Of a stretch of DNA of 64,000 nt, positions 1 through 64,000 are shown piece after piece; position 1 is the first letter of the stretch, and every line of letters begins with the position of its first letter. The translations under genes and the position numbers were made by a program. The notes under the pieces are model-generated. The model made no database searches, was not told the DNA's origin, and worked only from the letters and a program-made list of their open reading frames with translations. Source of the DNA: Candidatus Poribacteria bacterium (GTDB lineage Bacteria > Poribacteria > WGA-4E > PCPOR2b); the NCBI GenBank assembly GCA_965218095.1, contig OZ244587.1:640001-704000 (forward strand). Reading direction: 5' to 3'.

Positions 1-200
1 TCTCTAGTGAGAAGGTCGTCCACCGTGTCGAGGACAGTCGTGACGCCGTAGCGGTCGGCGAAAGCCTGCCGGCGGTCTCGCGCCTGATCCACCAGTGCAA
101 CGATTTCACAGTCGGGGTGGTTGGCGTAAGCGCGTAAATAGAAACGCCCCCATGTCCCGGCGCCTCCGACGACGGCAACTCGGTATTTTTTTGTTGGCAA
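1..200 (-). CDS. Gfo/Idh/MocA family oxidoreductase, N-terminal part (runs off the window start)
   Basis: Manual translation: MPTKKYRVAVVGGAGTWGRFYLRAYANHPDCEIVALVD... (Rossmann N-terminus); TTG start at 200 with AGGAG RBS. Confidence 0.8.
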   Translation of the reverse strand, partial: MPTKKYRVAVVGGAGTWGRFYLRAYANHPDCEIVALVDQARDRRQAFADRYGVTTVLDTVDDLLTR

Positions 201-225
201 AATTTAACTCCTTTCGTCCTTATTT

Positions 226-2325
226 TCAAATTCTAGTCAGAATCAAATTCCCGAACTTGTCGACCTGCGCCTGATAGCCGGGGTGGATAACCGTTGTAGA
301 ATCGATTTCTTCAACAATCGCCGGGCCCTCCAAAACGCCTCCAGGGCCCAGACGGTAGCGGTCATAGATGGGGCATTCAACGTAACCGTCGCTTTCGGCA
401 AAGTACACAGATCGAGTCGCTTTCTGCGCTGCCATGGCGTTTGTGTTGTTCCCTTCCAACTCGCGGAGGCGGGGCTTGGCAATCTTGCCGAGCGCGGTGA
501 GCCGCAGGTTCACGAATTCGACCGGTTCTTCCGGCGCACTGTATCCATAAGCACGGTCGTGCTCGATATGGAACCCGTCCAGAACCCGAGCAATCTCGAG
601 AGCGTCCAGCCGACCATCTGGTAACGGCACCGTCAACTCGTAACTTTGTCCCACATAGCGCATGTCCACTTGTCGCAGGAAGATGATGTCTTTTGGGCGC
701 ATTCCCTCCCGCTCCAGGCTCGCCCGTCCCTGCGCCTCCAACTCTCGGTAGGTCTCCTCCACCGCCACCGCATCCAGTTGATCGATTCGTTGGATAAGCG
801 TTGTGGAGTAGTCGTGCTTGAGGTCTGTTACCAGCAGCCCCATGGCTGAGGTTGTACCGGGGCTCATGGGGATGATAGTGGTAGGCGCCTCAATCTCCGC
901 CGCCAAACGGTTGGCGTGTACCGGTCCTGCCCCGCCAAAAGCCATCAGGACGAAGTCTCTGGGGTCGTAGCCGCGCTGAACTGAAATTAGGCGCAGGGCG
1001 TTCACCATGGCGGCGTTGGCGATCTCCACGATGCCGTGCGCAGCCGCGACCACGTCCAGTCCCAACGGATCAACGCACTTCTCCTTTATTGCCCGCCGTG
1101 CGGCATCCACATCCAGTTCGATCTCCCCGCCAAGGAAGTAGCGAGGATTAAGCCGTCCCAACACCAGATTGGCATCGGTGATGGTGGGTTCTACCCCGCC
1201 TTTGCCATAGCACACCGGACCGGGGTTAGCGCCCGCGCTCTGCGGACCGACTCGCAGCACATCGCCGGAGTCCACCCAGGCGATAGAACCACCGCCTGCG
1301 CCAATCTCCACAAGGTCTATCACGGGCGTTCGGATAGGATAGCCCCCACCACGAGAGGCGCCCACGCCGGCTTGGGCAGCCGTCCCCACCTCGTAGTCCT
1401 TGGTCACTCGTGGCGTGCTGTCCCGGATGAGCCCGGCCTTCGCTGTGGTGCCCCCCATGTCTAGGGAGATGACATCTGGGTGTCCTAGCGTGGCGCCGAG
1501 ATAGGTCGCTGCGATGACGCCTGCCGCTGGGCCTGACTCTACCATGAAGACCGGCTTCTCGCTAGCTGCTGCAAAGGTGAACACCCCGCCGCTGCTCTGC
1601 ATCACGAGCAGTTCAGCCTCCAGGCCTTCCTCCCGCAGCCGAGCCTTGATGCTCTGAAGGTAACGCTCCACGACCGGGCGGATGGAAGCGTTGATGACTG
1701 TGGTACTTGCCCGAAAATACTCCCGGAACTCTGGCGCTACCTCGGACGAAAGGGAGATGACGACATCGGGGAAGACCTCGCGTAGAATCTCGCGTGTCCG
1801 TGTCTCATGGTTTGGATTGATGTAGGAGTGAAGGAAGCAGACAGCAATCGACTCCACCCCCTCTCGGTGAAGCTGTTCAGCGACGTCCCTCGCCGCATTT
1901 TCATCAAGCGGCGTGAGCACATTTCCTTGGGCGTCCAGTCGCTCTGGCACACCGAAGCACAAATAGCGGGGCGTCAGTGGTCGAGGCTTTTCAAATTGTA
2001 AATCATAAAGCGACGGGCGTATCTGGCGCTGAATCTCCAGCAGATCGCGGAAGCCTTCCGTCGTGATGAAACCTGTGCGAGCGACCTTGCCTTCAATAAT
2101 CGAGTTGGTTGCCACCGTCGTGCCGTGCACAACATATTCGACTTCGTCCGGCGACACGCCACCTTCACGCAGCATACGATGGGTCGCTTCCATGAATCCC
2201 TGTGAAGGGTCCTGGGGCGTCGACGGGACCTTGCCGACACGAATCTCACCCGTGACCTCATTGATCAGCGTCGCATCGGTGAAAGTCCCCCCGATGTCAA
2301 CGCCTAGACGATACCTGTAAGCCAT
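226..2325 (-). CDS. Hydantoinase/5-oxoprolinase A subunit (ATP-binding)
   Basis: Motifs GVDIGGTFTD, HGTTVATN, ESGPAAG, DMGGTT, GAGGGS, FGGAGP; start moved to ATG 2325. Confidence 0.95.
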   Translation of the reverse strand: MAYRYRLGVDIGGTFTDATLINEVTGEIRVGKVPSTPQDPSQGFMEATHRMLREGGVSPDEVEYVVHGTTVATNSIIEGKVARTGFITTEGFRDLLEIQRQIRPSLYDLQFEKPRPLTPRYLCFGVPERLDAQGNVLTPLDENAARDVAEQLHREGVESIAVCFLHSYINPNHETRTREILREVFPDVVISLSSEVAPEFREYFRASTTVINASIRPVVERYLQSIKARLREEGLEAELLVMQSSGGVFTFAAASEKPVFMVESGPAAGVIAATYLGATLGHPDVISLDMGGTTAKAGLIRDSTPRVTKDYEVGTAAQAGVGASRGGGYPIRTPVIDLVEIGAGGGSIAWVDSGDVLRVGPQSAGANPGPVCYGKGGVEPTITDANLVLGRLNPRYFLGGEIELDVDAARRAIKEKCVDPLGLDVVAAAHGIVEIANAAMVNALRLISVQRGYDPRDFVLMAFGGAGPVHANRLAAEIEAPTTIIPMSPGTTSAMGLLVTDLKHDYSTTLIQRIDQLDAVAVEETYRELEAQGRASLEREGMRPKDIIFLRQVDMRYVGQSYELTVPLPDGRLDALEIARVLDGFHIEHDRAYGYSAPEEPVEFVNLRLTALGKIAKPRLRELEGNNTNAMAAQKATRSVYFAESDGYVECPIYDRYRLGPGGVLEGPAIVEEIDSTTVIHPGYQAQVDKFGNLILTRI

Positions 2326-2423
2326 AGCAAAATTGCGGCAGAACCTCCGCCGCACCTCCTATCTCAGAATCACCATTCGCTTCTTGGCGGTAAAATCCCC
2401 TGTTTGGGTGTCAGTAATTGGGT

Positions 2424-2601
2424 TCATTCGTCTTCATCGCTCTCGTGTGTTGACTGATTTTGCTTGATGTATTCCAACACATCAGCGAGCGTCACCTCAG
2501 CAGATGCCTCCACATTCTTTTCATCACCAACGTGTTTATGATGCGGAAAAGTCGGGATTTTTCTCTAATGTTGGGCATTGTCCCATTGGATTTTGAGTTT
2601 A
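2424..2601 (-). pseudogene. DUF6516/TumE-like toxin-antitoxin gene fragment
   Basis: Manual translation IQWDNAQH*RKIPTFPHHKHVGDEKNVEASAEVTLADVL matches the WDNAxH..TFPHHKH motif; internal TAG at 2565-2567; no N-terminus. Confidence 0.65.
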
Positions 2602-3026
2602 CTATCGGGCTCGCTCCAATGACGAATCCATGATTGTCGGTGATGGTGAACTCTTTTTCACCTTTCTGGTGTTTGTCTCTAGAATAACCGATGCCATCGC
2701 CCCTTTTTTAACAGCGGTATTTGACCCAACCCCATCAAGTCGTGAGGCGTCGAGTTGGATGGTCATCCAGACCCCGATACGTTTTCGCTCATCGAAGAAT
2801 ATACATCTCACTGCGTCTTGAGGATAGATCTGGATGGAACTTGTATCCTTGAATCAGATGGTGTGAGTTGGAATTCTGTTTCCTAAACGTAAGGTTACCA
2901 ACCGATTGGTGATGATTTGGGTCATAAAACGGTCTCATTCTTCAAAATATCCGCCGCAAAATGAACCCTTCGACAGGCTCAAGGTAGGCTTTTCCAAAGG
3001 GTTCGTTGGACTTCTCACGCACGCCC

Positions 3027-4754
3027 TCAGTGACCTGAACGCAGCCTAGCAGTCTCCTCTGTGTCGACGATCCAGGTAGCTGTATCGATAGCGACTTTAT
3101 AGACCTCCCGCGCCCGTGTCAGGCCCACCTTGCCCTCGCGCACATCGCGCAGCACCAACTGCGGGTCACGCTCCTCTGGCAGACTGTAACCCCCTCCACC
3201 GCAGGACTGTATACGCATGACATCCCCCGGCTGGAGTTGAACCGTCACTTTCGAGCCAAGTTTGACAGCCTTGCCGTCGGGATTCAGCACATAGCGTGCC
3301 ACCTGCCCATCGTGTCCGCCAAAAAGCCCCCACGGCCCCCATCGATCTCGATCCGCCAGGATGGTGAACGAAACTTCATGGTCAAAGAAGTAGTCACGAC
3401 GCAACCCAAGCCCGCCGCGATGTTTTCCCGGTCCGTCTGAATCGTCCACGAGCTCGTAGCGGATGATGCGTACCGGGTAGTTGATTTCGGTCTCTTCAAT
3501 CGGCGCATTTTCGGTGTTTTGACCGTGGCACTGCACGGCATCGGGACCATCACTAGTCGCCCGACCGCCGTAACCGCCAGCCATCGTCTCGTAATAGGCG
3601 TAAATCTCACCGGTGCGAGGGTCGGTTCCCCCAAAACCCATCTGGCACATCATCGCCTTGGTGCCAGCCGGAACCCGGTTGGGGAGAGCAGGCGCCAGCG
3701 CCTTGAGGAGAACGTCACTCAACCGCACCTGTGTCTCCCAGCCTCCGACCACCGGCGCTGGCGGCGTGCAGTTGACCACCGTCCCCAGCGGGGCGTCTAT
3801 GTGGACCAAACGATAGAAGCCCGCGTTGACCGGTATGTCCGGATCGATGAGACTTTTCAGTACATAAGCGCAGGCGGAGAAGGTCTGGGCATATGTGGAA
3901 TTGACGGGCGCCCGCCGTTGCAGTTCGGAGCCGGTCAGATCGAAAAGGACGCCGTCCTCGTCAATGACCATTTTTCCCACAAGACGCACCGGTTTATCGG
4001 TATAACCATCGTTGTCAACGTAGCCGTCAGCCGTGAAGACGCCCTGGGGGAGTTTTGCCACTTCTGCTCGTGTGCGGCGCTCGGTGTAGGCAAGCAACTC
4101 GTCGATGTAGAAAGCGACTGTTTCAGTCCCCATTCGGTCCAGGAGCGCATTCAGCCGGCGCACGCCGGTGTTGTTGGCTGCTACCTGCGCCCGAAAGTCG
4201 CCCGCCGTCTCGCGCTTGGAACGAATCTGTGCCAACACCAACTGGAAAATGTCCTCAACAATCTCTCCTCCTTGCACCAACTTTACCGGCGGGATAATAA
4301 CTCCCTCTTGATAGACCTCGCGGAAGGCGCCGATGCTGGCTGGCGCTCCGCCGCCTACATCCACATGGTGAGCCAGGTTGGCAACATAACCGAAGAGTGC
4401 ATCATTGTGGTATACGGGTGAGATGAGGGTGATATCGTTGAGGTGGACACCGCCGAGGTAGGGATCGTTGGAGAGAATCGCATCGCCCGGTCTCAGGTTC
4501 TCAGGCCCATATTCGCTAATCACTTTCGGCACAAGTTCAGCTAACGAGCCTAGATGAACGGCTTGGGTGAAGGACTGAGCGACAGGTTGCAACTGGCGGT
4601 CAAAAAACGCGCACGAAAAATCGGCGCGGGTCTTGATGTTGGTCGAGTAGGCGCTGCGCCGCAGGGCGATTGTCATTTCCTCCGTCGCCTCTATCAGGGC
4701 GTTGCGGATGACCTCAAAGTTGATTGGATCGAATGTTGATTTCATAGTCTGCAA
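3027..4754 (-). CDS. Hydantoinase B/oxoprolinase family protein (paralog 1)
   Basis: DFSCAFFD, NDPYLGGVHLND, HHVDVGG, EGVIIPPVKL, GGYGG, GGGGY. Confidence 0.95.
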   Translation of the reverse strand: MQTMKSTFDPINFEVIRNALIEATEEMTIALRRSAYSTNIKTRADFSCAFFDRQLQPVAQSFTQAVHLGSLAELVPKVISEYGPENLRPGDAILSNDPYLGGVHLNDITLISPVYHNDALFGYVANLAHHVDVGGGAPASIGAFREVYQEGVIIPPVKLVQGGEIVEDIFQLVLAQIRSKRETAGDFRAQVAANNTGVRRLNALLDRMGTETVAFYIDELLAYTERRTRAEVAKLPQGVFTADGYVDNDGYTDKPVRLVGKMVIDEDGVLFDLTGSELQRRAPVNSTYAQTFSACAYVLKSLIDPDIPVNAGFYRLVHIDAPLGTVVNCTPPAPVVGGWETQVRLSDVLLKALAPALPNRVPAGTKAMMCQMGFGGTDPRTGEIYAYYETMAGGYGGRATSDGPDAVQCHGQNTENAPIEETEINYPVRIIRYELVDDSDGPGKHRGGLGLRRDYFFDHEVSFTILADRDRWGPWGLFGGHDGQVARYVLNPDGKAVKLGSKVTVQLQPGDVMRIQSCGGGGYSLPEERDPQLVLRDVREGKVGLTRAREVYKVAIDTATWIVDTEETARLRSGH

Positions 4755-4953
4755 TCTGAGAACCTCTCTGTGCGTGAAACGTGATTATAGAACAAATTTG
4801 TAGAATAAACGGATTCGGGACAATCTGCTAATTCTGTCAATCTGTGTTCTAGCTGCTGCACTTTTTGTAGAAATCTTCCTTCCCTTCCAGTTGATTTGTC
4901 CCGATGGATCGGGATCTCGCTACGCTAGAGACTTGATTACTCATGTGCTCATT

Positions 4954-5439
4954 TTATTCTAGTCGCTGGAAGGCCAGCCGCTCACCAACGAACCCCTCAC
5001 GCCACACGCTATTACACGCCTGCGCCATCTCCTCAAGATTTTCCATGACTTCTGCGAAGCGATTACCGGGCACAGGACCCATCGTAGGCGAAAAGAGAAA
5101 GTTGTCCCGTCCGTAGAAAATTGCGAGATCTACCATACCGATGCTGTAGGCGACTTCACGCACGTCCGGATTCGTAATGGTACCGGGCGGGAAGAAGAAA
5201 TAGAGTAGATCACCCGGAATTGGCAGGATAGTCGGGTTTTCGAGCCCAATCTCGCTTGGCGCAAAAGGTGGAACAAGTGTGTAAACTTCGTTGCTCGCAT
5301 ACTTGGCATGAAAGGCGTCGCCTTCCTGTGGAAGTGCGTTCCACACCGCCTCGCAGGTCTTCGGCGCAAGGTCATCAAGCAATTGTGCGACGCAACTCAC
5401 GCCGCGCTTCCTGAGCGTCACCTCAATGTATTGAGCCAT
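4954..5439 (-). CDS. DUF3830 family protein (cyclophilin-like fold)
   Basis: APKTCEAVWNALP, HAKYASNEVY, ENPTILPIPGD, DLAIFYGR. Confidence 0.85.
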   Translation of the reverse strand: MAQYIEVTLRKRGVSCVAQLLDDLAPKTCEAVWNALPQEGDAFHAKYASNEVYTLVPPFAPSEIGLENPTILPIPGDLLYFFFPPGTITNPDVREVAYSIGMVDLAIFYGRDNFLFSPTMGPVPGNRFAEVMENLEEMAQACNSVWREGFVGERLAFQRLE

Positions 5440-6181
5440 CTTTTTCTCCATGATTGTCAGGTATAACTGCCATCAATTGACCCAGCTTTGATTGAGGGGT
5501 TAAGCGACCTGCAAGCCGTAATGCTTCCCACATCGTCACTTGATTCGCTGTCAACACTGTTTTTCCCACTTCTGCTTCGAGTTCAAACAGAAAATCAACG
5601 GTATGCAGCGCCGTGTCGGGAATCAGCACCGCTTCAGCGTCGGGGTGGTCGTTAGCACACGCGAAGCGTAATACCACCTCGCGTCCTATGAGCCCCACTT
5701 CATCCCCCGTCCAGATGCCTAGGCAATCCATGTGCACCACTTCAACACCGCCTTCAGTCAGAAACGAACGAAAGGCATTTGACAAGTCTTCGGGATACGT
5801 CGCGGCAACAACGACGCGCTTCAAACCAAGCGCATGGATGGCGCTGAGAAATGCCAGCGACGTGCTCGATGCCGGTACGCCCAACACATCAGCGATATCT
5901 TGTGCCTGACGCTGTGCCCCTGCTACGCCAAATGCGAAACTGCCGCTGGTACATGCCCATAAGCAGACGGCGACGTTGTAAGCCCGCAGCGCCTCCGCAC
6001 CAGACAAAAGACATTTCCGACTGCCAGTGACACGGCTTTCCTGAATCCGATGTAGGTTGGGGCTGTCAGTATGGACAATCTGGACTTGAACCGGCGGTGC
6101 AAGCGCGGCAGCGAGTCGTTGATAGTCGTCCTCCGCCGAGTGAAGGGGGTAGAGGATGCCAATGTGCAGCGGGTATTTCAT
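5423..6181 (-). CDS. Maleate isomerase/arylmalonate decarboxylase-like Asp/Glu racemase superfamily protein
   Basis: WACTSGSF, ATYP, PDTALHT, VLTANQVTMW. Confidence 0.85.
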   Translation of the reverse strand: MKYPLHIGILYPLHSAEDDYQRLAAALAPPVQVQIVHTDSPNLHRIQESRVTGSRKCLLSGAEALRAYNVAVCLWACTSGSFAFGVAGAQRQAQDIADVLGVPASSTSLAFLSAIHALGLKRVVVAATYPEDLSNAFRSFLTEGGVEVVHMDCLGIWTGDEVGLIGREVVLRFACANDHPDAEAVLIPDTALHTVDFLFELEAEVGKTVLTANQVTMWEALRLAGRLTPQSKLGQLMAVIPDNHGEKDGSIH

Positions 6182-6246
6182 ATCGTTTACTCTTTTAGGA
6201 GCTTTTAAAGCCTCAACATCCTATCCATCAGACGAGATCTGACAGA

Positions 6247-7377
6247 CTACGAGGTGAAGCGTGCCGCGGAGAGCGGGCCGGGATAGCGACCGTCTAGCGC
6301 CAGTTCCACCATGCGCTCGGCAGCCACGAGGCCGATTGAGTTGCCATAACCGCTGAATCCCACCGCAAAAACAACGCGCTTTTCGTCCGGAAGGGCGCCA
6401 ACGGCAACACGATGGTCCGGTGTGAATCCATGGATGCCAGCCCACTGCCGTTCAACATCGAACTCGACGCCCGGAAACCAGAGACGCAGATAGTTCACCA
6501 GATTCACATGCAGGTTCGGCGTTACGGCGTCTTCGGCGGTGTACTCCTGTGCCTCAAAGAACGCCCGTGCGCCTCCGATGAACAGGCGCCCATCCGGAAG
6601 CTGGCGGAAGTAATGGTTCTCGGTGATGCCCGCGACATGGATTAGACGTTCCACCGGCGTTGTCACTGCTACCTGCCCCCGTACAGGTCGAACAATACTA
6701 CGCAGATGTGGGTGCAGATCGCAGCCATAGCCGTTAGTGGCGATGTAGACTCGCTGACAGCGGATGTGCACTTGACGTCCGCACACAAGGAGCGACTCGC
6801 CCGCCGGCTCAATGGCATAAACCGTGTTATGGTCATAGAGCGTGGCGCCGGATGAAGCAGCGATGGCCTCGGTTAACCGCGCGGGATGCACCATGAAATC
6901 GTCTTCGACTTGCATCATCGCGGCGTAGCCGGCTGACCCGTAGGGATCACGATGCGAGAATTCAACTGTCGCGCCATCAGTTTCGAGTTCACGGGCCCAA
7001 TGCTCCAGTTCACGGGCTTCGGCGCGTGTCTCAGCAAGGTGGGCGGCCCCATCCTCAAGCGGGACGTCAAATTGATTCGCCAGCGAGCGCATCCGTACCA
7101 CGTTTTCGCACACCATGGTCAGGATTTCGCGGGCGGCTTCTCGCCCCAACTGCTTGATGAGGACCGGATACGTCTCACGTTGCGCGGTCAAAACGAACCC
7201 AGCGTTGCGGCCTGAAGCTCCAGCCGCCGGAAAACGCGCATCCACGAGCGCAACGTCGCGACCACGTTCCCGAAGGAGCATAGCCGTGTAAGAACCCACA
7301 ATTCCGGCGCCAATCACCACATCGTCATGTTCAGCCTGAATCGGATCCGGGACCTCCTGCCATACAGATACGGTCAT
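6247..7377 (-). CDS. FAD-dependent oxidoreductase (DAO/PuuB family)
   Basis: DVVIGAGIVG, GASGRNAGF, WAGIHGFTPD, GFSGYG. Confidence 0.9.
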   Translation of the reverse strand: MTVSVWQEVPDPIQAEHDDVVIGAGIVGSYTAMLLRERGRDVALVDARFPAAGASGRNAGFVLTAQRETYPVLIKQLGREAAREILTMVCENVVRMRSLANQFDVPLEDGAAHLAETRAEARELEHWARELETDGATVEFSHRDPYGSAGYAAMMQVEDDFMVHPARLTEAIAASSGATLYDHNTVYAIEPAGESLLVCGRQVHIRCQRVYIATNGYGCDLHPHLRSIVRPVRGQVAVTTPVERLIHVAGITENHYFRQLPDGRLFIGGARAFFEAQEYTAEDAVTPNLHVNLVNYLRLWFPGVEFDVERQWAGIHGFTPDHRVAVGALPDEKRVVFAVGFSGYGNSIGLVAAERMVELALDGRYPGPLSAARFTS

Positions 7378-7561
7378 GATAATGTGTCAACCTCCTCAGT
7401 ACCAGAGCAGCGTGCTCTTTTTCCACTTCTCGTATGCTAACAGAATAGCCAAAATTGTAGCACGATTCTCCAAAGATCAAACCAAAATGTTCCAAAAAAC
7501 GAGAAAAACGGTGCATCGAAAATACAGGTCTATCTCTACGGAATTGAACTGTAAACTCCCG

Positions 7562-8308
7562 CTACGGGGTTTCCTTGCTCAGATAATCATACACAATCTC
7601 TGCGTACCCCTCGGAAAAGCTGCGCTCCATATAAAAGGCATCTCCATATTTCAGCGGTGTCAGTGGGATGAGATCGCACAGAGGGGATGCGCCAAGAACA
7701 ACCCTCCCTTGTCCTTTTGCGGTGAAATGCACTTCCAAGTCCTGGATTGTCTTGCTGCAATCAATTAACTGCTTGAGGGCGGGCCCGGGCCCATCCGCTC
7801 TTGGAATAATCTTTAATCGCCACGCCGGGGTTAAGGCGGGCATTGCATCGTGGGGCGCAATTGTCTCCATGCTGGAACTGATGTTCAGAACCGGTACACC
7901 GCCGAGAGAGGTTTCCGTCACCATGCACCGATCCGCTTGGCGTACTTTTAACTCGGCGTAAACTTTCGGTGTTCCATAAATTTCCCTGCCCGCGGCGATG
8001 CCGGTAGGTCCATTATGAAAAACGTGGGAACAGTAGAACCCCGTCTGATTCCTGAAACGGCACTGCATCAGGATGAAGGATTCTTGAAAGGGTCCATAGT
8101 TGGTGCAGAAAGAGGCATTCAGTCCTGAAGCCACACAAAGCCCGTCCTCAGTCGCTTCCAACGGCTCAGGGAGAAAATCCTGAACAGCAGCAGGATTGGC
8201 GTGAAAGAAAACAAATTGAAACTTCACATTCCGATAGCCTGCCGGCAGCGGTGGATAAAAGGGATTGTCTGCTGGTATATTCCAGCCTCCATCGTGTTTT
8301 AACCGCAT
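7562..8308 (-). CDS. Acetoacetate decarboxylase-like family protein
   Basis: LPEPLE and GREIYGTPK (Schiff-base Lys motif). Confidence 0.85.
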   Translation of the reverse strand: MRLKHDGGWNIPADNPFYPPLPAGYRNVKFQFVFFHANPAAVQDFLPEPLEATEDGLCVASGLNASFCTNYGPFQESFILMQCRFRNQTGFYCSHVFHNGPTGIAAGREIYGTPKVYAELKVRQADRCMVTETSLGGVPVLNISSSMETIAPHDAMPALTPAWRLKIIPRADGPGPALKQLIDCSKTIQDLEVHFTAKGQGRVVLGASPLCDLIPLTPLKYGDAFYMERSFSEGYAEIVYDYLSKETP

Positions 8309-8321
8309 AACGTATATCCTC

Positions 8322-10094
8322 TTACGCATCACGCATCAAATTTGTAGCGTCCGGTTCCTGCTTCGTAACATCCTCCCCCCGCAGTTTTGCTGTCTCTGCC
8401 TCAGCCACTGTCCAAGTGTTGGGGTCGATCTCCACAAAGTAGATTTCCCTCGCTCGCTCCAGACTGACCTTGCCCTCGCGCACATCGCGCAGCACCAACT
8501 CCGGGTCGCGTTCTTCGGGTGGGCCATAGCCGCCACCACCGCAGGTACGATAGCTCACTACATCCCCTGGCTTGAGTTCGACCGTCACTTTCGAGCCAAG
8601 TCCGACAGCTTCGCCATCGGGGTTAAGCAGGTAGCTTGCCTTGAGGCCAGGCAGCCCGCCAAAGAGCCCCCATGGCCCCCAGCGGTCTCGATCCGCCAGA
8701 ATAGTGAAGGACGGCTCATGGTCAGAAAACAGGTAGTCCCGGCGCATCCCCAGCCCGCCTCTGTACTTGCCTGCGCCTTCTGAGTTCTCCACCAGTTCGT
8801 AGCGGGTGATGCGCACCGGGTAGTTGATTTCGGTCTCCTCAATTGGGGCATTCTCGGTGTTTTGTCCATGGGTCTGCACAGCATCGGGACCGTCGCTGGC
8901 GGCCCGTCCACCGAAACCGCCGGCCATGGTCTCCAAGAAACAGTAATATTCTCCCGTGCGCGGGTCGGCGCCACCGAAACCGGCGTGACACTGCATGGCT
9001 TTCGTGCCGGCCGGAACTCGGTCTGGCATGGCGGGGGACAGCGCCTTGAACATCACGTCGATCAGCCGAGTCTGGGTCTCCCAGCCTCCGACGACTGGGG
9101 CCGGGGCCGTGCTGTTGACCACTGTTCCCTCGGGAGCGAGCATGCGCACGAAACTGTAGAAGCCGGCGTTTATCGGCACATCGGGGTCAATTAAACACTT
9201 GAGGACGTAGGCACAGCCGGAAAAGGTCTGGGCATACGTGGAGTTCACCGGCGCCCGCCGCTGGGGGTCGCAGCCGGTCAAATCAAAGAGGATGCCATCG
9301 TCGTCAATGACAACCCTGGTCGTCAGGCGGACCGGCTCGTCCGTAAAGCCATCGTTATCCACATAGCCATCACCCGTAAAGATACCTTTGGGGAGATTTG
9401 CCACTTCTGCTCGCGTGCGACGCTCGGCGTAGGCGAGCAGTTCGTCACTGTAGAAGGTAAACGTCTCCGGTCCTAGCCGATCCATGAGCGCGTTCAACCG
9501 GCGCATACCGGTGTTATTCGCCGCTACCTGCGCTCGAAAGTCTCCTCCCGTCTCGCGCTTGGAGCGAATCTGGGCCAGCACCAGCCGAAAGATGTCAGGC
9601 ATCATTTCTCCTGCTCGCACCAGCTTGACTGGGGGAATGATGACGCCTTCCTGGTAGACCTCGCGGAAAGCACCGACGCTGGCAGGTGCCCCGCCGCCCA
9701 CGTCCACATGGTGAGCCACATTGGCGACGTACCCGAAGGGTTCATCATCGTAGTACACGGGGGAGATGAGGGTGATGTCATTGAGGTGGACACCCCCCAG
9801 ATAGGGGTCGTTGGCCAGGAGGGTATCGCCCGGTCCCAGGTTCTCGACCCCGTAATGCTTGACAGCCTTTGGCACCAGTTCGACCAGTGAACCTAAGTGA
9901 GTAGGCTGACCAAACGATTGCACCACGAGCCGTAGCCGGCGATCGAAAAAGGCACAGGAAAAGTCTGCCCGGGTCTTGATGTTGGTCGAGTACGCACTGC
10001 GTCGGAGGGCGATTGTCATCTCCTCCGCCGCCTCCATTAGTGCATTACGGATAACTTCAAACGTGATTGCATCCACTCGGGTTGGAGCTTGCAC
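8322..10094 (-). CDS. Hydantoinase B/oxoprolinase family protein (paralog 2)
   Basis: Same motifs as 3027-4754 with long identical stretches; GTG start with AGGAGG RBS. Confidence 0.95.
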   Translation of the reverse strand: MQAPTRVDAITFEVIRNALMEAAEEMTIALRRSAYSTNIKTRADFSCAFFDRRLRLVVQSFGQPTHLGSLVELVPKAVKHYGVENLGPGDTLLANDPYLGGVHLNDITLISPVYYDDEPFGYVANVAHHVDVGGGAPASVGAFREVYQEGVIIPPVKLVRAGEMMPDIFRLVLAQIRSKRETGGDFRAQVAANNTGMRRLNALMDRLGPETFTFYSDELLAYAERRTRAEVANLPKGIFTGDGYVDNDGFTDEPVRLTTRVVIDDDGILFDLTGCDPQRRAPVNSTYAQTFSGCAYVLKCLIDPDVPINAGFYSFVRMLAPEGTVVNSTAPAPVVGGWETQTRLIDVMFKALSPAMPDRVPAGTKAMQCHAGFGGADPRTGEYYCFLETMAGGFGGRAASDGPDAVQTHGQNTENAPIEETEINYPVRITRYELVENSEGAGKYRGGLGMRRDYLFSDHEPSFTILADRDRWGPWGLFGGLPGLKASYLLNPDGEAVGLGSKVTVELKPGDVVSYRTCGGGGYGPPEERDPELVLRDVREGKVSLERAREIYFVEIDPNTWTVAEAETAKLRGEDVTKQEPDATNLMRDA

Positions 10095-10261
10095 CTGTGG
10101 TACCTCCTTATATCTATCTATACACCTCATCGGGATGGCGGAATCAAAGAGAGCCTTTGAAAGGTTAGATTAGGTTATTGTACTAAGAGCCTATTAAGCT
10201 TTGAACAATTTTACCCTCACCAAAATCAGTAATAGCAAGGGTTGTGGATTTTAATTAGAGT

Positions 10262-10465
10262 TCATAAAATCTCTCGACTCACACAAAATTCTCCCCAATT
10301 GTCGGAGGAATGCAGGGGTCTGATTTTGGGGATTTGATGGAGACACACTTCACAAGGGACATTCCGAACAATCAGATAATTTTCGTCGTGGCGATAGATA
10401 TATTCGATACGACGACTCTCAAAATCGTCTTTTCCGCAAACTTGACAGATAGTGTTCTGTTTCAT
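10262..10465 (-). pseudogene. YgiT/MqsA-type zinc-finger antitoxin fragment
   Basis: CQVCG...YIYRHDENYLIVRNVPCEVCLH, after which similarity is lost. Confidence 0.65.
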
Positions 10466-10504
10466 GGTTTTCCTCGTGTCCTGATTTCCCTTCACGTTTC
10501 ACGC

Positions 10505-11638
10505 CTACCAATTTGTAAACGCCCCATCCGGACGACACAACTGCGGCGCATCCACTTCACGATACGGATTCGCCAATGCCGCTGTCTCATCGAATTCAAT
10601 CCCCAAGCCCGGCTGCGTCGGCGGCAGGAGATAGCCGTCCTCCCATTCCAACTGCACGGGGAAAACGTCAGGGAGCGTCGTCCCCGGTTTGCGTGGAAGT
10701 TCCTGAACCCCGAAGTTTGTCGAGGAAAGGTCGAGGTGAAGACACGCCGCTGTCGAGACAGGACCCAACGGGTTATGCGGCGCCAGGTCAATGTAGTGGG
10801 CTTCGCACCAGCCAGTGATCTTTTTCGCCTCCGTAATGCCCCCGACGATGCAGAGGTCGATTCGGGCATATTGCATTAGTTCCTGTTCAATCAATTCACG
10901 GAACTCCCATTTCGTGGCGTACTGTTCACCCACCGCCAACGGCACAGCGATGTGGCGCGCCAGTTGATGATATGTGGACATATTTTCGGAGCGCAACGGG
11001 TCTTCGATGAAGTACGGACGGTACTGCTCCAACGCACGACACAGGGGAATCACATGGGGTGGGTCAAGCCGCGTATGGATGTCGATCAAGATCTCGATCT
11101 TCTCACCGACAGCGTTTCGGACAGCTTCGCACTGCTTAATCGTCTCGCGCACCGCCCAAGACGGATCGAGGACATCTCCCTGTTGGGGAACGCCCCATCG
11201 CACAAACTTCCATCCATTTTCGGCGAGCGTCTGTGCGTGTTCAGCGAGTTGCTCAGGGGAACTGCCGCCGGTGTGAGGGTAGCACACCGCTTTCTGGCGG
11301 ACCAGCCCGCCGAGCAGGTCGTAGACCGGGACGCCCAGGACCTTGCCGCGAATGTCCCAAAGCGCGATGTCGATGGCGCTGATCGCGGAGCAGGCAATTC
11401 GCCCAGCGGGGAAGAATCCGCCGCGAAACATCACTTGCCACAGGTGTTCGATGCGCCGTGGATCTTCGCCGATTAGGACGGATTTGAGATGGTTTACACA
11501 TTCGGCTGCCGCGAGTTCACGCCAGGTAATCCCGCCTTCGCCGATGCCGTAGATGCCCTCATCGGTTTCGACTTTGACAAAGAAAAAATTCCGGCCCCCT
11601 CCCCATACCGGGATGGGTTTTACATCTGTGATTTTCAT
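10505..11638 (-). CDS. Mandelate racemase/muconate lactonizing enzyme family, galactonate dehydratase-like
   Basis: KVETDEGIYGIGE, SAIDIALWDIRGK, DIHTR, FIEDP, GEQY, APHNPLGP. Confidence 0.9.
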   Translation of the reverse strand: MKITDVKPIPVWGGGRNFFFVKVETDEGIYGIGEGGITWRELAAAECVNHLKSVLIGEDPRRIEHLWQVMFRGGFFPAGRIACSAISAIDIALWDIRGKVLGVPVYDLLGGLVRQKAVCYPHTGGSSPEQLAEHAQTLAENGWKFVRWGVPQQGDVLDPSWAVRETIKQCEAVRNAVGEKIEILIDIHTRLDPPHVIPLCRALEQYRPYFIEDPLRSENMSTYHQLARHIAVPLAVGEQYATKWEFRELIEQELMQYARIDLCIVGGITEAKKITGWCEAHYIDLAPHNPLGPVSTAACLHLDLSSTNFGVQELPRKPGTTLPDVFPVQLEWEDGYLLPPTQPGLGIEFDETAALANPYREVDAPQLCRPDGAFTNW

Positions 11639-11732
11639 TGGTTACCTCTAATGCGTGAACGTGAGATGCCCCAGAGGAAGGAAGGACTTGCTTGCGTTTC
11701 TTCCATTCCTTCCTTTTTTTCCATCCTTCCCT

Positions 11733-11777
11733 CCGTCGGTTCACAGACCGTCGGTTCACAGACCGTCGGTTCGCAGA
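11733..11777. repeat. Intergenic tandem repeat, 15 bp x3
   Basis: ccgtcggttcacaga ccgtcggttcacaga ccgtcggttcgcaga. Confidence 0.9.
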
Positions 11778-11784
11778 TCTGCTT

Positions 11785-12828
11785 TTATCGGCTAATCCGG
11801 ACACTGACCGCCGCCATCGCCTTTTCAGCCTCTTCAGCGGTTGCCCAGTTGAAATCGCCGGGGAAGGTGTGCGCCAGTGCAGAGTAGCCGCCGGCAAAAT
11901 CAACAGCCTCCTGAAGGGACTTGCCGTTGAGCAGGGTGTAGATCAACCCCGCTGAGAAGCTATCGCCGCCGCCCACGCGATCGACAAGTTCCAGGTTTTC
12001 GTAAATGCGCGACAGATAAAATTCATCTCCATCGAAAAGGAGCGTGCGCCAATCATTCAGCCAGCCGGTTTTGGCGTCCCGCAAGGTCGTACCGATTATT
12101 TCGATGTTAGGGAACGCCTCGCTAACCCGCTGTGCCACTTCTTTATAACTTTCCGGATCAAGCTGACTGTAGCTTTCAGTCGTGCCTTCCGCTTTGAATC
12201 CGAGCGCTTTCTCGAAATCCTCCTCGTTGCCAATCAGTACACAGATGTGCTCCATCATCTCGCGATTAGCAGCCTGTGCCTGCTCTGCGCTCCACAGCTT
12301 GGATCGGAAGTTCAGATCGTAGCTTGTTTTCACGTCCGCGGCTCGGGCTGCTTGAAGCGCCTCTTTCGCAACCGCTGCTGCGGATTCCGACAACGCAGGG
12401 GTGATACCGCTCAAGTGAAACCATTGGGCATCGCTGAAAATCGCCTCCCAATCGACTTCGCCAAGTTGGACCCTCGAGATCGCTGAGTAGCCGCGATCAT
12501 AGGTCACGTTGCTGGCACGGGGACCCGCGCCGAGTTCAAGATGATAGAAACCGTTTCGTTCAAGTCCAATCCCGTCGAATGGTGTCCACACGATATGGGA
12601 CATATCAACGCCCAATTCGCGCCCTTTGTTGCGGATTAACTTCCCGGACCAATTATCGACCAATCGAGAAACCCACGCCGTGCGCAATCCTAACTGAGCG
12701 CCGTTGACGCCGACGTTCAATTCCGCCCCGCCGACGCTCATTGATAGTGATGATGCCTGATCAAGACGCATAAACTCAGGGGACGTAAGTCGTACCATCG
12801 CTTCACCAAATGTGACTAAATCGTACAT
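11785..12828 (-). CDS. kdgK: PfkB sugar kinase, 2-keto-3-deoxygluconate kinase-like
   Basis: TFGEAM, GGAELNV, HLSGITPA, YDLNFRSKLW, DRVGGGDSF. Confidence 0.8.
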   Translation of the reverse strand: MYDLVTFGEAMVRLTSPEFMRLDQASSLSMSVGGAELNVGVNGAQLGLRTAWVSRLVDNWSGKLIRNKGRELGVDMSHIVWTPFDGIGLERNGFYHLELGAGPRASNVTYDRGYSAISRVQLGEVDWEAIFSDAQWFHLSGITPALSESAAAVAKEALQAARAADVKTSYDLNFRSKLWSAEQAQAANREMMEHICVLIGNEEDFEKALGFKAEGTTESYSQLDPESYKEVAQRVSEAFPNIEIIGTTLRDAKTGWLNDWRTLLFDGDEFYLSRIYENLELVDRVGGGDSFSAGLIYTLLNGKSLQEAVDFAGGYSALAHTFPGDFNWATAEEAEKAMAAVSVRISR

Positions 12829-12983
12829 CTTGACCTCCTTGTGACTTGTAACACATGGTAAGTCAACTTTCGGAAGGTTCAATTCCTCATTCTCGCCACA
12901 ACCACGTTATGGGTGAATCTTCTTGATATGAGTTAAATCTGGCGACAAACCTTCCGAAGGTTCGGTTGACACTAATGATGCGC

Positions 12984-13265
12984 CTATTCGTTGATTCGTT
13001 CATTTTCCCTGTCTCCCTGTCCCACCTTCGTTTGATACTCACGATGCAGTTGTTCAATGCAGTTACCGCAGAAACAGTAAACCCTGCTGTAGCCGCCGAC
13101 CTCCTTTTCTATTAACTCATTCATCGGAAATTCTTCATGGCAGAGCGCACACTCCTCAAGGACCACGCTTGGACCCACTTCCTCTCCTTCTTTTCGCTTG
13201 GAAACAACCATCAAGATAATCCAGACAGCGAGAGGAATAAAAAAAATAGCGATATAAAATAGCAT
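12984..13265 (-). CDS. Small membrane-anchored protein with a CxxC...CxCxxC zinc-finger-like motif
   Basis: N-terminal hydrophobic helix; CALC and CFCGNC; own sigma70-like promoter. Confidence 0.65.
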   Translation of the reverse strand: MLFYIAIFFIPLAVWIILMVVSKRKEGEEVGPSVVLEECALCHEEFPMNELIEKEVGGYSRVYCFCGNCIEQLHREYQTKVGQGDRENERINE

Positions 13266-13315
13266 CGTTGATCATCCCATCCGGTTCTTGAATAGCGACA
13301 GAAAATCCGGTTACA

Positions 13316-13344
13316 ACTATAACCCAAAACAATAATCACGTCAA
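13316..13344 (-). promoter_or_regulatory. Sigma70-type promoter
   Basis: TTGACG-17 nt-TATAGT on the minus strand, upstream of 13265. Confidence 0.6.
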
Positions 13345-13375
13345 GATAAATTCTTCAGGGTGTATCAATCCGTTA

Positions 13376-13404
13376 TTGCTTAATCTCTGCCCTTTTGGTA
13401 TAAT
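13376..13404 (+). promoter_or_regulatory. Sigma70-type promoter with extended -10
   Basis: TTGCTT-17 nt-TATAAT, preceded by TG. Confidence 0.6.
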
Positions 13405-13454
13405 AGCCTTCAGAAATATGGGACATTGCTCTTTACATTGGATGGAGGTTGCGT

Positions 13455-13901
13455 ATGAAATTTGGTTTTCTCTCAAAGATTTTTGAAGGTGCACTCAGTA
13501 TTGAAAAGACCTACAACGAGTGCGATAAAGCGATAAATAAATTGAGTGCATACAATGAGCGGATTGAGGAAATGCAGAAAAACAATGAGGATTTAAGCAG
13601 TTTTCCCGCTGATGAAAAAGCAGAACTTGATGCAATCGTCGATCGCGCCATTGAAGGAGCAACACGATTGGTCAACCTGGAGCCGGAGCGTAATTGGCCG
13701 GGCGTTTTCAGGGAAATGCACAAAAACTTAGCGAATATCTATTTTGAACTACATGAGTATAACAAAGTCCGCGAAGAGTGCAAGAAGTTAGACAATTATG
13801 GTGAGGCCGGTCGGCAAGACGCAGAGGAGGTCTTGCAGAAACTCGCGGATCAAGAAAGCGGCAAAGTCAATTCCCCTGAAGATGCAGCGGCGGGGATGTG
13901 A
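13455..13901 (+). CDS. Hypothetical helical (TPR-like) protein
   Basis: ORF with GGAGG RBS; LANIYFELHEYNK TPR-like helix. Confidence 0.7.
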   Translation: MKFGFLSKIFEGALSIEKTYNECDKAINKLSAYNERIEEMQKNNEDLSSFPADEKAELDAIVDRAIEGATRLVNLEPERNWPGVFREMHKNLANIYFELHEYNKVREECKKLDNYGEAGRQDAEEVLQKLADQESGKVNSPEDAAAGM

Positions 13902-15775
13902 ACATGCACTTCCTGAACCCTTCGGCTTTCTACCTCTTAGCGTTCGTTCCAATTGTGGCATTATTCCATTTCCTCAAGCTGCGTCGCCAACGCCAGGTTG
14001 TCCCAAGCGTGATGCTTTGGATCGAAGCTATTGAGGACATGAAAGCCAACGTTCCTTTCCAACGCTTGCGAAACTCACTTCTGCTCCCGTTACAGATTCT
14101 GTTTCTGCTCATTGTGATTGGCGGGATTGCACGTCCAGCATTGCGACAACCCGGCGCATTGAGCGATCGGTTGATTATCATCATTGATACCTCGGCAAGC
14201 ATGGGTGCAACCAAGCTCGGGAAAAGTCGCTTCGATGCCGCAAAGACGAGGGCATTGAAACTGATCAACCGGCTTGATGTGGAGGGACAGATGATGATCA
14301 TCGATACGTCGCTCCCACCGCGCAATATCCGTCAGACGTTTACATCAGATAAGGCACGGCTACGCCAGGCGGTCGAGAATCTGCCTGTGCAGCATATATC
14401 GCCAGACCTCAAAGCGGTCTTCAATGCTGTGGGTGTTTACGCGAGCACGCCAAACACGCAGGTCTTCTTTATCAGTGATAGTTTTGAAGATCTCCCGGAT
14501 TCCGAAAATCAAGTTTATCTTCAAAAAATTGGTTTGGGGGAGCGAAGCGATAACGTCGCGATTGTACAGTTCAGTGTCACTCGTGCTCTAAACCAGGAGA
14601 ATCAACACCAGGTTCTTGTTGGATTACAGAGCTTTGCAAGGGGCCCAAAAGAATTTCAGGTGCTGTTAGAAATTGAGGGGAAGTCGTTTTTTGACGACAA
14701 AGCCGTGGTTCTTCCAGCAGGAGAAACAGAGTCGCTCGTGTTTCCTCTTGACGACGATGAAAGACTTCACGAACAGATTGTCAGCGCCCGCCTTGATATT
14801 GACGATGATCTCCTCGTTGATAACATTGCCTCAGCGATTTTGCACCCGCCGCCGAAATGGAAGGTTTTACTGGTCAGCGATCGAGATCAACCGCTGCTGA
14901 CAGCGATACTCAAGACGAACCCTCATGTCAACCTAGATGGCATCCAAAAACAGGATTATCACAGCCTGGGAGACAACGATATCGTCATCTTTGATCAGTT
15001 TGTCCCGGGAACACTCCCCGAGGGGAATGCCATTTTCCTCAATCCCCTCGGGGGACTGCCTTTTATGCCGGTTCAAAGAAACATGGAACTGATTCGGGCA
15101 ATCGATCAGCACCCAACTCACGAGGTAATGCGCGATGTGTCGCTGATCGATATGGAAGTCAAAGCCTCGTTGAATTGCCAGGCGCCAATCTGGGGCATTC
15201 CACTTATTGAAACGACGCAGACACCGTTGATCTGGCTGGGAGAACAAGGCGAACGAAAGGTGGTTGTTTTCGCGTTTGATTCCTTTGATCTTGAAGTATC
15301 AAAATTCGCCCTGTCGATACCTTCAGCGCCTATTCTCATGTCTCAGTGCCTGGAGTGGCTTGGTTCGGCAACAGCGCCAATCCAACCCGACTTTGTCAAA
15401 ACAGGCGAGCCAGTGAAGATTCGCCTTGACCACCCCAACGAGGTTAAGCGAATAACTGTCCAATTGCCCGATGGGGCGCGGTTAGAACTACAGGAGCGGG
15501 CTTCCCCAATCGTCTTTACAGAGACGATGCAGATTGGCGTCTACACCGTATTCGTCGATGACGAACAACTTGGAAGATTTGCAGTCAACCTGCTCAATGC
15601 ATGGGAATCTAATCTCTCACCTCCCCAATTAGCGGACGACCCCAATACGGCTGCGGATACTGGACGGGTACGATCTGATTTGCCAGAAGTGAATCGAGAG
15701 ATATGGAAATATGCCGTCCTTTTTGCGTTGTTGCTACTTGTGGTGGAATGGTGGATCTATCATCGGAATGCGTGA
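13898..15775 (+). CDS. BatA/vWA domain membrane protein
   Basis: N-terminal BatA motif (FLNP...LFHFLK), MIDAS DTSASM, C-terminal LLLVVEWW. Confidence 0.9.
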   Translation: MNMHFLNPSAFYLLAFVPIVALFHFLKLRRQRQVVPSVMLWIEAIEDMKANVPFQRLRNSLLLPLQILFLLIVIGGIARPALRQPGALSDRLIIIIDTSASMGATKLGKSRFDAAKTRALKLINRLDVEGQMMIIDTSLPPRNIRQTFTSDKARLRQAVENLPVQHISPDLKAVFNAVGVYASTPNTQVFFISDSFEDLPDSENQVYLQKIGLGERSDNVAIVQFSVTRALNQENQHQVLVGLQSFARGPKEFQVLLEIEGKSFFDDKAVVLPAGETESLVFPLDDDERLHEQIVSARLDIDDDLLVDNIASAILHPPPKWKVLLVSDRDQPLLTAILKTNPHVNLDGIQKQDYHSLGDNDIVIFDQFVPGTLPEGNAIFLNPLGGLPFMPVQRNMELIRAIDQHPTHEVMRDVSLIDMEVKASLNCQAPIWGIPLIETTQTPLIWLGEQGERKVVVFAFDSFDLEVSKFALSIPSAPILMSQCLEWLGSATAPIQPDFVKTGEPVKIRLDHPNEVKRITVQLPDGARLELQERASPIVFTETMQIGVYTVFVDDEQLGRFAVNLLNAWESNLSPPQLADDPNTAADTGRVRSDLPEVNREIWKYAVLFALLLLVVEWWIYHRNA

Positions 15776-15857
15776 TAAGAAATTCACTGGTGATGATGGG
15801 AATTATGCAGATTAAGAATCGTGAGGTGCTGCTCCATAGGGCGGGTTTTTCAGTACT

Positions 15858-16204
15858 ATGAGTTACGATTTGAACTTTTGGAGGCAAGAGCCAGGGTTTT
15901 CCGGCGATCCACAGAAGATATACGAATCGCTATGCAACGGAAACGCCGTCAACGGAAAATATCCGAGTTGACCGCTTCCTTGAGCGCATTAGGGAGACAT
16001 TTCTAGGTGCTGAAAATCATCCGGGAACTCTTGACTGGGAGGGGGATTCTGGCGCCTTTCAAGTCTCCTAGTCATTCCAGCAATGTTCGTGTCGATTGCT
16101 ATGGTATGGCAGGCGAAGAAATGAACAAATTCATCGACATTGCACCGGAATTTCATTGTCGCCTTTATGATCCACAGGTAGGTGTCTGCTATGACGGCGC
16201 CTAA
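15858..16204 (+). pseudogene. Frameshifted conserved hypothetical protein
   Basis: Three frames join into MSYDLNFWRQ...YESLCNG / VDRFLERIRETF...DWEGDSGAFQVS* / VRVDCYGMAGEEMNKFIDI...LYDPQ; TAG at 16069-16071. Confidence 0.6.
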
Positions 16205-16868
16205 CAATTACGTTTTACGCCTTATGAAACCAATTGACCCCAATCGTGGCATTATCGTCGGTGTCACAGGTGGGATCGCCTGTGGTAAATCAACCGTATC
16301 GGAACTTCTCGCAGAAAAAGGCACAATTCCAATTAACTCGGATGAGATCGGGCATCAGTTACTCAGGTGTGGAAGCCCCGTCATGGGTGAACTGATCGAG
16401 GTTTTTGGATCTGGGGTACTCGACGAATCCGGTGATGTCAGCCGACAAAAGCTCGGTGCGATTGTCTTCAACGACAAGTCTGCCCGCGAGTGTTTAAACG
16501 CGATTATGCATCCGCGAATCGTTGAGCAATCCCGTACAGAAGCGAGAAGGCTTGTCTCCGAAGAGCCAAATTGCGTTGTCTTGATCGATGCACCGCTGCT
16601 CATTGAAGCGGGCTCACAAAATACAGTGGATGTCATCGTTGTGGTCACGGCTTTGTCGGAGATCCAGCTTCAACGTCTGTTAGAACGAAATGTCGCGCAA
16701 AACCGCCCTCTTAGCCGGGCAGAAGCACAGGCACGGATCGATTCCCAAATGCCGTTATCCGAAAAGATTAAATATGCCGATTTCGTCATTGCAAATGACG
16801 GTACGATCGAAGAATTGAAGCAAAAGGTTGATCGGCTTTGGCATGATCTCCGTGGCCTGATGAAATGA
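16191..16868 (+). CDS. coaE: Dephospho-CoA kinase
   Basis: GVTGGIACGKSTV, LNAIMHP, DAPLLIE, RIDSQMP; start codon uncertain. Confidence 0.95.
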   Translation: MTAPNNYVLRLMKPIDPNRGIIVGVTGGIACGKSTVSELLAEKGTIPINSDEIGHQLLRCGSPVMGELIEVFGSGVLDESGDVSRQKLGAIVFNDKSARECLNAIMHPRIVEQSRTEARRLVSEEPNCVVLIDAPLLIEAGSQNTVDVIVVVTALSEIQLQRLLERNVAQNRPLSRAEAQARIDSQMPLSEKIKYADFVIANDGTIEELKQKVDRLWHDLRGLMK

Positions 16869-16909
16869 TGTGTGATACATATCAACGAGGGAACGGAAAG
16901 GAGACAGGC

Positions 16910-17119
16910 ATGAGCAACTTGCTTCTGGAAGATATTGAATACAAGATAGAGAAAACTTCCTTAGGGAAGTGGCGTCAGTATCTTTACCCGAATGGCCAGG
17001 ATTTCGGAGAATTCACGTCCACAAAGACACTCTGCGGTGGTTCGCGAATATCTCAAAGACTGTCATCCGGGCGGCGTCCCGCTGGCGGTCGTTGAAGAGA
17101 ACATCTACAAATCGTATTA
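16910..17119 (+). pseudogene. Fused gene fragments, the second interrupted by IS5
   Basis: MSNLLLEDIEYK... ends abruptly; a second frame AVVREYLKDCHPGG...YKSYY continues after the IS as WHVPIRPNFELPSW. Confidence 0.45.
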
Positions 17120-17945
17120 CTAGGTTCTGTTGACATTTCAAGGGAGCCATATAAGAGTGGCGACAAAGCTGAGAAATCCAAAATAACGGACAGCTAGCTT
17201 CTCAAACCGAGAGAAGATACGACGATACCATTTTATCTTGTTGATGAAACATTCAACCTGATGTCTCTCTTTGTATAAGCGTTTGTCATACGTTCTTTGG
17301 TCAACACGATGACTTTTTGGCGGTATCACCGCAATCGCTCCATTCGCCTCAATAACCGCGATAAAAGCGTCCGAATCGTACCCCTTGTCTCCAATCACAT
17401 ATTCACTGTTATATCCGATTATCAACCCTTCCGCCTCAGTTATGTCATGTCTCTGACCGGGTGTCAGATGAATTCTTAGGGGATTGCCTAGTCCGTCAAC
17501 TGTGATGTGATTTTTTGTACTGAAACCGCCCCGAGAGCGACCTGATGCTTGGTTTTCAGTGCCACTGTTTTTTTTAAGGCGCCCGCCGCAGACGGGTGAG
17601 CGCGGCAGATGGTACTGTCCACAATAAGCGACTCGATATCGGGGTCAGAGGCGAAGTGGTGGTGCATCTGTGTGAAGATACCTTTGTCGCACCATCAAGC
17701 AAACCGCTTGTAGCGGGTGTTCGATTTGCCATAGGTGTCTGGTAGAAGTCTCCATTGAGCCCCGCTACGAGTCACCCACAGGACGGCTTCGACGAAGCGG
17801 CGTGTAGCAGCTTCGTCGCCAACATAGATGGTGGGGCAGCTAAGAAGAAACCGGTATATCTTATTCCATTGGTCATCAGGTAAGGTTATTGGCGTCATTC
17901 TTCTATTATGCCACAACCTTATACTCAAATGTCAACAGAACCTAG
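17120..17945 (-). mobile_element. IS5-family element, copy 1 (transposase pseudogene)
   Basis: Terminal IR GGTTCTGTTGACATTT / AAATGTCAACAGAACC with CTAG at both ends; orfA/orfB (DKGYDS, YKERHQVECF); premature TGA after KRFA. Confidence 0.95.
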
Positions 17946-18159
17946 TGGCACGTACCGATTCGTCCAAACTTTGAACTGCCGAGCTGGATTGAGTATTACG
18001 AACGAGCTTGCCATTGTGGCAACCGAACTTTTGGAGCACGAGGGTTTGAATGTCCACCTCGTTCCCGAGGATCCGGCGTAGAAACAGCACATGCTCATGA
18101 AAGCCGAAGTGTTTCAAAGTGAGTGCGTCGCCGGCGAATCAAAAATGGGTGCCAACTTC

Positions 18160-19566
18160 CTAACTTCCTTCTGCTTCACCAACCCCGCCTCCCTGAATGA
18201 TGGGGCAGAGATCACAGAGTTGGCTGCTGCAGAAGTTCCTGTGGAGGTAGATCGCGCCCTGTTGTTTTTTGGCAGAAGGAGAGATGAGTTTGATGGGTTG
18301 TCCTTCGCTGAAGATTTGCGCCTCAATTTGTTGGGTGATATGATTTTCTTGCAGTTTCGGATAGCTATCGCACAGTCGCTGTACAGCTTCCGCCAGCCTA
18401 GGACTCTGGGAATGTTCAGCCCACACCAGTGCAATTGGCGCCAAGATATTGATGATAATGTCGGAGGCGCGAGCCTCCCCAATAAGTGCAGTGCCGTGTT
18501 GCGGGATGCCTCTTCCGAAATGGGAATGCTCTTCCCAGTAACCGGATGGAGTAGGCATCAACCTGTCCAGTAACTGACGCCGAATTCTCGTTAAACCCCT
18601 CCGATTCGCCGTTGCGGCTTCCTCAATGAGGGGAAGGAAATCCATCATCAGGGTGTCCTGGCAGCGACTGATGAGTTGACTGATAGCGGCGATACGACGG
18701 GTTGGATAATTTGCTGGGCGTATCCCAGCAAAATGCCACTGTTCCGCCGTCATGCGGGTGGGATTTTTGTACTGTTCAGCAGATACCCAGATGGGATCCA
18801 GATGCTCAATGAACGCCCTGTCTGCTTCGTCCCATTCGACCCCCTGCTGCGATTGTGAAGGCAGCAGCCCTGCCACACCAAACAGGATTGCTTGAATCTC
18901 CTCATCGGGTTTGCCAAGAAGTTGCGAAAGGGGGGCACGCTGGGCTAACTCCCGAAAGGCCTTGCGGTTCTTTGCGTAGCCCAATGCCTCCATGATACCT
19001 TCGTAGAGAAGCTGTTCAAAATCAACGCGAACCAGCAGGTTTCTCATCGCATCGACTTTCTCCAGCAACCGTTCCTGCCCAAGCTCATCGAAAACTGACT
19101 GGACGGGTTCAATCTTGAGTGTTTTTCCCGTCACACGGCAGTAATCAGTAGATGTCGCCTTCGTTACCTCTCTTTCGTCGAACAGATCCCCAATCGGCGT
19201 ATCGAGTCGGTCCAAGATCTCCAGCGTTGGAATCCGCTTTCCATTCTGGAGGCGCGTCCGCAGGTTAATGTCGTCGTTCCAGAAGACAACATGTAAAATG
19301 ACACGATTGTACCTCGGATCGAGATGGTGCTTGTGGTCATACCATCCTGACGATCTAATGTGAATCTCCACATCGCCGGCGTTCAGCACTCCATCGATCA
19401 GGAGCTCAGCGTGCACAAAGTCTGGCCCTTCGTCGCTATTCCAGAAGCCCGGCTTCAGTACCTGAATGGGACGTCCATCCGTCGATTTGAGGTCAAAGTC
19501 GAAGAACCGTTGATCGTTCCAGATGGTCTGGACAAAATGTTCATCAATATTCTTGAGGTCAGCCAT
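18160..19566 (-). CDS. DUF2851 family protein
   Basis: PGFWNSDEGPDF, GDVEIH..SSGWYDHKH..DPRYNRVILHVV, RPANYPTRRI, C-terminal CxxCPI. Confidence 0.85.
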   Translation of the reverse strand: MADLKNIDEHFVQTIWNDQRFFDFDLKSTDGRPIQVLKPGFWNSDEGPDFVHAELLIDGVLNAGDVEIHIRSSGWYDHKHHLDPRYNRVILHVVFWNDDINLRTRLQNGKRIPTLEILDRLDTPIGDLFDEREVTKATSTDYCRVTGKTLKIEPVQSVFDELGQERLLEKVDAMRNLLVRVDFEQLLYEGIMEALGYAKNRKAFRELAQRAPLSQLLGKPDEEIQAILFGVAGLLPSQSQQGVEWDEADRAFIEHLDPIWVSAEQYKNPTRMTAEQWHFAGIRPANYPTRRIAAISQLISRCQDTLMMDFLPLIEEAATANRRGLTRIRRQLLDRLMPTPSGYWEEHSHFGRGIPQHGTALIGEARASDIIINILAPIALVWAEHSQSPRLAEAVQRLCDSYPKLQENHITQQIEAQIFSEGQPIKLISPSAKKQQGAIYLHRNFCSSQLCDLCPIIQGGGVGEAEGS

Positions 19567-19611
19567 ACGTCACCTGAAGCTACACAGGAGGTTGAGAGGC
19601 AATCAGCCGAT

Positions 19612-20640
19612 TCAATCGCGTAAGTCCGGATGGGTATACCCGATAATCAATCCCCACTCACCAACAGCCCAACAGTGCGCTTTATCTGCATAAATGGCGT
19701 ATATCGGTGTCGAATGACCGGTTTCTTGCCGCACCCACGTTTGCCCACCGTCAGTGGTGTGCAGGATGGTGCCGAAAGCACCTACAGTCCAGCCGGTCTG
19801 CTTATCAATGAAGACAACATCGTGTAAGTCATCGTAATACTCGGTCTCCTGCTGCGTCCATGTTGCTCCACCATCTTGGGTGTGGAGGATCATGCCTTCT
19901 TGCCCGACGATCCACCCTGTGTTCGGATCGACAAAATGGATGCCCTTCAGATTGTAGTCAACGTCAGAGTTCTGAATTTTCCACGTTTCACCGCCATCTG
20001 CCGTATGCTTAATTGTTCCAAAAAATCCGACAATCCAGCCGTGTGTAGGCGAGGCAAAGAAGATCTTTTCCAGATTCTGGCGTGTGTAACCAACTGCTAC
20101 ACGTCTTCCTGTACCAATCCAATTTTCACCGCCATCCGTTGTTTTGATGAAGGTGCTGTTTTCACCAACCGTAAACCCGATCTGTTCACTAATCATCCAC
20201 GTATCTGTCAAGCGGCGTCGGAGGGGAACTGGTTGCCCATCCCGCAAGCGGCTTTCATTGAGTGCGGTTTTGCGCTCCCATGTTTTACCTGCATCTTCTG
20301 TTTTAAAGATGGTGCCCCTCACGCCTGTGATAAAACCAACATTTTCATCATAGAAATAGATGTTCCAGAGATTGATGGGACGTTCCATCTCAATCTCTTT
20401 CTTGGTCCATGTTTTTCCGCTATCGGCTGTATGTAGAATCAATGCTTCAGAACCGACTGTCCAACCGTGTTGAGCATCAATAAAATGTACATCCTGAAGA
20501 TGACTTTCTACACCGTCGTTACGTTCGAAATCATCATTCCGTAGAACTATCCATTGACCAGCTCCGTGAGTGTTGGGGTGTATTAACAGCCAAGCGATCG
20601 ATAAAATCAGGATACGGATCAAAATTCTTGTTGATTGCAT
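19612..20640 (-). CDS. YCF48-related BNR/Asp-box repeat secreted protein
   Basis: Signal peptide; repeated GW.VG..G.I.HT.DGG.TW units. Confidence 0.9.
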   Translation of the reverse strand: MQSTRILIRILILSIAWLLIHPNTHGAGQWIVLRNDDFERNDGVESHLQDVHFIDAQHGWTVGSEALILHTADSGKTWTKKEIEMERPINLWNIYFYDENVGFITGVRGTIFKTEDAGKTWERKTALNESRLRDGQPVPLRRRLTDTWMISEQIGFTVGENSTFIKTTDGGENWIGTGRRVAVGYTRQNLEKIFFASPTHGWIVGFFGTIKHTADGGETWKIQNSDVDYNLKGIHFVDPNTGWIVGQEGMILHTQDGGATWTQQETEYYDDLHDVVFIDKQTGWTVGAFGTILHTTDGGQTWVRQETGHSTPIYAIYADKAHCWAVGEWGLIIGYTHPDLRD

Positions 20641-20742
20641 TGCACTCTCCTTGTTATAATCGTTTGACTTCAATGCATTCATCGGTGTTACCACGATGTC
20701 GATAGGTAACTTTTATCTATTCTCACCGATTTTAGTGAACCC

Positions 20743-20771
20743 ATTTTACAGTTTTTTTCGATCTACGTCAA
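20743..20771 (-). promoter_or_regulatory. Sigma70-type promoter
   Basis: TTGACG-17 nt-TAAAAT on the minus strand. Confidence 0.6.
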
Positions 20772-20947
20772 CAAAAATCTTGATTTCTCAGTCAAACAGT
20801 TATCGAACCTTGAATGTTCTGAACTTTATTGAACTGCGTCGAGCATAAAGCACAACAATAGACGTGTGATTCGTTAATTTTTTAGACGAAAATTGCAACT
20901 TCATTTATCGGTGGGTGTGTGTTTAGGCGAGTACCTCCGGAGGGCTG

Positions 20948-21556
20948 ATGATGCCAGACCTGGACGATGAATTGATGAAACAATGTCAACAAGGGAATAT
21001 GGAGGCGTTTGATCTGATCGTGCGCCGGAATCGCGCCTCTTTGGTGAGCTTCATCGCCCGGTTATTAGGCAATCAGGACGCTGCTGAAGACTTGGCACAG
21101 GAGACATTTGTTCGTATGTTCAAAGCAATCAAGCGATACAGATCCGGTGCAGCAAAATTCAGCACTTGGATGTATCACATTGCCTCCAATCTTTGCAAAA
21201 ATGAACGACGAAACCGGGGACGACGCGGTCGGTTCTTCGTCGATAGTGTTAACACTGAAGAGCGCTTCGGTCAAGATCAAGGCAGCGAAGATTTGATTGC
21301 AACGGCCCCCGCGCATGTCTCCCTACAACCTGAAAACCAACTTGAACAGAAAGAGCGGGAACACACCGTGCAAAGTGCGATTTCGAAACTCCCTGAGCGA
21401 TACAGGCTGCCACTGATTCTTCGTGATCTACAAGACTTGAGTTATGAAGAAATCAGCGATAGTTTGAACCTTCCGCTCGGAACGACAAAGTCGCGCATTA
21501 ACCGAGCACGGCTCATGCTAAAAGATAAATTGAAGAGTTTTATGGAGTTATCATGA
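20948..21556 (+). CDS. ECF RNA polymerase sigma factor (RpoE/SigW-like)
   Basis: AEDLAQETF, FSTWMYHIASN, LSYEEI...GTTKSRINRAR. Confidence 0.95.
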   Translation: MMPDLDDELMKQCQQGNMEAFDLIVRRNRASLVSFIARLLGNQDAAEDLAQETFVRMFKAIKRYRSGAAKFSTWMYHIASNLCKNERRNRGRRGRFFVDSVNTEERFGQDQGSEDLIATAPAHVSLQPENQLEQKEREHTVQSAISKLPERYRLPLILRDLQDLSYEEISDSLNLPLGTTKSRINRARLMLKDKLKSFMELS

Positions 21557-22179
21557 ACTGCTTAAAAGCTGAAGAACAGTTCTCTGCATATCTTGAAGAC
21601 GAATTAAACTACCAAACAGTAAAGGCGTTTGAGACGCATCTCGCAGACTGCGAGCAATGTCACCGTGAGTTTACGCTATTTAGCGAATCATTAGATCTGC
21701 TGCATCAGTTACCACAGATCGAACCATCGGCGGAATTCGATATCGACTTGCGAAGCCGTCTTGCAAATACCCAGGTTGAGTTAATTTCCTTCTGGCATCG
21801 TGTGTTGAATTCCTTACGTGCTCAACCGGCTTGGGCATTGAGTGGAGTTGTAACCCTGCTTGTGATGTTCGCAGGTATTTATCTTTATCAGAATATATTT
21901 GTCAAATCGCCTCCGTTTGAAGTCGCTATTGAGCCAAATACTCCATCAACTCGCATACGTCATGTACCACTCGCGGAGGTTCGCAGCAATGAACTGTGGC
22001 AGGGTGAATTGCCTTTAGCGGTCCCTAACCTGGATCTGCAATCTCTGGTCAAGTTCCCAGAATTCCCGGCGTTTGACGCACAGCCGATGCGTAGAAGACA
22101 GGAACCGCGGCGGATGGAACAGAACTATATTTTGCAAACGATTAACTACACAGAAGCCCCTACAGGCGGAGGCTTGTAA
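21553..22179 (+). CDS. zf-HC2 (ZAS) membrane anti-sigma factor
   Basis: MNC...HLADCEQC plus one TM helix; overlaps the sigma stop codon. Confidence 0.9.
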   Translation: MNCLKAEEQFSAYLEDELNYQTVKAFETHLADCEQCHREFTLFSESLDLLHQLPQIEPSAEFDIDLRSRLANTQVELISFWHRVLNSLRAQPAWALSGVVTLLVMFAGIYLYQNIFVKSPPFEVAIEPNTPSTRIRHVPLAEVRSNELWQGELPLAVPNLDLQSLVKFPEFPAFDAQPMRRRQEPRRMEQNYILQTINYTEAPTGGGL

Positions 22180-22180
22180 G

Positions 22181-23371
22181 ATGCACAAAGAGACCTGGAT
22201 ACAAAATAAAGCATGCAAGGTGACCGTCAACAGTTCATTAATTCCAGCTTACCACATGTTGGCTGCTCTCGCTATTACACTGTTTTTGGCTTGCCTTTCC
22301 CCGCCGGTACTTGCAGAAGAAAGTGTACTTCAATTGATGGAGCGTGAGTTTCAAGCTATCGTCAAATCCGTGCAGCCGTTGGTCGTTGAGGTCGTCGCGA
22401 CATGTACAGTCACTACTCAAAAGATCACGAGGAGCAAAAGAGAATTGCTCGTTGACGATTTGACGAGCGTCCAATGTTACCAGAACATCGGATCCGGCAT
22501 TATCATTGATTCAGCCGGACACATCGTTACTACCGCTGCTGTTGTTGAAAACGCGGATGGGATTGAAGTGGTATTTGCAGATGGACAGCGCACACCGGCG
22601 ACGCTTCTCGGCATTGATACCTTGACGGACATTGCTGCACTTTCTGTCGAGAGCAATAGTATCCCACCGACAAAAATCGGAGATTCGGATCAGATTGATA
22701 CGGGATCCTGGGTGATCACGGTTGGTAGCTCTTACGGACACTCGCCAACGCTCTCTTTTGGGACTGTGAGTGGCTTAGAGATTTTACCAAATCGTCCATT
22801 TTACGATGCAATCAAGATCAACGCACCTGTGAATCCGGGCAATAGTGGGGGCGCGGTTGTCAATACGTCAGGAGAAATCGTCGGTGTCATCGCGGCAACT
22901 TTGGCTGAACCCTATTTCAAACAGATATCCCATCTGCTCGATCTGGCGCTTCCAGAATTTTCACGAGGGCAAGGCTCTATTCTGCACTCCGCAGCGCCGC
23001 AAGGACAAATCTGGATGAGAGGCGAAGTCAGCTTTGCCATCCCGATTAAGACGGTAAAACAGATTGCGGATCAATTAACTCGACATGGCAAAGTGCCTCG
23101 GGGTTGGCTTGGTGTTCGACTTGAACAAGAAAATGAGCGAACCACCGCTGCTGGTGTGCGTGTGACGGAAGTTTTAGAAGATACTTCCGCCCAGAGGGCT
23201 GGCATCAAACCCCAAGACGTTATCGTGGAATTTAACGGTAAGCCTATTCGTACATTTCTTGAACTCAAGAAGCTGGTTGCCAATTCCATTCCTGAGACCC
23301 ATGTCACGATTAAAATTCGGCGAGATGGACAACTTCTTCAACGAGATGTCGTGCTTGGCGAATGGGAGTAA
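22181..23371 (+). CDS. HtrA/DegP-like trypsin-PDZ protein lacking the catalytic His
   Basis: GSGIII, TDIA, NPGNSGG and C-terminal PDZ (GWLGV); TTAAVV in place of TNxHVV. Confidence 0.9.
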   Translation: MHKETWIQNKACKVTVNSSLIPAYHMLAALAITLFLACLSPPVLAEESVLQLMEREFQAIVKSVQPLVVEVVATCTVTTQKITRSKRELLVDDLTSVQCYQNIGSGIIIDSAGHIVTTAAVVENADGIEVVFADGQRTPATLLGIDTLTDIAALSVESNSIPPTKIGDSDQIDTGSWVITVGSSYGHSPTLSFGTVSGLEILPNRPFYDAIKINAPVNPGNSGGAVVNTSGEIVGVIAATLAEPYFKQISHLLDLALPEFSRGQGSILHSAAPQGQIWMRGEVSFAIPIKTVKQIADQLTRHGKVPRGWLGVRLEQENERTTAAGVRVTEVLEDTSAQRAGIKPQDVIVEFNGKPIRTFLELKKLVANSIPETHVTIKIRRDGQLLQRDVVLGEWE

Positions 23372-23487
23372 CCGCACTTTTTTCATCTACCCCTCGTGCT
23401 ATGCCCTCCCCTCACTTCCTTAAATCCTTTCGGCTGTTAATTCTCTACCCCTCCCCATTTCTTCATCAGCCGGGTTAAGAATTTCCT

Positions 23488-23516
23488 TTGACAACCCCTC
23501 AACAATCTGTTACAAT
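23488..23516 (+). promoter_or_regulatory. Sigma70 promoter of the riboswitch leader
   Basis: TTGACA-17 nt-TACAAT. Confidence 0.8.
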
Positions 23517-23567
23517 TAGCAACGTATCAAACGAAGCGGAAGAAGCATCCAAAACTGAATACTTGTC

Positions 23568-23745
23568 GATTCAGGCGCCGGCAATCAATAGCGATTGTTG
23601 GAGAATAGGGAAGCGCGGTGAAAACCCGCCATGGCCCCGCCACTGTGAACGACGAAAAATCGTGTCCACAAAGCCACTGTCCCCGATAAATCGGGATGGG
23701 AAGGCGGACAACGAGTTGTCGTGAGTCAGGAGACCTGCCTGAATC
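23568..23745 (+). ncRNA. Cobalamin (AdoCbl) riboswitch
   Basis: P1 gattcaggc/gcctgaatc; conserved AATAGGGAA.CGGTG, GCCCCGCCACTGT, GCCACTG...GGGAAGGC, B12 box GAGTCAGGAGACCTGCC. Confidence 0.95.
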
Positions 23746-23824
23746 TGGTTTCGCATGGTAGCTTTCGCGGGAAGGCTGTGGAACGGCGCTCGTTTACCGA
23801 AACGTCGCGGCGGTATGAATAACG

Positions 23825-23860
23825 CCCCAGTTTTCTATGTGAAAGCTGGGGTTTTTTGTT
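23825..23860 (+). terminator. Intrinsic terminator/attenuator of the riboswitch expression platform
   Basis: ccccagttttc-tatgt-gaaagctgggg followed by a T run. Confidence 0.8.
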
Positions 23861-23952
23861 TTGTGTGTCTGAAAACTCAAATTTTTTGTACGGGATGGGA
23901 AGCGCAAGTAATTTTCAAAAAGAGAGTAATAGACTTAATGGTTCGTGGTGAG

Positions 23953-24068
23953 GTCTCTAGCGTAGCGAGATCGCGTATAGCGGGACGATTCATCTGCCTG
24001 TGCCGAAGGCAGACAGGTCGCCGTCCCAAACGCGCAATTGCCCCTGATCCATCGGGGGCAATTGCGCG
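23953..24068. repeat. Cluster of REP-like palindromes
   Basis: gtctctagcgtagcgagatc (exact inverted copy at 4913-4932); hairpin cgcgcaattgcccc...ggggcaattgcgcg. Confidence 0.7.
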
Positions 24069-24147
24069 ACTACAAACAGAATGTAAAGTTTAATCCTGAA
24101 AATTACTTACAACTCATCACACCATCAACAAAAGGGAGGTCAGGTTA

Positions 24148-25860
24148 ATGAATATACGCAAAACCACATTCATATTTGTCGCTGCAATTTTGATACTTAT
24201 CACATTCACTGTTTTAGCCCAGGAGGGCGTTCAAAATCTTGCGGTTGTCGTCAACGTCTTAGAGAACCCAGATCTTGGAATTTCCACATCCCTCTCCATT
24301 ATTGATCTGGATGAACCCGACATTGAGAAGGCCGTCGAGAATGAAATCATTCCGCTCGGATCAGTGCCAAGCGACATTCAGATTCGAGGAGATCGCGGGT
24401 ATGTTGTCAACACGTTCAGCAACAACGTGCAGATCATCGATCTGAGGAATAGAGTCAGCCTTGGGGAGATTCCGATCGGCGATGACACGCAGCCGCAGCA
24501 GATCGCCTTTATCGATTCATCCAAAGCGTATGTCACGTGTAATGGTACCAATGAAATCGGAGTTGTGGACCTGGAGGAACAAAGGGTAATCAGTATCATC
24601 GCCGGTGGACTGAAGCCTACAGGGATAACAGTTCTCAACGGAAAGGCTTACGTGACGAACTCAGCATTTGTCGTTGATCTAATCTCTTTTGAAGTCACAT
24701 ATCAGGATAGCAGCGTCACGGTGATTGATACGCAGACGGATGCCGTCTTGAAGACAATCCCTGTGCCAACAAACGCGACAGGCATCACAAACGACGGCGA
24801 GTCTAAAGTCCTTGTGCTGTCGGCAGGTGACTTCAAGCTCATTCAAGGCGAACTCGTGATTATTGATGCAAATACCGATGTAGTTGAAAAGACCGTCGAG
24901 CTCAAAACAACGCCGGGGTTTTCACTTGTCATTAATGGTGCGAAACGCATTTTTTTTATGAAGGGTGGTTTTTTCCCAAGCGAAGGATTGCTCGTTTACG
25001 ATCTGACGACCGGCAAGTGGATTCATGATCGAAACGATGCGCTTGCAGATTTCGCTGGCGGGTCAGGATTAGCGGTCGATCAGAACAATAACGTGTATGT
25101 TGCGATTCCAGATTGGACGGGTGGAAGGCTGGATGAGTTGCGTGTGATGGGGCCCGATGAAACCCTGATAAAAACCTATCGTGTTGGACCGGGGGCATCT
25201 ATTGTCGCGATTGCGCGGATTTATCCAATCGAGATTGTCCGAACTGATGTGAACCAGGACGGCGGTGTCGATATCTTCGATCTTGTTCTTGTTGGCAGTA
25301 ACTTCACTAAAACAGGTGTGGGAATCCAGGGCGATGTCAATGAAGATGGGATTGTCGATCTTTTTGATCTTGTCCGCGTTGCTAAGTATCTCGGAAAAAA
25401 TGTATCCGCCGCACCGGCTGCAAGTCTGCCACGCAGTGTAATGCCTGACGACAAACCCATCCGACGTGCCATCGCTGCGCTAGAATCGTTTCCCGATCAA
25501 TCTCCCATCATTCGCTTGATTACAAATCTCCTGCGTGCGTATGTCACAAACGTTACGCCGACCGTGACGGAGACTGAGTTGTTTGCAAACTACCCAAATC
25601 CATTCAACCCGGAGACATGGATTCCTTTCCAACTCTCCGATGGGAATCAGATCGTCATTCGGATTTATGATCAGTCTGGCCAATTGGTTCGCACGCTCGA
25701 TCTCGGATACCGACGGGCCGGACAGTATCTTACTCGATCGGAGGCGGCTTTTTGGAATGGAAGAAATGAGACCGGTGAGCGTGTGACAAGCGGCGTTTAC
25801 TTCTACCAATTGCTCGCTGACCGCTTTACCACCACGCGCAAGATGGTGATTCTCAAATAG
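24148..25860 (+). CDS. Secreted YncE/BtuG-like beta-propeller + dockerin-like repeats + C-terminal FlgD-Ig/sorting domain; putative B12-binding protein
   Basis: Signal peptide; YVxN..VxVID propeller blades; two DVNxDGxVDxFDL repeats; NYPNPFNPETWIPF...RKMVILK; follows the B12 riboswitch. Confidence 0.8.
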   Translation: MNIRKTTFIFVAAILILITFTVLAQEGVQNLAVVVNVLENPDLGISTSLSIIDLDEPDIEKAVENEIIPLGSVPSDIQIRGDRGYVVNTFSNNVQIIDLRNRVSLGEIPIGDDTQPQQIAFIDSSKAYVTCNGTNEIGVVDLEEQRVISIIAGGLKPTGITVLNGKAYVTNSAFVVDLISFEVTYQDSSVTVIDTQTDAVLKTIPVPTNATGITNDGESKVLVLSAGDFKLIQGELVIIDANTDVVEKTVELKTTPGFSLVINGAKRIFFMKGGFFPSEGLLVYDLTTGKWIHDRNDALADFAGGSGLAVDQNNNVYVAIPDWTGGRLDELRVMGPDETLIKTYRVGPGASIVAIARIYPIEIVRTDVNQDGGVDIFDLVLVGSNFTKTGVGIQGDVNEDGIVDLFDLVRVAKYLGKNVSAAPAASLPRSVMPDDKPIRRAIAALESFPDQSPIIRLITNLLRAYVTNVTPTVTETELFANYPNPFNPETWIPFQLSDGNQIVIRIYDQSGQLVRTLDLGYRRAGQYLTRSEAAFWNGRNETGERVTSGVYFYQLLADRFTTTRKMVILK

Positions 25861-25911
25861 TATCAAATGACCAGATGATGGTAATTCACGTCAGCTATAA
25901 ATTGAGGTTTC

Positions 25912-28062
25912 ATGATGATTCGGCTCAAGTTTGGAAGAAAAGGAAGGAGGTGCCTGCATCCCAATCGGAGATCGGGGAAAGAAAAGGGAGGGACAGAAGA
26001 CGCTTCCTTTACGTTTTACGCTTTCCGTTTTATGTTTCACGCAGCACTTCTGATCTGTTTGCTGACTTTCTTAATCAGTTGCTCGCAGGAAAGTGAGAAA
26101 CGAGCCCCGATTTCATGGAATGTCACCTTTTTTCCGCTCGGTGCAAAAATCCACTTTGACCCCACCGTTCGAGAGCCGGTGCAACAAATCCGTGTGTTCG
26201 ATACAGATGGTAGATCGGTTGCTCAATTAGATCTCGGGGGATACCTACGTCGCATGGAGTTGCTCTATTTCCGATGGGAAAAAGGGGGGATGTATCGGTT
26301 TGAAGTGACGTGTACTAACGGGGAATTGACTACCAGAGTTGCCCAGGCGCCTCAAATCCATCCACGTGGTTCGATCGAGATTGCCATTCCGTATGGCGCT
26401 GTGCAGGCGGACAGACCTATTGGTGTTGTCGGTACAGGGTTTAATCCTGCGCCAACAGCCTCGGTGGACAGCGCCGCAGATTCATCGCAGAAAGCATCAC
26501 TGGTGCCCCAAGGCAGCGAAATGACTGCAACAGTGCTGATCCGGAACGGTTTGGCGGCGCCTGTTACGTTTCATGTCGTGCTTCAGATTCCACCATCAAT
26601 TCAAGTGCTGTGCCCGCCCCCAATCTGGGATAGAAATGATGACCTAACCCCCCGGCTCCCTTCCTCCGCTACGCGAGAGTCCAAATACCTACAAGGGAAG
26701 GGGGAGAAGGACGGGGCTGAGGAAACCACACTCGTTGCATGGGGGAAATCCGCGGTCGAATCAGAAGTCTGGTATAGCCAATTGAACTTAAAAATTCCAG
26801 ATGAACAGCTTCCCGCTTCCACGCAGATCAGCGCGACTGTTTTCTTCAAGGATGCGCCAGGAGACCGGTGGGAGCGGAAGGTGACTGTCCCATTGCGCTC
26901 TGCAACCATCGACGAAATCGCTGGACGACTCTCGATTGCGGACGTTATCATGCCGGCGGACGCCAAAGGCGTGTCCGATCCCCGCCAACGTCCGGACGCC
27001 ATTTCTTATCCTCGTCCACTGTTGGGAGGATTAGGCAGATGGTTCGGAGCAAAAGAAGGTCATGTGAACGAATTCCAACCCGTCACATACCAAACGGTAC
27101 ACATTCACAATCGGGGGCAGGAGACTGTTCACGTTATTGTCGCCTCGCTGAACCGTGATCTAAAGCGTGAGGAGCCGGTTTCTTTCCTCGCACCCCCTGA
27201 CGCTATCAACGCTGGCACGAATCGCAGCCTCGCGTTCGTCAGCTTGACGGGAGAAAGCGCCACCGCTGTCCCGTTGCCAATCTACTTCAACCCGGCGTCC
27301 GTGCATACAGCGCAGCTAGATTTTATCGGCGCCGGACGTTATGAACGCGCAATTGAGGTGAAGATTTGGGGCAGCGATGCAACGGTACTTCACGCTGCGC
27401 GCCCACTGCTTATCATGACGCCCAATCTGCACGCGTTGCTCGTTACCTGCCTTGTTCTTGTCGCCACGAGTTTGGGAGGCGGCTTATTGCTCCGTTTTCA
27501 TCAACGGTTATTTAGCCACCTTTCGACCAAACAACTGATCATCATTTCCCTGTTCGGCGCGACGATCTTCATCGTCGTCAGCGTCCCATCGACGCTGCTT
27601 GCTAATCTGATTTCTGCGCTGCTTGGTCCAATCGCGTTTCTGATCACCGGATTGATTAACGAAATGCTATACTATGCTTTGCTTACATCGCTGCTGATGC
27701 TCATCCCCAAATCTGGGGCGATTACCCTCGTTTCGGCAGTCCGATTACTGTTGGGGAGTATTATGCTTGGATTATTCACACCTGCCGCACTGCTCTACAC
27801 CGGCACAAGCGTACTGCTGCTAGAAGCAGGTTTTCAGATTTCACGGAGAGGGACGAATCTGCTGCTCTTACCGTTCATATTCGGCATCTGCGACGCCCTC
27901 GCTGTCTACGTTGATTTCCAATTGAGCATGACGCTCTACCGTCTTTTCTACGCAGATTGGTATATCCTGACACGAATCTTCGTTGATGGGTTTACTTATA
28001 CGTTTATCGGTGTGCTTTTGGGAAGGCGGTTAGGTTGGGGGTTATGGCGGGTTGCGGACTGA
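25912..28062 (+). CDS. Putative lipoprotein with a large soluble region and C-terminal multi-TM domain (ECF S-component-like)
   Basis: Lipobox LISC after a hydrophobic stretch; about 6-7 C-terminal TM helices (LIPKSGAITL motif); co-oriented in the riboswitch operon. Confidence 0.6.
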   Translation: MMIRLKFGRKGRRCLHPNRRSGKEKGGTEDASFTFYAFRFMFHAALLICLLTFLISCSQESEKRAPISWNVTFFPLGAKIHFDPTVREPVQQIRVFDTDGRSVAQLDLGGYLRRMELLYFRWEKGGMYRFEVTCTNGELTTRVAQAPQIHPRGSIEIAIPYGAVQADRPIGVVGTGFNPAPTASVDSAADSSQKASLVPQGSEMTATVLIRNGLAAPVTFHVVLQIPPSIQVLCPPPIWDRNDDLTPRLPSSATRESKYLQGKGEKDGAEETTLVAWGKSAVESEVWYSQLNLKIPDEQLPASTQISATVFFKDAPGDRWERKVTVPLRSATIDEIAGRLSIADVIMPADAKGVSDPRQRPDAISYPRPLLGGLGRWFGAKEGHVNEFQPVTYQTVHIHNRGQETVHVIVASLNRDLKREEPVSFLAPPDAINAGTNRSLAFVSLTGESATAVPLPIYFNPASVHTAQLDFIGAGRYERAIEVKIWGSDATVLHAARPLLIMTPNLHALLVTCLVLVATSLGGGLLLRFHQRLFSHLSTKQLIIISLFGATIFIVVSVPSTLLANLISALLGPIAFLITGLINEMLYYALLTSLLMLIPKSGAITLVSAVRLLLGSIMLGLFTPAALLYTGTSVLLLEAGFQISRRGTNLLLLPFIFGICDALAVYVDFQLSMTLYRLFYADWYILTRIFVDGFTYTFIGVLLGRRLGWGLWRVAD

Positions 28063-28269
28063 AACGTGAGACGTGTGGTGATGAATCAGTTCATTATGCG
28101 TAAAATCACTGGAAACAGACAAGACAGACTCATCTTCCAGTCGTTGAACAAAGGCAGCACACTCGTCATGATAGGGTTCAGTACCATCAAAGTGGGGTTT
28201 GACGAAAGAGGTTTCCCAATAAATGATTGAATCAAGCGCATCCGTAAATGTACGGCGTTGGGCAGGCAT
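28042..28269 (-). pseudogene. PIN/VapC toxin fragment
   Basis: IIYWETSF...EPYHDECAAF..RLEDESVLSVSSDFTHNEL, then truncated; GGAGG RBS. Confidence 0.55.
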
Positions 28270-28600
28270 TACTCCTCCTCTACCTCATTGCCCCAGTAAT
28301 GCCCCCGCATCTCCAGTCAAATCTGTCGGCTGATTTCTGGGCCCATGTGTAAGCTGCCAGCGGATTGCTTAATAGCATTGTCCCAGTCTTTTTTTCATCT
28401 CTTCCGTGGTGGCTAAGTCCAGCCCCGTTTTTGAGAAGTTCTCGAATTTTTGGTGGTAGATCTTTTTAAGTGAACATTGCGGTTCCTCTTTCGATTTTCA
28501 GATTATAGCATATCCCCATGCGGAATGCAATCGTGAATCGACGAATCAGCGGATGAGCGCATCCGCAACACATTTCACATTTTATTGATGGAGAGATTTT

Positions 28601-30310
28601 ATGAAGACTCAGAGCTTACGATTAATCATGTTTTTTACCTTGTTGCTGTTTTTCCTTATATTAATCAATCCGGCTCACAGCGGAGAAGTGTACAAGGGAA
28701 GGGTTGTTGCCTTTGCAAGGCTTGGCATTGTGATAGAACTAGACAAAAGGATCCCAAAAGCGGAATTACCCAATTTCATTCAGTTTCTCGAATCTGAGGA
28801 CCCACACCGGACGCTTTTCGTCCATCAGATTAATGAAACTCGTTTTTTTGTCGAGTCCCATTGGGAACCAAATCAGTCTGACTCACGGGCATATCAGTGG
28901 GGGAATGGCAATCGATTTGAAATCAGTGCGACATCACCACTCAAACCGCGTCCACATCGCATCAGCACTGTCGAATTAGACGATTTACTGTCGCTGTTGG
29001 AGAATTTGCAACGCCCAGCGAAACCAACGACGATTGCCTTTTCCCTTGACGGAGAACAGCTTGCAATTGCAACTGATGCCGGACATCTGGCAATCATCAA
29101 TCCGCTCACAGAGAAGGTGATCTGGAAAACGCGCATCTCCGAAGGTTACGCCAAGCAGGTGACGTTCAGTCCGGATGGAAAGCGCTTTTACATCGGCGAA
29201 CAATCGGTGGATGGCTTCATCTACGGCTATGATTTGTCGAGCGCAAAGCCCAAGCTGCTGTGGAAATATCGCATGGCGGACGACATCGAGACTTCGGTGC
29301 CACAGAATCCGAACGATGTGTATGCGTGGGTGCAGTATCCGGGGACCTATCGCATCGCAGCAACGACGGAGGGCGATCTGCTTGTGGCAGGGAATCATTC
29401 GTGGAGGAAAGATGGGGTGAGCCTAAAAAAAGCGCAACTCTACCGTTTCGATGGAGAAACGGGGCATCTCCAATGGAAGTGGCCCCGCAATCGGGTACTC
29501 CCGATGATCATCAGTTGGTTTGATTATAGTCGTGATACGAAAACGGTCGCACTGCTTGCCTACAAGAGAAGGAGTAAGGAATCTGGACGATTCAAATCTG
29601 GAACGTTGTACGTGATTGATGGCAAGACAGGTGAAACGCGGTGGGAGTATACCTTCGAGCCACTCAAGCCGTACTTCGAGGAAGTGACATTCTGGCGAGG
29701 CGTCAGTGTCGCACCCGACGGTGGATTTATTAATGTTGCTACGGACGATGGGCGAGCGTTCATCTTCGATGCTACGAAACCAGAACCCATTTGGCAAACA
29801 AACCTCACAACGCCGCTTGAAGTCAGCGACATCCCAATCATCGCCACCAACGGAACAACCGGTGCCACCAATGACTTCTCGCTCTTTGTGACCGGCGATA
29901 CTTTTATTCCGTATCACTTGCAGAAAGGCGCCCAACAGCCGCCCTCCGCCCATCCGAATGGAATGATCCTGTTTGCTTACGCATGGGCAGGAAAGAAGGT
30001 CTGGCAGTGGGAGTTGGAAAATATGCCACAGGGCTTGCGGGTTGATACGGCGGGACGATATGCAGTTGTCAGCGTCTCCAAGCGCAGTGGAAATATTGAG
30101 GAGCAACTTCATGGCGTCTCTGTCTTTGACCTCACCGCACAGGGCGGGGGACTTTCTAAATACCTCTATACCTATCGAACAGAGGGGCAGCTCCCCTACG
30201 ATACCATCGACATTAGTGCGGACGGGCGGTTCATTGCCTTCATCGAAACGCCGATTGTAATGCTAGACGAAACAGTGCGTGGAAAGAACCGTGTGCATAT
30301 CATTCAGTAG
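28601..30310 (+). CDS. Secreted PQQ/WD40-like beta-propeller protein
   Basis: Signal peptide; FSLDGEQL, FSPDGKRF, DGETGHLQW, DGKTGETRW, ISADGRFI blades. Confidence 0.8.
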   Translation: MKTQSLRLIMFFTLLLFFLILINPAHSGEVYKGRVVAFARLGIVIELDKRIPKAELPNFIQFLESEDPHRTLFVHQINETRFFVESHWEPNQSDSRAYQWGNGNRFEISATSPLKPRPHRISTVELDDLLSLLENLQRPAKPTTIAFSLDGEQLAIATDAGHLAIINPLTEKVIWKTRISEGYAKQVTFSPDGKRFYIGEQSVDGFIYGYDLSSAKPKLLWKYRMADDIETSVPQNPNDVYAWVQYPGTYRIAATTEGDLLVAGNHSWRKDGVSLKKAQLYRFDGETGHLQWKWPRNRVLPMIISWFDYSRDTKTVALLAYKRRSKESGRFKSGTLYVIDGKTGETRWEYTFEPLKPYFEEVTFWRGVSVAPDGGFINVATDDGRAFIFDATKPEPIWQTNLTTPLEVSDIPIIATNGTTGATNDFSLFVTGDTFIPYHLQKGAQQPPSAHPNGMILFAYAWAGKKVWQWELENMPQGLRVDTAGRYAVVSVSKRSGNIEEQLHGVSVFDLTAQGGGLSKYLYTYRTEGQLPYDTIDISADGRFIAFIETPIVMLDETVRGKNRVHIIQ

Positions 30311-30552
30311 CAGAATATCGGCAAGCGTGTCGGCGGTGTTTTTGCTTTAATTGCCGCCACTTTCACAATCTCGTCATCCTCTATCAAGACGCACAGCACA
30401 CTGACATAATGGTTTGAAATCAAAGATTCAGTCATAGCAACGATCCATTCTTTGCTAGGTCAGATATGTAAATTCTACACCCCTTGTAGAGACTACACCC
30501 TCACCAACTAGCACTAAAGGTTGATAACCTCGAATATCTGCTTAAAGACTGT

Positions 30553-30960
30553 TTGACAGTGGCTCGACCAATTCTTGAACAGCGAAAGCTGGCATTTGCC
30601 GAATATGAGGTCAATGTGGTTGGCAACAATATTCGGTCGCTTCGTGAAGAATTAGGACTGACTCGCGAAGAGGTCGCTAACAATGCGCCTCACCTTACAG
30701 TGGAGATCCTTCGTCACATTGAAGAATCTGTCAATCGCGTTTCTAATCCAAGTCTAATTCAGTTCCGGGAAATCGCTACCATCTTGAAGACAACCGTTGC
30801 AGATTTGGTCGAGCCGGATCTGAACGAGCGATTAATGGCTATCCTTCAGGATTGGATGACTGGAAGGCGGGCGGCTCGCTTTCCAGGTCTCAGCATTAAA
30901 GATCGGAATAAACGACTTCGTCGATTGCTGCTTCGAGTGATTGATTCCTTGGAAGTATAG
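30553..30960 (+). CDS. XRE-family HTH protein (N-terminus possibly truncated)
   Basis: GNNIRSLREELGLTREEVA...IEES...NPSL...IATILKTTVADL. Confidence 0.65.
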   Translation: MTVARPILEQRKLAFAEYEVNVVGNNIRSLREELGLTREEVANNAPHLTVEILRHIEESVNRVSNPSLIQFREIATILKTTVADLVEPDLNERLMAILQDWMTGRRAARFPGLSIKDRNKRLRRLLLRVIDSLEV

Positions 30961-31023
30961 AATAAGAAACCTATGAGATTGCCGAACCCTGAAAGAAGCA
31001 ACTCAGAAATCAAGATCTAGCCT

Positions 31024-31190
31024 TCAATGCTGAGGGTTAAGCCCCTCCAACTCAAGGAGGACAAACCGTCCATCCTTCCGAATTAACTTCCCATCAAAAT
31101 AGATCTTACCGCACCACAACCGGGGGTTTGGATCATGACCATATCCCAATGGGCGCTGGATCGAACACCGTTGTCCGCATTCCAGGTTTT
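31024..31190 (-). pseudogene. C-terminal fragment of an M29 (AmpS-type) aminopeptidase
   Basis: Manual translation ADNGVRSSAHWDMVMIQTPG/GKIYFDGKLIRKDGRFVLLELEGLNP, with a frameshift. Confidence 0.65.
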
Positions 31191-31211
31191 TGAACAAGCT
31201 GGCAGCGTATT

Positions 31212-32243
31212 CTACGTCTCATTTCCCGCATTGTCACGCCGGCGCTCCGGCAGCAGAAGCTCCCACACCAAAAATAGCAGGGCGAATGCTAGGAAATACT
31301 GAAACCGATCCTCATACTGCGTAAACTGTCGTTCCTCAATCTCGCGTTTCTCAATCGCAGCGAGTTCTACGAACAAACGTTCTATCTCTGCTTCGCCCGG
31401 TGTGGCTCGATAATAATTTCCGCGTGTCAGTTGGGCAATCTCTCGTAACAGAGTATCCTCTAGTTTCGTCACGACAGGCTTACCATTTCGATCGTGCTTG
31501 TACCCCCGGAATTCGCCATTTGACTGACGGAGCGGAATTGGCGTCCCCTGATTGGGCGAACCGACGCCAACACAGTAGATGCGTATCCCTTGGTTGGCTG
31601 CCGCTTTCGCCGCTTCAATCGCTTTCTTCCCGTGGTCTTCACCATCTGTGAAAAAGAGCAGGACTTTGTACTTATCCTCCTCCTGGTTGAAACTGGATGC
31701 CGCTGTGTCGATGGCTTCGCTAATCTCGGTGCCGCTTTGTGAGATTGTATCCACATCAAGGGCATCAAGAAGGAGTTTGGCCGCGGCGTAATCGATAGTC
31801 AGCGGGCATTGGACAAAGCTATCACCAGCAAACGCGATCAGCCCGACCCGATCGCCTTCCAGCCGATCAATGAGGGAGGAAATCGTGTGCTTTGCCTTGA
31901 GCAGCCGATTCGGCTTAATGTCCTCTGCCAGCATACTTGCCGAGATGTCTAACCCGATCATAATATCCAAACCACTCCGTCTGACCAGTTCAAGTTTCGT
32001 CCCGATTTGGGGGCGGGCAAGGGCAAGTATGAGGAATGTGCAACTGAGGGTCATCAAAACCGCTTTCGCTTTCTGCTGTCCAAAATCGACCGATGATGTC
32101 AGGCGCTGGAAAAGATGATGACTGCTGAAGCGTTGGTATGCCTTCCGTTTTTGCCGGAATGCGTAGATGTAGAGTAAGATGAGGAGCGGCACACCCCACA
32201 GCAGGTATAGCAGATGTGGGTGTCCGAAACGTATCCAGTCCAT
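31212..32243 (-). CDS. BatB-like vWA domain protein
   Basis: LALARPQ, LDISASMLAEDIKPNRL, DRVGLIAFAG, TDGEDH. Confidence 0.9.
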   Translation of the reverse strand: MDWIRFGHPHLLYLLWGVPLLILLYIYAFRQKRKAYQRFSSHHLFQRLTSSVDFGQQKAKAVLMTLSCTFLILALARPQIGTKLELVRRSGLDIMIGLDISASMLAEDIKPNRLLKAKHTISSLIDRLEGDRVGLIAFAGDSFVQCPLTIDYAAAKLLLDALDVDTISQSGTEISEAIDTAASSFNQEEDKYKVLLFFTDGEDHGKKAIEAAKAAANQGIRIYCVGVGSPNQGTPIPLRQSNGEFRGYKHDRNGKPVVTKLEDTLLREIAQLTRGNYYRATPGEAEIERLFVELAAIEKREIEERQFTQYEDRFQYFLAFALLFLVWELLLPERRRDNAGNET

Positions 32244-32252
32244 ACCGCTTTG

Positions 32253-32654
32253 TTATTCCCCAGGTTGCATATCGATTTGCACGATTTGGGAGATCGTTTG
32301 TCCCGTTATCTCTACTGTTTCTGCCCGATTTGCATAGCCCTGCTTCTTGAGCACGATTTGATATGTTTTCGGCGCAAGATTGAACAGCATTGCTTTATGA
32401 TGGAGCTCCGAAGTAATTGCCTTTTGCTGTTCGTTGAGGTATACTTCAGCCCCACCAACGTTGGAGTGAATAATGAGGTTCACTTTAGGTATGCGCGTTG
32501 GTTGTCCCACAGGCCGTGGAGGAGAATTGTCTTTTAGCGCAGAGATAACAATAATTCCCACGAGCACAATGAGTGCAACGATACCGAGAACGATCCAAGG
32601 AAGGAATCCTTGACGGACTTTATCACTTCGAGCCGGTCTGTTCTGCTGTTGCAC
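32253..32654 (-). CDS. Membrane-anchored PEGA domain protein
   Basis: TM helix followed by IHSNVGGAEVYLN...KKQGY. Confidence 0.75.
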   Translation of the reverse strand: MQQQNRPARSDKVRQGFLPWIVLGIVALIVLVGIIVISALKDNSPPRPVGQPTRIPKVNLIIHSNVGGAEVYLNEQQKAITSELHHKAMLFNLAPKTYQIVLKKQGYANRAETVEITGQTISQIVQIDMQPGE

Positions 32655-32961
32655 AACAACACCCCCTCTGTTTTGGCATTGTCACATTATATCAGATTCT
32701 ATGAGCCTTGTCTACATGTAAAACGCCTTCACTTGCCCCCAGTTTTTAATGAGGGCGTATCATGGGCGATTTTGTCAGATTTCACGCATTGTAGGGGAGA
32801 TTTTCATCTCGCAAAAAGCGACTTGCCTTTTAGGGGCGAATGGGTTATATTTACACATACAGCTCGACGGAATAAATACTGCGATACAGGTTTGAATGTG
32901 ACACTACCCAGTCGTTCCTGCATAGCGCGTGGGAACGAGAGAAAATTAGAGGTGAGACAAG

Positions 32962-34077
32962 ATGGCGAAACAACAACCAGAAGAAATGATGACGCTCAAA
33001 CGGGCTCTCACCGCACGGACTCAAGAAGGGTTTCTGTACGAAAAACTGCCCGACAAAGTAGATTGGGTGCACTGCTACGCATGTGGTCACAACTGCAAAA
33101 TCCCTCCGGGCAGAGACGGTATCTGTCACGTGCGGTTTAACGAAAGGGGCAAGCTCTATGTTCCGTGGGGCTATGTCGGTGCGTTGCAGCTCGATCCTAT
33201 TGAGAAGAAGCCGTTCTTCCACGCATTTCCCGGTGCCTTGGCGATGAGCTTCGGGATGTTAGGTTGCGATTATCACTGCTCTTACTGCCAGAATTGGATA
33301 ACCTCGCAGGCACTTCGCGACAGAAATGCAGGGGCACCGGTGAAAGATCTTTCACCGGAAGCATTTGTCTCGCTTGCGTGTCAACACAACGCCCAGATTG
33401 TCACGAGCACGTACAATGAGCCGCTGATTACGAGCGAATGGGCGATTGATATTTTCAAGGAGGCGAAAAAGCATGGGCTCGTCACATCCTATGTGTCCAA
33501 CGGAAATGCCACGCCCAAAGTCCTTGACGCCCTCGGTCCGTGGGTCGATCTGTACAAGGTGGACCTCAAGGGCTTCAACGACAAAAATTACCGCAAGCTC
33601 GGCGGCGTACTAAAGCACGTCCTCGACACAATTAAGATGTTGTCTGAACGCAATTTCTGGGTCGAGATTGTCACGCTTATCGTTCCTGGCTTCAACGACT
33701 CCGATGAAGAACTTAAAGACATCGCCAACTTCCTCGTGTCTATCTCACCGGATATCCCCTGGCATGTGACGGCCTTCCATCAAGACTATAAGATGACCGA
33801 GCCGGATAACACCGCTGTCTCCACGCTTATCCATGCGGCGGAAATCGGCTACAACGCCGGACTGCATTATGTGTACGCCGGCAACCGCCCCGGTTATGTC
33901 AGACGCTACGAAAACACCTACTGCCCAGGTTGCGGCGAACTCCTCATTGAACGATGGGGATTCAGGGTACTGAAGCACCGGGTGAAAGCTGGTAGCTGTC
34001 CGAAATGTAAAACGACAATCGCTGGCGTTTGGAGTGGAAAGGAATTAGAGACGATGCGAGCGATGAAAGAAAAATGA
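32962..34077 (+). CDS. amrS: AmmeMemoRadiSam system radical SAM enzyme
   Basis: N-terminal CxxCxxxC, DPIEKKPFFH, GCDYHCSYCQNW, TYNEP, C-terminal CPGC...CPKC. Confidence 0.9.
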   Translation: MAKQQPEEMMTLKRALTARTQEGFLYEKLPDKVDWVHCYACGHNCKIPPGRDGICHVRFNERGKLYVPWGYVGALQLDPIEKKPFFHAFPGALAMSFGMLGCDYHCSYCQNWITSQALRDRNAGAPVKDLSPEAFVSLACQHNAQIVTSTYNEPLITSEWAIDIFKEAKKHGLVTSYVSNGNATPKVLDALGPWVDLYKVDLKGFNDKNYRKLGGVLKHVLDTIKMLSERNFWVEIVTLIVPGFNDSDEELKDIANFLVSISPDIPWHVTAFHQDYKMTEPDNTAVSTLIHAAEIGYNAGLHYVYAGNRPGYVRRYENTYCPGCGELLIERWGFRVLKHRVKAGSCPKCKTTIAGVWSGKELETMRAMKEK

Positions 34078-34553
34078 AATCTGTGGAGAAGTTAATGAGT
34101 TTCAAACGTCGTTTACTGATTCTGTCTTGCTCAGAACGTAAACACACTTCAAAAGAATTGCTACCAGCCATAGAACGATACAATGGGCCGGTATTTTTTC
34201 TGCTGCGCCGTTTTCTTCGTGATTGTCCAGATAAAGCGGAATCATTGGATGTGTACATTTTGTCTGCCGCTTACGGGCTAATTCCAGCAAGCCATCCAAT
34301 TGCTCCTTATGACCAAAAGATGATCAAATATCGGGCGTCTGAATTACAGCCACATGTTTTAGCGACTTTTGGTGGACTTATGCAGAACAATTATACGTCT
34401 CTCTGTCTAGTGATGGGGAAAGCCTACTTGGCTGCATTGGAAGGTTGGCGGGAATTGGTGCCAACGAATCTTGCATTGATGGTAGCGAAAGGGCCGATGG
34501 GAGTGAAACAGGCTCAATTGAAAAATTGGCTAGAGGAATTGACAACAAATTAG
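34074..34553 (+). CDS. DUF6884/YaaA-like protein
   Basis: LLILSCSERK, PAIERYNGP, YILSAAYGLI, YDQKM; ATGA overlap with the amrS stop. Confidence 0.75.
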   Translation: MKSVEKLMSFKRRLLILSCSERKHTSKELLPAIERYNGPVFFLLRRFLRDCPDKAESLDVYILSAAYGLIPASHPIAPYDQKMIKYRASELQPHVLATFGGLMQNNYTSLCLVMGKAYLAALEGWRELVPTNLALMVAKGPMGVKQAQLKNWLEELTTN

Positions 34554-34564
34554 GGAGATAACAT

Positions 34565-34921
34565 ATGCTCGTTGAAGTGCTTAAACTCGGAACCACCGAA
34601 GAAGGCAATATTCCACTAATCGTAGATCAAATCGAAATAGTAGAGATTGATACTTCGTCTGTTGAACCTGTGAATAAGCAAGTAGATAGTCCGATCACAA
34701 TCGCTGAATTGGCGGATTTGCTAACTCAGATTAAGCCTATTAAGCCGCTGGACTTAGAAGAGCTAGATACCTATCATGCGCGGGACATTGAAGTGTGGCG
34801 GGATGGCAATCTATTTCCAGAGAAGATTGATTTTCCTCACTATATTGGACTACATGTTCTGTTGAGAAGTATACTACAGAAGTATAGTACGGTTGACAAT
34901 CTGCAAATTCAAATCAGCTGA
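34565..34921 (+). CDS. Hypothetical acidic protein
   Basis: ORF tightly packed in the operon, GGAG RBS; no motif recognised. Confidence 0.7.
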   Translation: MLVEVLKLGTTEEGNIPLIVDQIEIVEIDTSSVEPVNKQVDSPITIAELADLLTQIKPIKPLDLEELDTYHARDIEVWRDGNLFPEKIDFPHYIGLHVLLRSILQKYSTVDNLQIQIS

Positions 34922-34929
34922 GGTTTCTG

Positions 34930-36045
34930 ATGCCCATTTTTTCCCTTGATAAATTCAAGTGCTCGGCTTTTGGTAAGTTTGATGCGGGAACTTGGACCGT
35001 AGCATATCATGACCGAAGTCATCTACCAAGAGATACCTACGTCTCGCTTGGAACAATTGAAGTTGAAGAATATACACAAAAAGGAGATTCTTTCTTCTAC
35101 TTTTGCCCCAACTCTTGTCAGCAGATTAAGTGTTTTATTGCTGATGCTTGGTGTAAAGGCAACGTTACTGGGCAAAAAGACCCAAAAGATACCGCCAAGA
35201 TTATTCTCGATCAGCTAAGTGAATCCATGGTGAGGTTAGGTCTTGTTCAGCCTAATTTTGAAATAGACGCACAAAATTTCATTACCGAGCGCAAGTTTGC
35301 AATCGTTGTATTAGATACAAACGCACTACGTGACGGTGCGATTCGTCATCTAAAGGAACAACTCGACAATGTACAATTGTGGACGATTATTCCGACAGTT
35401 GCCCTGATGGAGATTGGTGAGCGAATCGCCTATATAACCAGTAAAGACAAAGAGGGATGTAAACGTCAAAACAGTAGACTCATCCGTTTTCGACCTCAAG
35501 TCACAATCGCGCCCCAAGAAGTGAAGTGGATTCAAGAAAACTTCCCGACGGAAACTTTGGAACTTGCCCCAGAATTATTACGAACCTTTAGAGGATATGA
35601 CACAAGAAGAGAAAGCGAACCTGACAGAGTTTCCATTAATGACCGGCTCATCTTAGAAGGTATCAAAGATTTGCGACGGCAACGCAGTCTCCTAGAAGGA
35701 ATCTATCTAATGTCGAACGACAAGGATGTATCGCGGTTAGCTAGACTTGAAGGAATTAACACAATCTATCCTGCGATACCTGATATTCACGGGCTTTGCG
35801 ATCGCATCTATTCCCTTCGATATTCACTTGAAGTGCGCACCTACATTTCGTGTTCAATCCATCGCTTTCTTTGGGACTTGACACATGTTTTCAGCCAAAT
35901 CAAAGTGCAATCTACATCAGGATCGCAAGAGGGACAAGAATTGAAACTTTCTTATTATTATCCTGCTAAGTTGGTGAATGCTTGGATTGATGATAAGTTG
36001 GAGGTGACAGACCTTGGATCCAATTCTACCACCGACACTATTTGA
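34930..36045 (+). CDS. PIN-domain nuclease with N- and C-terminal extensions
   Basis: VVLDTNAL, IPTVALMEI, NDRLILE, LMSNDKDVSRLARLEGI (full PIN acidic set). Confidence 0.8.
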   Translation: MPIFSLDKFKCSAFGKFDAGTWTVAYHDRSHLPRDTYVSLGTIEVEEYTQKGDSFFYFCPNSCQQIKCFIADAWCKGNVTGQKDPKDTAKIILDQLSESMVRLGLVQPNFEIDAQNFITERKFAIVVLDTNALRDGAIRHLKEQLDNVQLWTIIPTVALMEIGERIAYITSKDKEGCKRQNSRLIRFRPQVTIAPQEVKWIQENFPTETLELAPELLRTFRGYDTRRESEPDRVSINDRLILEGIKDLRRQRSLLEGIYLMSNDKDVSRLARLEGINTIYPAIPDIHGLCDRIYSLRYSLEVRTYISCSIHRFLWDLTHVFSQIKVQSTSGSQEGQELKLSYYYPAKLVNAWIDDKLEVTDLGSNSTTDTI

Positions 36046-36862
36046 TATACTGGATCTGTTAGCAAGTAGGTCCGGTCCCATTACGCTTGACACTTTGAAC
36101 AGAAAGCGGTGGGTTACAAGAAAGCGCTTTGCCGAAATTGGACGAGTATTAGAAGCATTTCGGGTCGCATGCCGTGAGCAAGAATCGCTCCTACCGGATA
36201 CTGATCTAAAAGCATTCATCACGTGTTGGGAAGCCGCGGATTTAGACGGTGTCAATGATTTCTTCCATCGCTATCGGCCCTACAAGACCTTTTTGAGTTT
36301 CTTAAGAACAGAACAATATATTTATGTACCTCCCAAGAATGATATTGAGGCACGTCGCAGACTTAGCATTCAATTAGAGAATAGTAAAACCGGACCTAAT
36401 ATTGTTGCAATTGACACCTTCAAGTGGTGGGGGTTGGCTGTTGGGCAGGTATATTACGTTTTAAGCGCCGGAGGGCAGGACATTTACTGGGCCGGTGAAA
36501 AACTAAGTCTTGATGTCTTTGAAGAAAGCCTGCTTCGCTGTTACGCGAAAATTCGCCCCCTGGATGGATTTGTAAATATTGGAAAACTTGCTGATAAGGT
36601 TTGTCGTGAACTGCATATTGGGTTTATTGAATTTGAACGCCTCTTTGTTCAGCTGTGTCGAAAACGCCACGGCCACTACCGATTATCAACTTCTCTCGTT
36701 CGTCCTCCAGCGAGTAAGTCTCTAGTTCAAACACTTTTGCCACGATCAGTTGCCAAAAAACTCGCTTTGCAGCAAGGGGGTCCCATTGAATGGACGGACA
36801 AACGGTTGATGGAAGATGGAATAATTATTGGTGGACGGAGTGTGAAAATGATCAAAATTTAG
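36014..36862 (+). CDS. Hypothetical basic protein
   Basis: 282-aa ORF overlapping the PIN gene; GGAGG RBS before the TTG start. Confidence 0.7.
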   Translation: MDPILPPTLFDILDLLASRSGPITLDTLNRKRWVTRKRFAEIGRVLEAFRVACREQESLLPDTDLKAFITCWEAADLDGVNDFFHRYRPYKTFLSFLRTEQYIYVPPKNDIEARRRLSIQLENSKTGPNIVAIDTFKWWGLAVGQVYYVLSAGGQDIYWAGEKLSLDVFEESLLRCYAKIRPLDGFVNIGKLADKVCRELHIGFIEFERLFVQLCRKRHGHYRLSTSLVRPPASKSLVQTLLPRSVAKKLALQQGGPIEWTDKRLMEDGIIIGGRSVKMIKI

Positions 36863-36877
36863 ACGGAGGAGATTACA

Positions 36878-38077
36878 ATGAGTGATTTCAAGGATGACCT
36901 GACCTTAGACGATTTGCGTAAGGAAATTGGCAAAGGACAGCCTAAAAACCCATATGTCAATTTTTTTCTGTTATCCAATCCTTTCCCTGATGTTGGTCAG
37001 TTTATTCCAAGCATCTGTGTTAATCAGGACGAGATTAAACGAGAATTTGTGCGAACCCTCCGGGAATTTTATCAGGACGAACAATCAAGACGGCTGATGA
37101 TTCTTGGCAGCACAGGGGCAGGCAAAACTAACTTGTTGAAATTCTTTAAGCAAGAGCTTGAAGAATGGCACCAACCTGCTCCAGGAAAGCAAGCAATCAC
37201 AGATCTATTTACAATCTTTGTTGATCAACCTCAAGGAGGATATTTTGAAGTACATCGCAAAATAATCAGCGAATTAGCTACTATGTTTTTTACACGATTC
37301 TTCGAGGCTGTGCAATGCGGCAAGGTTAGTCTGACCAAACTTCCTACTGAAATTTCCGGGATTAGTCCGGAATTAATTCGTATTTTAGACTCAATGGCTT
37401 CAAATGGCTCTCACCAACTCTCGCTATGGCCAGAACCGAGGTCCCTCCGAACATTGGAGGAATGGTTACAGGGCACCAAACTCTCCGCCGCAGAAAAAAA
37501 ACAACTCGGTGGTGTGAGTGTCGAAGTTGGAAAATCCTCTACGATTGCTATCAAATTTCTTGTGGACCTTGTCAAGATTTTCAGATATGCAGAGCTGTTC
37601 AGGGGATTGATCGTACTGTTTGACGAGTTTGAAAATATTCTGTCAGGGTTATCACTAACTCGTCAGGTTCAGTATGCCCAAGATTTGAGAAACTTGTTCG
37701 ATAGTCTCGCTGATAGTGTTGTATTTGTCATTGGCACAGCTCCGGTTTCAAGTAATCTACAGCGAATCTCGCCCGCTTTGTATCGCCGATTGGGCGAAGG
37801 TGTTCCAGTTGAACCTATTCAAGACGAGAAGGCTGCTTTAGCGTATGCCCGGGCGTATACTCAATTGGGTCGGGAGGCTTTTAAGAATGAGACAAAGTGT
37901 AAGATTGACCTGCCGGCAGATTGTCCTGATGTGGATCGCCCGTATTATCCACTCACGTGTGCTACAATTACAAACGTTTACCAAGAAATCAGGGATAGGT
38001 ATTCCGATGTTCTTCCCGGGGATCTTCTCCCGGAATTAAGCCGCAGGTTTTATCAGCGAGTGTATGAAGGAAATTAG
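36878..38077 (+). CDS. P-loop AAA+ ATPase, BrxD/DUF2791-like
   Basis: NPFP, Walker A GSTGAGKT, WLQG, Walker B LIVLFDEFE, PALYRRL arginine finger. Confidence 0.8.
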   Translation: MSDFKDDLTLDDLRKEIGKGQPKNPYVNFFLLSNPFPDVGQFIPSICVNQDEIKREFVRTLREFYQDEQSRRLMILGSTGAGKTNLLKFFKQELEEWHQPAPGKQAITDLFTIFVDQPQGGYFEVHRKIISELATMFFTRFFEAVQCGKVSLTKLPTEISGISPELIRILDSMASNGSHQLSLWPEPRSLRTLEEWLQGTKLSAAEKKQLGGVSVEVGKSSTIAIKFLVDLVKIFRYAELFRGLIVLFDEFENILSGLSLTRQVQYAQDLRNLFDSLADSVVFVIGTAPVSSNLQRISPALYRRLGEGVPVEPIQDEKAALAYARAYTQLGREAFKNETKCKIDLPADCPDVDRPYYPLTCATITNVYQEIRDRYSDVLPGDLLPELSRRFYQRVYEGN

Positions 38078-38079
38078 GC

Positions 38080-39261
38080 ATGTCATCTCGCACATTGACA
38101 ATCGGCGTATCGCAAGTCGAAACGCCGGCATTGTTTGCTAGCTATCGTATCCGTGATTACCCTCAGGCAGGTCTTCGCTGTCACCCTTGGAAAATCACAG
38201 ATACTCAAGCATTGCTGCTAAACGCTTTTGATCTACTAGCTAACAAACGTACCAAGATGTTTACAGACGAGATCCGAAAGACGAGAGGTAAGCTCCGCAA
38301 GTACGTCGAATTTGACGGTCCGCTGATGCTTGATTCGGGTGCTTTTAATTTCTTACAACACGAGGAGATTAGTATCACCTCACCTGACGTTCTAAAAATC
38401 GGAATTGAATTAGACGTTGATTTATCGGTTGTGTTAGACCACCCATTCTTACCCAAATCAACAGAAGATGAGATACGCACCCGTTGGTCAAATACACGAG
38501 ATAACACACGCACAATGGTTGAAAGGTTAGAACATTGGGAGGGCGATCTCCCCGACGGTTTCCAACTAATGCCTGTCCTCCATGGGCATGATGCAGAAAC
38601 ACTCAAGCGTTCCCTTGATGATATTATCACGATTCTTGGCCAGGATCCCGATATTGTGGGAATTGGAAGTTTAGCCCCGTTGGCTCGCAACGGCAATAAG
38701 CGCACCGTTATTGATGTCATACTCACTATCCGTCAACTGCTACCTAATGCTTATATTCACTGTTTTTCATTGGGTTCGGCACTGCTGATGTTATTGGCTT
38801 TTTACTGTGGAGCTGACACAGTAGATTCACAAACTTGGATTATAAGTGCCGCTTTCAAACAGGTACAATTGCCCGGACTTCACTTAACCCGACTTTCCCC
38901 ACGGGAAAAAGAAAAAGATCCAGTCAAATATGAACAGACTCGAAATGCCTTTGCCCAGCATCTGCTCCAACTCATTGAAAAAGAAGGATTTGCTGTGAAG
39001 AACTGGGACACCGGTAAGGAATGGAAAATTAACAGTGAAGACGATGCCTTGGCTTATATGGACGATCTTGAAGACCGTGATAAAATCAATCACATTCATC
39101 GTCGCGCCTGCCATAACTTGTATGCTTTCAATTTTGAGGCAGGACGAGTCCGTGAACACAAAAACGCTGGTACATTTGAGACGTTCATCCAGGATCGGAT
39201 GATGATCACTATTTATAGAAGAGTATTTGAATATGCTATAAACGAAAGGAATAAAACTTAA
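38080..39261 (+). CDS. Divergent tRNA-guanine transglycosylase family protein (DpdA/arcTGT-like)
   Basis: VETPALF, LMLDSGAF, VLDHP, MPVLHG, IGSLAP, IHCFSLG, GADTVDSQTW, HNL. Confidence 0.85.
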   Translation: MSSRTLTIGVSQVETPALFASYRIRDYPQAGLRCHPWKITDTQALLLNAFDLLANKRTKMFTDEIRKTRGKLRKYVEFDGPLMLDSGAFNFLQHEEISITSPDVLKIGIELDVDLSVVLDHPFLPKSTEDEIRTRWSNTRDNTRTMVERLEHWEGDLPDGFQLMPVLHGHDAETLKRSLDDIITILGQDPDIVGIGSLAPLARNGNKRTVIDVILTIRQLLPNAYIHCFSLGSALLMLLAFYCGADTVDSQTWIISAAFKQVQLPGLHLTRLSPREKEKDPVKYEQTRNAFAQHLLQLIEKEGFAVKNWDTGKEWKINSEDDALAYMDDLEDRDKINHIHRRACHNLYAFNFEAGRVREHKNAGTFETFIQDRMMITIYRRVFEYAINERNKT

Positions 39262-39319
39262 TGGAACATGCTCAACAACTGCTTACCGATAGGAATTCTT
39301 GATAAGAAGGAGTCTGCAG

Positions 39320-39832
39320 ATGGACTTACGTTTTCTTGAATCCGAGATTTGTCAATGGGCTGAAAAATACAAAATTCAACCTTATGAAGCCGAATTGATT
39401 GAGCTCAAATCCAAGGTGGAACAACGTGGCTACCTTGACAAAGAGGAGTTGTTCCGCGTCGCGCGTTGGAAGTCGCCAAGGCGTCCAGATCTCGTGAAAA
39501 AAAACAAAGACGACTACGTAAAAGAAATTACGGGGTGGGCATTTACCGCCACGAATGAACGTTCAAAAATAGAAGTTTTGACCCTGTTGGATGGCATCGG
39601 GGAGCCAACCGCTTCCGCAGTTCTTCATCTATTTCACAAAGATCCTTATCCAATCCTAGATTTTCGTGCGTTGTGGTCTGTGGGGTTGGAAGAATCTGAA
39701 CAATATTCGTTTTCATTCTGGTGGTGTTACGTGTGCTTTTGTCGAGACGTTGCATGTCGCAACCAAGTCGACATGCGAACCTTGGATTGGGCACTCTGGC
39801 AGTACTCAAAATGTAAACAACAAGGGGGTTAA
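39320..39832 (+). CDS. HhH-GPD-like DNA glycosylase-type protein
   Basis: ARWKSPR, HhH LDGIGEPTASAVL, YPILDFRA, RTLDWALW; AGGAG RBS. Confidence 0.65.
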   Translation: MDLRFLESEICQWAEKYKIQPYEAELIELKSKVEQRGYLDKEELFRVARWKSPRRPDLVKKNKDDYVKEITGWAFTATNERSKIEVLTLLDGIGEPTASAVLHLFHKDPYPILDFRALWSVGLEESEQYSFSFWWCYVCFCRDVACRNQVDMRTLDWALWQYSKCKQQGG

Positions 39833-39877
39833 TGGCTCTCCACCGGATCTCATCACGGAAAAATTGGAGTTGATGCA

Positions 39878-41137
39878 GTGATAACAAAGACCTTCCCAAA
39901 ACGAACACTCCTCGCAGCACTTTCGATTGCCTTGGCAGGCAGCTTTTTGCTGTGCGGCTACGAGTTTATTCGGGCGGTATCAACCTCTTTGTTCATTGAT
40001 GCGTACGGTGCTAAAAACTTGCCTCGGGTGATGGTAGCGGTGCCGCTTGGCGTCTTCTTACTGCTTTATCTCTACGGTAGGCTGCTGTCGTGGTTGGGTG
40101 CGAAACGTGCGTTATTGTTGACGTCAATTTTGTCTGCGGCCCTGATTGCAGGCTGCTACAATCTGATTATCATGGGCTATGCTATCGCGGTGGCAGTGGC
40201 CTATGTTTTCCGTGAAGCATATATTGTGTTAATTATCGAACAATATTGGTCGCTTATCAATAGCACATTAAATCCGAAGCAGGCGCGTTGGATTAATGGA
40301 CCTTTTTGCGCGGTTGCGACGATTGGCTCAGTTACCGGCGGTTCCCTTGTTGCGTACCTCGCTCCATCTTTGGGTTCTGAGGTGTTGCTGCTATTCGTAG
40401 CAGGTTCGCTACTGCCCGCGGCATTGTTTGCGATGTTCGCTTATGCTGCCGCCGGTGAGCCTCAACCCGCAGCCACAGAGCAAGGCGGACGACAGGGACA
40501 TACAGGGTTGAAGGTACTTGCACGTTCCCGCTATCTAATTTTCCTATTCCTGCTCATCCTGACGACACAGGTTGTTTCGACGGTATTAGACCTACGATTT
40601 AATGGATTGGTCGAAACTGCTATTGTTGACAAAGATATGCGAACCGCCTTCTATGGGCGATTTTATGGGCAGTGGCTTGGTATCTCTGCTTTTGTTCTGC
40701 AACTCTGTGCGGGTTTTGTGTTGCGATTCATACCAATTCGCATCCTACATCCGGGCATTCCGCTGGTTCATCTGATTGCGGGTGCGGTGCTGACTGTAGC
40801 ACCTTCCCTGAGGAGTGGTGCGACCGCATTTCTGCTTTTCAAGACATTGGACTATTCGCTTTTCCGAGCGGCAAAAGAGATGCTTTATATTCCTTTATCG
40901 TTCGATGCCCGCTATCGGGCGAAACAGGTCATTGATTCTTTCGGTTATCGATTTGCTAAAGGTGGTAGTGCCGGCGTGATTACCGTAATCGGCTTTGTTA
41001 TGGCAATTCCGGGTGCCGCATATTCTATTACCGCGATGGTGATGGCAATCCTCTGGTCAGGGATTGTGCCGAACTTGACAAAGCAGTACCAAAATCTGGG
41101 GACACGCAATGATGGGAGAGAAGATATAGATGAATAA
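39878..41137 (+). CDS. Npt1/TLC-family (ATP/ADP translocase-like) MFS nucleotide transporter
   Basis: About 12 TM helices; QYWSLIN..LNPKQAR, DYSLFRAAKEMLYIPL..DARYRAK..ID..GYRFAKGG. Confidence 0.75.
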   Translation: MITKTFPKRTLLAALSIALAGSFLLCGYEFIRAVSTSLFIDAYGAKNLPRVMVAVPLGVFLLLYLYGRLLSWLGAKRALLLTSILSAALIAGCYNLIIMGYAIAVAVAYVFREAYIVLIIEQYWSLINSTLNPKQARWINGPFCAVATIGSVTGGSLVAYLAPSLGSEVLLLFVAGSLLPAALFAMFAYAAAGEPQPAATEQGGRQGHTGLKVLARSRYLIFLFLLILTTQVVSTVLDLRFNGLVETAIVDKDMRTAFYGRFYGQWLGISAFVLQLCAGFVLRFIPIRILHPGIPLVHLIAGAVLTVAPSLRSGATAFLLFKTLDYSLFRAAKEMLYIPLSFDARYRAKQVIDSFGYRFAKGGSAGVITVIGFVMAIPGAAYSITAMVMAILWSGIVPNLTKQYQNLGTRNDGREDIDE

Positions 41138-41222
41138 AGACGACGGGTTCATTCGTTCATTCCACTTGGAGTAAATGTCCCTCTGGGTCCATATTTGATG
41201 TTTCGCACTAAGGAGATTATTA

Positions 41223-42047
41223 ATGGCTATCGTTGATACACACGCACATATCTATTCCGAAGACACCGAAACGTATCCGCAAATGCCGGAACCCTACTTG
41301 CCACCGCCCGGTCGAGGAACAATCGAAGACCTGAAAAGCGAGGTCGAGGCAAACAATGTTGATCGCGTTATCGTGGTTCAGACCTTCACCGTTTACCAGC
41401 ATGATAACCGGCTCACGATTGATACCGTGCGGGAAAATCAAGAATGGACGACCGGTGTTTTGAACCTCGATCCCTTTGACGATGAGTCGATAAGTTTAAT
41501 GGAAACGGCGCGTGCGATAGGCGTCCGCGGAAATCGTGTCTCAGTGGGCTGGCCGACGGATGACTCTGTCCTTCCGGAACATCGACACCTATGGGAAGCG
41601 GCGCAACGGTTGGATGTGGTGCTCTGTGCTTTACTCAACCCACCCAACTGCCGCTCGCTAGCGAGTCTGCTTGAAGCGTTTCCCGATGTCCCCGTTGTTC
41701 TGGATCACTGTGCCAATTTGAGAGCCACTGATTTTCCGGATTCTGACAATCTGCAAACGGTTCTGGCTCTTGCACAACTCAAGAATCTATACGCCAAACT
41801 GTCATTTATCGTCACTGGATCTGAAGATGAATTTCCCTGCCGTGATATGTTCGAGATGGTCCGGCAGATCATCGGGGCTTACACGCCGGAAAGATGTATA
41901 TGGGGCAGCGACTTTCCGACATCGCTCTGGATTCCCAAGGTGACGTACCGGCAGCATCTCGCAATCTTTCAGGAACATTTGGGGTTATCCGAAGCGGAAA
42001 AAGCTGCTATCTTAGGCGAAACTGCGATGAAACTCTGGTTTTCCTAA
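41223..42047 (+). CDS. Amidohydrolase_2 family protein
   Basis: VDTHAH, VLDHC, YAKLS, WGSDFP, ILGETA. Confidence 0.9.
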   Translation: MAIVDTHAHIYSEDTETYPQMPEPYLPPPGRGTIEDLKSEVEANNVDRVIVVQTFTVYQHDNRLTIDTVRENQEWTTGVLNLDPFDDESISLMETARAIGVRGNRVSVGWPTDDSVLPEHRHLWEAAQRLDVVLCALLNPPNCRSLASLLEAFPDVPVVLDHCANLRATDFPDSDNLQTVLALAQLKNLYAKLSFIVTGSEDEFPCRDMFEMVRQIIGAYTPERCIWGSDFPTSLWIPKVTYRQHLAIFQEHLGLSEAEKAAILGETAMKLWFS

Positions 42048-42108
42048 CGTGGAGCAGGTACTTCCACACTTGTCTGCTTACGTTTTACACATTACGGGGT
42101 AAATTCGC

Positions 42109-42137
42109 TTGCATCAGATCTGCCAACGCGGTATAAT
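42109..42137 (+). promoter_or_regulatory. Sigma70-type promoter
   Basis: TTGCAT-17 nt-TATAAT. Confidence 0.6.
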
Positions 42138-42171
42138 ATCAGGGTTTTGAGGCAGCGCAGAAAACCAGTCA

Positions 42172-43074
42172 ATGCCTGACTTTCTCCCACCTCGCCAATT
42201 TCAGTTTGTTTCGGTTGAATCTTTTGGAGTTCCAATGGCGCTCATATTAAACGAAGTTCTCGAATGCGAGTTTTCGCTTGCGGATGGAGACACCCCCATT
42301 CTCACCTATCACTACGGCCCCGACTTGTATAAACCGTATTTCCACCCAATCTATGCCCCGAATGGACAGGTTGTGACGGATGATGCCCCTGAAGATCATG
42401 TCCATCATCGCGGGTTATGTTTTGCATGGGGGAATGTGAATGGGGTCAACTATTGGGCAGAGATCAACTGCGATGAATCGGTCCGGGGGCGCATCGTTCA
42501 CCGTGAATTTCAAGAAAAGGCTATCAGCGCAGATCTTGCCCGATTTGTTGTAATCAACGATTGGGTTGCGCCGGACGGAACCAAACCGATCAAAGAGGTC
42601 TGTCACATTACCGTTTACCAACCCCATCTCGACTTTCACACCATCGACCTACGCTTTGAACTCCATGCACAATCAACAGACGTGGTCATGGGAACGCCTC
42701 CTGAATATCACGGGTTGTGCTATCGTGCGGCGGAGGCGGAGTACCGGAAGGTCGTCAACGCTGACAGCCGTCTTGGAGAACTGGAAGCCAAAGGCAAGCC
42801 TTCCCAGTGGTGTGAGCTCGGCTGCGTGTTGGGGGACCAGTCTGTTGGCTTCGCGATTTTTGATCACCCTTCAAACTTACGGCATCCGACCAGATTCTTC
42901 GCCCTGGATGAGGCTTTTGGATTCATTTCCACTTCTTTCGCTCATGATGAACCATACACTATATCTGCCGGTGAGACGCTTACCTTGAAATACCGCCTTC
43001 TCATTCATCTTGGGGACCTTTTCACATTTAACCTGTGGGAATGCTACAAGGAATACGCTAGGTCAGAAGATTGA
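42172..43074 (+). CDS. DUF6807 (PmoA-annotated) family protein
   Basis: KPYFHPIYAPNG..VTDDAPEDHVHHRGL, FDHPSNLRHPT. Confidence 0.75.
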   Translation: MPDFLPPRQFQFVSVESFGVPMALILNEVLECEFSLADGDTPILTYHYGPDLYKPYFHPIYAPNGQVVTDDAPEDHVHHRGLCFAWGNVNGVNYWAEINCDESVRGRIVHREFQEKAISADLARFVVINDWVAPDGTKPIKEVCHITVYQPHLDFHTIDLRFELHAQSTDVVMGTPPEYHGLCYRAAEAEYRKVVNADSRLGELEAKGKPSQWCELGCVLGDQSVGFAIFDHPSNLRHPTRFFALDEAFGFISTSFAHDEPYTISAGETLTLKYRLLIHLGDLFTFNLWECYKEYARSED

Positions 43075-43339
43075 TTCAAGATAGGCTGAGTATAAATATA
43101 CCATCCGGAACATGCACCCTCAAAGGACCAAAACGCAAATATCCCGCCTGGAAAGTACGAAGTTGGGAAAATACGCGCAACCGCCTTGTCCAATACACAG
43201 AATATAATCCGATTACCGACTGGGTTTGGACTCGGCGTGGGATGGAACAACATATCACCTCGACTTACGGTGTAATTGTAACCGGGTCGTTTGCGGTCAC
43301 ACCAATTTGTCCAAAAAGAGTAAAAAGGTCGTAAGAACA

Positions 43340-44743
43340 ATGAAGCCGAAAATTCCAACCAGAACGCAATTACTATTATACAAAGCAGCTCCAACATTGG
43401 AGTCCGTCAACATAACTCAGCCACAGGTCGCTCGGCGGGTTTATATCGAAACCTACGGCTGTCAGATGAACGTGAGTGATAGCGAGCTGATGTCGGGCAT
43501 CTTAACCCGAAACGGCTACGAAATGGTGGATCGACTCGAAAAGGCCAACGTTGTGCTTCTCAATACCTGTGCCATCCGCGAAAATGCTGAAGAGAAGGTT
43601 CTCAATCGTCTCATACACCTGCATCATCGAAAACGGGTACAATCAGATCTGGTTCTCGGCGTGTGCGGTTGCATGGCACAACACATGAAAACAAAACTGA
43701 TCGATGCCGCACCTTATGTGGATTTCGTGTTGGGACCTGACGCCTACCGGAATTTACCGATGGCAATCCATTCAGTGACGACGGGGTACCCATTCCTCGG
43801 CTTAAAGCTGGACAGAGGCGAGGATTATGCGGACATCGCTCCCATTCGCAAGGATGGCGTCCGGTCATGGCTGACCATCCAACGTGGATGCGACAAGATG
43901 TGTACCTTCTGCATCGTGCCGTTTGTACGTGGACGTGAGCGAAGCATCCCGCTACACCTGCTGGTTGATGATGTAAAAAGGCTTGTTGATGAAGGCTTCA
44001 AAGAAGTTGTCCTCCTCGGTCAGACGGTGAACTCTTATGACGATGGAACGCATAATTTCGGGGCCCTCCTGTTTGCAGTGAGCAAAGTTGAAGGAATCGA
44101 GCGGATACGCTTCACTTCGCCACATCCAAGCGATGCCACCGATGCCCTGATTGAGGCGATGGCGAGCTGCGATAAGGTCTGCAACCAAATCCATTTGCCG
44201 CTGCAATCCGGTTCGACGAGGGTGCTGAAAACCATGCGACGCACGTATACGGCGGAGGCGTACCGAGAACTCGTCGCCAAAATGCGAGAGCACATCCCAA
44301 ATATCTCAATCTCCACAGACGTAATTGTCGGCTTCTGCGGCGAGACAGAGGAAGACTTCATGGAGACGTACAACCTCATGGCTGAGATTCGCTACGACTC
44401 GGCATTCATGTTCAAGTATTCGTCCCGCGAAGGCACACTGGCGCACAGAACCCTTGACGACGACGTGATCAATGAAGAGAAGGGACGGCGCTTGCGAGAA
44501 ATCATCGAACTGCAAGAAGACATCTCACACGAAATCAATCAGGGGTTAATCAGCGAGACCGTGGAGGTTTTGGTCGAAGGAGAATCCCGCCGGGAGGCGG
44601 AGAAGTATCAGGGTAAAACCGATGGTTTCAAAACAGCCGTGTTTCCGAAGGAGAGTTCGCAGGTTGGCGATCTCGTCCGTGTGAAAGTCGAATCTGCGAC
44701 AGCACATACGTTGATTGGATCGATTGTCCCTACGCCGCTGTAA
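43340..44743 (+). CDS. miaB: tRNA 2-methylthio-N6-dimethylallyladenosine synthase
   Basis: ETYGCQMNVSDSE, NTCAIRENAE, GCDKMCTFCIVP, RFTSPHP, C-terminal TRAM. Confidence 0.95.
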   Translation: MKPKIPTRTQLLLYKAAPTLESVNITQPQVARRVYIETYGCQMNVSDSELMSGILTRNGYEMVDRLEKANVVLLNTCAIRENAEEKVLNRLIHLHHRKRVQSDLVLGVCGCMAQHMKTKLIDAAPYVDFVLGPDAYRNLPMAIHSVTTGYPFLGLKLDRGEDYADIAPIRKDGVRSWLTIQRGCDKMCTFCIVPFVRGRERSIPLHLLVDDVKRLVDEGFKEVVLLGQTVNSYDDGTHNFGALLFAVSKVEGIERIRFTSPHPSDATDALIEAMASCDKVCNQIHLPLQSGSTRVLKTMRRTYTAEAYRELVAKMREHIPNISISTDVIVGFCGETEEDFMETYNLMAEIRYDSAFMFKYSSREGTLAHRTLDDDVINEEKGRRLREIIELQEDISHEINQGLISETVEVLVEGESRREAEKYQGKTDGFKTAVFPKESSQVGDLVRVKVESATAHTLIGSIVPTPL

Positions 44744-44772
44744 AGTAAATTGTAAGGATTATATCATTGAGG

Positions 44773-45492
44773 ATGAACCAGATGGCTAAGCCGAATCTGC
44801 TGCTGGTTAGTGCAACAGAGCTTGAATCCGGTACTATCCAAAGTGCTCTCGGAGATGCCAAAACCACCCAGCACGCTGGCAAAGCAGTGATCGTCGGAAA
44901 TTTATGCGGCTGGCGATGCACGTTGCTTCACACCGGTATCGGTACTGTCAACGCAGCGCACGCGCTGACTTGCCAGCTCGAACAGCAACTGCCTGACTTA
45001 GTCATTTAATTTGGGATCGGCGGTGCTTATGTGCCGACAGATTTGATCTGTTGTTCTAGCGACAGAGGAGATTTACGGCGATGTCGGCGTGGTGACACCT
45101 GAAGGTTGGAAACCAGCGGACAAAATTGGCCTCCCCTTGGTGCACGGTAGCCCACCTTACTTCAATCGTTTCCCACTGGATTCGAACTGGTTTCAACCGC
45201 CGCTGAGATTTGCGGAGTGAGAAGCGGCACATTTGTAACCGTTTCGCAGTGCAGCGGCGTTGAAGCGATCGGGGATGCCCTCCACGCTCGCTTCAACGCA
45301 CTGTGTGAAAATATGGAAGGTGCTGCCGCCGCCCATATTTGTACGCTATACGGTGTTCCATTTCTGGAGGTACGCAGCATCAGCAATCTGGTCGAAGATC
45401 GCCAACTTGCCCGGTGGGACATTCCAGGGGCAGCGGACGCCGCACAATCCGCTCTCATAAAAATTATCAGCGATATACCCCGAAATCTTTAA
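44773..45492 (+). pseudogene. mqnB: Futalosine hydrolase (disrupted)
   Basis: TGIGTVNAA...VI*FGIGGAY (TAA at 45007-45009), then frameshifts, then ENMEGAAAAH, EVRSISNLVEDR..WDI. Confidence 0.8.
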
Positions 45493-45516
45493 TCGGGGTT
45501 CGTTTTTTCTAAAATA

Positions 45517-46467
45517 ACGCAAGTTGCTAGTTGAATATCCATGGAATTTCCGTTAGAGTATTTGTTAGCCAAAACAAAACTCTTAAACAGGAGAACCCCA
45601 TAGACTTACTCATCGTAGCATTTTATACCCTTTGTGACGATCTTTTAATTCAAAATGGACATCAAGATAACTCAAGAGCCAAAATGTCCGCCGCTGAAGT
45701 GATGACAACCGCATTAGTAGCTGCACAATTCTTCGGTGGCAATCAACAAATGGCGCGATGGCTACTCAAAGAACAGGGATATATTCCCGATATGCTCAGT
45801 AAGGCGTGATTCAATCGAAGACTCCATCAAATTACGCCCATGTTTCAAAGCCTTTTTGAATCGCTTGCCACCGATTGTAAAGCGAACAACCCGCATCAAC
45901 TGTATGCCATTGATACCTATCCTGTCCCAGCGTGTGACCCGATTCGGATTTATCGCTCTCAGTTGTATCAAGGCAAAGTTTGGCGAGGCAAGATAGCCAG
46001 TAAACGTCGATACTTTTATGGACTCAAATTGCATCTGATAGTGACCGAGAGGGGTATACCGGTCGAGCTCTTTTTGACACCGGGCAGTTGGAGCGATGTT
46101 GTGGGGTTGTGGTATTATCCGTTTGACTTGCCCCAAGGCGCGGTCGTTTATGCAGATAGACCGTACTGTAATTATGGGATTGAGGACGCGTTATCCGAGG
46201 ACGGTATTCTGCTCAAACCGTTGCGTAGACACAACAGTAAGCGTCAATATGAACCGTGGGAAATTTACCTGCACCATCGGTATAGGAAGCGTGTGGAAGT
46301 AACAAATAGCCTAATCACCCAACGATTACCACGGTCTATTCATGCTGCTCGGAGTCCCGATCTTATCGGGGCGGTGACGGCTGCTGGGTTTGAGATGAAA
46401 GTCGTTTTGTTTCTCATTGCAACTATGATTACCTTAATCATTACATAAACACACTAGCAACTTGCGT
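45517..46467 (+). mobile_element. IS982-family element, transposase interrupted by TGA
   Basis: 15-bp IR ACGCAAGTTGCTAGT; flanks taaaata/taatata; SKA*FNRRLH, IDTYPVP, YFYGLKLH, YADRPY, RKRVE. Confidence 0.9.
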
Positions 46468-46568
46468 TAATATAAGATTCAATAATCACAGTTACCGAAC
46501 ATTAACGCCGTTCACGCCTTATCCCTCAGCGTATCGGTGTTCACCCTGGAGGGTAATAGGAGAACCCC

Positions 46569-47357
46569 ATGAATCACAAGCAGAAGTTAGGATATACACT
46601 CTTAGGTGCAGGGGTTATGGCAGTCGGTATCACTATCGGGCAGTTTGTTTCGCCGAACATCGAAGCGCAGAGCAATGGGGTGTTTGATGAGATTACTTGC
46701 CGAAGCCTATCGGTCGTTGATGAAAAGGGCGAAACAGAGATTGGCTTAGGAGAAAAAACTGTAGTTATCCGTGATAAGCAGGGGAGGTTAGCGGTTGTCT
46801 TATCAAGCAGGGAGGTAGGAAACGGGCTGACTGTCTTTGATAAGGGGAAAATCGCAGGGATGTTAGTAAGCAATAAAGAAGAAAACTTTGTGTCTATCTC
46901 TGATAAACAGGGGCAAAAAGCGGTTGGCTTATCAAGCAGGAAGGAAGTCAACGCCGTAATTGTCTCTGATAAACAGGGGAAAGAGGCGGTTTTCTTAGCA
47001 AGCACGGAGGGGAACAACGCTATAGTTGTCTCTGATAATCGGGGGAAAAATGCAGTTCGCTTATCAAGCGGTGACTTATCAAGTGGTGATAGGAGAAACG
47101 AAGTGAGTGTCCTTGATAAGCAGGGCAAAGCAGCGGTTCTATTAGGAAATGATTATCTTCGAGACACAAACTATATGCTTGTCCTTGATAATCAGGGGAG
47201 CAACGCAGTTGACTTAATAAGCACAGCGGGAGAAAATGGTGTGGCTGTCTATGATAAGAAGTCGGGTAAAACAGGGGTTCGCTTATACGCTGATGAAAGG
47301 GAGAATGGTATTACTGTGATGGATAAAGCGGGTAACATCAAATGGATAACACCTTAA
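46569..47357 (+). CDS. Membrane-anchored or secreted protein with about 22-aa beta repeats
   Basis: N-terminal TM; repeated DKQGKxAVxLxS...N unit. Confidence 0.8.
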   Translation: MNHKQKLGYTLLGAGVMAVGITIGQFVSPNIEAQSNGVFDEITCRSLSVVDEKGETEIGLGEKTVVIRDKQGRLAVVLSSREVGNGLTVFDKGKIAGMLVSNKEENFVSISDKQGQKAVGLSSRKEVNAVIVSDKQGKEAVFLASTEGNNAIVVSDNRGKNAVRLSSGDLSSGDRRNEVSVLDKQGKAAVLLGNDYLRDTNYMLVLDNQGSNAVDLISTAGENGVAVYDKKSGKTGVRLYADERENGITVMDKAGNIKWITP

Positions 47358-47564
47358 CAGGAAGGATTGATCATGAACGACTTGGTCACACAGTGAAGGA
47401 AACGGTCGGTCACGCCTACTCCTCGTATAACATTCCACTCAGATAGCCTGACTCAGGGCGTTTTTTAATTCGGTAGATTAGGCAAGATTTGGTTCATTGA
47501 AAGAGGAGTTGAGGGCTTCATTGAGCAGAATAGAAGGGAGAAAAGCGTAATGAAAGAACGTTTA

Positions 47565-48441
47565 TGGTAGATCTTAGAATTAATGGTACATTTGAATAAT
47601 ATCGTGAAGTGTGGTTTCGGGGTGATATTCTCGGTATCGCTTGATATTGGCAAAATCGTGTTCAATCGGATTGTAATCTGGAGAATAAGGCGGTAGGAAC
47701 ATCAGACTCGCTCCTGAAGCCTCTATCAACTCTCGGGTCCGAGGTGTTTTGTGAAGCCGCGCATTATCAAGGATTACAACCTGTTTTGAAGTCAAACGTG
47801 GACATAACTGTTCAGCTAACCAGTCATTGAAATCTACCGCTTTGCAGCTCCCTTTGAACACCCGTGCCGCAATAAGTGTCGCTGTCCGGGTGCGTTGGCT
47901 TGAGATAAGTCCAAAGACTTTTTCCCCTTTGGGTGCATACCCATAACGTCTATAACTTTCGTCTCGAAACCCACTCTCATCGACATAAACAAAAGACTTA
48001 CCAGAGGCTTTCACTTGTGCGAGTTGCTGAAGATACGCTTGTCGTTTTTCAGCGCATTGCTCCTTATATCCGAGACTTTTTTTTCGGGTGCAACCGATAT
48101 TTTTCAGCCCATACCCGATACAAGACTTTGACACACCAAAATGAGCTGCGCGCTCGGCGTAGGTCTGGTCTGGAAAATCAGCGACATGTTTTCTCAGCGC
48201 ATCGGGGTCAAGGGTTCGCGGGCGACGGGGCCCTGGTTTCTGACGTTTGAGCGGGTCAGGCGCATTCAACCACTTATACAGCGTTGAGCGGGCGACGGAA
48301 AAACGGCGGCTCGCTTCGGTCTTGCCACCGCCAGCTACGATAAAATCTAAGACGCGTTTGCGTAAATCTAAAGAATAGGCCATAATAACTATAGGATACC
48401 AGCAATATAAGAAAATGTCTACTTATTTATAGGGTTCGCCA
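47565..48441 (-). mobile_element. IS630-family element
   Basis: TA at both ends (47563-64, 48442-43); imperfect IR starting TGG; DDE transposase inside. Confidence 0.9.
47580..48383 (-). CDS. IS630 transposase
   Basis: MAYSLDLRKRV, VDESGF, ILDNA, LPPYSPDYNPIE. Confidence 0.9.
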   Translation of the reverse strand: MAYSLDLRKRVLDFIVAGGGKTEASRRFSVARSTLYKWLNAPDPLKRQKPGPRRPRTLDPDALRKHVADFPDQTYAERAAHFGVSKSCIGYGLKNIGCTRKKSLGYKEQCAEKRQAYLQQLAQVKASGKSFVYVDESGFRDESYRRYGYAPKGEKVFGLISSQRTRTATLIAARVFKGSCKAVDFNDWLAEQLCPRLTSKQVVILDNARLHKTPRTRELIEASGASLMFLPPYSPDYNPIEHDFANIKRYREYHPETTLHDIIQMYH

Positions 48442-48443
48442 TA

Positions 48444-49271
48444 ATAGCAATAAAGAACGTCAGCAAGAGTGGTTTCTCGTTCTTAACGAATTCTAAGTAC
48501 CTTAAGACCGCTTGTCCTCATGCGTATGAAGACTTTCGCAATCACGGCTACACGAATGTCGCTCTAGCCGTTTATGAATTCTGGCCTGGAAGCGATTTCC
48601 TGCGTCGAAATGGAGTCCTTCCGTATATGTTTCAACAAACACATAGCGATGCACTGCAGAGAACAGATGCACAAAGCATGATCGAACATGTTTACTTGAA
48701 CTTTATTTCAGGGGAAGGTGTGCATTCGTCGCAAGAGCAGCTTCGTGGTGCTAAGGAGAGGATGTATGTTCGCTACCGTGAAACCGATTTTGTAACCGGT
48801 GCCGAACTCTCTCGTTTCGGTGTTCCAGCGAATTTCTATTTGCAACAGGGCGGGCTGCAGCAAATTCTTAGAGACCTCCATCACAAATACGGCGTCGAGC
48901 TTAGTTATGTGGACGAAGGGGGCAATACGTGGTCGAGCGCGAAATTCAGAGAGCGGTTTCCGGAGCGGAATCTTGACTCCTGCGAATATTGCGGGTTGAG
49001 TCCCGTAGATTTGCATCACTTGTTGCCTCGTGATGACCATCCAAGCCTCATCTATGACGGCAACAACGTAGTACCGTTATGCGTTAACGTACATCAGCGT
49101 ATTACAAGGAAATGTTGGACGAGTAAGGAGAAGCGTGCCTACAACGACGCGTCGAAACTCTGGTTGCGGAGTTCAGCGAGGGAATGCCGTCGAGATGTGT
49201 TCAAAAGTGTTATGGAGCAGATTCATGCGAAGGTTTATGGGAATTCCTTCATCCTGAGGCCCACAAGATAA
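48444..49271 (+). pseudogene. HNH endonuclease, 5' end cut off by IS630
   Basis: CEYCG..DLHHLLP..NNVVPLCVNVH; frame open from the IS end and in frame with MKERL at 47550-47564. Confidence 0.75.
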
Positions 49272-49283
49272 TGACCACCCCGC

Positions 49284-49562
49284 GTGAAGGAAATGCTCGA
49301 AAACGAAGGTGTGACGATAGCGGATCTGAAAAATGATGGAGAACTTCGTCGGGAGTGGTTGGTGAGACTCCGAGATGTACGCGGGACAAAGAAAAGGGAA
49401 AAGAGGGGGTCGGGAGATGATTTTTATAAAGTCATCGTCACCAATAACCTGTTTCGTCCACTTGGGTATAGAAAACCGAACCCGGGGCCTGCCTTTGAAG
49501 TCCTCGCTACCCTCATCGACCGCAAGTCCGTTAAGAGCAAGGTGCTGCTCGTAAGCGCGTAA
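49284..49562 (+). CDS. Hypothetical protein or gene fragment
   Basis: Short ORF with FYKVIVTNNLFRPLGY; no function recognised. Confidence 0.4.
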   Translation: MKEMLENEGVTIADLKNDGELRREWLVRLRDVRGTKKREKRGSGDDFYKVIVTNNLFRPLGYRKPNPGPAFEVLATLIDRKSVKSKVLLVSA

Positions 49563-49786
49563 GCTTTCAATTGATGATCGACGATTCTCGCAAGATGTAG
49601 TAAACTACAAATAAGAGTGTGTGAGAAGTCCTATGAAACTCCGGGATCGGGGTTCATTTTGAGGTGGGGTCTGAAAAAATGCGACCGTTTCATTCCCAAA
49701 ATCGGCGACAATCAGCTTCGCAACCTTCCGAAGGTTAGCAAAGTGCCTCAAAAATGATACGACTGGGAAGGAGACACAAACAGGCT

Positions 49787-50512
49787 ATGGAAGACATCGA
49801 AAGTAAATTGGATCAATTAGAGCGGGACGGTTTCGTACTAATCAAGGGCGCACTGTCACCGGAAGAAACGGAACATATTCGGCAGCGGATTAACTATGCC
49901 CGTGAGATAGGCTGGGAGGAAGGACTCAACGCGGTCGGCAATATGTAGTTTGACACCTTGCTGGATCGGGAGCCGGAGACGTATGCTCCGTTGGTGGGTC
50001 ACCCAAGTGTTCGCCCTTACCTCGAGGGGATGATGGGTAAGCAGTGTCAACTGCGTAGCTACCGGGCACATATTAACCCGGGACCATACCTTCAAGAGTG
50101 GCATCTGGATTTCTATGGTTATTGGCAGGAGAAACGGGAGGCGAAAAAGCATCGGCTCGCGGTGCCTCCCATTGGCATCAACGCCACCTTCTATTTTCAG
50201 GACAATGGGCCCGGCTTAGGATACCTCAAGTATGTCAAAAACGGACACCTCGTCGAACCGCCCCACCTGTATCCCTTAGACCGTCCCAAGTTTGAAGCGT
50301 GGTGTGAGGCACAGAAGCATATCATCCTCTACCCGAAGGCTGGCGACTGTGTGGTGTTCATCAACCATATACCTCACCAAGGCGCGAAAGAACGGGATGA
50401 CATGGAGCGTAGCAACGTGGTCTGCCACTATCAGGTGACACCGATGTACGAGGGGATCTGGCACGTCGCACACCCGCGCGGATATGACGGAACATACCCG
50501 TTTGCGCGTTAA
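49787..50512 (+). pseudogene. Phytanoyl-CoA dioxygenase (PhyH) family, interrupted by in-frame TAG
   Basis: LERDGFVLIKGALS...NM*FD...QEWHLD, AGDCVVF, HQG; TAG at 49946-49948. Confidence 0.8.
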
Positions 50513-50535
50513 CGGGTATACTGTCCACCGCCAGA

Positions 50536-50691
50536 AACTGCGCTTTTCGGCTGTCATTCTGAGGCTTTGTGAAGAATCTCAGCGTCAGAGATCCTTCACT
50601 TCGTTCCGGATGACAATCGCCTTCAAAAGCGCAATTTTACCCGACGCCGGGTATAATCAGACCTTGCGAAGGTTCCGAACCTTCGCAAGGT
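50536..50691. repeat. REP-like palindromic elements
   Basis: gtcattctgag..gaagaatct..agatccttc..ggatgac flanked by inverted aaactgcgctttt/aaaagcgcaattt; hairpin accttgcgaaggttccgaaccttcgcaaggt (related aaccttccgaaggtt at 12948 and 49722). Confidence 0.7.
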
Positions 50692-50696
50692 TGCAT

Positions 50697-51452
50697 ATGG
50701 TATTAACAATGCTTACCAAGGACATGATCGTAGCTCTTCCATCGCTTCCGGGCGTCTATTTTCTTCGCAGCAGATTGGGGGAAATTCTCTACATCGGCAA
50801 GGCAAAATCTCTACGCAAACGGGTGGGGTCATACCTGCATAATTCCCAGCAAAATCGCTGGGGCAAAATCAAGCGGTTGGTGCGCCACGCGGCACAAATT
50901 GACTACGAAATCTGTGCTTCGGAGTTAGAGGCGCTATTGCTGGAATCCCGCCTTATCAAACAACATCAGCCTCCGTACAATATCAGCCTGAAATTCGTCC
51001 ACAGGTCTCCGTTCATTAAGATTTCTCTCAACGACGATTTCCCCAAGGTGGCGCTCGTTTTCAATGAGGAATCTGATGGGGCACGATATTTTGGGCCTTT
51101 TTCAAGCCTGAGATGGACAAGAGAGGCTGTCGAGGTGTTACACAGGATTTTTCCGATTCGGACCTGCGAGGGAACAATCCTCCCACTGCCAGATTTTAGG
51201 CCATGCTTCAGTTACCATGTGAAGCGCTGTCACGCGCCCTGCGCAGAGAGAGTCAGCCGTGAAACCTACCGTGCGATGATCAGCGATGTGATTCACATAC
51301 TGGAAGGGAAATATCGCGCCATCATCAAGAAACTGACGATCAAGCGGGAGCGGGCGGCGATTGAACTGCACTTTGAACGCGCGGCAGCTTTACAAAAACG
51401 GATTGAGCAAATCGAGAGGGTGTTTGTTTACCTCGACGTACATCGTCGGTAA
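50697..51452 (+). CDS. GIY-YIG nuclease, UvrC N-terminal/Cho-like
   Basis: LPSLPGVY..LYIGKAKSLRKRV, EALLLESRLIK..PPYN, YFGPF, Cys cluster, UVR domain. Confidence 0.85.
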   Translation: MVLTMLTKDMIVALPSLPGVYFLRSRLGEILYIGKAKSLRKRVGSYLHNSQQNRWGKIKRLVRHAAQIDYEICASELEALLLESRLIKQHQPPYNISLKFVHRSPFIKISLNDDFPKVALVFNEESDGARYFGPFSSLRWTREAVEVLHRIFPIRTCEGTILPLPDFRPCFSYHVKRCHAPCAERVSRETYRAMISDVIHILEGKYRAIIKKLTIKRERAAIELHFERAAALQKRIEQIERVFVYLDVHRR

Positions 51453-51540
51453 ACCGCGAAGTGGGATTTGGGAGGAACACGATTCTCTGAAATAAATTGA
51501 ACCCCTCCACTTTTTTGTATATTTGGAAATTCAATAGGGG

Positions 51541-53004
51541 TCACTGTGTTGGCTCTTCGGGGCCATCTGTTTCGGTCTCAGCCGGATTTTTCTCCCGGAG
51601 CATCCGTTCAACCTTCTCTGCGACCTCGGGGTCGTCTTCTCTGAGGCGACGCAGCCCTTCCTCGGGACCATACTGATTCAAGACTTGTCGTGCTTTCTCG
51701 GAACGCTCCGGCGAAAACTGTTCGCTGAGTTGAGTTTCGATGCGCTCTTCTGTAGGCAGTTCGGGTGTCAACTGCTTTTCGAGGTCAGCTTCTATTTCGG
51801 CATCGCTTTTGGTGGCACGTTCCAAAGCCTCAGCCTGCACACGCTCAAACCGTTTCTGAACATCTTGGGCTTCTGCCCTCACGGGTTCATCCCCCGAAGG
51901 CCTGTCCTGTCCTCCGCTATCCCAATCGTCCCAATCCTCGGAAGTTTGATCTGGTACGCCGGCCATCTGTTGATTTTCCCCTCTTTTTAACCACGCCTCC
52001 AACTGTCTTCGTTCTTCTCCCGTCGGGGGTGGGATGGGCGGTGGCGGCTCGGAGAGGATAGTCCCGTTTTCATCGATATAGATGATTTCATAGCCTTCCG
52101 GGTGTTTCCCCTGTAACATAATGTCCCACTGCTGTTTCTGGGTAAGTGGTGCACCATGAAAAAATGCCCCGCGCCCTTTTCTTTGAACGTAGACGCGATT
52201 TGCACGTCCCGGGAGGTAGGTGTGTTTATCAGAACCGGTAAATAGTCCACCGAACACGCTCGGGTCACTTTGCCGCGCGGCATAGATTTGTTGGAATTCC
52301 CAAGTCTTCCTATCGATATAAGCGTCCTTGAATGTTTCCCAATCGTCGAATGTTTCCCCTCTCCATCGCCGCCATTCCCCATTCTCCTCAAAACTTACCA
52401 AATTCCATCGTTCGTTCACAAAAAGAGAATAATCGCCGTAATCCCCAAATATGACTCCTTTATCAAGGAGCATCGCAAGCCATTCGGCGCGGGGATACTT
52501 CTCATCCACCTTGGTAAGATTCGGACGGTCGTAGGTCTCATCAAATGCTGCCATCAATGCTTCAACCGTCTGAGGACCGGTATATCTTTCAGAGGGCACG
52601 TCCTCAACCGTAACCGTAACCGTAACCTCAGTGGATAATCCATCTCCATTTGCCTCCATCGCAGCAGGAGAGGGATATTTCTCTTTCATCAGATTCGCGT
52701 GCTTTGTCATGTGGGCATGAATATCGGTGCGCCATTTAGCGATTTCACTTGCCTCTGGCGGGTATTTAATTTGCTTATGTTTCTTGTTCGCTGCTAACAT
52801 ATTTTTGGTTATTTCGTCGGTCTGCTTTTCCACCCAGGCTTGCCACGGATCTTCAGATTCTTTTTGATGACTTGTGTCGAGTCCGCCTCCAGCCATAGAC
52901 GCGGGAAAGCGGAAGGTGGGTTGGTTTACTCGGAAGACGAAAAAGGCGATGATACTGATAGTTGCCAATAGGGAAAGTGCTAGCACTGTTCTTTTGTGTT
53001 TCAT
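51541..53004 (-). CDS. Hypothetical membrane-anchored protein (lineage-specific)
   Basis: 487-aa ORF, N-terminal TM, YPRAEWLAMLLDKG, YGPEEGLRRL. Confidence 0.75.
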   Translation of the reverse strand: MKHKRTVLALSLLATISIIAFFVFRVNQPTFRFPASMAGGGLDTSHQKESEDPWQAWVEKQTDEITKNMLAANKKHKQIKYPPEASEIAKWRTDIHAHMTKHANLMKEKYPSPAAMEANGDGLSTEVTVTVTVEDVPSERYTGPQTVEALMAAFDETYDRPNLTKVDEKYPRAEWLAMLLDKGVIFGDYGDYSLFVNERWNLVSFEENGEWRRWRGETFDDWETFKDAYIDRKTWEFQQIYAARQSDPSVFGGLFTGSDKHTYLPGRANRVYVQRKGRGAFFHGAPLTQKQQWDIMLQGKHPEGYEIIYIDENGTILSEPPPPIPPPTGEERRQLEAWLKRGENQQMAGVPDQTSEDWDDWDSGGQDRPSGDEPVRAEAQDVQKRFERVQAEALERATKSDAEIEADLEKQLTPELPTEERIETQLSEQFSPERSEKARQVLNQYGPEEGLRRLREDDPEVAEKVERMLREKNPAETETDGPEEPTQ

Positions 53005-53078
53005 CTTTTATCCCCCATATCAGTTAGAATCGGGGTGCCTTCAGGACACCCCGAATTCCAATTTAGGAACAATTAATA

Positions 53079-54187
53079 GAGGGGTGTGCATAAATATAGT
53101 TGACATAATCAAGCCAAAAGGGTTTCCTATTGTTATCATAGCAAAAGGAGCCCCAATATGGTACAAAGACCAATGTTGGCTGATTATGTCACTCTTATTA
53201 TGCAACTCTTTGAGCAGTTTATGCAACACCGTATTGACAAACCAGGTGTCACACACGCAAAACCATTGACATATTCAACCACCTCGTTTATCATTTTCTT
53301 CATGTTGATGCAGTTTCACGGCATCTATGGCTTCAAAACGCAATGGCGGTGGCTAATCAATCACCCAGAAGTGTTACAAATGCTGGGGTGGCAACAGCCC
53401 CCTCATCGAACCACGATTGCACGTCGCTATAAGGCATTATATGAAGTGATAGAGGCATTTGTATTGTTTATCGGTCAGTATGCCACTGACTTGTCCCAAC
53501 AATTCAACTTGGCTCATCTGGTAGCCGACAAAAGTTTATTTAAGGCACGAGGACCCGTCTGGCATCAAACTGACCGCAAAGCAGGAAAAGTACCTAAACA
53601 TCTACGCAACCTCGACACCGATGCCACGTGGAGCAAGAGTGGTTATCATGGCTGGGTCTATGGCTACGGACTTCACATTATCTGCACACAAGGTGCGTTC
53701 CCAACACTGATAACTGTGCACCGTGCGTCGGTCTCCGAAAGTTGGGCGATAGATGCTAAAGCGTCTGAGATTCTGACACAACTTTCACCGCAGACACTCA
53801 CTGCCGATGATGCCTATACCCAAGCAGACCGTATCCGTCGTTGGGCGAAGGCACAAGTCGCTTTGATTACCCCGGCACTTAGATGGACAAAGGGACGGTT
53901 TGCCAAGGCGTATCATCGATTTATCAACCAACCCAAGCAGCGTCTCTGTTTAAGCAAACGTCGCAGTTCGGTTGAACCGTTGTTTGACTTGATTGCTAAA
54001 GTGATAGGCGCCACTCCTCAACAGAAGCAGTTACCGGTCAAGGGGTTTTTCAATGTACGCTGTTGTTTAGCTATCGGGGTGTTATCAGTGCAAGTGGCTA
54101 TGATTGCCAATGCCATATGGAAGTTACCTGCTCGCAATATCTCTCATATGGCGGCTGTTTTCCAATGAACTACTATGCACACCCCTC
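53079..54187 (+). mobile_element. IS element with DDE transposase, 14-bp IR and 8-bp TSD
   Basis: IR GAGGGGTGTGCATA/TATGCACACCCCTC; perfect direct repeat AATTAATA on both flanks. Confidence 0.95.
53158..54168 (+). CDS. DDE transposase (DDE_Tnp_1-like)
   Basis: VADKS, DTDATW..GWVYGYGLH, TADDAY, RRSSVEPLF. Confidence 0.85.
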   Translation: MVQRPMLADYVTLIMQLFEQFMQHRIDKPGVTHAKPLTYSTTSFIIFFMLMQFHGIYGFKTQWRWLINHPEVLQMLGWQQPPHRTTIARRYKALYEVIEAFVLFIGQYATDLSQQFNLAHLVADKSLFKARGPVWHQTDRKAGKVPKHLRNLDTDATWSKSGYHGWVYGYGLHIICTQGAFPTLITVHRASVSESWAIDAKASEILTQLSPQTLTADDAYTQADRIRRWAKAQVALITPALRWTKGRFAKAYHRFINQPKQRLCLSKRRSSVEPLFDLIAKVIGATPQQKQLPVKGFFNVRCCLAIGVLSVQVAMIANAIWKLPARNISHMAAVFQ

Positions 54188-54232
54188 AATTAATAATAGC
54201 CACTGGAATGATATTCGGCACGATCAGTGTCA

Positions 54233-55057
54233 CTAGGTTCTGTTGACATTTGAGTATAAGGTTGTGGCATAATAGAAGAATGATGCCAATAACCTTACCC
54301 GATGACCAATGGAATAAGATATACTCGTTTCTTCTAACTTGTCCCACCATCTATGTTGGCAACGAAGCGACAACACGCCGCTTTATCGAAGCTGTTCTCT
54401 GGGCGACCCGTAGCGGTGCTCAATGGAGACTTCTGCCAGACACCTATGGTAAATTGAACACCCTCTATAAGCGGTTTGCTCGGTGGTGCGACAAAGGTAT
54501 CTGCACACAGATGCACCACCACTTCGCCGCCGACCCCGATATCGAGTCGCTTATTGTGGGCAGTACAATCATTCGAGCGCACCCGTGTGCGGCGGGCGCC
54601 TTAAAAAAAGGGTGGCACTGAAAACCAAGCGTTAGGCTGCTCTCGCGGGGGATTCAGTACAAAAATTCACATCACCGTTGACGGCCTGGGTAATCCCCTA
54701 AGAATACATCTGACGCCCGGTCAAAGAAACGACATAGCGGAAGCAGAAGCGTTGATACTTGGATATAAAAGCGAGTATGTGATTGGAGACAAGGGATATG
54801 ACTCCGACAATTTTATCGCGGTTATTGAGGCGAATGGAGCGATTGCGGTGATACCGCCCAAAAGTCATCGTGTGGATCAAAGAGATTACGACAAACATCT
54901 GTACAAAGAGAGACATCGGGTTGAATGTTTCATTAACAAGATAAAATGGTATCGCCGCATCTTCTCTCGGTTCGAGAAGCTAGCTGTCCGTTATTTTGGA
55001 TTTCTCAGCTTTGTCTCCACTCTTATATGGCTCCCTTGAAATGTCAACAGAACCTAG
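54233..55057 (+). mobile_element. IS5-family element, copy 2
   Basis: Same IR and CTAG ends as 17120-17945; orfA 54280-54621 and orfB to 55039 separated by an A7 run. Confidence 0.95.
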
Positions 55058-55191
55058 GACGACCGCTTATGGAAATCAAAGACTTAGTTTTCGCATAGCC
55101 TATATCAACTAGCACAAGTCGTTAATTGTTTTATTTCTATAAAGAGGTTTGACTGCCCATGAAATCAAATTTGGTCAATTCAGAAATCGTC

Positions 55192-56427
55192 TTACAACTC
55201 TCCGGCTCGCAGCTTCTGAATATAGTTTTCATTGATATTGTTCGATGGATGTTGGAGGCTCCGGTGAGGTTCTGGAAAGCTCCTGAGTAGTTTTTGGTAT
55301 TCTTTTATCGCTTCCTCTATATTGTCAGCTTTTTCATAGATGCTACCAATCCAATATTGAGCCTGCATTCGCGTATCGTAGTCATAGGTTGGGTTATTGG
55401 CGACTTTCCGATATGCGCTAATTGCTCCATCGACATCGTTCTTTGCGTAGTAGATTTGTGCAACATAGAACTGCGAATTGGGAGCATTCTCATTGCGTGG
55501 ATATTTCTCTATCGCCTCCTCAAGTCGGGTAATCGACGCGTCATACCTTTCCAGCTTCTCATAAGCCCAACCAATGTAAAAGTGCGCATCCTTAGCTGAT
55601 TTAGTTTCGGGATGTTTATCAATCACCTTTTGATAATTCTCAATCGCCTGCTCATACGTTGCTTCGGCAAAATAGGTTTGGGCGATTCCAAACTGTGCGA
55701 GTGGGGCAAGTTCGGGGTGCCCTGAATTAACAACATTCATAAATTCGATACGTGCATTGTCGTAGTCCTGCTTCTCGGTAAAAATCATCCCCGTGTAATA
55801 CACAATACTATGGATGAGCTCGCTATCCCTGAACTCCTCCCGTAACGCATCAAACGCCTCAAGTGTGTGACTCCAACTCTCTTTCCCATAGTAGCACATC
55901 GCCCTGTTGAAACGGGATTCGTCGGCGAGCAAACTGCCCGGATAGTCTCGGATGAGCTGATTGAACATCGCAGATGCACGGTCATAATAGACATCTGCAC
56001 TTTCAACACTCTCTGTCTGTTTTATATTTTCCGCGATTCTATAGTAAGCGATGGCAATTATGTACAGCGAATCGTCTGTCCATTCACTGTCGGGATAGTT
56101 GTTAATGAGACGTCGATAGAGAGCAAACGCTTCCTCGTCCGTTCGTGCAAGCCGTGACGCCAACTGGTAGATCGCATCATCTGCCCAACGACTATCCGGA
56201 TATTTATCGAACACTTGACGGTATAAAGCCCTGACCTTGCTCACACGTTTCTGGTCCGAATCCTCAAGAGTCACGGGCGGGATATCCGCTTTCTGAGCCT
56301 CTTGCCATACGGTATCTGCTTCGTCATAGTAGTTATCGTAGCTTATGTTTGATTTTGACGACCGACCAATAAAAAAACCGATTACAAAAGCTACGATAAC
56401 AATCTCTGCTATAATGAATTTTCTCAT
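55192..56427 (-). CDS. TPR-repeat protein (BamD/CpoB-like repeats)
   Basis: Repeated YPxS..A.DA.Y..A..Y units; N-terminal membrane anchor. Confidence 0.85.
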   Translation of the reverse strand: MRKFIIAEIVIVAFVIGFFIGRSSKSNISYDNYYDEADTVWQEAQKADIPPVTLEDSDQKRVSKVRALYRQVFDKYPDSRWADDAIYQLASRLARTDEEAFALYRRLINNYPDSEWTDDSLYIIAIAYYRIAENIKQTESVESADVYYDRASAMFNQLIRDYPGSLLADESRFNRAMCYYGKESWSHTLEAFDALREEFRDSELIHSIVYYTGMIFTEKQDYDNARIEFMNVVNSGHPELAPLAQFGIAQTYFAEATYEQAIENYQKVIDKHPETKSAKDAHFYIGWAYEKLERYDASITRLEEAIEKYPRNENAPNSQFYVAQIYYAKNDVDGAISAYRKVANNPTYDYDTRMQAQYWIGSIYEKADNIEEAIKEYQKLLRSFPEPHRSLQHPSNNINENYIQKLRAGEL

Positions 56428-56501
56428 TTCTCAAACTCCTGTCCTGCGGCGTGATTTGCTTTATGTGTTAAGAAAAACTCGTGGTAACAAAGTTTGAACG
56501 A

Positions 56502-56530
56502 ATTTTATCATCTTTGCCCGAAGGTGTCAA
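56502..56530 (-). promoter_or_regulatory. Sigma70-type promoter
   Basis: TTGACA-17 nt-TAAAAT on the minus strand. Confidence 0.7.
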
Positions 56531-56888
56531 GCACTGATTGCTATTGATTGTACGCTTCGGTGCATATGGGTAGGACCTGATACCCGATACTGTTCGTTTA
56601 TGCCCTCACATTCTGATAACGTTCAGATCATGCAAATGGTATGCTTTTCACCAGGTGATGGTTTTGAAAATGGGGTACACGAAAATAGGATAAAGGATAT
56701 AGTGCAATGCACACGCCAAGATGGAATTATTGGCGTGCTATCACTATTTCGATATTTGAGCATTTTGCCCTTGATTTTCCTGACATATAATGCTAAATTG
56801 GTGCATGATAAAACAAATCAACGAATCTGCGGATCGACGAACTATATTCTCGTAATATGCGTCACGTTTTACGCATGACGGAGGAAAT

Positions 56889-57530
56889 ATGCAATCATCA
56901 CATGGCGTTAATTTTTCAGGATTTCGGCCATCTGTGATGGGCAGGAACGGCGTGGTGACATCCGGACACCCGCTCGCGCCACAGGCAGAAGTTCAAGCAA
57001 TGATAGCGGGCGGCAACGCTGTCGATGCTGCGGTTGCAACGGCATCAGTGTTGGGCGTTGTTGAACCGGCCGGTTCCGGTGTCGGCGGAGATGGATTTAT
57101 CCTGATCTATTGGGCAGAGACGGGCACAGTAACGGGTGTGAATGCGACAGGTCCAGCACCTTATGCAGCAACCCGTGAACTGTACCTATAGGATGGCGGA
57201 TTCCAATGAAGGGCATCCGCAGCGTCTCGGTGCCGGGAATAGTCAATGGCTGGCTCAAGGCTCACGAGCGTTACGGTGCGATTAAACTCGATCAGGTGTT
57301 TGATCCGGCGATTTCGCTGTGCGAAAATGGTTTTCCTATCAGCTACAACCTTGCCTCTAGTCTTAAAGGTGAGAACTCACGCTTTGCTGAGGATCCATAC
57401 ACCCGCCCAGTATTTACGAATGACGGCAAACCGCTCGAACCCGGGGAAATTCTCTATCGAAAGAATCTTGGGACAACACTGCGAAAAATCGCGGCGGAGG
57501 GACGTGGGACGTTCTATGAAGGTGAAATCA
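56889..57530 (+). pseudogene. ggt: Gamma-glutamyltransferase, truncated, with internal TAG
   Basis: GGNAVDAAVA, EPAGSGVGGDGF, VSVPG, FYEGEI; TAG at 57189-57191; homology ends at the purC stop. Confidence 0.85.
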
Positions 57531-58424
57531 CAATAATTCCCGTCCAACGATTAAGCGATATGCCTCCAGATATTTTTCGCTGGTTTTGTGGATGACCTCC
57601 GTTGGCAATTCCGGTGCCGGGGGCTCTTTATTCCAGCCGATCTCACTGAGATAATCACGCACATACTGTTTGTCAAAACTCGGTTGCGAACCGCCCGGTT
57701 TATACTGCTCCTTGGGCCAGAAGCGTGATGAATCCGGAGTGAAGACTTCGTCAATGAGAATCAGTTGACCATCGATCTGACCAAATTCAAACTTGGTGTC
57801 GCAAAGAATTATCCCGACCTTTTCAGCGTGTGCACTGGCTGCGGTAAAGAGATCGAAGCTGATTTGGATAATCTGTTCTGCCAAGTCCTTCCCAATGCTC
57901 TCCTCCATCTGCGCGATTGAGATGTTCTCATCATGCAGCCCGTGCTCTGCCTTGGTCGCAGGTGTGAAGATGAGTTGTGGCAGCCGCTCCGATTCCTGCA
58001 AGCCTTCAGGTAGCTTTTCCCCACATACCGTCCCATCCTTTTTATATTCCGCCCACGCTGAACCCGCGATGTATCCCCGCACGACGCATTCGATATCGAT
58101 TCGATTGGCTTTCCGCACAAGCATTGACCGCCCCTTAAGCAGTTTCGCATCGGATTGCAGCATGTCAGGATACTGCGAAACATCAGTCGTGATGAGATGA
58201 TTATCGACGATTGATTTTGTGTAGTCAAACCAGAACTCAGAGAGCCTGTTCAGGATGTGCCCTTTGTACGGAATCCCATTCGGCAGGACGACATCAAACG
58301 CCGAAATCCGGTCTGTTGAGACGAATACAAGTTGATCCCCGATGTCATAAAGATCTCGGACTTTTCCCCGCTGGGCGGGGGCGATGTTCGTTAGGTTGGT
58401 TTCTGTGATAACGTTTTGTGACAT
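57528..58424 (-). CDS. purC: Phosphoribosylaminoimidazole-succinocarboxamide synthase
   Basis: RGKVRDLY, DRISAFD, ECVVRGY, TPATKA, DTKFEFG, DEVFTPDSSRFW. Confidence 0.97.
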   Translation of the reverse strand: MSQNVITETNLTNIAPAQRGKVRDLYDIGDQLVFVSTDRISAFDVVLPNGIPYKGHILNRLSEFWFDYTKSIVDNHLITTDVSQYPDMLQSDAKLLKGRSMLVRKANRIDIECVVRGYIAGSAWAEYKKDGTVCGEKLPEGLQESERLPQLIFTPATKAEHGLHDENISIAQMEESIGKDLAEQIIQISFDLFTAASAHAEKVGIILCDTKFEFGQIDGQLILIDEVFTPDSSRFWPKEQYKPGGSQPSFDKQYVRDYLSEIGWNKEPPAPELPTEVIHKTSEKYLEAYRLIVGRELL

Positions 58425-58641
58425 GACTAACTCCAACAGATATAGAATTTTGATGCTACGATAAAATTATGGTAATATCGTCTAAGTTAAGCTACGCCAC
58501 TTGCTATACGGCGCAAAAGGCGTAGCTTCAGCGTTTTGTGTGGATTGTTGCCTCAATTCTGCTTTGCAGACTGCTTAGGACTTTGTTCGGGCCCAGAAGA
58601 CTCTCCACCAGATTTTAGGGTCGGTTGTAGACATTGAACCC

Positions 58642-59607
58642 TTACCTAACCAAATCCTTAAAAACGGACAAGCAATATCTCCAGTATTCGACAGCGTATT
58701 TTTTGACTCCCTCTGGTTGATCTGCCAAATCCATATAGTGCCCAATCCAACCAAGCAACAGGTCTTGAGATGCCTTTTTGACGGTACGGGGTTCCGCATC
58801 ATAAGCAATATCAAGAAAGCTGTCCAGATCCGCTTCATCCAGGTGAAAATTAATCTCACGATAGAGGACTAAATTCACCATCAGTGCGGTCGTGATTTCA
58901 CGGGCGGTGTCACCATCAGTGTTCGGCGGATAGTCGGCGGCGAAAATCTTCTCCTGCGGAAGCGCCTGGAGGTAACTAAATCGATGGTTGAGGTAGTCTA
59001 ACTGCCGATTGGCGATGGCGACGTCAGCGAGGCTTGTCACAGGGCGGGGTGTAGCAGATAACTGATGCAGCGTAACTTGCGCGGCGTCAGTCACAAGTTT
59101 CCGTTCAATAACCGACTCCAGAAAATCTCGTTCCCAAACATTATAAGTTGGGATCTCCTCTCGCTCAATAAAGGATATTGTCGGCGTTTCAGGAGAGATG
59201 AGGATTGCCTTTTCGAGGGTGTTTTGAGAACGTTCTACTAATTTATCGACGAGCGTATTGCCGATTTGAAAGAACTTAATCAGCCGATTTTTATTCAGCA
59301 GGCGCACCGATTTGTCGAGATCTCCCTCGCAGCCGTACTCCAAACCTAGACTTGCTAACGCGAACGCCTCTTGAATCTGCCCGCGAATCTCCACCCACGA
59401 GGAGAGGTCCTCCACCTTGATTGTAATCAGCTTATGGGCAAGCGCGGCGATATCGTGGTGCATTTTGTCCACCTGCTCAGGTGAAAGTCGCCCTGCTTTT
59501 TGTCCGTGCTCAAGTGTTTGCGCAAAGAACAGCCGATTGTCATAATGGGCCAGGGCGTCAGCTTCAAACATCTTCTGATTCCTTGTCTGCTTCGCTCTTT
59601 TCGTCAT
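58642..59607 (-). CDS. Hypothetical protein resembling the DUF6178 C-terminal half
   Basis: SLGLEY..GDL..VRLL..FFQIG motif. Confidence 0.5.
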   Translation of the reverse strand: MTKRAKQTRNQKMFEADALAHYDNRLFFAQTLEHGQKAGRLSPEQVDKMHHDIAALAHKLITIKVEDLSSWVEIRGQIQEAFALASLGLEYGCEGDLDKSVRLLNKNRLIKFFQIGNTLVDKLVERSQNTLEKAILISPETPTISFIEREEIPTYNVWERDFLESVIERKLVTDAAQVTLHQLSATPRPVTSLADVAIANRQLDYLNHRFSYLQALPQEKIFAADYPPNTDGDTAREITTALMVNLVLYREINFHLDEADLDSFLDIAYDAEPRTVKKASQDLLLGWIGHYMDLADQPEGVKKYAVEYWRYCLSVFKDLVR

Positions 59608-60382
59608 CCGCTAAATCCGGTTCATTAAGGTCTACCTTCTCCAAGATCTCTTCTTCGGTGATATCAATGCCGGCCGTTTTATCGCGCTCCCGGACTCGTT
59701 CATCGCGCATTTCTTTTGTACGGTAAAGCGAAGCTGCAAGTTCGTCATCTATCTCCGCTTCCTGATCTAGTCCAAAGAGCTCATACAGCACACGGGTAAA
59801 CAGGTCTGCGTCCGCTTCCCAGATTGCGTTCATAATCGCCCGTGCGCGTTCATCTGAATACTCAACGCCCGCCGACGACGGATCGACCAGTCCCTCCTCA
59901 ATAAACATGGCTTTGAACTCTGTCTCTATTTCAACCCGGCCGCGCAACAGGCTGGCGAGAATGCCAATATCGATTTGGGACAGCAAATCGCCAAGTTCAT
60001 CTATCTCGCATTCCGACAATTCAAAAAGCCATAAACCGAGCGTTTTTTCATCGAGTTTGCCGTTGCGCCACAAAACGAGATCCATCATCTCCTCAAACTG
60101 CTCAGATGACAGACACGGCAACAGCGCCGACGCCGTCCCCGTACCGAGCCTCGTATCCAGGACTTGCAGCACATCTTCCGTTGGGCTCAACTGGATTAAC
60201 TCGGTACAGTCTGGGACAAGATAGTACAATTCCTCACGCGCCTTCGCATCCCGGGCTGATGAAATGACTTCCAGTTGCTGATCCGTTGTGTAGCTCTGGA
60301 ACAGCGCTTCAGCCGCGGATGTCGGCATTTTCAACAATTTTTGAGTTTCTGAATGTGGATTGATGAGTTTTCCGTTGCTCAC
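59564..60382 (-). CDS. DUF6178-like protein (N-terminal half)
   Basis: LSSEQFEEMMDLVLWRNGKLD..WL..L motif. Confidence 0.55.
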   Translation of the reverse strand: MSNGKLINPHSETQKLLKMPTSAAEALFQSYTTDQQLEVISSARDAKAREELYYLVPDCTELIQLSPTEDVLQVLDTRLGTGTASALLPCLSSEQFEEMMDLVLWRNGKLDEKTLGLWLFELSECEIDELGDLLSQIDIGILASLLRGRVEIETEFKAMFIEEGLVDPSSAGVEYSDERARAIMNAIWEADADLFTRVLYELFGLDQEAEIDDELAASLYRTKEMRDERVRERDKTAGIDITEEEILEKVDLNEPDLADDEKSEADKESEDV

Positions 60383-60411
60383 ACCAGCCTCCCCCTAATC
60401 CGTTGGAAATC

Positions 60412-61178
60412 TCAGCAGTAGTTTTCTTTGACAAAACTCAGGTTCTTCGCCGCCGAAGCAATCGGATCATCTTTTGATGGGGTTTCGAGAACAAACCAAC
60501 CATCATAACCAATCGCATGAGTCGCTTCGATAACCGCAGGAAAGTCAACCTCGCCCTCGCCGGCGTAGTTGCCACCGGTGTCTTTGATGTGCATCTGTGC
60601 AATGGCTTTCCCCAGTTGGCGAATTTCTTCGGCAGCATCATATCCCAAAGTCGTGGCATTGCCCATGTCGTAGTAGACACCTACGCCGGAGAGACGACCT
60701 GATCGAGGATCTGTTGGTGCTCGTCGGCGTTTAACGTCGATTCCAGGGCAAGGGAAACGTCATACTTCTCAGCCGTCTCCGCCGCCGCTTTCAAACCGTT
60801 GATGAAACGTGGCACCGTAATATGTGCTTTTTCAATCTTGCCGTCGTCGAAGAACGGGATAAGAATAACCTTTGCGCCTAGTTTTGGAGAGACTGCTGAG
60901 AGGCGCTGCAACATCGCGATCCCTTCAGCTCGCGCTTCATCATCTAGGTGGGCAAATGTATATGACGTGAAACCGCCCGGCGAGAGCGAAGGCGTTTCAA
61001 TACCGACCTTTTCAGATAATGCCTTAATCATGTCTACACCCGATTCGCTCCAGAGTTGGTGTTCACGGTAATTCGCGCCGATACATATTTCGATGCCGCC
61101 AAATCCAATCTCTTTCGCTTTGCTGAACGCATCTTCAAAGGGCAAGCCTAATATACCATCTCGGATGCCAACTTTCAT
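60412..61178 (-). pseudogene. Sugar phosphate isomerase/epimerase (AP endonuclease 2 TIM barrel), frameshifted
   Basis: AKEIGFGGIEI, LALES, frameshift at about 60683 into VGVYYDMGNA, HIKD, GEGEVDF, YDGWFVLE. Confidence 0.85.
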
Positions 61179-61647
61179 ATTCTTCTCCTGCGCTGATGGA
61201 CTCACGATTGGAATAAGTTAATTCTGGGATACTTGGCGATAATGATAACATTTTTGAATTATAGATGTCAAGCGGCGTACATGATAGTTAGAAATTCCCC
61301 ACGCATGGGCTCAATCAATTTTACCGAGGGGCTGACCCAGAAAAAACAGGTACAGACAGACTTCGAGTATGAGTCGTCGGCAATGCTCACGGTTTTGCCG
61401 ACAACTGAGTAGAGCCACCTCCTTTCAATTCGTAGTTTTGGGGTGAATGTATCACCGAATCATTTCATCACAAAGTTTACGACCAATAACACCGAAATTC
61501 AACCTGTTTTTTCTCGTGGGGAATTTCTACATGATAGTTTGGCAGACGATTTTCGATTGCCCACTTCCCCAATCTGTGCTATCATAACGGAAAGGTGAAA
61601 CGTGAAGGACAATGACACACAATGAATTGAAGAGGGAATGCTTTCTT

Positions 61648-63156
61648 ATGAGACAGTAGATTTTTCTCACCTGTTGTTTGCTTTTCATGTCAATCGGAGG
61701 TGCCGTAGGGCAATGGGTGAAAATCGATCCGGCGGAGGTTGAGAAAATGATGCAGTTGCCGCAAGATGATTGGTTAAACCTAACACTGATGGGCACGAAA
61801 ATTGGGTATGCCCATATCTACATGGAAAAATTGCAATATGAGGGTGAGGACGCACTTCGCATCCGCACCGACATGGTGATGGAGCTTAAGCGTACCGGCA
61901 CAGGGTTAAGACTCGCCACAACGCGAGAGTCGTATGTCGGTATGAATCTCGTCCCCCGCTACTTTATTGCGACATCGAATGAGACGGGGCAGGAAAAACG
62001 TGTTGAAGGGAAAGTCAAAGATGGGGTTGCCTACTTGGAGACAGCGCTTGCGGGAAAAACGACCCAGGACCAGAAGCCCGTTTCAGCCGATACGATTTTT
62101 GAACAGATGATCGGTTACCTCTTTCTGCGACGTGGCATCCGGGTCGGTGATGCGCATACCTTGCACGTATTCAACATGGACCTCATGAAGCCCGTGAAAA
62201 CAGATGTCAAAGTCCGTCGAGAAGACCGGATCGAATTTGAAGGCCAGATGGCACCTGTCTACGTCATCGATTATACGATGGACATCATGGGGGGACTAAC
62301 AACGACCGAGTGGTTGGGGCACGATGGCACAACTTATCGGATGGAGGTCGGGCTGATGGGGCTGAAAATGGTCATGGCGAAGACCAATATGCAAACGGCG
62401 CTCGGTGAATCGGGAGAAGTTGACCTCATCCTGAACACAAAGATCTTCGCCCAGGGGGGACACCCAACTCCCCACGCGCGTCGTTTCAGAGCGCGTTTGC
62501 GGTTGACCGAGGGGAAATTGGACCAGGCAGTTATGACTGATACCCGCCAGAAGCTGAACCTTGATGATGACCCTCACAATGGAACACTGGAAATCAACGT
62601 TCCTGTGGTCAGTACGTCTAATGTCCCAAATCTGCCGATTCGCTTCCCGCGCGGTCATGAAGATCTGGGGAAATTCCTGAAATCGACTGTCTACATCCAG
62701 GCCAATCACTCGGCGATTCGGGCGAAAGCCGTTGAGGTTCTTGATGGGGAGATGAATGCCTGGAAATCCGCAGAGAAACTCTGCCGATGGGTACACGAAA
62801 GCATCCATGACAAAAACCTGAAGATTGGGTTCGGTTCGGCGCTGCAGACGCTGGAATCGCTGGAGGGGGATTGCACAGAACATACCGTCCTAATGATTGC
62901 AATGGCACGCTCTGTTGGCATCCCTGCGAGGGTTTGTGCAGGGCTTGTATTTCAACGAGATGCCTTCTATTATCATTTTTGGCCAGAAGTGTATGTGGGC
63001 GAGTGGGTAGCGATGGAGCCAACACTTGATCAAATCCAGGCCGATGCAAATCATATTCAACTCGCCGGCAGCGAGTTGGAATCCGATTCCATGCTGGAAT
63101 TCGGCGAAGGGGTTATGCGGACGCTGAATCAGCTTGAGATTGAGGTGATTGAGTGA
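61648..63156 (+). CDS. Secreted transglutaminase-like protein (TAG at codon 4; pseudogene or downstream restart)
   Basis: GDCTEH, GIPAR, YHFWPEVY, MEPT; signal peptide MRQ*IFLTCCLLFMSIGGAVG in frame. Confidence 0.8.
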
Positions 63157-63281
63157 AATATCGTGTTTCACATTTTACGAAAGGACGTTCTATCTCACAA
63201 CAAGGATTACCATCGTTGAAATTACCACTCACCACTCTACCCCCATAGGGATTAACTTAACGGATCTAGCACACCTCTACG

Positions 63282-63397
63282 CCCGCCGATGAATCAGCGG
63301 GCTACCACGCGGCGTCCGATGAATCGGACTTTCGAGGGCCTAAACCCGATTTATCGGGCGCGGTTCTTTAGCGCGGTGACCTCATCACCGCGCTAAA
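63282..63397. repeat. Cluster of REP-like hairpins
   Basis: gtccgatgaatcggac, cccgatttatcggg, tttagcgcggtga-cctca-tcaccgcgctaaa. Confidence 0.7.
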
Positions 63398-63418
63398 CTT
63401 GATCCGTATGGAGGGTGA

Positions 63419-63847
63419 TCACCGGGGTGCACCCACATCCGCTCCCCGCATAAACTGCGCAAGTTCAGGGTAATTCTCACACTGTAGCCGTTTTTCTGTC
63501 CCCACTGCTTCCGAACCGCAGAAAATCTGTAGTTGCTTGGCGCAAACGGTCAAACCGTGAAGTGCCTTCCGCCGAGTTTCTGTCTCCGGGTCATCCAGCC
63601 AATCAGACAACGCCTCTGCAAAACCATCTCTCCACATCATCAGGGATTTGAAAAGGATAAATGTAGCGTCGTCGGGACGTGATGCGCGTAGTATCTCCAA
63701 TAACCGAGGAAAGGCGAGTTCTGGAAAACAGGCGAAGGCTTCAGCGAAAATTCCCTCCGACCAGATGGAATACCCACGTTTTTTGACTTCAGGCACAGGA
63801 CTTGGCTCAAGCGACAGCAACTGATCCACCTTTGACCATCCGCTCAC
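63419..63847 (-). CDS. Hypothetical helical (HEAT-like) protein or fragment
   Basis: ORF with WLDDPETETRRKALHGL; start uncertain. Confidence 0.35.
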   Translation of the reverse strand: MSGWSKVDQLLSLEPSPVPEVKKRGYSIWSEGIFAEAFACFPELAFPRLLEILRASRPDDATFILFKSLMMWRDGFAEALSDWLDDPETETRRKALHGLTVCAKQLQIFCGSEAVGTEKRLQCENYPELAQFMRGADVGAPR

Positions 63848-64000
63848 TTTGCGGAGGAGAATTTCTGCGAGGTGTTAGGTAATTTGCAGTGACAGCTTTC
63901 GTATGCTTCCGGAGTTCCATTGTGGGGTAACTCCGACTTATTGATGGGGAAAAGACGTTGACGCTACTGATTGACTGTGGCAAAATCAGATCAGCATTAA

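What the first reader, a model, noticed from the sequence alone, without database searches (positions are those of the whole stretch)
34074..39832. Candidate novel guanine base-exchange/defence system: DUF6884 - unknown - PIN - unknown - AAA+ ATPase - TGT-like - HhH glycosylase-like
Seen: seven co-oriented genes, six of them overlapping or separated by 15 bp or less, visibly AT-richer than the flanks and sitting between ordinary genes. Known: TGT paralogs (DpdA) insert 7-deazaguanines into DNA, and PIN nucleases and BrxD-like ATPases are common defence components. The set does not match canonical Dpd (no DpdB/C, helicases or QueCDE seen) or BREX (no PglZ/PglX). Inference: the TGT-like and DUF6884 proteins modify or sense guanine in nucleic acid, and the ATPase, PIN and two unknown proteins form the restriction or abortive effector.
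Basis: partly seen in the sequence, partly recalled or inferred. Interest (0 to 1): 0.9.

Follow-up and report, generated by a model that had tools for sequence, protein, structure and literature searches.

The report
New compact Dpd-like guanine-exchange defence cassette
A six-gene mobile cassette pairs a guanine-swapping enzyme and a DpdC-like partner with a nuclease, a DNA-binding protein and an ATPase, and it looks like an undescribed relative of the bacterial system that marks its own DNA with 7-deazaguanine to tell it from phage DNA.

Summary
In detail: seven co-oriented ORFs lie at 34074-39832, AT-richer than the flanks. Only six form a conserved unit: DUF6884, small acidic protein, PIN nuclease, tandem winged-helix protein, BrxD-like ORC/Cdc6 AAA+ ATPase, TGT-family transglycosylase. 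Of 36 TGT-anchored loci in other genomes, 23 hold g1 and g3-g6, 20 of them in the window's order. In 176 genomes of the phylum, the winged-helix gene and the TGT co-occur in 17 and are adjacent in 16. The seventh gene was found in 0 of 36 loci.

A plasmid protein annotated DpdA is a DUF6884+TGT fusion. The DUF6884+TGT pair also sits with NurA-HerA, a helicase-PLD protein or SNF2/MmeI-like genes.

My reading, at about 0.55: a Dpd-like modification-restriction system. TGT and DUF6884 write a 7-deazaguanine mark in DNA; the PIN, winged-helix and ATPase proteins restrict unmarked DNA. The cassette fails membership of canonical Dpd, BREX, BRC and PADLOC PDC-M57. My eight literature searches found no description of it. 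I rate it a new variant of a known kind. No biochemistry exists.

The parts
34074..34553 (+). g1: DUF6884 protein (159 aa), DpdC/YaaA superfamily. Proposed enzyme acting on the base that g6 inserts in DNA.
   Evidence: Pfam DUF6884 4.4e-10, weak YaaA hit. PADLOC PDC-M57A 1.9e-9 and DpdC 1.4e-3. Of 24 relatives, 24 hit PDC-M57A and 14 hit DpdC. C19, K23, S64 and A65 are invariant in 24 sequences; these are the CxxxK and LSAxxG motifs that PMC11701544 describes for DUF6884. tblastn finds it in 32 of 36 loci.
34565..34921 (+). g2: small acidic protein (118 aa, pI 4.4), no known family. Proposed regulator or inhibitor of the PIN nuclease (inference only).
   Evidence: No hit in Pfam, NCBIfam, PADLOC or PHROGs. 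Homologues in 5 of 36 genome loci and in L062 and L090. In 13 other loci the same slot holds a different acidic ORF of about 145 aa. All 6 g2A and all 13 g2B proteins have pI 4.2-5.1. The only detectable similarity between the two types is at the C-terminus (hhalign E 0.025, probability 2%).
34930..36045 (+). g3: PIN-domain nuclease (371 aa) with uncharacterised N-terminal (about 1-112) and C-terminal (about 283-361) domains. Proposed effector nuclease.
   Evidence: Pfam PIN_4 4.1e-5, residues 126-278. D129, E161, D238 and D264 are invariant in 20 sequences. AlphaFold model pLDDT 84.3, pTM 0.85. Foldseek hits are PIN proteins: 5f4h 1.6e-4, 3i8o 2.6e-4, 9jxx 3.4e-4, then Nmd4 and SMG6. tblastn finds it in 26 of 36 loci.
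36014..36862 (+). g4: protein of tandem winged-helix-like domains (282 aa), an orphan family. Proposed DNA-binding or adaptor subunit.
   Evidence: No family hit for the window's protein. Nothing consistent in 22 relatives against Pfam or PADLOC. Model pLDDT 85.7, pTM 0.83. Foldseek gave no hit at E<=1e-3; the best partial hits are winged-helix proteins such as IclR, the SelB C-terminus, ScpB and RPC62. The family has 301 clusters, and none of the best 120 carries a Pfam domain. Found in 25 of 36 loci.
36878..38077 (+). g5: stand-alone ORC/Cdc6-type AAA+ ATPase, BrxD-like (399 aa).
   Evidence: Pfam BrxC_BrxD 2.8e-7, TniB and ORC-CDC6-like. PADLOC BrxD in 18 of 20 relatives (best 9.6e-11), mad8 in 11 of 20, DpdH in 2 of 20. 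NCBIfam BrxD scores 24.9 bits against a cut-off of 350. Walker A (G77, A81, G82, K83, T84) and Walker B (D249, E250) are invariant. Found in 28 of 36 loci.
38080..39261 (+). g6: TGT-superfamily transglycosylase (393 aa), a subfamily of its own. Proposed DNA guanine-exchange enzyme.
   Evidence: Pfam TGT 1.1e-17, DpdA 1.1e-3. NCBIfam TgtA 72 bits (cut-off 350) and DpdA 23 bits (cut-off 200). The best solved relative is archaeosine TGT 1iq8, 4.2e-13, with D85 and D249 aligned to its DSG and DxFDS Asp positions. The protein has only four Cys and no CxCxxC. The family has 399 clusters at E<=1e-3. No tblastn hit in 50,697 phage records.
39320..39832 (+). g7: adjacent gene that is NOT part of the conserved cassette. 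It belongs to a widespread family of about 169-aa proteins of unknown function.
   Evidence: Found in 0 of 36 loci. The family has 1132 clusters, none with a Pfam domain in the best 120. An Atlas lead points to OGG/HHH clusters only. One metagenome contig joins 34067 to 39261, which removes g1-g6 and keeps g7; only 22 letters lie on the short side, so this is weak.

Best explanation
g1-g6 (34074-39261) form one horizontally mobile cassette that encodes a Dpd-like modification-restriction defence system of a new architecture.

Modification half (inferred): the TGT-family enzyme g6 exchanges guanine in the cell's own DNA for a 7-deazaguanine base. The likeliest base is preQ0, which the host's queuosine pathway makes. 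The DUF6884 protein g1 is a distant DpdC relative with a conserved Cys-x3-Lys motif. It would convert that base on the DNA, as DpdC turns preQ0 into the 7-amido form.

Restriction half (inferred): the BrxD-like ORC/Cdc6 AAA+ ATPase g5 and the tandem winged-helix protein g4 would load on or scan DNA. They would direct the PIN nuclease g3 to DNA that lacks the mark. The small acidic protein g2 may keep g3 in check.

Shown: gene content, conserved catalytic motifs, obligate co-occurrence, mobility, and linkage of DUF6884 with TGT.

Not shown: the substrate (DNA or RNA), the base inserted, the protein complexes, and any phage protection.
For: (1) Fixed cassette.
- Of 36 loci fetched by TGT similarity, 23 hold g1, g3, g4, g5 and g6, and 20 of them keep the window's order and strand.
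- By their record titles these loci come from Poribacteria, Latescibacterota, Anaerolineae/Chloroflexia and Blastocatellia/Pyrinomonadaceae.
- Anchoring on g4 instead gives the same picture. Three of 4 metagenome loci hold g1 and g3-g6; the fourth is a 1.4-kb contig.
- In 176 genomes of the phylum, g4 is in 20 and the g6-type TGT in 18. Both are in 17 and adjacent in 16.
- The exceptions are decayed or split cassettes (G030, G067, G097) or contig ends (G031, G146).

(2) DUF6884 and TGT are linked independently of the effector genes.
- Eight of the 36 loci lack g3-g5 but keep g1 and g6. In two of them g1 and g6 flank other defence-type genes, a weak NurA hit plus HerA in L032 and a 1804-aa DEAD/MZB/PLD protein in L033.
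- In other loci g1 and g6 lie adjacent, with HerA or SNF2 and MmeI-like genes beside them.
- The same genome holds a second DUF6884-NurA-HerA-TGT operon.
- A cyanobacterial plasmid protein annotated DpdA is a DUF6884+TGT fusion, in a cluster with QueD, DndB, a DEAD helicase and a PLD gene.

(3) Relation to Dpd.
- DpdC matches Pfam DUF6884 (PMC12235509, passages read).
- Of 24 g1 relatives, 14 hit a PADLOC DpdC model, and DpdC is the only named family they hit.
- DpdA inserts preQ0 in DNA and DpdC converts it to the amido form (PMC10164549, abstract and passages read).

(4) Catalytic residues are conserved.
- g6: D85 and D249.
- g1: C19 and K23.
- g3: D129, E161, D238 and D264.
- g5: Walker A and Walker B.

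(5) The precursor is available. The genome has QueC at 263 bits, QueD, QueF and a canonical Tgt at 551 bits.

(6) Mobility.
- GC is lower than in the flanks.
- The distribution is patchy: 10 of 31 genera.
- The flanking genes are 34 bp to about 2.1 kb apart in relatives that lack the cassette.
- Effector subtypes A and B, about 30% identical, interleave on the TGT tree, where TGTs are 60-76% identical.
Against: - There is no experimental datum on any member.
- g6 is not a DpdA by the family's own tests. It scores 22-23 bits against a cut-off of 200, and it lacks the CxCx2Cx22H zinc motif that PMC10164549 says is conserved in DpdA. Its best matches are archaeal tRNA enzymes, so an RNA substrate is not excluded.
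- The cassette has no DpdB-like or ParB-like ATPase. Whether g6 needs g5 for insertion is unknown.
- PIN domains are more often RNases or structure-specific nucleases than restriction endonucleases (established knowledge of the family).
- The similarity of g1 to DpdC models is weak: 1.4e-3 for the window's protein and 1.5e-5 at best in the family.
- No preQ0-synthesis gene lies inside the cassette.
- The tree is a FastTree run whose support values I did not inspect.
Confidence: 0.55

Rival explanations
1. Modification-dependent (type IV-like) defence. The TGT does not mark self DNA. Instead it recognises guanine derivatives in phage DNA, such as 7-deazaguanines, and removes or exchanges them. 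That would leave abasic or covalently trapped sites, which the DUF6884 protein binds and the PIN nuclease cuts with help from the ATPase.
For: - Phage DNA with 7-deazaguanines is a proven target of defence glycosylases (bioRxiv 10.1101/2025.10.29.685425, passages read).
- A DUF6884 member, YfjM, was reported among proteins that bind abasic and RNA-base lesions (PMC11701544, passages read).
- TGT chemistry passes through a covalent enzyme-ribose intermediate (PMC5699537, passage read).
- No preQ0-synthesis genes lie in the cassette.
Against: - The only characterised TGT+DUF6884-family pair, DpdA and DpdC, writes a mark on self DNA (PMC10164549).
- The fusion protein sits in a cluster with QueD, a precursor-synthesis gene.
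- The host makes preQ0.
- No TGT-family enzyme is known to act as a glycosylase in defence. None appeared in my searches.
Confidence: 0.15
2. RNA-directed system. g6 exchanges a base in tRNA or another RNA, as its nearest solved relative archaeosine TGT does. The PIN domain acts as an RNase, so the cassette works as an abortive-infection or toxin-antitoxin-like module rather than a DNA restriction system.
For: - The best family and structure matches of g6 are tRNA enzymes: TgtA 2.8e-20 and 1iq8 4.2e-13.
- Foldseek relatives of g3 include the RNA-decay PINs SMG6 and Nmd4, and VapC20.
- A small acidic gene directly upstream of a PIN gene resembles a VapB-VapC layout (the resemblance is from general knowledge).
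Against: - g6 has 393 aa, against 582 in the arcTGT chain 1iq8, and its match there ends at chain residue 339. That leaves no room for the tRNA-binding C-terminal/PUA domains of arcTGT (PMC5699537, passage read).
- Every alternative partner module of the DUF6884+TGT pair is DNA-directed: NurA-HerA, a DEAD/PLD protein, SNF2 and an MmeI-like methylase-endonuclease, and a nucleoside 2-deoxyribosyltransferase.
- g4 is built of winged-helix domains and g5 is an ORC/Cdc6-type ATPase.
- The genome already has a canonical Tgt and two TGT+DUF5591 paralogues that could serve tRNA.
Confidence: 0.1
3. Same Dpd-like system, but with the labour divided differently. The AAA+ ATPase g5 and the winged-helix protein g4 belong to the modification machine. 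They would stand in for DpdB, whose ATP hydrolysis DpdA needs. The PIN protein alone, with g2, would be the restriction or back-up effector.
For: - DpdA needs ATP hydrolysis by DpdB to insert preQ0 (PMC10164549, abstract read).
- The cassette has no DpdB, and g5 lies directly upstream of g6 with a 2-base gap.
- The authors of the BRC system propose a similar substitution of DpdB by another NTPase (PMC12839542, passage read).
Against: - DUF6884+TGT pairs occur without any g5-like gene next to them (L037-L041).
- In the sister architectures the ATPase is HerA, paired with a NurA nuclease. That points to an ATPase-nuclease unit.
- g3, g4 and g5 change together between subtypes A and B while g1 and g6 stay similar.
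Confidence: 0.12
4. Not a defence system. It would be a housekeeping or niche-specific DNA repair or epigenetic module that happens to be mobile.
For: - YaaA and DUF6884 relatives have been linked to oxidative stress and DNA lesions (PMC11701544, passages read).
- No phage test exists.
- RNA-library contigs from sponge metatranscriptomes match parts of the cassette at low depth. This is at most a weak hint of constitutive expression.
Against: - The distribution is patchy: 20 of 176 genomes and 10 of 31 genera.
- Decayed copies exist, and one genome carries two subtypes (G171).
- Effector genes diverge fast or are exchanged.
- The pair sits with NurA-HerA, PLD, SNF2 and MmeI-like genes.
- GC is low relative to the flanks.
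All of these are typical of defence islands.
Confidence: 0.05

Closest known systems
Dpd system (dpdA-K; 7-deazaguanine DNA modification-restriction of Salmonella Montevideo and others)
   Same: - A TGT-family transglycosylase sits with a DUF6884/DUF328-family partner (DpdA and DpdC).
- The system is a mobile island.
- Extra NTPase and nuclease genes act as the presumed restriction half.
- It depends on the host's preQ0 supply (PMC10164549, PMC5699537, PMC12235509).
   Different: - The TGT is outside the DpdA family: 22-23 bits against a cut-off of 200, and no CxCx2Cx22H zinc motif.
- There is no DpdB.
- None of the DpdD-K helicases or the PLD is present. Instead there is a PIN nuclease, an orphan winged-helix protein, a BrxD-like AAA+ ATPase and a small acidic protein.
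- The cassette is six genes in 5.2 kb, against up to eleven genes.
BREX type 2 (Pgl) BrxD ATPase, and the BREX-related capture (BRC) system with TGT/GNAT (PMC12839542)
   Same: - g5 is a stand-alone ORC/Cdc6-type AAA+ ATPase, and its best defence-library match is BrxD in 18 of 20 relatives.
- BRC also joins a TGT homologue to BREX-type ATPases, without DpdB or DpdC (passages read).
   Different: - The cassette has no PglZ, PglX, BrxC, BrxHI, HerA, STAND, DUF4007 or GNAT.
- BRC lacks a DpdC-like gene, whereas this cassette has one.
- NCBIfam BrxD scores 24.9 bits against a cut-off of 350.
DUF6884-NurA-HerA-TGT operons (undescribed; found here in the same genome and in L032, with L029 as a partial case)
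   Same: - The same DUF6884 and TGT genes bracket an ATPase-plus-nuclease pair.
- The TGT of L029 nests inside the PIN-type clade.
   Different: The engine is a HerA translocase with a NurA nuclease, in place of the ORC/Cdc6-type AAA+ ATPase, the winged-helix protein and the PIN nuclease. The NurA match is above Pfam's cut-off in L049 (28.6 bits) but below it in L032 (17.7 bits against 21), and the corresponding L029 protein has no Pfam hit. The TGT of the genome's own second system is only 23% identical to g6.
PADLOC candidate system PDC-M57
   Same: Its A component is the best defence-library match of g1: 1.9e-9 for the window's protein, and 24 of 24 relatives hit it.
   Different: Its B component has no match anywhere in the genome. 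None of g2-g6 matches any PDC-M57 model at E<=0.1.
PINA-type PIN + ATPase proteins (5f4h, titled 'Archael RuvB-like Holiday junction helicase') and VapBC toxin-antitoxin pairs
   Same: - The best Foldseek hit of g3 is the chain 5f4h. That this protein joins a PIN domain to an ATPase is my recollection, not a tool result.
- A small acidic gene lies directly upstream of the PIN gene, as in VapB-VapC pairs (the comparison is from general knowledge).
   Different: - Here the PIN and the ATPase are separate genes with a winged-helix protein between them.
- g3 carries extra N- and C-terminal domains.
- g2 has no antitoxin-family hit.

Membership tests
TGT superfamily (Pfam PF01702) | Profile match above the gathering score, and the two catalytic Asp residues | tested here: met
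   64.6 bits against a cut-off of 26.3. D85 and D249 are invariant in 31 sequences. They align with the DSG and DxFDS Asp residues of arcTGT 1iq8.
Bacterial DpdA (NCBIfam NF041059; PMC10164549) | Equivalog score of at least 200 bits | tested here: not met
   23.1 bits and 22.4 bits in the genome search. No match in the genome exceeds the cut-off.
Bacterial DpdA (NCBIfam NF041059; PMC10164549) | Structural zinc site CxCx2Cx22H, stated to be conserved in the DpdA family | tested here: not met
   g6 has only four Cys (C34, C228, C243, C344) and no CxCxxC. Only the His of the motif has a counterpart, H345.
Canonical Dpd system | DpdB, a ParB/DndB-like ATPase next to dpdA | tested here: not met
   No ParB or DndB hit for any of g1-g7 in Pfam, NCBIfam or PADLOC at E<=0.1. 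I did not search the rest of the genome for DpdB.
Canonical Dpd system | DpdC (DUF328/DUF6884 family) next to dpdA | tested here: met
   Met at superfamily level only. Pfam DUF6884 4.4e-10. PADLOC DpdC 1.4e-3 for g1, and 14 of 24 relatives hit it with a best E of 1.5e-5.
Canonical Dpd system | DpdD-K restriction genes (SNF2 and DEAD helicases, PLD nuclease, DpdG/H) | tested here: not met
   No helicase or PLD in the cassette. DpdH models hit only 2 of 20 g5 relatives. The DpdG lead rested on an Atlas score of 0.81 at rank 29. It was not borne out: none of the best 120 of 301 g4 relatives carries any Pfam domain.
Canonical Dpd system | dPreQ0 or dADG present in genomic DNA | not testable with these tools
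   This needs LC-MS of DNA nucleosides.
Archaeosine tRNA-guanine transglycosylase (TIGR00432) | Equivalog score of at least 350 bits, and C-terminal tRNA-binding domains | tested here: not met
   72.2 bits. g6 has 393 aa against 582 in 1iq8, and its match ends at chain residue 339.
BREX (any type) | PglZ together with a PglX/BrxX methyltransferase and BrxC | tested here: not met
   None of these is among the hits of g1-g7. BrxD-like similarity of g5 is the only link: 24.9 bits against a cut-off of 350.
BREX-related capture (BRC) system (PMC12839542) | HerA/FtsK translocase, universal in that system, with PglZ, DUF6079, STAND and DUF4007 | tested here: not met
   No such domains in g1-g7.
PADLOC PDC-M57 | Both the A and the B components present | tested here: not met
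   A matches g1. B has no match in the whole genome at E<=0.01.
PIN-domain nucleases (PF13638) | Profile match above the cut-off, and a conserved set of acidic active-site residues | tested here: met
   24.3 bits against a cut-off of 21.9. D129, E161, D238 and D264 are invariant. Foldseek hits to PIN structures at E 1.6e-4 to 4e-3.
HhH-GPD/OGG DNA glycosylases (for g7) | Profile match or fold match, and a catalytic Asp/Lys after the HhH motif | tested here: inconclusive
   No Pfam, NCBIfam or PADLOC hit. No PDB sequence hit. The only support is an Atlas lead to a cluster with OGG in 10% of members, at score 0.90.

The most novel reading that the evidence does not exclude
DUF6884+TGT is a portable 'guanine-exchange' immune module. 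Bacteria plug it into at least four unrelated ATPase-nuclease engines: PIN/winged-helix/ORC-type AAA+, NurA-HerA, a DEAD-PLD protein, and SNF2/MmeI-like genes. In this zinc-motif-less TGT subfamily, the module may write a DNA base other than preQ0 or ADG. Alternatively, it may act on invader DNA directly as a sensor or effector rather than as a self-marker. Either outcome would add a new DNA base-exchange logic to prokaryotic immunity. The lineages involved are mostly uncultured (Poribacteria, Latescibacterota, Chloroflexota, Acidobacteriota).
Probability: 0.2. Interest if true: 0.85.

Novelty: new variant of a known kind. Interest (0 to 1): 0.68.

Why it matters
Dpd is so far the only cellular system known to put 7-deazaguanines into DNA, and how it restricts is still unclear. 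This 5.2-kb cassette has a simpler parts list and hundreds of natural variants: 399 TGT clusters and 301 g4 clusters. That makes it a tractable second example for three questions:
- Which components write the mark.
- Which components read it.
- Whether an ORC/Cdc6-type ATPase can replace DpdB.

It also defines three things not yet in the databases I searched:
- A TGT subfamily outside bDpdA. tblastn found no match to it in 50,697 phage records, where the phage subfamilies DpdA1-4 would lie.
- An orphan winged-helix protein family.
- The rule that DUF6884 travels with DNA-directed TGTs. This rule would improve annotation of DUF6884 and of 'tRNA-guanine transglycosylase' paralogues in defence islands.

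Tried and rejected
- First locus scan: the search for related loci with g6 alone found nothing. The permitted second scan, with alignment A1, gave the 36 loci.
- g4 as DpdG: the Atlas put a DpdG-like cluster at 0.81, rank 29. PF28110 is not in the local Pfam. Twenty-two relatives showed nothing consistent in Pfam or PADLOC. None of the best 120 of 301 relatives carries a precomputed Pfam domain. I rejected this as unsupported.
- g5 as DpdH: only 2 of 20 relatives hit it. Rejected in favour of BrxD-like.
- g2 as a relative of the PIN protein: single-linkage clustering put the roughly 145-aa ORFs with the PIN cluster. blastp and hhalign show no real similarity, so this was a clustering artefact.
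- PDB sequence searches with g4, g7 and profiles of g1, g3 and g5 gave nothing at E<0.1.
- Complex prediction on g5+g4 gave no verdict, with scores 0.02 and 0.00. I do not use it either way.
- Promoter and terminator scans were uninformative: 18 promoter-like sites against 12.6 expected, and 11 terminator-like sites against 8.6.
- The g7 profile found no paralogue in the genome.
- The plasmid ORF next to the fusion gene is not DUF6884.
- RNA evidence: RNA-library contigs from two sponge metatranscriptome runs match parts of g1, g2, g4 and g6 with 0-2 differences at depth 2-4. The tool warns that such libraries can hold DNA, so transcription is not shown. The parts without cover mean nothing.
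- Literature: eight searches found no description of this cassette. Subscription journals are not covered, and the supplements of the Dpd, GATOR-GC, BREX and PADLOC papers were not open to me. Any of these may list such loci.

Full report
WHAT IS THERE. Seven + strand ORFs lie between 34074 and 39832. The first six are packed, with gaps of 11, 8, -32, 15 and 2 bases. g1's ATG overlaps the stop codon of an upstream AmmeMemoRadiSam-type radical-SAM gene. The seventh ORF follows after at least 37 bases. GC is 0.41-0.45 in the cluster and about 0.49-0.53 on both sides.

Family scans gave these results:
- g1: DUF6884 (4.4e-10), with weak YaaA and DpdC hits.
- g2: nothing.
- g3: PIN_4 (4.1e-5).
- g4: nothing.
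- g5: an AAA+ ATPase nearest to BrxD and ORC/Cdc6.
- g6: TGT (1.1e-17). It scores far below the cut-offs for archaeosine TGT (72 against 350 bits) and for DpdA (23 against 200 bits).
- g7: only an uncharacterised PHROG.

IS IT A UNIT? g6 has 399 relatives at E<=1e-3, and the best 120 are at least 62% identical. A pattern scan of one genome per species, using their alignment, returned 36 loci. Their record titles name Poribacteria, Latescibacterota, Anaerolineae/Chloroflexia/Aggregatilineales, Blastocatellia/Pyrinomonadaceae, Saccharibacteria, Planctomycetota and two Bacillota.

tblastn with the window's proteins found:
- g5 in 28 of the 36 loci
- g3 in 26
- g4 in 25
- g1 in 32
- g2 in 5
- g7 in 0
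- neither flanking gene, apart from one partial radical-SAM hit

Twenty-three loci hold g1, g3, g4, g5 and g6, and 20 of them keep the window's order and strand. In three loci g1 lies downstream on the other strand. Several copies are cut by contig ends or are visibly decayed.

In 13 loci the slot of g2 holds a different ORF of about 145 aa. Both kinds are acidic: 6 of 6 g2A and 13 of 13 g2B proteins have pI 4.2-5.1. They share only a weak C-terminal resemblance.

To avoid judging co-occurrence from the TGT side alone, I anchored on g4 as well:
- A metagenome scan gave 4 loci. The three long ones carry g1 and g3-g6, and one of them also carries g2.
- In all 176 genomes held for the phylum, g4 is in 20 (10 of 31 genera) and a g6-type TGT in 18. 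Both are in 17 and adjacent in 16.
- The misfits are a cassette split into two pieces 857 kb apart (G097), two decayed cassettes with TGT remnants (G030, G067), and two contig ends (G031, G146).
- One genome, G171, carries two cassettes.

The g4 family has 301 clusters, a number close to the TGT family's 399. None of its best 120 members carries a Pfam domain.

MOBILITY. The radical-SAM gene and the TLC-type transporter gene that flank the cluster are neighbours throughout the family. They are 34 bp apart in G030 and 286 bp apart in G037. In most genomes they are about 2.1 kb apart with a RecQ-like helicase gene between them. In the window's genome they are 5.8 kb apart. In the closest relative, L006, the cassette is followed by that RecQ-like gene, not by g7. 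One metagenome contig joins 34067 directly to 39261, the exact outer limits of g1-g6. Only 22 letters lie on the short side, so this is a weak hint. Together with the 0 of 36 result, this places g7 outside the unit.

WHAT THE PARTS ARE.

g6. Its profile matches archaeosine TGT 1iq8 at 4.2e-13. D85 and D249 fall on the DSG and DxFDS aspartates, and H345 falls on the His of ALHNL. These residues are invariant in 31 sequences. The protein has four cysteines and no CxCxxC. So the zinc motif CxCx2Cx22H, which PMC10164549 reports as conserved in DpdA, is absent. tblastn finds no match in 50,697 phage records. A cyanobacterial DpdA matches the g6 profile over 177 columns at hhalign probability 94%. 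g6 therefore belongs to the superfamily but not to any named DpdA subfamily that I could test.

g1. It keeps C19 and K23, and S64 and A65, in all 24 sequences. These are the CxxxK and LSAxxG motifs that the Pfam authors describe for DUF6884 (PMC11701544). Some relatives carry an extra C-terminal domain of about 100 aa.

g3. It keeps four acidic residues. Its model (pLDDT 84.3) matches PIN structures. Its N- and C-terminal domains found no match.

g4. It folds with confidence (pLDDT 85.7) into repeated helix-strand units. These resemble winged-helix proteins only piecewise, and there is no Foldseek hit at E<=1e-3.

g5. It keeps Walker A and Walker B. BrxD is its most consistent defence-library match, in 18 of 20 relatives. 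PMC12839542 describes BrxD as a stand-alone ORC/Cdc6 AAA+ ATPase.

WHY DUF6884 AND TGT BELONG TOGETHER. Eight of the 36 loci lack g3-g5 but keep g1 and g6. In two of them other defence-type genes lie between g1 and g6:
- NurA-like plus HerA (L032; the NurA hit is weak, 17.7 bits against Pfam's cut-off of 21)
- a 1804-aa DEAD/MZB/PLD protein (L033)

In the other six, g1 and g6 are adjacent or close, and four of them have such genes beside the pair:
- an unassigned 614-aa protein, HerA and a nucleoside 2-deoxyribosyltransferase (L029)
- SNF2 plus an MmeI-like methylase-endonuclease (L037)
- SNF2 (L039)
- a protein of the same family as L029's 614-aa protein, with no Pfam hit, upstream of the TGT (L041)

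Two PIN-type loci, L009 and L013, carry a NurA-like gene plus HerA in addition. The window's own genome has a second operon, DUF6884-NurA-HerA-TGT, at C1:3554559-3559625. It is inserted between glutamate-synthase-type genes.

A plasmid of Allocoleopsis franciscana (NC_019762.1) encodes a 698-aa protein annotated DpdA. It is a fusion of DUF6884 (residues 44-161, 8.3e-10) and TGT (residues 336-538, 2.8e-12). It lies beside QueD, DndB, a 1672-aa DEAD helicase and a PLD gene.

DpdC itself matches Pfam DUF6884 according to PMC12235509, and DUF328 according to PMC12839542 and PMC5699537. In PADLOC the g1 family hits only PDC-M57A (24 of 24) and DpdC models (14 of 24).

MECHANISM. DpdA inserts preQ0 into DNA and DpdC converts it to the 7-amido base (PMC10164549). 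The host here has QueC, QueD, QueF and a canonical Tgt, so preQ0 is available.

I therefore read g6+g1 as the writing module. The conserved Cys of g1 is a plausible nucleophile for nitrile chemistry; that is my inference.

In the sister operons, the genes between or beside the pair are an ATPase and a nuclease. I therefore read g3, g4 and g5, with g2, as the restriction engine: an ORC/Cdc6-type ATPase, a separate winged-helix DNA binder and a PIN nuclease.

Two facts point to an exchangeable or fast-evolving effector module. First, g3-g5 are only 27-38% identical between the two cassette subtypes, while g6 stays 60-76% identical. Second, the subtypes interleave on a TGT tree (I did not inspect its support values).

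None of this is demonstrated. An RNA substrate, a modification-dependent logic, or a DpdB-like role for g5 remain open, and I list them as rivals.

COMPARISON AND NOVELTY. The cassette fails the tested defining features of:
- bDpdA and canonical Dpd (DpdA score, zinc motif, DpdB, DpdD-K)
- arcTGT
- BREX
- the BRC system
- PADLOC PDC-M57, whose B component is absent from the genome

It works most like Dpd. Eight full-text searches, and passages of PMC12839542, PMC10853773, PMC10164549, PMC5699537, PMC10516641, PMC12235509, PMC11701544, 10.1101/2025.10.29.685425 and 10.64898/2026.04.15.718813, gave no description of it. Supplements and subscription journals were not visible to me.

I rate it a new variant of a known kind, with interest 0.68. 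It is a well-conserved, compact and experimentally approachable second architecture for deazaguanine-type DNA marking. It brings an orphan protein family and a new TGT subfamily, but it rests entirely on comparative inference.

Noticed in passing
own genome C1:3554559-3559625 (- strand), = L049:6560-11626; outside the window: A second DUF6884(256 aa)-NurA(493)-HerA(573)-TGT(344) operon in the same genome. It is inserted between GATase/GXGXG and Glu_synthase genes. Its TGT is only 23% identical to g6.
   Followed up: partly
own genome C1:1272827-1274918 (L050) and C1:287706-289613 (L051); outside the window: Two more TGT paralogues in this bacterial genome are joined to, or followed by, DUF5591, a Pfam domain of unknown function that I recall as part of archaeal ArcS/arcTGT proteins. 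One has a QueD/PTPS-like gene directly upstream. With the canonical Tgt this makes five TGT-family genes in one genome.
   Followed up: partly
window 39320-39832 (+): g7 belongs to a large family: 1132 clusters at E<=1e-3, about 169 aa, about 60% identical across phyla. None of the best 120 carries a Pfam domain. It has an HhH-like GIG/TA motif by eye. An Atlas lead points to a cluster with OGG in 10% of members. Small HhH glycosylases that attack 7-deazaguanine phage DNA were recently described (10.1101/2025.10.29.685425), so its position next to this cassette may deserve its own look.
   Followed up: partly
NC_019762.1:753-2849 (L098): A protein annotated 'tRNA-guanine transglycosylase DpdA' is a DUF6884+TGT fusion of 698 aa. 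It lies in a plasmid cluster with QueD, DndB, a DEAD helicase and a PLD gene.
   Followed up: yes
window 32962-34077 and 39878-41137, and relatives L093-L097: The junction between the radical-SAM gene and the TLC-type transporter gene varies within the family. It holds nothing (34 bp or 286 bp), a RecQ-like helicase gene (about 2.1 kb, most genomes), about 9 kb of other genes (G029), or the cassette plus g7 (this genome).
   Followed up: partly
own genome C1:4119737-4120111 and C1:4862984-4863223; outside the window: Two further short DUF6884-like ORFs, 62% and 42% identical to g1 and about 134 and 96 aa long. My tblastn with g6 found no TGT near either of them. They may be orphans or remnants.
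   Followed up: no
L089 (G030), L090 (G067), L091 and L092 (G097): Decayed or rearranged cassettes. In G030 and G067 the TGT is reduced to fragments. In G097 the cassette is broken inside g5, and its two halves lie 857 kb apart with frameshifts in g3 and g5.
   Followed up: yes
L009:972-1721, L028:2288-3106, L029:4044-4793, L031:3557-4321, L049:10856-11626: Some DUF6884 proteins carry a conserved C-terminal extension of about 100 aa, with a WYV...PKWLVS.LTG.PV...EAR.VL..LG pattern. Pfam does not recognise it.
   Followed up: no
window 34067/39261, run X5: One metagenome contig joins the end of the radical-SAM gene to the end of g6, skipping 5193 bases. In that run the depth on the flanks is several-fold higher than on the cassette. 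This suggests that strains without the cassette coexist with it. Only 22 letters lie on the short side of the joint.
   Followed up: no
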